A stretch of DNA of 25,838 nt from a virus (lineage: Duplodnaviria > Caudoviricetes): the IMG/VR virus record IMGVR_UViG_3300020045_006224, positions 1 through 25,838 of that record; one strand, 5' to 3'. Position numbers and translations under genes: made by a program. Below, piece after piece: positions 1 to 25,838 of the stretch (positions are counted from its first letter, which is position 1; each line of letters opens with the position of its first letter). The notes under the pieces are model-generated. The model was given only the letters and a program-made list of their open reading frames with translations. It did no database searches and was not told the DNA's origin.

Positions 1-20
1 TAATATCGATGTAGAAATAT

Positions 21-449
21 ATGGAACTCAAAGGGATTAATACCGTTATATCGAACTTGCGTAAATACGGTAAAGAAGCCGAAAAAGATATTGAAGGCGT
101 TACTGCTTTAGTTGCTAAAAACATTGAGAGTTATGCAAAATCACAAGCACCTGCAAATTTTGGAAAATTAGGGCAATCTATAAAATCAGTCGAACAAGAT
201 AAAACACATTGGAAAATTGAAGCAGGCGGAACGGTAGCTCCTTATGCGGCTTATGTTGAATTTGGAACAGGTGGTTTAGTTCAAGTTCCAAATGAATTAA
301 AAGAACAGGCTTGGTTATTTAAAGGTAAAGGCATAAAGGAAGTAAATTTAAGAGCTAGACCGTATTTATATCCATCATTATTAAGAGGTCGAAAAGAGTA
401 TTTAGAAAAATTACAAAAAGTATTAAACAAGTATGGTAAATCCAAATAA
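21..449 (+). CDS. HK97 gp10-like tail completion/neck protein
   Basis: Motifs AP..G.L..SI, YAAYVEFGT and ARPYLYP; position before the tail genes. Confidence 0.85.
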   Translation: MELKGINTVISNLRKYGKEAEKDIEGVTALVAKNIESYAKSQAPANFGKLGQSIKSVEQDKTHWKIEAGGTVAPYAAYVEFGTGGLVQVPNELKEQAWLFKGKGIKEVNLRARPYLYPSLLRGRKEYLEKLQKVLNKYGKSK

Positions 450-834
450 ATATATTAGAAAATCAATTTACGACCTTGTTAACGCGTCATATCCTTGTTT
501 TGATACACAAGTGACAGGAAAAACAAACCCGACTAAATACGTTATTATTTCAACACAAGACAAAGGCATTGATAAAGCAAATAAATGCGCGTATCGTTGG
601 GAAGTTGCTACATTATTGGATTTGGTTTGTATTTATAATGGCGCTGGTAATGTTGGTAGTAGATTAGCTAATGACGACATGGAAACTGCTATTTTAGCAT
701 TAATTGAAAATATAGAAGTTACCGGATATACTGTTTTAAATCGTACTTTCGAATTTCCTAGTAATTTAGATTCAAGCACATCAACGCAAACAGTTTACAG
801 AAATTTTATACGCGTTGTATTAACATTAGAATAA
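433..834 (+). CDS. Putative tail terminator protein
   Basis: 133 aa, between the gp10-like and tail tube genes (synteny only). Confidence 0.6.
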   Translation: MVNPNKYIRKSIYDLVNASYPCFDTQVTGKTNPTKYVIISTQDKGIDKANKCAYRWEVATLLDLVCIYNGAGNVGSRLANDDMETAILALIENIEVTGYTVLNRTFEFPSNLDSSTSTQTVYRNFIRVVLTLE

Positions 835-860
835 AAATAGTATATTTACATAAAATAAAA

Positions 861-952
861 GACGATAGTGGCAGAGATTGGTTAATGCAGTCAAGATGTA
901 TGATTATATTATATATAAAATCATTGAGGGTTCGATTCCCTTCTATCGTCCA
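861..952 (+). tRNA. tRNA-like element, possibly degenerate tRNA-Leu(CAA)
   Basis: Acceptor GACGATAG/CTATCGTC, D-arm GCAG-AGATTGGTTA-ATGC, T-arm GAGGG-TTCGATT-CCCTT, long variable-arm hairpin; anticodon arm cannot form together with the D-stem. Confidence 0.6.
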
Positions 953-988
953 AAAATAAAATAAAATTAATCTTTAAATAAAAACAAA

Positions 989-1432
989 ATGAGCATCAAA
1001 GGCGAAAAAGGAATAATCTACATTTATACAGGTGCTGCTTATAAGCCAGTAGCTTGTTTAACTTCAAACAGTTTAAACACAACTGTTTCAATGATAACAT
1101 CAAATACCAAATGTTTCCCGGGTGTAACAAAGAAAACTCCGGGGTCATTTGATTATACAATTGATGCGGAAGGTGAATATATCGATACTACAACGGTTGG
1201 TGGTGATACGGCTAAACAGTCACATGACGCATTGTTTTTAATCCAACAAGCTAAAACATTAGTTGAATGGAAATTAGATACTAATGTAGACGATGCTACA
1301 AGTGTTAAATACTATGGAAGTGGATATATTACTGACTTAAGCGCAACTTTTGGAAGCGGTGATGAAGTGTCTACATTTAGCGCAACTATTGACGGAGACG
1401 GAGATATAGTATTAGTAGATCCAAACGCCTGA
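989..1432 (+). CDS. Major tail tube protein
   Basis: 147 aa; pattern VACLTSNSL...YYGSGYITDLS...TFSATIDGDG; upstream of chaperones and tape measure. Confidence 0.8.
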   Translation: MSIKGEKGIIYIYTGAAYKPVACLTSNSLNTTVSMITSNTKCFPGVTKKTPGSFDYTIDAEGEYIDTTTVGGDTAKQSHDALFLIQQAKTLVEWKLDTNVDDATSVKYYGSGYITDLSATFGSGDEVSTFSATIDGDGDIVLVDPNA

Positions 1433-1490
1433 ACTAGCGTTTTCAATAATGTTTTTAGCAGTGAATTTGCTTAATCTTTAAAAATACAAA

Positions 1491-1937
1491 ATGGATAATA
1501 CAACATTAAAGGCGCAAATTGATAGCCAAATTACAAACGAAACGACCCCAGCAAGCGTTACTCCAACAGACGTTGGTACAAATATTAAAGCAATTATTGA
1601 TTATATAGACCAGCAATCGCCAGTAAAAACAGCAGGAAGCGTTGAGGCCACAGACGTTTCTTTATATCCTGAATTGATTTATGACTTAAATACAGTAAAT
1701 ACAACCGGAGCTACTGACAAAGTAGTTTTACCTGCAACAACCGTTATAGGAAAAGAAGTTTTGGTTTTTGCTGCTAATAATGCTAATGCATTTGCGGTTA
1801 GAGGAAACCAATCAGGAACAGCAGTTTTATCCCCTAATGGAGTTGTAAGTCAAAGTACTAATGTTTCAATTGCTGCCAATATTTCATATAGATTTATTCA
1901 TTTAGGGGTTGGATATTGGAAAGCTGAATTAATATAA
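1491..1937 (+). CDS. Putative tail-associated/decoration protein
   Basis: Thr/Val-rich 148 aa ORF inside the tail operon. Confidence 0.5.
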   Translation: MDNTTLKAQIDSQITNETTPASVTPTDVGTNIKAIIDYIDQQSPVKTAGSVEATDVSLYPELIYDLNTVNTTGATDKVVLPATTVIGKEVLVFAANNANAFAVRGNQSGTAVLSPNGVVSQSTNVSIAANISYRFIHLGVGYWKAELI

Positions 1938-1939
1938 TT

Positions 1940-2284
1940 ATGAAAAAAATAAATTTATTTATCGGAGGAAAATATAGAGACTTTTATTTTGGTTTAGGCT
2001 TTTTAGGTAGACTATTAGACGAAACAAATACTGATATGTCAGATTTTGACCGTTTAAGAGTTTCGAATCCATTTAAATGGATACCATTAATGATGTATCA
2101 TTCGTGTTCTTACGGTTACGTACGCGAAGGAAAAGAGCCTGATTTTGTACTGCAAGACGTTATAAATTGGATAGACGAAAGTACCGTTGAAGTTCTACAA
2201 AGTTTTAATACTGCTTTTGTAAATTCATTAGTGAAAGATGTTCCTGTACAGCCAGAAACTAAAAAAAAAGTGACGAAAAAATAA
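1940..2284 (+). CDS. Tail assembly chaperone (gpG-like)
   Basis: Between tube and tape measure; A9 slippery run near the 3' end. Confidence 0.75.
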   Translation: MKKINLFIGGKYRDFYFGLGFLGRLLDETNTDMSDFDRLRVSNPFKWIPLMMYHSCSYGYVREGKEPDFVLQDVINWIDESTVEVLQSFNTAFVNSLVKDVPVQPETKKKVTKK

Positions 2285-2604
2285 ACTGGAGTGAAGATGT
2301 AATATCATTTGCACTAGGAGAACTTAAATGTCCTGATTTGGATTTCGTTTACGATATGACGTGGGCAGAATTTCAAATCAGGCTTTTTGCATATAAAAGG
2401 CAAGATTTATATAAATGGCAAATGTTACGCGAAATGATGTGGACAAGTTATATTGCACCACATCAAGACCCTAAAAAAATGGTAAAGCGTAAAGAATTAT
2501 TCTTACCTTTGAATAGTGACAAAAAAGTAAATGAAGGCGTATCACAAGAACATAAAGAACGTTTCTTAAACGAGTTTAAAAAATGGCAACAGGCAACAAG
2601 TTAG
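2263..2604 (+). CDS. Tail assembly chaperone gpT-like segment reached by -1 frameshift
   Basis: The -1 frame is open from 2263 (after TAA 2260-2262) to 2604 and overlaps A AAA AAA at 2263-2269. Confidence 0.7.
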   Translation, partial: KKSDEKINWSEDVISFALGELKCPDLDFVYDMTWAEFQIRLFAYKRQDLYKWQMLREMMWTSYIAPHQDPKKMVKRKELFLPLNSDKKVNEGVSQEHKERFLNEFKKWQQATS

Positions 2605-4376
2605 AAGTACAAATTGGAGCAGACATAACCGACTTCCAAAAGAAAATTAAAGAAGTTGAATTTGATGTTAAAGAACTTTCAAAGGCTAAACTTGAAAAGA
2701 TAAAGTTAGGTTTAGATACGCGTGAAATTACGGCTCAAATAAAAGATGCAAAAAGCCAATTAAATAGCTTAAAAACAGCAGTTAGAGACACTGGAGACGC
2801 AGTCGGAGGTAAATTTGCCAAACAAACTGGAAACGGTTCGAACGCTCTTATGCAATTTTCACGAATTGCACAAGATGCGCCTTATGGGATTATTGGTATT
2901 GGAAATAATATCACAGCAACAGTTGAGGCGTTTGGGCATTTAAAAAATCAAACAGGAACTACCGGAGGCGCTTTAAAAGCTATGGCATCGTCTATAATGG
3001 GTAGTGGAGGTATTTTATTAGGTGTTTCTTTGTTAACTACCGGATTTACTTTGTTAGCTCAATCGGGTTTATCGGTTGGGGATATTATTGACAAGGTTAC
3101 AGGTAAATTTGATGAATTTAGAGGCGCTATAAAAAAAGCTAGTGAAGAAGGCGTAAAAGCAACTGCGGGCGAGGTTTTTGGATTAAAAGCTTTGGTTTCT
3201 GCATCCCAAAATAAAGCTTTGTCAGATAAAGATAGATTAATAGCGGTTGAAAATCTACAAAAACAATATCCGGGTTATTTTGGAAATTTATCTAAAGAAC
3301 AGATAATGACGTCTAATCTAACTGGAGTTGTAAATGAACTTACAAAAGCTTTAGTAGCTAGGGCAACTGCTGAAAAATTAGCTGGCGCTAGTGCTGATAT
3401 TCAATTGAAAATATATTCCGCAAACGCTAAATTACTTCAACAAAAAGACAAAACTTTAAAACTAGAAAAAGATTTAGCTTTATTAGTTGGTAATTCAACA
3501 AAAGACGAACTTTATGCAGATAATCAAAAATTTATAGCCGTAACTAATTTAAACGGACAAATAAGAGCGTCTAAATTTGCCGAAAGCGAATATAGGTCAG
3601 AAATATTAAAAGGAACAAAAGCAATTGACCAAAGGCAAAATGTAATAAATCAATTAACGGCATCAAGTTTAAAATTAGAGCAACAACAAACAGGAGGGGG
3701 TAAAAAAGCATCACAAACTTTTAACACTCCGCAAGTTGCAGGATTACAAAGTTTTATTACTCCATTAGAATTAACTCCTATTATCGATACTTCTAAAATA
3801 GCAACTTCAATGAAAATGATTACGTCAATTATTTCGGCGGAATCTGTTAGAGCAATGGAAGCGATGCTGCAGTTTAATGAAAACATAAATGCAATAATTG
3901 AGGATAGTTTTGTTTCTACTTTTGGAAATTTAGGAACTGTAATTGGCGAAGCTTTGGCAAGTGGTGCAAATGTATTACAAGCCGTTGGAAACTCATTAAT
4001 GCAATCATTAGGAAATTTACTATCGAGTTTAGGAGACGAATTAATTAAATTAGGAACAGCGGCGGTTTTAGCTGGTACGGTTGTTAAATTATTTGGAACA
4101 GTTTCAGGAATTGGGGCAGGATTATTGGCAATAGCCGGAGGAACTGCTTTAAAAGGCATAGGCGCTGCAATGGGTAAAAGTGCAAACGATAGGGCAAATG
4201 GAAATACTTCAACAGCAACAGGACAAGGCGCAAACAACACGTCTACAACATCAGGAAACGGAACAGGATGGAGTGGAGGCGCAAATGGAACAGTAGTGTT
4301 TGAAATAGCAGGAACTTCTCTAATTGGAGTCTTGAATAATACAACTGAACGTAATCTTAGAATAGGAGGAAGATAA
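2583..4376 (+). CDS. Tape measure protein
   Basis: 597 aa, Ala/Gly-rich helical protein with hydrophobic stretches, directly after the chaperones. Confidence 0.8.
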   Translation: MATGNKLEVQIGADITDFQKKIKEVEFDVKELSKAKLEKIKLGLDTREITAQIKDAKSQLNSLKTAVRDTGDAVGGKFAKQTGNGSNALMQFSRIAQDAPYGIIGIGNNITATVEAFGHLKNQTGTTGGALKAMASSIMGSGGILLGVSLLTTGFTLLAQSGLSVGDIIDKVTGKFDEFRGAIKKASEEGVKATAGEVFGLKALVSASQNKALSDKDRLIAVENLQKQYPGYFGNLSKEQIMTSNLTGVVNELTKALVARATAEKLAGASADIQLKIYSANAKLLQQKDKTLKLEKDLALLVGNSTKDELYADNQKFIAVTNLNGQIRASKFAESEYRSEILKGTKAIDQRQNVINQLTASSLKLEQQQTGGGKKASQTFNTPQVAGLQSFITPLELTPIIDTSKIATSMKMITSIISAESVRAMEAMLQFNENINAIIEDSFVSTFGNLGTVIGEALASGANVLQAVGNSLMQSLGNLLSSLGDELIKLGTAAVLAGTVVKLFGTVSGIGAGLLAIAGGTALKGIGAAMGKSANDRANGNTSTATGQGANNTSTTSGNGTGWSGGANGTVVFEIAGTSLIGVLNNTTERNLRIGGR

Positions 4377-6178
4377 TGGAAAAATATTTTATACAAAATA
4401 ATTATACGGGCTATTTAGTTCAAATATTTGAAGTTGGATTCGAGGGTGTTTCAACTGAAATATTCGGGAAAATTTCATTTGACAAGGGTAGTGTAGATAA
4501 TATTTTAGATACCATAAGAGGCACTGGATTAAATTTACAGTTGGAGGCTAATCCATTATTAACCTTTGAGGAATTTTCAGATGCGGACGAAAAAACTTAT
4601 ACTGTAAAAGTTACGAATAGTACAGGAACGGTGTTTCAAGGATTTTTAAAACCTGACGGAGTAACACAATCTTTTGTACTTGATATTTGGATAGTAAATT
4701 TAGATTTTATTGACGGACTTGGTAGTTTGAAAGATTTGGCTTTTGTAAAAGCTAATGGAACTAATTTCACTGGAAAACTATCAATGTTTGAAGTAATACA
4801 GGCGTGTTTGGCGCGTACCGGATTAGTAATGACTATAAATACTTTTGTTGACGTTCATTATTTAGATTACGTAGGGACAAATATTTTAAAAGATACTTAT
4901 GTAAATTCAGATCGTTTCTTTAAAATAGATTCTGAAACGCCGGGAGGTGGAACTACAATGACATGTGAAGAGGTGTTAAATTCTGTTTTGAATTTATTTT
5001 CCGCTTGCATAACTCAACAAGATGGGTATTGGTGGGTTTATCGTCCAAATGAATTTTTAAACAACGTTACCTTTATTGATAATTCATTAAATACAACATT
5101 TATAAAAGGACTGTATAAAAAAATAGGTTCGCAAATTGATAACTATTACCCACATCATTGCGGAGGTAGTCAACAAATACAAACAAAAGGCGCTATTAGT
5201 GCATATCGTTTAAATTATAAATATGGTTTTAAATCAGGAATGTTATTAAATCCTAATTTGCATCATGACACGGCATTAATTTTCGATTATTGGGGCAAAG
5301 GAATTGATTTCAACGACTTTGCTATAAATGATTTGTCGGATACAATGGGGTTATTAATGAATGCAACCGAAGCCACTTCAAAGAAAATGTTACAATCTCC
5401 CACATTTTCTATTTTAGCAGGTAGTCAAATAGATTTAAAAGTTGCACTTTTTGGCTATCTTGATTATAAAAGAGCGTTTGTTTTTGAAGTAAAAAGAGGC
5501 GACGGTTATTATGCAAACAACGAGGGTCAATGGGTTGATACTGGATTAGGTGCTGCATTTGTGGAAACATCCGGAGAGGGTTCTTTTGCTTGGACTTTAA
5601 AATGTGAACCCGTGCCAAATGACACAACTATTTTTGTTGCAATTTATTCACCAACAACTGAATTTAGTCCTCATAAAGTAGAAGTACAATCATGTCAGCT
5701 TATAAACAATTTCAATTACGATGGAAAAGTAGGGGAGTTTCATACCGTTACGCGTTCAGTGTCTCCAAGCTCAATAATAAAAGAAAATCAAGAAGTTTAT
5801 AACGGTGATTCAATAGGAGATATTTTCGAAGGTGCGATTTATAAAAGTGACAAAACAACACTTACAACACTTTGGACGCGTAAAGGAAAACTAGAAGAAA
5901 AGTATTTATTAAGAATAAGCGCGGAAGATGATATGCGTATTCAACAAAAGCCAATTAAGACGTTTACAGGTGATATTTATGGATATGTACCATATTTATC
6001 TATAATTGAAATAAACAATATTAGCGGATTATTTATGTTTATAGAGCATAGTTATGACACTGATTCAAATATTACACGTGGCAAGCTACAACAGTTTTTT
6101 ACAAGTGAAGTTGCGGACTTACAATATTTATTAACTTACGATTATGGAAATACTGTAAAACCGTCAATTCGTTCATAA
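4376..6178 (+). CDS. Tail tip/hub-type structural protein
   Basis: 600 aa beta-rich ORF translationally coupled to the tape measure (TAATG). Confidence 0.6.
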   Translation: MEKYFIQNNYTGYLVQIFEVGFEGVSTEIFGKISFDKGSVDNILDTIRGTGLNLQLEANPLLTFEEFSDADEKTYTVKVTNSTGTVFQGFLKPDGVTQSFVLDIWIVNLDFIDGLGSLKDLAFVKANGTNFTGKLSMFEVIQACLARTGLVMTINTFVDVHYLDYVGTNILKDTYVNSDRFFKIDSETPGGGTTMTCEEVLNSVLNLFSACITQQDGYWWVYRPNEFLNNVTFIDNSLNTTFIKGLYKKIGSQIDNYYPHHCGGSQQIQTKGAISAYRLNYKYGFKSGMLLNPNLHHDTALIFDYWGKGIDFNDFAINDLSDTMGLLMNATEATSKKMLQSPTFSILAGSQIDLKVALFGYLDYKRAFVFEVKRGDGYYANNEGQWVDTGLGAAFVETSGEGSFAWTLKCEPVPNDTTIFVAIYSPTTEFSPHKVEVQSCQLINNFNYDGKVGEFHTVTRSVSPSSIIKENQEVYNGDSIGDIFEGAIYKSDKTTLTTLWTRKGKLEEKYLLRISAEDDMRIQQKPIKTFTGDIYGYVPYLSIIEINNISGLFMFIEHSYDTDSNITRGKLQQFFTSEVADLQYLLTYDYGNTVKPSIRS

Positions 6179-6186
6179 TTTTTTAA

Positions 6187-6194
6187 TATATTTG
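6187..6194 (+). promoter_or_regulatory. Possible Bacteroidota -7 promoter element
   Basis: TATATTTG 4 nt before the ATG at 6199. Confidence 0.35.
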
Positions 6195-6198
6195 TTGT

Positions 6199-6711
6199 AT
6201 GGATTTTTATAAAGGACAAGACCGCATTTTATACATAAAAATACTTGGTAATTATTTGCCAATAGCTTGTTTGCAAGATAATCCATTTAGCGAAACAAGT
6301 GAGTTTATTGATACAACAACTAGAGATAACGCAGGGTGGGCAACATCACGACCAAATATGCAATCTTACAATATTTCATTTAATGGAATACAAGTAGTTA
6401 CAAGTGTTGCAGGCGGTTATTTTAACGTTGCGAGTTACGATAAATTAAAACAATTGAAACGCTCAAGAACATTATTAGAATGGAAAATAGAGGGTAATTT
6501 TCCAGTTATTGATTATGGAAAAGCGTATATTTCTGAACTTTCAGAAGCTTCACCAATTGACGAATTTTTAACGTTTAGCGGTTCATTAGTTGGATTTGGT
6601 ATTCCATTAACAACCACTAAAGGAACAGATGTATTGAATAGCGGTGACCCGTTAGAAGTAATTGTTACAGACCCAACGGCAACACAAATTATTAGAACTA
6701 AACAAATATGA
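6199..6711 (+). CDS. Second tail-tube-fold protein
   Basis: Visible similarity to 989..1432 (PIACLQDN vs PVACLTSN; YGKAYISELS vs YGSGYITDLS; TFSGSLVGFG vs TFSATIDGDG). Confidence 0.7.
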   Translation: MDFYKGQDRILYIKILGNYLPIACLQDNPFSETSEFIDTTTRDNAGWATSRPNMQSYNISFNGIQVVTSVAGGYFNVASYDKLKQLKRSRTLLEWKIEGNFPVIDYGKAYISELSEASPIDEFLTFSGSLVGFGIPLTTTKGTDVLNSGDPLEVIVTDPTATQIIRTKQI

Positions 6712-7283
6712 TAAATCCAAACGATATAACAACTGTAAGAGTTGACGAATTGCCGCCTGATAGTTTACATTTAACGGATTTATTCCCATTCGAAACATCA
6801 GATCAATTTTTAAAGAAAGCTACAATTTCGGAATTAATAGCATTTATAGCTTTACAAACTAGCGCCTTGCAATTTGAAGTTAAAAGAATGTCAGTAACAC
6901 AATCGTATATTGACGATAATTTTGATGTTACAGGGTTAGGGATTAATATATGCGCAGGCTTCGCAATATGTAACGGTCAAAACGGCACTGAAAATGTAGA
7001 TGGTTTAGTAGGAGTTGGATTTGGAGCAGTTCAAAGCAATATAGGTGGTTTTGGCGGTTTTAAAGAACAGGTTTTAACTAAAAATCAAATACCTTTAATA
7101 GATGTGGTATTGCCTGTTTCTGATTCTGAAAATAGCGGGGGAACACATGTCTATGTTAACGCTTCGGATTTAGAGCCGGCGGGAACTAAATTATATGAAA
7201 ACGCGGCAGGAAAACAAGGAGTTGTAAGCGCGGTTAATAACATGCAGCCTTATATTGTTCAATTATATATGATGAAATTATGA
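6708..7283 (+). CDS. Tail collar/baseplate-like protein
   Basis: AICNGQNGT and C-terminal NNMQPYIVQLYMMKL, typical of tail-collar domain proteins. Confidence 0.65.
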   Translation: MINPNDITTVRVDELPPDSLHLTDLFPFETSDQFLKKATISELIAFIALQTSALQFEVKRMSVTQSYIDDNFDVTGLGINICAGFAICNGQNGTENVDGLVGVGFGAVQSNIGGFGGFKEQVLTKNQIPLIDVVLPVSDSENSGGTHVYVNASDLEPAGTKLYENAAGKQGVVSAVNNMQPYIVQLYMMKL

Positions 7284-7957
7284 TAGACCCATTATTGATA
7301 AGTACCATAGGTGTTGAACAATTAGTCGAAGCTCCATTTAATTTAACCGATAATATTCCGCACGAAGTATCAACTAATTTGAGACGCGGAACGGTTAATA
7401 ATTTAGCCACATTTATAGCCGGAGTAATCGGAACAACTGGAAGTTTAGCCTTTTTACCTATTGCGGTTATAGACGAACAAACGTTACCAAATACCACTAC
7501 AAACGAATGGTTTTTAGCAGGAAAAGGAACTTATCATCAAACAGGAGGTTATCCTGATATTGTTTGTACAGAGGAATTAAACGCAATTGTAGGAAATGGA
7601 ACTTTTTGGGCTTTAGCCGTTGAAATTCCAATTGTAGTCGACCCACCATCTGCAATGATTAGTCAAACAATCGCGGCAGGAATTACAAATTATTCACCAA
7701 GCGAAAATGCTGTGTTTTTAGCATTACAAAATTTAGTTCAGGGTGTTGATAGTATTAGATATGCAGGATTAGGGCAAGATTATACGATACCTATTGGAGC
7801 AACAGCATTAAGAGGATGGATAAATGACGCACCACAACACAAAGAAATGACCGGATTTGAAGCTGATTTAAATACATTTACACAATCGGGTTTGATAGTC
7901 ACATTTAAAAAAGCAATTACAACAGGCGCACGTATCATAATAGACTACTATTTTTAA
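7280..7957 (+). CDS. Putative tail structural/fibre-attachment protein
   Basis: ATGA overlap; N-terminus resembles that of 6708..7283. Confidence 0.5.
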   Translation: MIDPLLISTIGVEQLVEAPFNLTDNIPHEVSTNLRRGTVNNLATFIAGVIGTTGSLAFLPIAVIDEQTLPNTTTNEWFLAGKGTYHQTGGYPDIVCTEELNAIVGNGTFWALAVEIPIVVDPPSAMISQTIAAGITNYSPSENAVFLALQNLVQGVDSIRYAGLGQDYTIPIGATALRGWINDAPQHKEMTGFEADLNTFTQSGLIVTFKKAITTGARIIIDYYF

Positions 7958-7977
7958 TTAATCTAAATACAAATAAC

Positions 7978-8008
7978 AAAACACTCTTAAATTTAGGGTG
8001 TTTTTTTT
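7978..8008 (+). terminator. Intrinsic terminator
   Basis: AAAACACTCT...AGGGTGTTTT hairpin plus T run. Confidence 0.7.
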
Positions 8009-8010
8009 GT

Positions 8011-8037
8011 TTTCGTACGAAATAAATCGTACGTTTG
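8011..8037 (+). promoter_or_regulatory. Promoter (-7 TACGTTTG) overlapped by palindromic operator-like sites
   Basis: TTTCGTACGAAA 8011-8022, second TCGTACG 8027-8033, TAnnTTTG 8030-8037. Confidence 0.55.
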
Positions 8038-8067
8038 TGCTTTAATAACACTAAAAAATATATTATT

Positions 8068-8256
8068 ATGGCAAAGTACAGTAAAGGCGACAAAGTTACA
8101 ATTCAAAACAAAGGAATGTACGATCACGAATCAAAATCAAGAGTAGGTAATAACGGAGGTTCAAAAGAAGCAACTGTTACTAAGGTTTTTAGTCACGGAG
8201 TAAGAACTGAAAAAGGTTATTACGGATTCAAAAACGGAATAAGTAAAAACGATTAA
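8068..8256 (+). CDS. Small basic hypothetical protein
   Basis: ATG 8068 after an A-rich leader is preferred to the upstream alternative start. Confidence 0.6.
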   Translation: MAKYSKGDKVTIQNKGMYDHESKSRVGNNGGSKEATVTKVFSHGVRTEKGYYGFKNGISKND

Positions 8257-8260
8257 ACTT

Positions 8261-8386
8261 ATGAAAAAATCAAAAAACGGCAAAATTCAAATAAGCGTAC
8301 AATGTCACCCAAAAATTATCAAAGAAGTACGCAATTACGCAAAACAAAGAACAATTGAAGAATTAAAAAAAGAAGAGAAATTATGA
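8261..8386 (+). CDS. 41 aa possible RHH-like DNA-binding protein (not in ORF track)
   Basis: MKKSKNGKIQISVQCHPKIIKEVRNYAKQRTIEELKKEEKL; ATGA overlap with the next gene. Confidence 0.55.
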   Translation: MKKSKNGKIQISVQCHPKIIKEVRNYAKQRTIEELKKEEKL

Positions 8387-9210
8387 AAAAAGCAGTAGCA
8401 ATGAAATGCAGTCAAAAAGATTGGGATTCGATTAAAGATAGATTTATTGGAATAAATTTATCAAGTTTTAATAGGTATGATTATATAGTAAATAATTTTT
8501 CCGGGAAAGATATGTGTATTAAAAATATTTTTGATTTTTATAAAAATGACTACAATAGAGAAATCCACGAAACATTCAACGCTAAAATATTCTTAAACGC
8601 GTGCGGGATTGATTGTGACGTTTATGAGATTACTAAGGAGCAGGTTTTAAAACTTCATAATAATGAAGGTAGTCGATATGTAAAAGAATGGTTTCCAGAA
8701 GCTTTTAAAAAGGAGTTGGAAGTTGGGAAGTGGTATTCAAGTGATTCGTTTTTAATTATGTATAAAGGGAATGAAAGATGCATTTCTATTTCTAAGATGA
8801 CAGGTGATTATGATGATAATAACATTCACAGAATGGATATGCATATAGATTGCGATTATAAAGAAGCCACCACACAAGAAGTTGAAGCTGCTTTGATTTG
8901 TGAGGCTAAGAAGAGAGGGTTTAAAGATGGAGTATTATTCAAATCTGTAGAAAAAAATATTGACGGAATAGATATTATAAAATTTGGCAGCATATCTAGT
9001 GATATTTTTTATGGTAAAAATAAATTATTTAACTCAAGAGGGTATATTTTTAAAGATGGAATTTGGGCTCAAATAATCGACAAAACACTAACTGAACCTA
9101 AATTAAGTCTTAATGATTTATTATCAGTTTGGGGAGATTCATCTGAAATAGAATTTTATAAACAATCTCCATTATTTCAAAGTTTCTTAAAATTAGCAAA
9201 ATCAAAATAA
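8383..9210 (+). CDS. Hypothetical phage protein
   Basis: 275 aa ORF; no family recognised. Confidence 0.7.
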   Translation: MKKAVAMKCSQKDWDSIKDRFIGINLSSFNRYDYIVNNFSGKDMCIKNIFDFYKNDYNREIHETFNAKIFLNACGIDCDVYEITKEQVLKLHNNEGSRYVKEWFPEAFKKELEVGKWYSSDSFLIMYKGNERCISISKMTGDYDDNNIHRMDMHIDCDYKEATTQEVEAALICEAKKRGFKDGVLFKSVEKNIDGIDIIKFGSISSDIFYGKNKLFNSRGYIFKDGIWAQIIDKTLTEPKLSLNDLLSVWGDSSEIEFYKQSPLFQSFLKLAKSK

Positions 9211-9211
9211 T

Positions 9212-9439
9212 ATGACCGAACAAGATTTTAAAACAGCAATAAAAGAAACGGCTTTATTTATAGCAAAGCCAAAGTTTTCACAAAATATAATTATCAAACA
9301 TCGCATTCCGGCTTTGTATGATTATTATTTACAAGCGAAGAAATACGGGATTGAGTATTTAAAACAAAATCCTAATATTTTGAGTAGTGAGGTTAGTTTG
9401 ATAGGAGAAATTTTAAGTTTGGGAGTAGCCACCAAGTAA
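9212..9439 (+). CDS. Hypothetical protein
   Basis: 75 aa, tightly packed after the previous stop. Confidence 0.6.
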   Translation: MTEQDFKTAIKETALFIAKPKFSQNIIIKHRIPALYDYYLQAKKYGIEYLKQNPNILSSEVSLIGEILSLGVATK

Positions 9440-9463
9440 AAAACGTGAGGTGCTTATTATTTC

Positions 9464-9495
9464 AAAACCACAATTTAATTATTGTGGTTTTTTTT
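9464..9495 (+). terminator. Intrinsic terminator
   Basis: AAAACCACAAT...ATTGTGGTTTT plus T run. Confidence 0.8.
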
Positions 9496-9498
9496 ATT

Positions 9499-9506
9499 TA
9501 TATTTG
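9499..9506 (+). promoter_or_regulatory. -7 promoter element for the tmRNA gene
   Basis: TATATTTG just upstream of the predicted acceptor piece. Confidence 0.65.
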
Positions 9507-9509
9507 CAC

Positions 9510-9757
9510 TAGTTCATTGACGATTTATGATTTTTACTAGGACGGGAGTTCGATTCTCCCCGCTTCCACGAAACGTGCCGTGTAGCGTGTTTGGTTTAGT
9601 CAGCCGATATATAAATGACTAATTCGGGGGCGACTGGCTTTGACTGTAAATTAAGAGTAAATAAGAGAACTAAAAAAAATAACCGTAAAAGTTATCAAAT
9701 TGAATAACGAGTCATTAAGAATGGCATCGTAATTCCGTAAAAAGAACGAAACTCTAA
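9510..9757 (+). ncRNA. ssrA: Circularly permuted (two-piece) tmRNA
   Basis: 3' module GAC-GGGAG-TTCGATT-CTCCC-CGCTTCC-A (9541-9568) precedes 5' module GGGGGCG-ACTGGCTTTGAC (9626-9644); G3.U70 pair; cross-piece pairing TAGTTC/GAACTA, ATTTAT/GTAAAT, TTTAC/GTAAA; tag frame 9685-9732. Confidence 0.88.
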
Positions 9758-9793
9758 AAAAATTCCCTATCATTAATTTGTTAGGGAATTTTT
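9758..9793 (+). terminator. Intrinsic terminator after tmRNA
   Basis: AAAATTCCCTA...TAGGGAATTTT. Confidence 0.75.
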
Positions 9794-9794
9794 G

Positions 9795-9802
9795 TATATT
9801 TG
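9795..9802 (+). promoter_or_regulatory. -7 promoter element
   Basis: TATATTTG 15 nt before the ATG at 9818. Confidence 0.55.
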
Positions 9803-9817
9803 TTAAAAATTACACCA

Positions 9818-11515
9818 ATGAAAAAAATACTTTTATTTTTACTTTTATCGATTGCGGGATACGGGCAGGTAAGCACCGGACAAGAACAGGACTTTCCTTA
9901 TGGCATTATTAATAGTGCAACTCAAACGGTTACAAATCCAAATACGTTAGTAACACAAGGAGCAGACGGCACTTATGGCAAAGCATCGGTAAATAACATA
10001 CCTATTTCTATTCCAGTACAAGACTCCCTAAACAAAAAACTAAACTTACCTACTGGATTTTTACAAGGGTTACAATTATCAATAAATGTTGATCCGACAA
10101 AGTTTAATATCGCATCAGGTTATTACGTGGTTACTGATTTTTCAACCTTGACTCAACCAGTTGTTAAAATTATATCTTATGCGGGTGCAACGGGATTAAG
10201 CCCGGCTTATCTATTAACCGCAAATAGTACGTATGTAGCTTTAGATATTAATGGTACGCTTGTATCGAGTGCATCACCTTTTACAGACGCTCAAAGGCGT
10301 ACATTGGCTTTAGTTGGGAATGTGGTGCACCCAAATCATACTACCATAAATAACACAAATGAGATTAAAGCCCCGATAGTTGCAATAGGTAATCAATTAC
10401 ACGACTTTATGAAAGCGATTGGTTTCTTAAATGAAAACGGAAATATATATAGCCCAAACGGTGCAAATTTAATGCTAAATAAATCATCTGGGGATATTTT
10501 TGGAATGGGTATAAACTCTGCGGACTATTTAAACCCACATAAATTAACGATACCAGCGCAAACCGCTTTAACTTTTGCGTATAGATTTCAAAATGGAGTT
10601 CAAACAGCAGACACACAAAATATTAACCCTAATATATACGATGTTGGCGGGGTTTCAACAGCCGTACCGGTTGGTAGTAGATGGACTGTTCAAAGAATCA
10701 ATTTATTTCAGTCAGGAATAGCACGCATACAACCGGGGCAAACTGTTTATACGTCATTTAACGATGCGGTTATGTCTTTACCTACGCAATCCTTCGTAAC
10801 TGAACAGAATATCGCTGATAATGCAGTATTTCGTTGTTATTTAATTGTTCAACAAGGCACGACAAATTTAGCTAGTGCAGTTGCAGGCGGTACAGCTCAA
10901 TTTGTGCCAGTTGATAAATTTGGAAATATTATTGGTAATGGTAGTGTTGCTTTGACGTATAGTAATATCGTAGCGGCTTTGGGATATACGCCGGCAAACG
11001 ATGCAGATGTGGTTAAATTGACAGGAGGTCAAACAATAGCAGGATTGAAAAATTTTACTACAGGATTAGTAAATTCAGACCCTGTGTTAACCGATAAAGC
11101 CGTAACAGTAGACAACGGAGTTCTTAAATTATCGAGTGGGGCAATTGAAGACCAATTAAGCATTTTAGCTTCAAACATAACAGCCGATAGGAGTGTGGAA
11201 TTTCCAGACGATAGCGGAACAGTAGCATTGACAAAATTAACAGTCCGTAAAATATCAACAAATACAACACTATCAAATACCGACAACGGAACAATAATTT
11301 TATTAACTGCATCATGTACCGTAACTTTGCCAAATGGATTAATGGGTGGTTTTAACTGTTCTTTTTCTACTCAAACAGGCGTAACAATGACATACGCGTT
11401 AGGCGGTTCAGTAGTTTTAATAAACAATACGGGAACAACAATGGCAGAAAAATTAAGCCATACAATTGTAAATACAGGGGTTTCAAACGAATATTTAACA
11501 GCAGGGTCATTATGA
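9818..11515 (+). CDS. Fibre/adhesin-like protein with predicted Sec signal peptide
   Basis: MKKILLFLLLSIAGYG-Q; fibre-like motifs ALGYTPAN and VKLTGGQTIAGLKNF. Confidence 0.65.
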   Translation: MKKILLFLLLSIAGYGQVSTGQEQDFPYGIINSATQTVTNPNTLVTQGADGTYGKASVNNIPISIPVQDSLNKKLNLPTGFLQGLQLSINVDPTKFNIASGYYVVTDFSTLTQPVVKIISYAGATGLSPAYLLTANSTYVALDINGTLVSSASPFTDAQRRTLALVGNVVHPNHTTINNTNEIKAPIVAIGNQLHDFMKAIGFLNENGNIYSPNGANLMLNKSSGDIFGMGINSADYLNPHKLTIPAQTALTFAYRFQNGVQTADTQNINPNIYDVGGVSTAVPVGSRWTVQRINLFQSGIARIQPGQTVYTSFNDAVMSLPTQSFVTEQNIADNAVFRCYLIVQQGTTNLASAVAGGTAQFVPVDKFGNIIGNGSVALTYSNIVAALGYTPANDADVVKLTGGQTIAGLKNFTTGLVNSDPVLTDKAVTVDNGVLKLSSGAIEDQLSILASNITADRSVEFPDDSGTVALTKLTVRKISTNTTLSNTDNGTIILLTASCTVTLPNGLMGGFNCSFSTQTGVTMTYALGGSVVLINNTGTTMAEKLSHTIVNTGVSNEYLTAGSL

Positions 11516-13074
11516 GAAAATATATAATTTTATTTTTGTTGTGGGGTATTTTTGGAAATGCTCAATATAATTTATTTGCAAGACAAAATTTTGCGTATAA
11601 AACAATAAGCGCGCCAACGTTTAACACGTATATTGGCGGAGTTTCTGGAACAATTACAAGCGCATCGAGTTTGGCTACTAAGCTAGGTATTTCAGTTGTA
11701 AATATATCTGATTTTACAATTGTAGGAAGTGATATTAAATGTAAAATTACCGGTACTTATGAAATGCCAATAGGTTGTTGGCTTAATGATATAGCAATAA
11801 GTTATTATATAGATTCAGATAATTTAGTTACTAAATTAAAGACGCAAGCATTCAGGTATACAACGGCGATGAAGAGATTTGAATTTAATGGATGTACAGA
11901 AATAGAGGCTTACCAATTTGAAAATAATGCGCGTGAATTTATCTTTAAAGAGTGTCTAATTATAGGGGCTAATGCTTTTAGAGGCGCGTCTTATGCGGCA
12001 GCCGAAAAAGTATATTATATCCCAAAAGCCACAATTTTAGGCGCGTCAGTTGGAAATGACAATGTTTTTGATGTTAATTTTGGTGATATAAAAGTTTATA
12101 CAAATCCAATACTAGCAACTATAAACGCTGGCGGGGCTGAGGGAGACTTAGTTAATAACGCTCAACGTTCAATGACAGTGGCTTACGTAACTAACTATAC
12201 TGCGCCAAACCCTATAACAGATTTGTCTTCTGGGATAGTTTCAAAAAGCAGTATTCAATTAAATTTCACGGCACCAACGGGGAGCACAAATGCGATAAGC
12301 TATTATGATGCTTACATAAATGGTGAGTATAGACAGAAAATAACGGCAAGCGGACAGTATATCACTGGATTTTTACCAAATACTATGTATAGCATTGAAT
12401 TGAATCCAGTTGATATTTTTTATAATAAAAGCACAAGTAATATAATTAATGTTACTACGGCTGTAACCGACAACTATCCAACAGCAGGACTAATTTCTTA
12501 TTGGAAAATGGAATCTAGTTCTATTGATAGTTATGGCTCAAATAATGGCACAGATACCGCGGTAACTCATGCTTTAGGGAAAGTCAATAACACGGCTGTT
12601 TACGATGGCTCAACTTCAAAAACAATAATCGGAAATCCAGCAAATCTGCAAATATCTCAAGGCACTTTATCTTGTTGGATCAAAACAAGCGGGGCAGGAA
12701 GTTCTTACCGTTCTATTTTTGGGAAAACAGATGCTTATAACATGTTTTTGGTTGACGGAGTTTTTGGAATATACAGCTGGGCGGGGGCTACAGGATTTAA
12801 GAGTACCGGGGTAAACTTAAACGATGGATTATGGCATCATATCGCATTTGTGTTTGAAAGCGGAACGTCTTTGAATTATTTATATGTAGATGGGGTTTTA
12901 AAATTAACAACTTCAATGACTATATCCACTCAAGCTAGTAATTTTTGTATAGGTTCGAGTAATTCAATTCAGAATTTTAATGGGCAAATTGATGAAGCGT
13001 CAGTCCACAATATGAAATTAACATTGTCCGAAATTCAATTCATCTATAATAGCGGAATAGGAATAACTTTATAA
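11512..13074 (+). CDS. Signal-peptide protein with BspA-type LRR-like, FN3-like and LamG-like domains
   Basis: MRKYIILFLLWGIFGNA-Q; IGANAF; APNPITDLS...SIQLNFT...LPNTMYSI; TLSCWIK...DGLWHHIAFV...LYVDG...FNGQIDE. Confidence 0.75.
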   Translation: MRKYIILFLLWGIFGNAQYNLFARQNFAYKTISAPTFNTYIGGVSGTITSASSLATKLGISVVNISDFTIVGSDIKCKITGTYEMPIGCWLNDIAISYYIDSDNLVTKLKTQAFRYTTAMKRFEFNGCTEIEAYQFENNAREFIFKECLIIGANAFRGASYAAAEKVYYIPKATILGASVGNDNVFDVNFGDIKVYTNPILATINAGGAEGDLVNNAQRSMTVAYVTNYTAPNPITDLSSGIVSKSSIQLNFTAPTGSTNAISYYDAYINGEYRQKITASGQYITGFLPNTMYSIELNPVDIFYNKSTSNIINVTTAVTDNYPTAGLISYWKMESSSIDSYGSNNGTDTAVTHALGKVNNTAVYDGSTSKTIIGNPANLQISQGTLSCWIKTSGAGSSYRSIFGKTDAYNMFLVDGVFGIYSWAGATGFKSTGVNLNDGLWHHIAFVFESGTSLNYLYVDGVLKLTTSMTISTQASNFCIGSSNSIQNFNGQIDEASVHNMKLTLSEIQFIYNSGIGITL

Positions 13075-13085
13075 AACAAAACAAT

Positions 13086-13466
13086 ATGAAAGTAATATCT
13101 AAAACAAAGGCAATTCTAGTAAATGACCGTGAGGGAAAACTAGAGGAATTTATTCAAATTGAAATAAAACAAACTAATCGCGACGCAGAAAGAAAAGAGT
13201 ACACTTTTGAGACAATCGACAGTTTGATATTTGAACCTAAAACAGAAAACGAAAGTACACAAGTACATAAAAATCGTCACGGTGAAGCTCAAATAAAATC
13301 TTATACAAAATCTTATGAAGAGTATGACGCGCAAAAAGAACTATTATTAAAAGCATATCCAAGTGAGTTAATAGGTAGTGAATTAGACGACTATTTATTA
13401 CTTTGTGCATTAATGTATAATTTACAAATTGACCCGATATATGGGGTTGAATTTGAACCAAAATAA
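13086..13466 (+). CDS. Hypothetical protein (possible fibre chaperone)
   Basis: Acidic 126 aa ORF after the fibre-like genes; function from position only. Confidence 0.55.
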   Translation: MKVISKTKAILVNDREGKLEEFIQIEIKQTNRDAERKEYTFETIDSLIFEPKTENESTQVHKNRHGEAQIKSYTKSYEEYDAQKELLLKAYPSELIGSELDDYLLLCALMYNLQIDPIYGVEFEPK

Positions 13467-13555
13467 TGAAGTGGGTAAAATGGATTTTAATAGTTATTTT
13501 AATATTGCTATTTGGATATTTTACAAAAGATAACGTAATTTTAAACAATTTATAA
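13466..13555 (+). CDS. 29 aa single-TM peptide (not in ORF track)
   Basis: MKWVKWILIVILILLFGYFTKDNVILNNL; TAATG coupling; fills the gap exactly. Confidence 0.5.
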   Translation: MKWVKWILIVILILLFGYFTKDNVILNNL

Positions 13556-13557
13556 AT

Positions 13558-13788
13558 ATGAAAACAAGATTAATTACATGGCTCATTACATTGAGTGCAT
13601 TTTTAGACACGGCTTACGGAGTATTGGCCGACAATTCAGGATTATTAGCAGAGTTAGGTATTTCTCCAAAAGTTACGAAAGTAATTTTAATGGTTGGTAT
13701 TTTATGGACTGCTTTTAGTAAAAAATTGGAGTTGACTAAACCGAAAGATGTACAAAGCATCATATCCCCAAAGCCCCCAAGACCGTAA
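13558..13788 (+). CDS. Holin-like membrane protein
   Basis: Two hydrophobic segments and a basic Pro-rich tail, upstream of the endolysin. Confidence 0.55.
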   Translation: MKTRLITWLITLSAFLDTAYGVLADNSGLLAELGISPKVTKVILMVGILWTAFSKKLELTKPKDVQSIISPKPPRP

Positions 13789-13793
13789 TTTAA

Positions 13794-14132
13794 ATGAGAC
13801 TAATACACAAAATAATGTTATTAATGCCAATTGTTTTAATTTGGTGTGAGTTATTTTGTGTATTATTTTTTGTTAAAACTGATTTTTACGCAAATAATTT
13901 TGAATCGATAAATATTATTGACACTTTTTTAGTTGGTGCGTGTGGAACTCACTTTATATTTTTCCATTTTTTATACACTAGAATTTCTAAAATATATCTA
14001 TCTTGTATTTATTCAATTGTGATATTAAATTTTTTGTATATTTACCTTACAGATGAAATATATTATTTCCTTTATTATTCTATTATTTTAACCTACATAT
14101 TATTACCGTTTTGGAAGAAGAAAAAGCCTTAG
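13794..14132 (+). CDS. Multi-pass membrane protein
   Basis: About four hydrophobic segments in 112 aa. Confidence 0.6.
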   Translation: MRLIHKIMLLMPIVLIWCELFCVLFFVKTDFYANNFESINIIDTFLVGACGTHFIFFHFLYTRISKIYLSCIYSIVILNFLYIYLTDEIYYFLYYSIILTYILLPFWKKKKP

Positions 14133-14416
14133 AAAAATTTCAGATGCAAAAAATGGAAGAGCATCTAAAAAGAATGAAAGAGTCTGTTGAGTCTACAAAT
14201 GAATCTATTCATAAGATTTCAAATGCTTTGGTCGGAAATGAATATACAGGCGGAATAGGTATGGTTCATACATTGCAAAAAGTAAAGAATGATGTTGAAA
14301 AGAATCAAGACGATATCGCTTTATTAAAGGATAATATGGGTTTGATAAAATGGTTTGCTAGTGGTATTGGAGGTTTAGTAGCTGCAATAATAATTTATTT
14401 ACTTGGGAAAATATGA
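14111..14416 (+). CDS. Coiled-coil protein with C-terminal TM (holin/antiholin candidate)
   Basis: Heptad-like N-terminus, hydrophobic C-terminus, ATGA overlap with the lysozyme; start may be ATG 14144. Confidence 0.6.
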   Translation: MEEEKALEKFQMQKMEEHLKRMKESVESTNESIHKISNALVGNEYTGGIGMVHTLQKVKNDVEKNQDDIALLKDNMGLIKWFASGIGGLVAAIIIYLLGKI

Positions 14417-14889
14417 AAACTTCACAAATTGGAATTGACACAATAAAATATTTTGAAGGATTGCATGATGGAAATTTAAAAGAAATTGGATTGCAGCCTA
14501 AAAAAGATCCGGTTGGAATTTGGACAGAGGGATACGGTCACGCAATGAGAGATAGTAAAGGTAATTTTTTAAAGGGTAAAACAATGCCAAAAGCAACCAT
14601 TACAAATGAAACAATAGCTGAATGTTTACTAAAATTAGATTTAGAATCATTTGAATTATTGGTTATGCGTAAATTAAAACGAAAAGTTAAACAAAATGAG
14701 TTTGATGCTTTGGTTATTTTTGTTTATAATTGTGGAGTGTCACGAACTTTATTTGAAATGGTAAATAGTAATAATCCATTATTAAAAGATTGGTGGGTAT
14801 CTCATTACATTACGGGACAAGGAAATCCAAAACCATTAAATGGATTAATCGCAAGGAGAAAAGCAGAGGCAAAAATATATTTTTTATGA
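14413..14889 (+). CDS. Endolysin, GH24 lysozyme
   Basis: FEG...DPVGIWTEGYGH, QNEFDALVIFVYNCG, GLIARRKAE. Confidence 0.9.
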   Translation: MKTSQIGIDTIKYFEGLHDGNLKEIGLQPKKDPVGIWTEGYGHAMRDSKGNFLKGKTMPKATITNETIAECLLKLDLESFELLVMRKLKRKVKQNEFDALVIFVYNCGVSRTLFEMVNSNNPLLKDWWVSHYITGQGNPKPLNGLIARRKAEAKIYFL

Positions 14890-15317
14890 GACTACTAATT
14901 TCCACTATTTTAGCAATTATCATTTTATCGTTTCTATTTGGATGCGGAACTCGTAAAACCGATAATAAATACCATGAAATAAAGTCTAATTATCTATTTA
15001 ATGATAGTTCGTATATATTAACTCAAAATATTAGATTAAATGACATAGGAGAGCTTATGCCAATTGACAATACAAAGCCTTTCTTTGTAGATGGAAAAAA
15101 ATATTTCAATGTTTCAATAAAATTTGATAAATCAAAATTTGAAGATTTTGAATTGAATAAAAAAAATATTGGAACTACGTCTGGAAAATCTGAAATTTTA
15201 GATAATAAAACAACAGAAAAAACCGATAATACATTTCTATATATCGGTTTATTTTTAGTATTAATATTAGGCATTTTAGCTTGGTTTAAATTGCCTAGTT
15301 TTAGAAAGGGCATTTAG
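14886..15317 (+). CDS. Putative unimolecular spanin
   Basis: Start re-called at ATG 14886; lipobox LFG-C plus C-terminal TM; follows the endolysin. Confidence 0.7.
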   Translation: MRLLISTILAIIILSFLFGCGTRKTDNKYHEIKSNYLFNDSSYILTQNIRLNDIGELMPIDNTKPFFVDGKKYFNVSIKFDKSKFEDFELNKKNIGTTSGKSEILDNKTTEKTDNTFLYIGLFLVLILGILAWFKLPSFRKGI

Positions 15318-15480
15318 ATTTTTCTTTAGGAATTAGACCGTCATACTCTCGTTTAATCTTTTCAGCTATTGCATCCCGGCAAAACTTACCCACATCGACA
15401 TTATAAGACTTCATTTTTACCAATGTGCGGTGCTGTGTTTCTGAAATACGTATAACCTTTGTTTTAGTGAGTAGTTTCAT
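15301..15480 (-). CDS. 59 aa RHH-like DNA-binding protein (not in ORF track)
   Basis: MKLLTKTKVIRISETQHRTLVKMKSYNVDVGKFCRDAIAEKIKREYDGLIPKEKSKCPF; strand-helix-helix pattern. Confidence 0.65.
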   Translation of the reverse strand: MKLLTKTKVIRISETQHRTLVKMKSYNVDVGKFCRDAIAEKIKREYDGLIPKEKSKCPF

Positions 15481-15519
15481 AATTGTAATACATTTATAGC
15501 TGTTAGCGAGTAGTTATGC
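15464..15519 (+). other. attI-like terminal half site
   Basis: Core GTTATGC at 15513 without a preceding hairpin; direct repeat TTAGYGAGTAGTT at 15464-15476 and 15503-15515. Confidence 0.5.
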
Positions 15520-15528
15520 CTAATACTA

Positions 15529-15741
15529 CTATGCGTGAGTATCACCAGCCAATCTCCAAGAATTTACATCTTTAAAAAACAATTGTTCTCCGCTATCAAT
15601 TTGAGTGAAAACAATTCCTTTTCTAACGAAATTACAATCTCTTACAACTGTATCGTTGTTTATTAAAACATCATATAAAAACCCTCCTTCTTGTGGTTTC
15701 TTTGCTCTTAAAGATTTCCACGATTGCAATCTTTTTGCCAT
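15529..15741 (-). CDS. Cassette 1 hypothetical protein
   Basis: 70 aa; stop abuts the cassette boundary. Confidence 0.7.
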   Translation of the reverse strand: MAKRLQSWKSLRAKKPQEGGFLYDVLINNDTVVRDCNFVRKGIVFTQIDSGEQLFFKDVNSWRLAGDTHA

Positions 15742-15792
15742 AATTATTTTTTGTTTATTGTTTATTGTTAATATTTACTTTTGCCGTACTAG

Positions 15793-15872
15793 GCATAACA
15801 GCGGTTACATTTCAGCAGCCGAAATCTCGTAGCTGGATAGGCTGCCGAAACTGTAGCCGCAGGACGTTGTAG
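15793..15872 (+). repeat. attC-like site 1 (80 bp)
   Basis: GCATAAC-A-GCGGTTACATTTCAGCAGCC...GGCTGCCGAAACTGTAGCCGC-AGGAC-GTTGTAG. Confidence 0.8.
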
Positions 15873-15913
15873 GTAAGTTTGCTCAACTTTGTAGCCAAAG
15901 CTACGTAGGTGTT

Positions 15914-16072
15914 TTAAAATATAGGTTTTCCGTTCTTATTTATAGGAATTCCTGTAATTGTGCGTGTTTCACGTTTTGTATTAAGTGAAATATATTTTCT
16001 TTTCCCTTTAAGAAGCTCTTTAACTTTTGTTCTATGATAATCTCCTTCGTACAATCTATTTCTAATTTCCAT
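15914..16072 (-). CDS. Cassette 2 ORF b, 52 aa basic protein (not in ORF track)
   Basis: MEIRNRLYEGDYHRTKVKELLKGKRKYISLNTKRETRTITGIPINKNGKPIF with A-rich leader. Confidence 0.55.
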   Translation of the reverse strand: MEIRNRLYEGDYHRTKVKELLKGKRKYISLNTKRETRTITGIPINKNGKPIF

Positions 16073-16091
16073 TTTATTTATATTTTATTTT

Positions 16092-16235
16092 TTAGTCTTT
16101 CCATTCTGACCATTGTTGCATTTTTACAACTTCTAAGTTTCTCAATTCTAGTTCTTCACTTTCAGATAATGAAATTTTCTTTTTTAATTCATCTATTCTG
16201 TAAATTGTTTTAAATAATTTTTCTTTTGCATTCAT
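16092..16235 (-). CDS. Cassette 2 ORF a, 47 aa (not in ORF track)
   Basis: MNAKEKLFKTIYRIDELKKKISLSESEELELRNLEVVKMQQWSEWKD. Confidence 0.55.
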   Translation of the reverse strand: MNAKEKLFKTIYRIDELKKKISLSESEELELRNLEVVKMQQWSEWKD

Positions 16236-16260
16236 AATTCGTGTGATTTAAAAAACCTAC

Positions 16261-16391
16261 CTACAACAATATATTGTACTTATAGCTAGATTTTGGTTTA
16301 ATTTATTGATTTGTAATTCTTGTTATTATTAGTTTTTAACCGTTTTATTGTCTTGTGTCAGTCGCTACAAGTACAATAATTGACGTTAGTA
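16261..16391 (+). repeat. attC-like site 2 (131 bp)
   Basis: CTACAAC...ATTGTACTTATAGC...GCTACAAGTACAAT...GTTAGTA. Confidence 0.75.
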
Positions 16392-16397
16392 GCAAGA

Positions 16398-16538
16398 CTA
16401 TGATTCGCTTTTAATAGAAACTATTTCGTATTCTAGTTTCATTATTTTGTAGTTTTTTTCATCTATCGAGTTATTAATACTGTTTTTAATTTTTTCAATT
16501 TCTTTTTCAAGTATTTTTATTCTAAATTCATTTTCCAT
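16398..16538 (-). CDS. Cassette 3 ORF, 46 aa coiled-coil-like (not in ORF track)
   Basis: MENEFRIKILEKEIEKIKNSINNSIDEKNYKIMKLEYEIVSIKSES; stop abuts the boundary. Confidence 0.6.
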   Translation of the reverse strand: MENEFRIKILEKEIEKIKNSINNSIDEKNYKIMKLEYEIVSIKSES

Positions 16539-16585
16539 TTTTATTTATTTTTTATAAGTTAATTTATCTTTAATATCCGTCCAGC

Positions 16586-16715
16586 TACTAACATACGATT
16601 GTAGCAAGTGGATTTTAGTCTTTAATTTAAACATAGTTTTGTACTTTTAAGATTAGTCATTAATTTAATTTTCAGGATTTATCTTTTCCACCTGCTACAA
16701 TCTTTCCCGTTAGGT
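16586..16715 (+). repeat. attC-like site 3 (130 bp)
   Basis: TACTAAC...GATTGTAGCAAGTGGA...TCCACCTGCTACAATC...GTTAGGT. Confidence 0.8.
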
Positions 16716-16721
16716 GTAATA

Positions 16722-17132
16722 CTAATCATCGTAGTAATTAGAAGGTTCTCGTTCCTTAATGAAATACTTACACCATTTTACTATATGGTTATTGTATAAT
16801 TCAGAAAGTTCTGCAATATCTTCGCCCCAATATTCATCATCAGTAAAATACAATCTACCTTCCCAAACACCTCTCCAGCAAAACGAACCTTCTAATTTTT
16901 TCAAGCATTTATCTTCTTCAAATATTTCTCGTTCATCAGGTTCATTTTCTTTATCAATATAACTTGTTCCTTCTTTTCCAGTCGGTAAATGTTTCCAATC
17001 TTGAACTGGGTAAACTTCAAATTCTAATCTATATGCATCTGTTTTAAAATGAATTACATAATCCATCATTCTAACCCGTACTACACCTAACAGCGGTTTT
17101 GAGCAAGCGGGTATTTGGTTTAATTCAGTCAT
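16722..17132 (-). CDS. Cassette 4 hypothetical protein
   Basis: 136 aa; first ATG lies inside attC-like site 4. Confidence 0.75.
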   Translation of the reverse strand: MTELNQIPACSKPLLGVVRVRMMDYVIHFKTDAYRLEFEVYPVQDWKHLPTGKEGTSYIDKENEPDEREIFEEDKCLKKLEGSFCWRGVWEGRLYFTDDEYWGEDIAELSELYNNHIVKWCKYFIKEREPSNYYDD

Positions 17133-17214
17133 TGTTTTGTATTTTTATTATTTGTGATTAATTCAATTATTCGGTTTTATTTTCCCGCCTGCACAAAGCC
17201 GCCGAACGTTAGCA
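17085..17214 (+). repeat. attC-like site 4 (130 bp)
   Basis: ACCTAAC-A-GCGGTTTTGAGCAAGCGGG...CCCGCCTGCACAAAGCCGC-CGAAC-GTTAGCA. Confidence 0.8.
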
Positions 17215-17218
17215 GTAA

Positions 17219-17455
17219 TTACAACTCTGCCCAGTGAGTAACTATATTTTCAGTCATAAAACCTAAAATATTCCTGTTTGGTCTATTTCTAAATGGTTTT
17301 TCATCTTCCGAACCATCAGTAAATTTTACACGGTAGTAATCTTCTTTTTTTGGAAGTCTATCGTGAATACTTATCCAATTAACTACTGCTAACAGTGGTT
17401 TTGACTTATTGCCGTTTTCGGCTGTATTTTCAGTTGGTTTTGTACTTGTATTCAT
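17219..17455 (-). CDS. Cassette 5 DUF551-like protein
   Basis: WISIHDRLP...VTHW motif; start inside attC-like site 5. Confidence 0.7.
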   Translation of the reverse strand: MNTSTKPTENTAENGNKSKPLLAVVNWISIHDRLPKKEDYYRVKFTDGSEDEKPFRNRPNRNILGFMTENIVTHWAEL

Positions 17456-17520
17456 TGTGTTTAATTTAAAGATTAGGTCTTATTTTATCGGCAACAAGAC
17501 AAAGCCACGATACGTTAGTA
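17387..17520 (+). repeat. attC-like site 5 (134 bp)
   Basis: TGCTAAC-A-GTGGTTTTGACTTATTGCCG...CGGCAACAAGACAAAGCCAC-GATAC-GTTAGTA. Confidence 0.8.
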
Positions 17521-17526
17521 GCAAGA

Positions 17527-17775
17527 CTACGAGTTGTATTCAAACCACATATAAACATCGTCGTAAAATGGTATTAAAAACTCACCTCGCCCACAATCTT
17601 CATCATAAATTTCACTCCAATTGTATTCGTGATTAAAGCTTTGTTCTTCTACATCTTGTTTTTTGAATTTATTAGGGTCAATATCTCCATATTCCACAAC
17701 TCCAATCATTGCTACATAAGATAAATCTTCTCTCAAATAATCAAATGCTTCTGTAATTTTTTCTTGTATTGTCAT
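17527..17775 (-). CDS. Cassette 6 acidic hypothetical protein
   Basis: 82 aa; stop abuts the boundary. Confidence 0.7.
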   Translation of the reverse strand: MTIQEKITEAFDYLREDLSYVAMIGVVEYGDIDPNKFKKQDVEEQSFNHEYNWSEIYDEDCGRGEFLIPFYDDVYMWFEYNS

Positions 17776-17821
17776 TTCGTTTAGTTTTATAATTAATATT
17801 TGTTTTAAATTGCCGTCCTAC

Positions 17822-17901
17822 CACTAACAGCGGTTACATTTCAGTAACCGGAAGCGTGTTGGTGTATAGGCTGCCGAAATTGTAGCCGCATGGCGTTAGG
17901 A
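17822..17901 (+). repeat. attC-like site 6 (80 bp), close relative of site 1
   Basis: Shares TAACAGCGGTTACATTTCAG and ATAGGCTGCCGAAAYTGTAGCCGCA with site 1. Confidence 0.8.
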
Positions 17902-17907
17902 AACAGC

Positions 17908-18078
17908 TTATTTTTTATCCATTTCCTCAATTAAACCATTCTGCCATTCTAATAACTTATTTTTTTCTGAAATATTTACTTTTAGATCAAAAATTTCTTC
18001 TTCTTGCCGGATTACTTTTATGGCAAGGATTACGCATAAAATTAGTAATGCAAATATTGATATTATTAATGCAGCCAT
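17908..18078 (-). CDS. 56 aa N-terminal TM protein (not in ORF track)
   Basis: MAALIISIFALLILCVILAIKVIRQEEEIFDLK... Confidence 0.6.
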   Translation of the reverse strand: MAALIISIFALLILCVILAIKVIRQEEEIFDLKVNISEKNKLLEWQNGLIEEMDKK

Positions 18079-18079
18079 G

Positions 18080-18325
18080 TTATTGGGTTATTTTATTTAG
18101 TAGTTGTTCGATTTCAAAATAATGTTTAGAAACTTTTTCATCTATTATTTTTTTTAGTAGTTCAAACATTTCCGGTGCCGATGCGATTAGTTTTGCGTTG
18201 GCAATAGACTCAATGTCTTTATTATGAATGTCCTGTTCTGCAATACTACAAATAATTCCTCCTAACTCATAAAAAACATTTTCATTGTTTGTTTTCCACT
18301 TCCCTTTTGTTCCTTTAAATTCCAT
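18080..18325 (-). CDS. Conserved-type phage hypothetical protein
   Basis: TKGKW...ANAKLIASAPEMFELL motif common in small phage early proteins. Confidence 0.75.
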   Translation of the reverse strand: MEFKGTKGKWKTNNENVFYELGGIICSIAEQDIHNKDIESIANAKLIASAPEMFELLKKIIDEKVSKHYFEIEQLLNKITQ

Positions 18326-18327
18326 AA

Positions 18328-18510
18328 TTAATTACTTTTTACAATTGAATAATCTACCTCTATTTCTGACAATGGTTTATCGAAATTTACATCGCTTAAA
18401 CGCACTTTAAACGCGCAATTTTTAACCGTGCGTAATTCTTCGTTTAATCGTTTATTTTCGTTCTCTAACGCTTCGATTCGTTGCATTAGGAATTGGTTTT
18501 GTTCTTTCAT
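18328..18510 (-). CDS. Small coiled-coil protein
   Basis: 60 aa, tightly packed. Confidence 0.65.
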   Translation of the reverse strand: MKEQNQFLMQRIEALENENKRLNEELRTVKNCAFKVRLSDVNFDKPLSEIEVDYSIVKSN

Positions 18511-18677
18511 AATGTTTTTTTATAAATTTCTAAAAGTTCTTTTGTTGTTTTTGGTTCTTTATTATCAAAATGTCTTTTCATTACCCAATTTGAAAACCCA
18601 ATAGCGAAATTTTCTGCTATTTGTACACACAACATATATGACGATGTGGCTTCTTTATATTGCTCTTCCAATCCCAT
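18507..18677 (-). CDS. 56 aa hypothetical protein (not in ORF track)
   Basis: MGLEEQYKEATSSYMLCVQIAENFAIGFSNWV...; ATGA overlap. Confidence 0.6.
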   Translation of the reverse strand: MGLEEQYKEATSSYMLCVQIAENFAIGFSNWVMKRHFDNKEPKTTKELLEIYKKTL

Positions 18678-18679
18678 AA

Positions 18680-18757
18680 CTATCTAAATATTAAATTAAA
18701 AATAAAATAAACCCCGACAATTGCAAGGAATATTATTTGATGTTTTTGTTTTTTCAT
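18680..18757 (-). CDS. 25 aa hydrophobic peptide (not in ORF track)
   Basis: MKKQKHQIIFLAIVGVYFIFNLIFR; ATGA-coupled. Confidence 0.45.
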   Translation of the reverse strand: MKKQKHQIIFLAIVGVYFIFNLIFR

Positions 18758-18915
18758 TGTTTTATATTTTCTAAATCGTTAACAAATCCTTTTATAAACC
18801 TTAAAACAGTTTGGTATTTCTCAAGTTGATATTTAGCACATTTTTTATTATCAATAAGTTTTTGCACAACATCTAACTGAACTTTGCTTTTTGTCTTTAA
18901 CTCTTCTATTGTCAT
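18754..18915 (-). CDS. 53 aa hypothetical protein (not in ORF track)
   Basis: MTIEELKTKSKVQLDVVQKLIDNKK...; ATGA overlaps on both sides. Confidence 0.6.
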   Translation of the reverse strand: MTIEELKTKSKVQLDVVQKLIDNKKCAKYQLEKYQTVLRFIKGFVNDLENIKQ

Positions 18916-19067
18916 TTCTCTTTATTTTTTAAACGTTTGCGATATTCTTTTTTGATTGCTAATTTGCTAATAATCTTGCAATCTAATTCAGTAACTAATT
19001 CAAATTCATCGGGCGGAATTAGGAATACAATTCTCTTTTTGTGTTGTTCTTTTGGTAGTTTTTTCAT
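18912..19067 (-). CDS. 51 aa basic protein (not in ORF track)
   Basis: MKKLPKEQHKKRIVFLIPPDEFELVTELDCKIISKLAIKKEYRKRLKNKEK. Confidence 0.55.
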   Translation of the reverse strand: MKKLPKEQHKKRIVFLIPPDEFELVTELDCKIISKLAIKKEYRKRLKNKEK

Positions 19068-19072
19068 ATTAT

Positions 19073-19252
19073 TTAGTTTTTAGCATCATTCGATATTCCG
19101 GTAGCAATAAATGCAAATATAACTCCAAAAACACCTATAAAGCCCCTTGTAGATTCGCCCCATTCTTTTATATTGAAAGATGCCGATATAAAACAGCCTA
19201 ATAGATATGCTAATAAGCACATTGTAATAAATGTAATAATTTCTGTTCTCAT
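19073..19252 (-). CDS. 59 aa two-TM membrane protein (not in ORF track)
   Basis: MRTEIITFITMCLLAYLLGCFISASFNIKEW...; first gene after the leftward promoter. Confidence 0.6.
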   Translation of the reverse strand: MRTEIITFITMCLLAYLLGCFISASFNIKEWGESTRGFIGVFGVIFAFIATGISNDAKN

Positions 19253-19277
19253 AATTATAAGTTTTAATTTGTTTCAA

Positions 19278-19381
19278 CAAAGATATACATTAATTGCAAT
19301 TATACAAACTATTAATGCAATTTATACACATTCTAAATTACAACATAAGTTGCATTTATTCAATTAATAGTTATATATTTG
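19278..19381. promoter_or_regulatory. Divergent promoter region
   Basis: TATCTTTG on the minus strand (19278-19285) and TATATTTG on the plus strand (19374-19381), with palindromes between. Confidence 0.7.
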
Positions 19382-19402
19382 CTGAACTAAAATATAGAAA
19401 TT

Positions 19403-19639
19403 ATGAGCCTAGACACTTATAACGAGCACAATCCTATTAATCCAATTAATCAGGAAGAACTTCCAAAACAAACCGAACTACAAGAACAGCAAGATTGGAA
19501 TCAAGATTTATTAAAAAAAATCCAGTCACAAAAATCGGATTTGATTAAATTAAAAGAAATTGAAGAGTCTTTTAAAACTTTTGGATTTTTGAGTTATGAA
19601 GAAACTACAGAAAAAAATAACATTTTAAATAAATATTGA
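19403..19639 (+). CDS. Hypothetical protein
   Basis: 78 aa, first gene of the rightward operon. Confidence 0.65.
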   Translation: MSLDTYNEHNPINPINQEELPKQTELQEQQDWNQDLLKKIQSQKSDLIKLKEIEESFKTFGFLSYEETTEKNNILNKY

Positions 19640-19641
19640 TT

Positions 19642-19809
19642 ATGACATTAACAACAAGATTTTCAGCAAGTGGATTTTTAGAAATAAAAGTTGACGAAAT
19701 AGAAACTACTATTTTTAAAAAATCGGATTCAGAAATAGATAATTTTATCTTTAATTTAGAATCTGTAATAGAAGATTTGAAAGTTTTAAAACAATTAAAT
19801 AAAAATTAG
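19642..19809 (+). CDS. 55 aa hypothetical protein (not in ORF track)
   Basis: MTLTTRFSASGFLEIKVDEIETTIFKKS...; fills the gap. Confidence 0.6.
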   Translation: MTLTTRFSASGFLEIKVDEIETTIFKKSDSEIDNFIFNLESVIEDLKVLKQLNKN

Positions 19810-19814
19810 AAATT

Positions 19815-20333
19815 ATGGATTTATCAAAAACAATTATCCCAAAATCAGACCAATTAAATGCTGATGATTTAATATCAGGGTCAAAAACAATTAAAATTCG
19901 AGATATAAAAGGCGGTTCAGATGATGCGCAACCAGTGTCTATTTATTTTTATGGAGACAACAACAAGCCGTTTAAGCCATGCAAATCTATGCGTAGGGTT
20001 TTAGTTCAATTATGGGGCGCGGATGGATTGCAATTTATTGGAAAACGAATGACTTTATTTCGTGATGATACTGTAAAATGGGCGGGTGTTGATGTTGGCG
20101 GCATTAGAATTAGCCACGTTTCACACATTCCGACATCGACACGTGTTTTGGTTACGGCCGCAAAAAACAAACGTATTCCGATGACTATTGAAGTTTTACC
20201 GTTGGTAGAATTAAAAGATTTGGCAGGTGCAAAAAAAGCAATTACGGATAAAAAAGCTACTATTGAAGCAATTTTAGAAAAATATGATTTGACAGAGGAA
20301 CAACTAAAAGTTTTGCAAGATGAAACAGTTTAA
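19815..20333 (+). CDS. Putative ssDNA-binding/annealing protein
   Basis: SDQLNADDL...GGIRISH protein directly upstream of an exonuclease; function inferred from context. Confidence 0.5.
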   Translation: MDLSKTIIPKSDQLNADDLISGSKTIKIRDIKGGSDDAQPVSIYFYGDNNKPFKPCKSMRRVLVQLWGADGLQFIGKRMTLFRDDTVKWAGVDVGGIRISHVSHIPTSTRVLVTAAKNKRIPMTIEVLPLVELKDLAGAKKAITDKKATIEAILEKYDLTEEQLKVLQDETV

Positions 20334-21165
20334 ATGTAGGGCTTCAAAGATTGGCATATTAATGACTAATCATTCAGGGAAATCATATAAAGAACAATAC
20401 GAAGATGCTTTATTAAAAAAAGAATCTTTAAATAAAAGACTGTTAGAATTCAAAAACAAAGAATGTAAAACAGCAATACAAATTGTTAATGAAAAACTGC
20501 CTGAAACTAATAAAGAAATAGAAAGATTAAAGCCGTTACTTGATGAAATAATATTAAGTGAAACTGCAAAATCTTACTGTAAAGAATGGCTTATTTCTCA
20601 ATTTACAGGAAAGCAAAAAAATATAAGGTCAAAATATCTTTCACGTGGCAACGCATTAGAGGGCAAGGCAATTGAAAGAGTGTCTAAACATTACGGTTGT
20701 GAATTAATTAAAAATGAAATTGAATTAGAAAACGAATATTTTACAGGAACTTTCGATACTAATACAATTGATATGGTTATAGATACAAAAGTACCTTTTG
20801 ATTGCTTTACTTTTCCATATTTCGTAACTGAACCAGATAAAGACTATTACGGTCAATTACAAGGATACATGAACTTGACAAATTTAAAAAAAGCAAGTCT
20901 TTTTTATTGTTTGGAAAATGGAAGCGAGGAACAAATAGAGAAATTATCTTGGCAAATAGCTAAAGATTTAGGCAAAGACGAACCAGATATGACAGAATGG
21001 GATTTGGCAGAAGCTGAATTGAGTTACGACCATTTGCCAGACAATTTAAGAATAAAAGTTTTTGAGTTTGAATATGATGAACCGTTTATTGAAATGGCAA
21101 AAAAAATGGTTTTAGCTTGTAGAAAATACATTGAAACAGAATTATTAACACAAATAAATTTATAA
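20320..21165 (+). CDS. Lambda-exonuclease/YqaJ-like PD-(D/E)xK nuclease
   Basis: RASKIG, RGNALE, GTFD, IDTK, YYGQLQGYM motifs. Confidence 0.8.
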   Translation: MKQFKCRASKIGILMTNHSGKSYKEQYEDALLKKESLNKRLLEFKNKECKTAIQIVNEKLPETNKEIERLKPLLDEIILSETAKSYCKEWLISQFTGKQKNIRSKYLSRGNALEGKAIERVSKHYGCELIKNEIELENEYFTGTFDTNTIDMVIDTKVPFDCFTFPYFVTEPDKDYYGQLQGYMNLTNLKKASLFYCLENGSEEQIEKLSWQIAKDLGKDEPDMTEWDLAEAELSYDHLPDNLRIKVFEFEYDEPFIEMAKKMVLACRKYIETELLTQINL

Positions 21166-21166
21166 A

Positions 21167-21463
21167 ATGAGCAAATTACTTTATGGAAGCTTAGACTTCT
21201 CAAAATTATTAGAACTTGCAAAAGCAGGAAACAAAGCATTTTCAAAAGCCAGTAACGGTAAAATTTATCTAAATCTTAATGTTTGGATAAACGATGAAAA
21301 AGACAATTACGGGAATGATGCCAGTATTCAAACTACATTTAAAGATTCAACAAAAGAAGAAAAAATCTATTTTGGAAATCTTAAAATAAGCGAACAAAAA
21401 CCGCCTGAACCGTTACAGGAAAATAGTGTAGAAATCCCAGAGGAAACGGATTTGCCTCTTTAA
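21167..21463 (+). CDS. SSB-like protein
   Basis: Short beta-rich protein with acidic tail ending EETDLPL, in the recombination module. Confidence 0.65.
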   Translation: MSKLLYGSLDFSKLLELAKAGNKAFSKASNGKIYLNLNVWINDEKDNYGNDASIQTTFKDSTKEEKIYFGNLKISEQKPPEPLQENSVEIPEETDLPL

Positions 21464-21470
21464 AACACAC

Positions 21471-21502
21471 AAAAACCCATTTTGAAAGATTTGGGTTTTT
21501 TT
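21471..21502 (+). terminator. Intrinsic terminator
   Basis: AAAAACCCA...TGGGTTTTTTT. Confidence 0.7.
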
Positions 21503-21527
21503 ATTTAATGAAATAGCGATAGATACT

Positions 21528-21599
21528 ATTTATAATAAATATAAATTAAGCATATTTAAACACATTTTGTGTTTGGTATGCTTTTTTATATTATCTTTG
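21528..21599 (+). promoter_or_regulatory. Promoter with upstream inverted repeats
   Basis: -7 TATCTTTG 21592-21599; TTTG upstream; inverted repeat AAGCATA..AAACACA/TGTGTTT..TATGCTT. Confidence 0.6.
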
Positions 21600-21632
21600 A
21601 ATATTGAAAATCACTAAAAAAATATAGAAATT

Positions 21633-21956
21633 ATGGAAAATTTAACTAGAATTACATTAGAATTAGGTATCAATGCACAAAAGATAGTGCAACAAGTTCA
21701 GATTCACAATAAAAACATAGAATCTGAAATAACAAAAGGTATTGAAATGGCATTAGAGGAAATGATGACTGCTGACAACTTTGTAGATATGATTAAGGAA
21801 TCTACTAAAAAAGAAATTGAAAACATTGCTAAAAATGCACTTGTAAGTTGGGAATTAAAAAACAAAATACAACAATTAGTAAATGAAAAAGTAGGCAAAA
21901 AGCTTGAAGAGTATGCTGATAAAATTGCTGATAAAATAACAGAATCTTTGAAATAA
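21633..21956 (+). CDS. Helical hypothetical protein
   Basis: 107 aa. Confidence 0.65.
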   Translation: MENLTRITLELGINAQKIVQQVQIHNKNIESEITKGIEMALEEMMTADNFVDMIKESTKKEIENIAKNALVSWELKNKIQQLVNEKVGKKLEEYADKIADKITESLK

Positions 21957-21957
21957 A

Positions 21958-22164
21958 ATGACAAAACAACAAACTATCCGCAATCTAATACAACTATCAG
22001 GTTGCGGAACTATCAAAGAATTTGCACAACGTCACGAAATACCATACCAGCGAGTTAGTGAATGGCAAAGAGGAGTGAGAAACATTTGCAACGAAAAATT
22101 ACAAGAAATAGCAAACAAAGAAGGGTATTTATTAACAATTGAATTTAAATTAGAAAAATTATGA
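21958..22164 (+). CDS. Cro/XRE-type HTH regulator
   Basis: TIKEFAQRHEIPYQRVSEWQRGVRN. Confidence 0.8.
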   Translation: MTKQQTIRNLIQLSGCGTIKEFAQRHEIPYQRVSEWQRGVRNICNEKLQEIANKEGYLLTIEFKLEKL

Positions 22165-22640
22165 AACTGGAATTAAAACATTTAGCGGGGTATTTGCCTT
22201 ATGGGTTGACAGGAATTTATAACGGAAGGCAAACTGAAATAGAATTTATATCAAAAAATGGATTGTTAACTAATGACAGTTTTCAGCATCATCTTGATTT
22301 TTCAGAATTTAAACCAATTCTTCGCCCACTTTCAGACCTTACAAAAGAGATTGAAGTAAATGGAGAAAAGTTTGTGCCTATTACAGAATTGTTAAAAATA
22401 AAATACAAATCATTTTATGAGGAAAAATTAAGTACTCGATATTCAGAAATAGATTTAAACAATTACCATAATTACGCTGAATCATTTTTTAAATATCATT
22501 CTCCTTTTTCAATTAAAGTTTGGTATAATTCATTGAAAGAAGAACCTTATTGGGTTATTGAAAAACTATACGAATGGCACTTCGACATTCACAACCTAAT
22601 AGAAAATAATTTAGCAATCGATAAAAACACAATATTATGA
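22161..22640 (+). CDS. Phage hypothetical protein
   Basis: YLPYGL...KPILRPLSDL...WHFDI; ATGA overlaps. Confidence 0.7.
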   Translation: MKLELKHLAGYLPYGLTGIYNGRQTEIEFISKNGLLTNDSFQHHLDFSEFKPILRPLSDLTKEIEVNGEKFVPITELLKIKYKSFYEEKLSTRYSEIDLNNYHNYAESFFKYHSPFSIKVWYNSLKEEPYWVIEKLYEWHFDIHNLIENNLAIDKNTIL

Positions 22641-23143
22641 AAAATCAAAACACAATATTATTACTAATTGTAATTCTAGCATTAATTTGCGGGGTTGCAA
22701 ATGCTCAATCAAATTTTAGATTGAATCGTGTAGATAGTTTTAACTTTGCAGTAGTCGTAGATCCAAGCGCGTCAATTAAAGAATCAAGCTTGCAAATAGG
22801 TGCCGAAATAGAATACGTGGGACTTGTGTACACTAGAGCATCCATAACATCATTTTCAGATTTAGAAGGTGGCTATGTAGATTTTATTGGTGCAGCTGGT
22901 TTGAACTTTACTTCCGGAATGTGGGAACAAATTAGATATTATGCCGGGTTAAGAGCCGGGATTATTTCGAGGGGTGGTAATGGATATCCAACGTTAGGCA
23001 CTGAAATAGGAATTGATTATGTAATTGGTTCGTTGGTATTAGGCGTTAGAATGACACGCGATAAAAGAGGAGATTTTTCTTTTTATAATGAACCTAGCGA
23101 AATGCGAAATAGTGGATTTGTTAAAATTGGGGTGAAGTTATGA
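22637..23143 (+). CDS. Putative small outer-membrane beta-barrel protein
   Basis: Signal peptide ending ANA-Q, alternating hydrophobic strands, C-terminal FVKIGVKL. Confidence 0.6.
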   Translation: MKNQNTILLLIVILALICGVANAQSNFRLNRVDSFNFAVVVDPSASIKESSLQIGAEIEYVGLVYTRASITSFSDLEGGYVDFIGAAGLNFTSGMWEQIRYYAGLRAGIISRGGNGYPTLGTEIGIDYVIGSLVLGVRMTRDKRGDFSFYNEPSEMRNSGFVKIGVKL

Positions 23144-23406
23144 AACGAATTTCGCAAATTGCAAAAGAATGTAAATTGACTTACGAAAAAACATACCGTA
23201 CAATGGTGGTTAACAAAATAATTCCAACAAATATAAACGGATTTTGTTTTTTAGATACATATCAAGAAGAACTTTTACACTATTGCCTTTATCGAATTGG
23301 AGTTTTAGAAGAAGTTGTTTTTGAAAGTAAAATTAATCATATTGAGACAAAAGAGGAAAAACAGGAAGCGTTTAGAAAATTTAAAAAAGAAACTTATGGA
23401 AAATAA
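23140..23406 (+). CDS. Possible HTH DNA-binding protein
   Basis: N-terminal ISQIAKECKLTYEKTYR. Confidence 0.5.
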   Translation: MKRISQIAKECKLTYEKTYRTMVVNKIIPTNINGFCFLDTYQEELLHYCLYRIGVLEEVVFESKINHIETKEEKQEAFRKFKKETYGK

Positions 23407-24142
23407 TAAAAAAACAATAGCAGTTTGGTTTAGTTGCGGTGTTGCTTCGGCAATTGCATTAAAAAAAACAGTTGAAATTTATGGAAATACGCATAACATT
23501 TTAGCCGTGAATAACCCAGTAAAAGAAGAGCATCCAGATAATATACGTTTCAAAAATGATATTTCTAAATGGGTAGGTATTGAAATAATAGAAGCAAAGT
23601 GCTTAGAATTTCCTAATGCTTCAATAGTTGAGGTTTTTGATAAAAGAAAATATGTTTCTGGAGTTGCTGGCGCACCATGCACAAAGTTTTTAAAAAAACA
23701 AGCCCGTTATGAATTTGAAAAAAATAATAAAATTGATTTTCACGTTTTAGGATTTACTTTGGAAGAACAAAATAGATACGATAGATTTATAAAATTTGAA
23801 AGAGGAAATGTTATAGGTGTTTTAATTGATGAAAAATTAACTAAAATAGATTGTTTTAATATTTTGTCAGATTCCGGAATAAAAAGACCGTTAATTTATG
23901 AATTAGGATTTCCAAATGCAAACTGTATAGGATGTGTCAAAAGCCAGTCGCCAACTTATTGGAATTTAGTTCGTAAAACATTCCCAGACGTATTTGAACA
24001 ACGTTCTGAACAAAGTAAACGTATTGGATGTAAATTGGTAAAAGTAAAAGGAAAAAGAATTTTTTTGGATGAATTGAAGCCAACAGATAAAGGAGGTAAG
24101 ATTAAAAGTTACGATTGTGGTATTTTCTGTGAAACTAAATAA
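23396..24142 (+). CDS. PAPS-reductase-like / adenine nucleotide alpha-hydrolase family protein
   Basis: WFSCGVASA PP-loop-like motif, APCTKFLK, NCIGCVK, CGIFCE; start re-called at ATG 23396. Confidence 0.75.
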   Translation: MENNKKTIAVWFSCGVASAIALKKTVEIYGNTHNILAVNNPVKEEHPDNIRFKNDISKWVGIEIIEAKCLEFPNASIVEVFDKRKYVSGVAGAPCTKFLKKQARYEFEKNNKIDFHVLGFTLEEQNRYDRFIKFERGNVIGVLIDEKLTKIDCFNILSDSGIKRPLIYELGFPNANCIGCVKSQSPTYWNLVRKTFPDVFEQRSEQSKRIGCKLVKVKGKRIFLDELKPTDKGGKIKSYDCGIFCETK

Positions 24143-24209
24143 TATTAACCATGACCCTCAAAAAAACAGGATTACCAATAAAACCGCAAACAATTTAAAA
24201 ATATAAATT

Positions 24210-24611
24210 ATGATAACAATTGAACACACACAGAGAATTGCCAAAATTTTAAGAGACGGAAAACATATAAAATCTTTTCCTTTATCGGTGGTACATTGTT
24301 TAGAAGGAATTACAGGAAAAATTTGTGACGAATTTGAAAAAGGATTACGATTACAGGACAAATATATTAAGTTAACAAAAAAATTAATATTTCCAATTTT
24401 ATTGCAAGACTTTTATTGTGAACTTAAAAAAGAAGAGCCTTATGTTTTTGAACTTACAAAAGGGATTGAAGCCGTTGGATGTCGTGAAGTTATTTTACGT
24501 GATGGAAATAGATTTGAATTATTATTAGAAAATGGAGTTAAGATAAAAATAAGCGAATTGATTTTTAAGTTTGCTATCGAAGTTTTTCCAACCGTACATT
24601 CAAATTATTAA
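24210..24611 (+). CDS. Hypothetical protein
   Basis: 133 aa. Confidence 0.65.
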   Translation: MITIEHTQRIAKILRDGKHIKSFPLSVVHCLEGITGKICDEFEKGLRLQDKYIKLTKKLIFPILLQDFYCELKKEEPYVFELTKGIEAVGCREVILRDGNRFELLLENGVKIKISELIFKFAIEVFPTVHSNY

Positions 24612-24823
24612 TGAAAGTGCACTGCACCGATTGCGCATATTTCAAAGATGGAGCGTGCGCTAAAAACTCAAAGAACGGATATTTTAACTGTAAAAAATTC
24701 AAGGCTATTTCTATTGATGTTTTGACAAAAGAATATAAATTGTTATTAGTGTCGAAAACAAATCCAGAAAGATTGCAGGAATTGAAAAGTAAGTTAGAAA
24801 ATATTAATGGGGGAATGATATGA
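24611..24823 (+). CDS. Small Cys-rich protein
   Basis: CTDC...C...C at the N-terminus. Confidence 0.6.
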   Translation: MKVHCTDCAYFKDGACAKNSKNGYFNCKKFKAISIDVLTKEYKLLLVSKTNPERLQELKSKLENINGGMI

Positions 24824-25158
24824 GCAAATTAAAAAACGGAATAGAACTCACAATTCAACTACAAGTATTATGTGAATTTATCGACCAATATCCGATAAAA
24901 CGCGAAATAAAACAAGCTGCAAACGCATTAAGAAAAGCATCCGAAAAAGACTTGAGTCAGGAATACAACAAAATCTACAAATTAGAGCCTGAAATGAGTA
25001 TAAACATTTGTCAAAAAACTGCTGAATTAGCCGATACAATTGGCAAGATGGATATATCTGAATTGGTTTTGTTTTCAGATTTTGCAAAACGATTCTACGA
25101 CAATAAAGAGATTGTTAAAGAAAAAGGAATGAGTTTTTTTAATAAGATATTGTTGTAG
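24820..25158 (+). CDS. Hypothetical protein
   Basis: 112 aa; ATGA overlap. Confidence 0.65.
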   Translation: MSKLKNGIELTIQLQVLCEFIDQYPIKREIKQAANALRKASEKDLSQEYNKIYKLEPEMSINICQKTAELADTIGKMDISELVLFSDFAKRFYDNKEIVKEKGMSFFNKILL

Positions 25159-25174
25159 ATTGGAATAAAATGAT

Positions 25175-25182
25175 TATATTTG
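25175..25182 (+). promoter_or_regulatory. -7 promoter element
   Basis: TATATTTG. Confidence 0.6.
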
Positions 25183-25184
25183 CG

Positions 25185-25279
25185 TAGTAATGACGTGGAA
25201 AGCATTATTAAACCGAAAACATTATAAAAATCCTATCAAGGAGGCACTTTCCACAATACTGCCAAATTGATGGGATTTT
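25185..25279 (+). ncRNA. Structured leader RNA with candidate kissing loop
   Basis: Two hairpins whose loops (GTGGAAA 25195-25201, TTTCCAC 25248-25254) are complementary. Confidence 0.55.
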
Positions 25280-25290
25280 ACTTTTGTATT

Positions 25291-25838
25291 ATGATAGGTA
25301 TTTATAAAATAACTTCACCGACAAAAAAAGTTTATATTGGCCAATCTGTTAATATTGAGCGTAGATTTTCAACTTATAAAAGAAACAATCCTATAAATAA
25401 ACAACCTCGTTTATATGGTTCTTTTAAAAAATATGGTATTTATAATCATCAGTTTGAAATAGTTTGCGAGTGTGAAATTAACGAACTAAATGATAAAGAA
25501 CGATACTACCAAGATTTATTTAGTGCTACTGGTAAAAATAGTCTTAATTGTATTTTACAGCAAACTAAAAATTTAGATTATTTTTCTAGTTTAGAAACAA
25601 GAAAAAAAATATCTGAAAAAGCCAAAGGAAGAAAACACACAATTGAAACTAAATTAAAATTAAGTTTAATGCATATGGGTAAAAAATTATCTCCAGAACA
25701 TAAAGAAAAATTAAGGCTTAAATTAATTGGAAGAAAAGGACACTCTAAAAAAGCAAGTAAAGAAACAAAATTAAAATGCAGAATAAATGCAACTAAACAT
25801 TTATCTAAAATTGTTTTAGATTTTCAGACTGGCGTTTT
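25291..25838 (+). CDS. GIY-YIG homing endonuclease with NUMOD3-like repeats (runs off window)
   Basis: MIGIYKITSPTKKVYIGQS...R; repeats SLETRKKISEKAKGRKHTIETKLKLS. Confidence 0.9.
   Translation, partial: MIGIYKITSPTKKVYIGQSVNIERRFSTYKRNNPINKQPRLYGSFKKYGIYNHQFEIVCECEINELNDKERYYQDLFSATGKNSLNCILQQTKNLDYFSSLETRKKISEKAKGRKHTIETKLKLSLMHMGKKLSPEHKEKLRLKLIGRKGHSKKASKETKLKCRINATKHLSKIVLDFQTGV

Follow-up and report, generated by a model that had tools for sequence, protein, structure and literature searches.

A Flavobacterium-type phage with a fixed entry site and a probable integron-like cassette array

The window analysed here is a stretch of 25,838 nucleotides of viral DNA (Caudoviricetes; IMG/VR record IMGVR_UViG_3300020045_006224) that includes a run of small genes separated by imperfect hairpins. 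The question raised by this locus is whether these genes are cassettes of the integron type and, if so, what moves them. We consider it probable that in this Flavobacterium-type phage they make up an array of six cassettes preceded by a fixed entry site, that such cassettes are gained, lost and reordered at G|TT among related phages, and that the sites are likely cut in trans by a host IntI-related tyrosine recombinase acting on folded single-stranded hairpins.

Organization of the array

The original prediction, made from the letters of the window, described six imperfect hairpins of 80-134 bp between small genes. All six were confirmed on the + strand, where they measure 72-126 nt from AAC to GTT plus four flanking bases on each side, and the cassettes they delimit span nucleotides 15514-17895. 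The claim that a cassette start matches its own closing end, and not the neighbouring arm, held as well. With the 11 bases following the opening GTT set against the reverse-complemented 11 bases that precede the cassette's own closing AAC, cassettes 1 to 6 scored 10, 10, 9, 10, 10 and 8 of 11, while the non-own pairings scored 2-8 with a single 9 that is due to the identical starts of cassettes 3 and 6. A flexible detector gave all six hairpins scores of at least 15; in 12 composition-matched shuffles of the window no site reached 15 and 15 sites reached at least 12, but the detector score is by itself unspecific, as 15.0 was reached at two further, unrelated places in the real sequence of the window. 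The specific signals of the array are clustering, the use of a single strand, and end matching. On the 5' arm of the sites a 6-nt spacer separates 11-bp boxes, the inner stem covaries (partly through selection), and of 163 modelled phage junctions 97.5% have the more stable fold on the bottom strand. No Rfam family matched the hairpins of the window or of five array-rich loci, and their assignment as Flavo-1 RNA is accordingly unsupported.

The array begins at an attI-like fixed entry site (15478..15524, + strand), absent from the original map, with the crossover G|TT at 15513/15514; sequence comparison showed conservation to the left of G|TT and divergence after GTT. This site is always adjoined by an RHH-like gene of 59 amino acids (15301..15480, - strand; PHROG 25647), for which DUF6290 was found in 18 of 20 homologues, below the cut-off, and whose structural model (pLDDT 75) had weak fold matches, mostly to RHH proteins, with Z of at most 4.6. 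The array of the cultured Muminvirus is also bordered by an RHH-like gene.

The six cassettes are oriented on the + strand and all their ORFs lie on the - strand. The original map was corrected in that the first junction G is 15513, cassette 2 contains two ORFs, and cassette 3 contains a leader ORF in addition to its main one. Cassette 1 (15514..15866) includes a 70-amino acid ORF (15529-15741) and a short hairpin (15797-15868), and its body (15513-15802) is present with other flanks in a contig of sequencing run X2. Cassette 2 (15867..16385) includes ORFs 15914-16072 and 16092-16235 and a long hairpin (16265-16387) that is 89% alike in phage locus L002. In cassette 3 (16386..16709) a 46-amino acid ORF (16398-16538) is accompanied by a 29-amino acid leader ORF (16545-16634) that starts in the loop of the long hairpin (16590-16711). 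The 136-amino acid ORF of cassette 4 (cassette 16710..17208, ORF 16722-17132; PHROG 38298) has its first ATG within the hairpin (17089-17210) and two internal ATGs at codons 22-23; the whole cassette is found, 93% identical and with different neighbours, in phage L237, and its body is joined to other hairpins in L236, L238, L240 and L243. Cassette 5 (17209..17514) encodes a 78-amino acid DUF551-like protein (17219-17455; match from residue 27, below the cut-off) whose sole usable start is in the hairpin (17391-17516), as there is no ATG, GTG or TTG between codons 2 and 66, and its leader peptide is found on unrelated bodies in L050 and L047. The body of cassette 6 (17515..17895), which includes an 82-amino acid ORF (17527-17775) and a short hairpin (17826-17897), is 97.8% identical in L073 and L165, at another position and with another hairpin. 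Following the last G|TT, a terminal arm (17896..17907, + strand) has the cassette-start signature and lacks a partner, the best candidate among 57 AAC sites up to 20500 matching at 6/11; the backbone to its right is common to L073. Searches of Pfam and PHROGs found no immunity families among the cassette ORFs of the window.

Cassette movement among related phages

Of 58 related phage loci, 49 had the entry-site pattern and 47 had one hairpin or more; nine of the 11 loci without a hairpin have less than 330 nt of sequence at this place. L024 and L031 are without a detected hairpin, and no empty entry site was identified. An own-end match of at least 7/11 was found in 124 of 133 phage cassettes. 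In the 114 distinct cassettes kept at this threshold the own-end mean was 9.2 versus 4.1 for cross pairings, the two ends of one hairpin matched at only 4.3/11, and the A at position 11 was present in all 114 and mismatched in 113.

The original prediction that relatives would show cassette gain, loss and reordering at G|TT was borne out. Loci L020 and L021 differ by the presence or absence of an 811-bp cassette exactly from G|TT to G|TT, with flanks that are 99.7-100% identical, and the cultured Muminvirus isolates mumin6-1 and mumin6-3 differ by an exact 506-bp cassette; both differences join unlike hairpins whose shared sequence is the GTTA core only. Cassette order varies in Muminvirus, where A is first, second or third and K is found before or after F-G, while the distal cassettes H-I-J are common to the seven isolates compared. 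In 99% identical phage pairs the first cassette is switched at the entry site, with breaks at G+3 to G+11. Taken over all comparisons, 33 of 42 alignment ends, which are not independent events, fell within 12 nt of G|TT versus 7% expected. These alignments show variation gathering at the entry-site end while distal cassettes stay, and they show a unit composed of TT-arm, gene, inverted arm, AAC, hairpin and G.

Breakpoints at G|TT account for most but not all of the changes, a minority being located at the AAC arm or inside hairpins: four of the remaining nine alignment ends are at AAC and five elsewhere. The hairpin travels with the left body in five pairs and with the right body in none, of 66 pairs of near-identical hairpins 48 have no flank in common, and the same body is found with different hairpins in several phages. 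One mumin6-1 hairpin is chimeric, with its junction 26 nt away from G|TT, and body 6 of the window is elsewhere joined to another hairpin within a short shared stretch. As a consequence of the hairpin swaps and the Muminvirus chimera, not all change can be considered whole-cassette movement, and part of the junctions look like the product of microhomology exchange. Contigs of four sequencing runs contained array pieces and re-joined ends, which were left uncounted as they belong mostly to other phages sharing arms, and no direct circle; none of the runs searched covered half of the array and no RNA dataset was among those listed.

The phage cassette genes are antisense to the sites in 112 of 113 cases and point toward the entry site, matching the surrounding early operon, whereas in the host arrays described below 151 of 158 are sense. 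An ATG in the loop running at least 30 codons past the arm was found in 54 of 117 long phage hairpins versus 8 of 181 host ones, and TAnnTTTG on the top strand in 19 of 117 versus 142 of 181, respectively. Loop start codons have an A at -3 in 41/64 versus 29/69. It appears from these features that long hairpin loops often supply the start codon of the phage gene. A sigma-70 promoter scan was uninformative (15 sites versus 22 expected).

A candidate recombinase in host chromosomes

No tyrosine recombinase (PF00589) was found in the window contig, which is 66% complete, or in two complete array-bearing phages. The same site family forms long arrays in Flavobacteriaceae chromosomes, including those of Flavobacterium, beside one IntI-related family of tyrosine recombinases. 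An attI-like site is located just after the family gene; in most of the same-strand cases the array starts 39-157 nt past the stop codon of the recombinase. The A at position 11 is mismatched in 160 of 160 host cases. In genomes outside model building a hairpin was found within 1.5 kb of 6 of 12 full-length family loci, as compared with 1 of 12 shorter Xer-like loci and neither of two prophage integrases. A test by strict co-occurrence of the enzyme with hairpins did not succeed, as single-query negatives concealed 12 of 20 family members. Because hairpins are found in seven of eight genomes without a detected family member, many of them fragmented assemblies that may lose the gene, the link to the enzyme is one of adjacency and not of strict co-occurrence. 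Phage and host cassette bodies (163 versus 182) did not match, and the idea that phage cassettes are simply inverted host cassettes was rejected as the position-11 asymmetry is the same in both.

The catalytic residues R, K, H-x-x-R, H and Y are invariant in 26 of 26 family members. The best PDB sequence match of the candidate enzyme is VchIntI4, to which it aligns at residues 14-205 and 246-319 with nothing in between; it scored 211.8 bits with TIGR02249 (cut-off 265) and fell below the cut-offs of TIGR02224 and TIGR02225. The candidate enzyme does not have the IntI-specific insertion, which is linked to single-strand recombination by IntI. A fold search tied IntI4 (Z 21.4, rmsd 4.2, 258 residues aligned) with archaeal XerA (Z 21.2) and gave no ranking. 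The extra N-terminal domain of the enzyme, 65 residues that the fold search barely covered, had no named family match and may resemble a HARP-like fold.

A mechanism can be proposed in which the enzyme, the strand, the circles and the catalysis in trans are inferred. An excised cassette would close to a circle in which its two 11-bp arms pair, completing a two-box site, each box being TTW-N6-A with its A invariably facing a mismatch. In an infected cell the host enzyme would then integrate this circle at the phage entry site, or excise it between hairpins, the likely substrate being the bottom strand by analogy with integrons and because it folds more stably. In hosts the long loop may carry a -7 promoter box facing the next cassette; in phages its other strand may provide the gene of the same cassette with an ATG and an A-rich region for its start. 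A second and less precise route, by AAC-arm exchange or microhomology between hairpins, would swap hairpins together with N-terminal leaders.

Other explanations share some of these data. It is unlikely that the arrays were built long ago by site-specific insertion and that today's change is mostly phage-encoded short-homology recombination between hairpins or arms. An exonuclease encoded in the window, the chimeric mumin6-1 hairpin, the junction of body 6 and the nine alignment ends away from G|TT favor this possibility; on the other hand, the exact 811-bp and 506-bp differences have only the GTTA core in common, 99% identical phages switch the first cassette at an entry site free of hairpins, and own-end match and invariant mismatch are kept together in 113 of 114 cassettes. 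Movement at G|TT by the host housekeeping XerC/XerD, as with elements exploiting Xer through a folded single-stranded site, or by some recombinase other than the array-linked family, is quite unlikely. The hairpins in genomes without a detected family member and the 5' arm with its 6-nt spacer between 11-bp boxes are consistent with it, and the arm consensus may resemble a XerD box, but a nearby hairpin was found at none of the eight best Xer-type loci (L266-L273) versus 6 of 12 family loci, host arrays begin just past the family gene, and assembly fragmentation may explain the negative genomes.

That the hairpins serve in RNA processing, termination or the control of translation, with DNA mobility only incidental, is very improbable, although their loops often hold start codons with A at -3 and their inner stems covary, partly by selection. 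Over distances of 300-1500 nt the outer arms match the other end of the cassette to which they belong, and they match poorly within one hairpin; no Rfam family matched, sites of this family are sense in hosts and antisense in phages, and the exact junctions at G|TT largely refute this explanation. The presence of the site family in Flavobacterium chromosomes could also suggest an inert fragment of a host array captured once by a phage, which is barely conceivable: gene orientation is opposite to that of the hosts, no cassette body is held in common, dozens of phages have different arrays at one locus, and the variation among near-identical phages refutes it.

Significance and comparison with known systems

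Bacteroidetes are regarded as nearly devoid of integrons, the accessible text of the IntegronFinder 2.0 survey naming one complete integron there; the site family, in contrast, was found in 38 of the 40 genomes examined from a single Bacteroidota family. We see an even chance that Bacteroidota run a second, largely overlooked integron class, with an IntI sister recombinase lacking the IntI insertion and folded sites with 11-bp mismatch-marked boxes; that phages with their own entry sites and an antisense cassette pool hijack the host's gene-capture enzyme at infection; and that the hairpin is a swappable translation start, so that cassette and leader shuffling would tune anti-restriction and other early genes. 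The cassette system offers a mechanistic account of the tiny, variable early genes strung together in Flavobacterium phages and, if the borrowing of the host enzyme is true, a plug-in system for accessory genes; single-strand site recombination could then work without the IntI insertion. Cultured phage-host pairs are a ready test system. The paper on cultured lytic array-bearing phages never uses the words integron or cassette. Cultured Muminvirus arrays hold DNA methyltransferases, one of which, mumin6-1 gp013, has its annotated start inside its hairpin. From a reading of Table S13 without its colour code we infer that gp013 is the gene that lillamy9-1 and morran9-1 lack; both of these phages plate poorly on LMO6 when they have been grown on LMO9.

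The phage array shares with classical integrons, as far as the accessible text of their descriptions goes (PMC8946536; bioRxiv 10.1101/2022.02.28.482270), a fixed entry site with G|TT crossover, identified here by comparative evidence, hairpin-ended cassettes whose R'' and R' ends match and that move from G|TT to G|TT, and the entry end as the place where new cassettes are added. By eye, the spacing of the 5' arm (AAC, 5 nt and WTT) equals that of the aadA7 control in Table S3 of Qi et al. (PMC9892861). Judging by its sites the array is nevertheless not a classical integron: the 3' spacer in the window is 2-4 nt longer than the 5' one and not 1 as with the 5/6-nt spacers of attC, both boxes have the invariant A mismatch (fixed in 49 of 50 aligned sites) in place of the extrahelical base that attC has in L'', and the matched arms are 11-14 bp. 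Moreover, about 40 residues of IntI4 (206-245) are missing from the candidate enzyme, which carries an additional N-terminal domain. In classical integrons the genes are sense to the sites and read from a promoter at attI; sense genes are the rule in host arrays, those of phages being almost all antisense. The original designation as integron-like is supported with the qualifications that the sites are not canonical attC, the candidate enzyme is not a canonical IntI, and the phage genes are inverted and often start in their own hairpin.

The literature searched, which left subscription journals mostly outside, contained no account of this site family, its entry site or inverted phage arrays. 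The closest published systems are phage CALINs (Qi et al. 2023) and rAID-1 (Ross et al. 2019). The accessible text of Qi et al. (PMC9892861) describes attC-like clusters without integrase in virulent phages, with methyltransferase cargo; its 17 CALINs include none from a Flavobacterium phage, and neither an entry site nor inverted genes nor movement of cassettes between related phages are mentioned in that text. The window contig has the same form, a site cluster in which no recombinase was found. P12002L_attC1, the only one of six sites there that was without a verified IntI1 junction, fits our detector with an own-end match of 9/11, and the long-hairpin model had no match in P12002L. rAID-1 elements, as the accessible text of Ross et al. 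(bioRxiv 10.1101/471110) defines them, have a 5' XerD-like recombinase more than 44% identical to BF9343_RS08045 followed by gene arrays with integron-like intergenic repeats; cassette boundaries, a hairpin model and phage arrays are not part of that text. They are chromosomal or plasmid-borne, with co-directional sense genes downstream and largely immunity cargo, whereas the cassette ORFs of the window include no immunity family in Pfam or PHROGs, are antisense and face the entry site. In Parabacteroides, the locus L156 combines immunity genes with a recombinase that shares 44.9% identity with the Flavobacterium L090 enzyme, and it has hairpins with, by eye, matching cassette ends at ATT rather than GTT junctions; if our reading is true, rAID-1 would be tied to a defined cassette rule.

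Cassette array of the window

The record, which the window covers entirely, is a linear 25,838-bp sequence that is 66% complete and encodes tail, lysis and early genes, and 48 of the 65 records matched by its DNA are Flavobacterium phages. It also includes a tRNA-Leu(CAA) gene located between tail genes (862-951), a permuted (two-piece) tmRNA (9475-10003; 54.9 bits with Rfam tmRNA_permuted, cut-off 47; tmRNA* by ARAGORN) and, in the early region, a PAPS-reductase-like gene (23315-24142; PHROG 424). The array lies between lysis genes on the + strand and a run of small leftward-reading early genes on the − strand.

The six hairpins of the original prediction were recovered as six AAC...GTT hairpins spanning 15797-17897 of the + strand. 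Twelve shuffled windows yielded no site at the score reached by all six, and two unrelated real stretches of the window also reach it. As had been claimed, the two ends of any one cassette agree, at 8-10 of the 11 bases; all other pairings agree at 2-8 except for a single 9, which results from cassettes 3 and 6 starting identically. No hairpin precedes the leftmost G|TT (15513), and at the right end the last arm lacks a partner; therefore the unit is arm-gene-arm-hairpin, with + as the top strand.

Entry site and cassette movement in related phages

A 59-aa RHH-like gene (15301-15480, − strand) at the left of the array was used to gather 58 IMG/VR loci. The approximately 35 bases from its start codon to G|TT are conserved, with divergence setting in just past GTTA, in a comparison of 55 of these loci and in a profile of 44 distinct sites. 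Of the 58 loci, 49 show the entry-site pattern and 47 have one or more hairpins; nine of the 11 loci lacking hairpins have less than 330 nt of sequence there. Own ends agree at 7 or more of 11 bases in 124 of 133 cassettes, and position 11 is A in all 114 distinct cassettes kept at this threshold and mismatched in 113. Of 50 aligned sites, 49 also have this fixed mismatch in the inner box; the inner stem was selected by our detector, a flexible hairpin scorer, but this mismatch was not. Two different phage groups have an RHH-like gene next to the entry site (window 15301-15513; comparison locus L153, 1787-2038), and the interval separating its start from the entry site contains a conserved GTAATAC motif that may be the gene's operator. 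In two phages (L035 and L049 8001-8558) the RHH-like ORF continues in frame into a lipoprotein-like gene.

The cassettes are real and mobile, and the comparison of these sequences makes it very probable that they move at G|TT. The gain, loss and reordering that had been proposed were observed as exact whole-cassette differences and changed order between near-identical phages. Loci L020 and L021 differ by an 811-bp cassette that has G|TT at both ends, with flanks 99.7-100% identical on both sides; L041, L043 and L044 are 99% identical as far as the entry site and different beyond; and L237 contains window cassette 4 at 93% identity over its whole G|TT-to-G|TT length, among different neighbours. 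Cultured Baltic Flavobacterium phages have 10-15 detected hairpin units each. An exact 506-bp cassette distinguishes two of them, mumin6-1 and mumin6-3, and the order of shared cassettes varies among the isolates, the distal three being common to all 7 compared. Counting pairs rather than events in alignments at 92% or more, 33 of 42 ends are no more than 12 nt from G|TT (7% expected), four are at AAC and five elsewhere; of 157 loci examined, this count covers the 65 in which a cassette was verified, 13 duplicates having been removed. The same body often has different hairpins, AACA being the breakpoint; in 48 of 66 near-identical pairs of hairpins neither flank is shared; and one hairpin is a chimera. 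These observations therefore point to a second exchange route besides whole-cassette movement.

Gene orientation and candidate recombinase

The cassette ORF is antisense to the site in 112 of 113 phage cases and sense in 151 of 158 host cases, and no match was found between phage and host cassette bodies. Of 117 long phage hairpins, 54 have a loop ATG whose reading frame extends at least 30 codons past the arm, versus 8 of 181 from hosts; in 28 of those 54 the 25 codons that follow lack a Met, and window cassette 5 has no alternative start before codon 67. An A at -3, described as a positive determinant in F. johnsoniae (PMC6847099), is present at 41 of 64 loop ATGs running at least 30 codons past the arm versus 29 of 69 other loop ATGs. 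Among long hairpins, 142 of 181 from hosts have the -7 box TAnnTTTG (PMC9723704) in the top strand, versus 19 of 117 from phages. We infer that the hairpin loops may provide starts for translation and transcription. Loci L020, L029 and L006 share one methyltransferase-like body with three different hairpin-encoded N-terminal leaders.

A host recombinase linked to arrays probably acts in trans on the phage cassettes. Searching bacterial genomes with the hairpin-4 pattern identified 43 stretches, mostly from Flavobacterium, many of which carry long arrays. In one Flavobacterium locus (L090) the array begins 155 nt past a 356-aa tyrosine recombinase that scores under the IntI, XerC and XerD cut-offs. 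Its best PDB sequence match is IntI4, whose residues 206-245 are absent, its catalytic residues are invariant across 26 homologues, and IntI4 and XerA tie against its predicted structure. It matched 71 of 151 genomes of one Bacteroidota family, and a profile search recovered 12 further members among 20 tested negatives. Of 34 recombinase loci, 21 have a hairpin no more than 1.5 kb away, a partly circular count because some sites trained the hairpin model; in independent genomes this holds for 6 of 12 family loci versus 1 of 12 shorter Xer-like loci. Of 40 genomes, 38 contained hairpins, and among them are 7 of the 8 in which no family member was detected.

There was no PF00589 match in the 66% complete record or in two complete array-bearing phages, and the sole integrase of two proviruses is a 400-aa protein of another kind. 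Across 50,697 phage records, the proteins most similar to the recombinase are integrases, 28-41% identical, with none of Flavobacterium phage origin in the best 20 of 21. Five IMG/VR contigs (L114-L118), which may be phage DNA or host flank, encode a homologue, 40-41% identical, and have hairpins upstream of it in the other strand. In the stretch G010:C1:683184-742611, a ~300-aa tyrosine recombinase-like gene recurs several times at intervals of about 7.5 kb.

Relation to known systems

In plasmid NZ_CP104735 (L155, 3620-5117), tet(X3) comes after a truncated recombinase of the same family (49% identity; named TnpF in FJ012881) and sits behind an entry-site-like G|TT and ahead of an arm and hairpin start. 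This arrangement looks like a first cassette, with ends that match by eye at about 7 of 11. A Parabacteroides plasmid (L156, 6810-12460) has an immunity gene array with short hairpins similar to rAID-1, described by Ross et al. (10.1101/471110). Its cassette ends agree by eye and its junction is ATT in place of GTT; judging from this locus, rAID-1 may share both the recombinase family and the rule of matching ends.

Nilsson et al. (PMC7077304) use neither of the terms integron and cassette, and no description of this system was found in literature coverage mostly outside subscription journals. Phage CALINs were reported by Qi et al. (PMC9892861); one of their sites fits our detector but not our long-hairpin model, and for this site, alone among six, no IntI1 junction was verified. 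The array is integron-like, distinct from classical integrons and common to Bacteroidota and their phages: it functions like an integron but differs in enzyme, site geometry and gene orientation.
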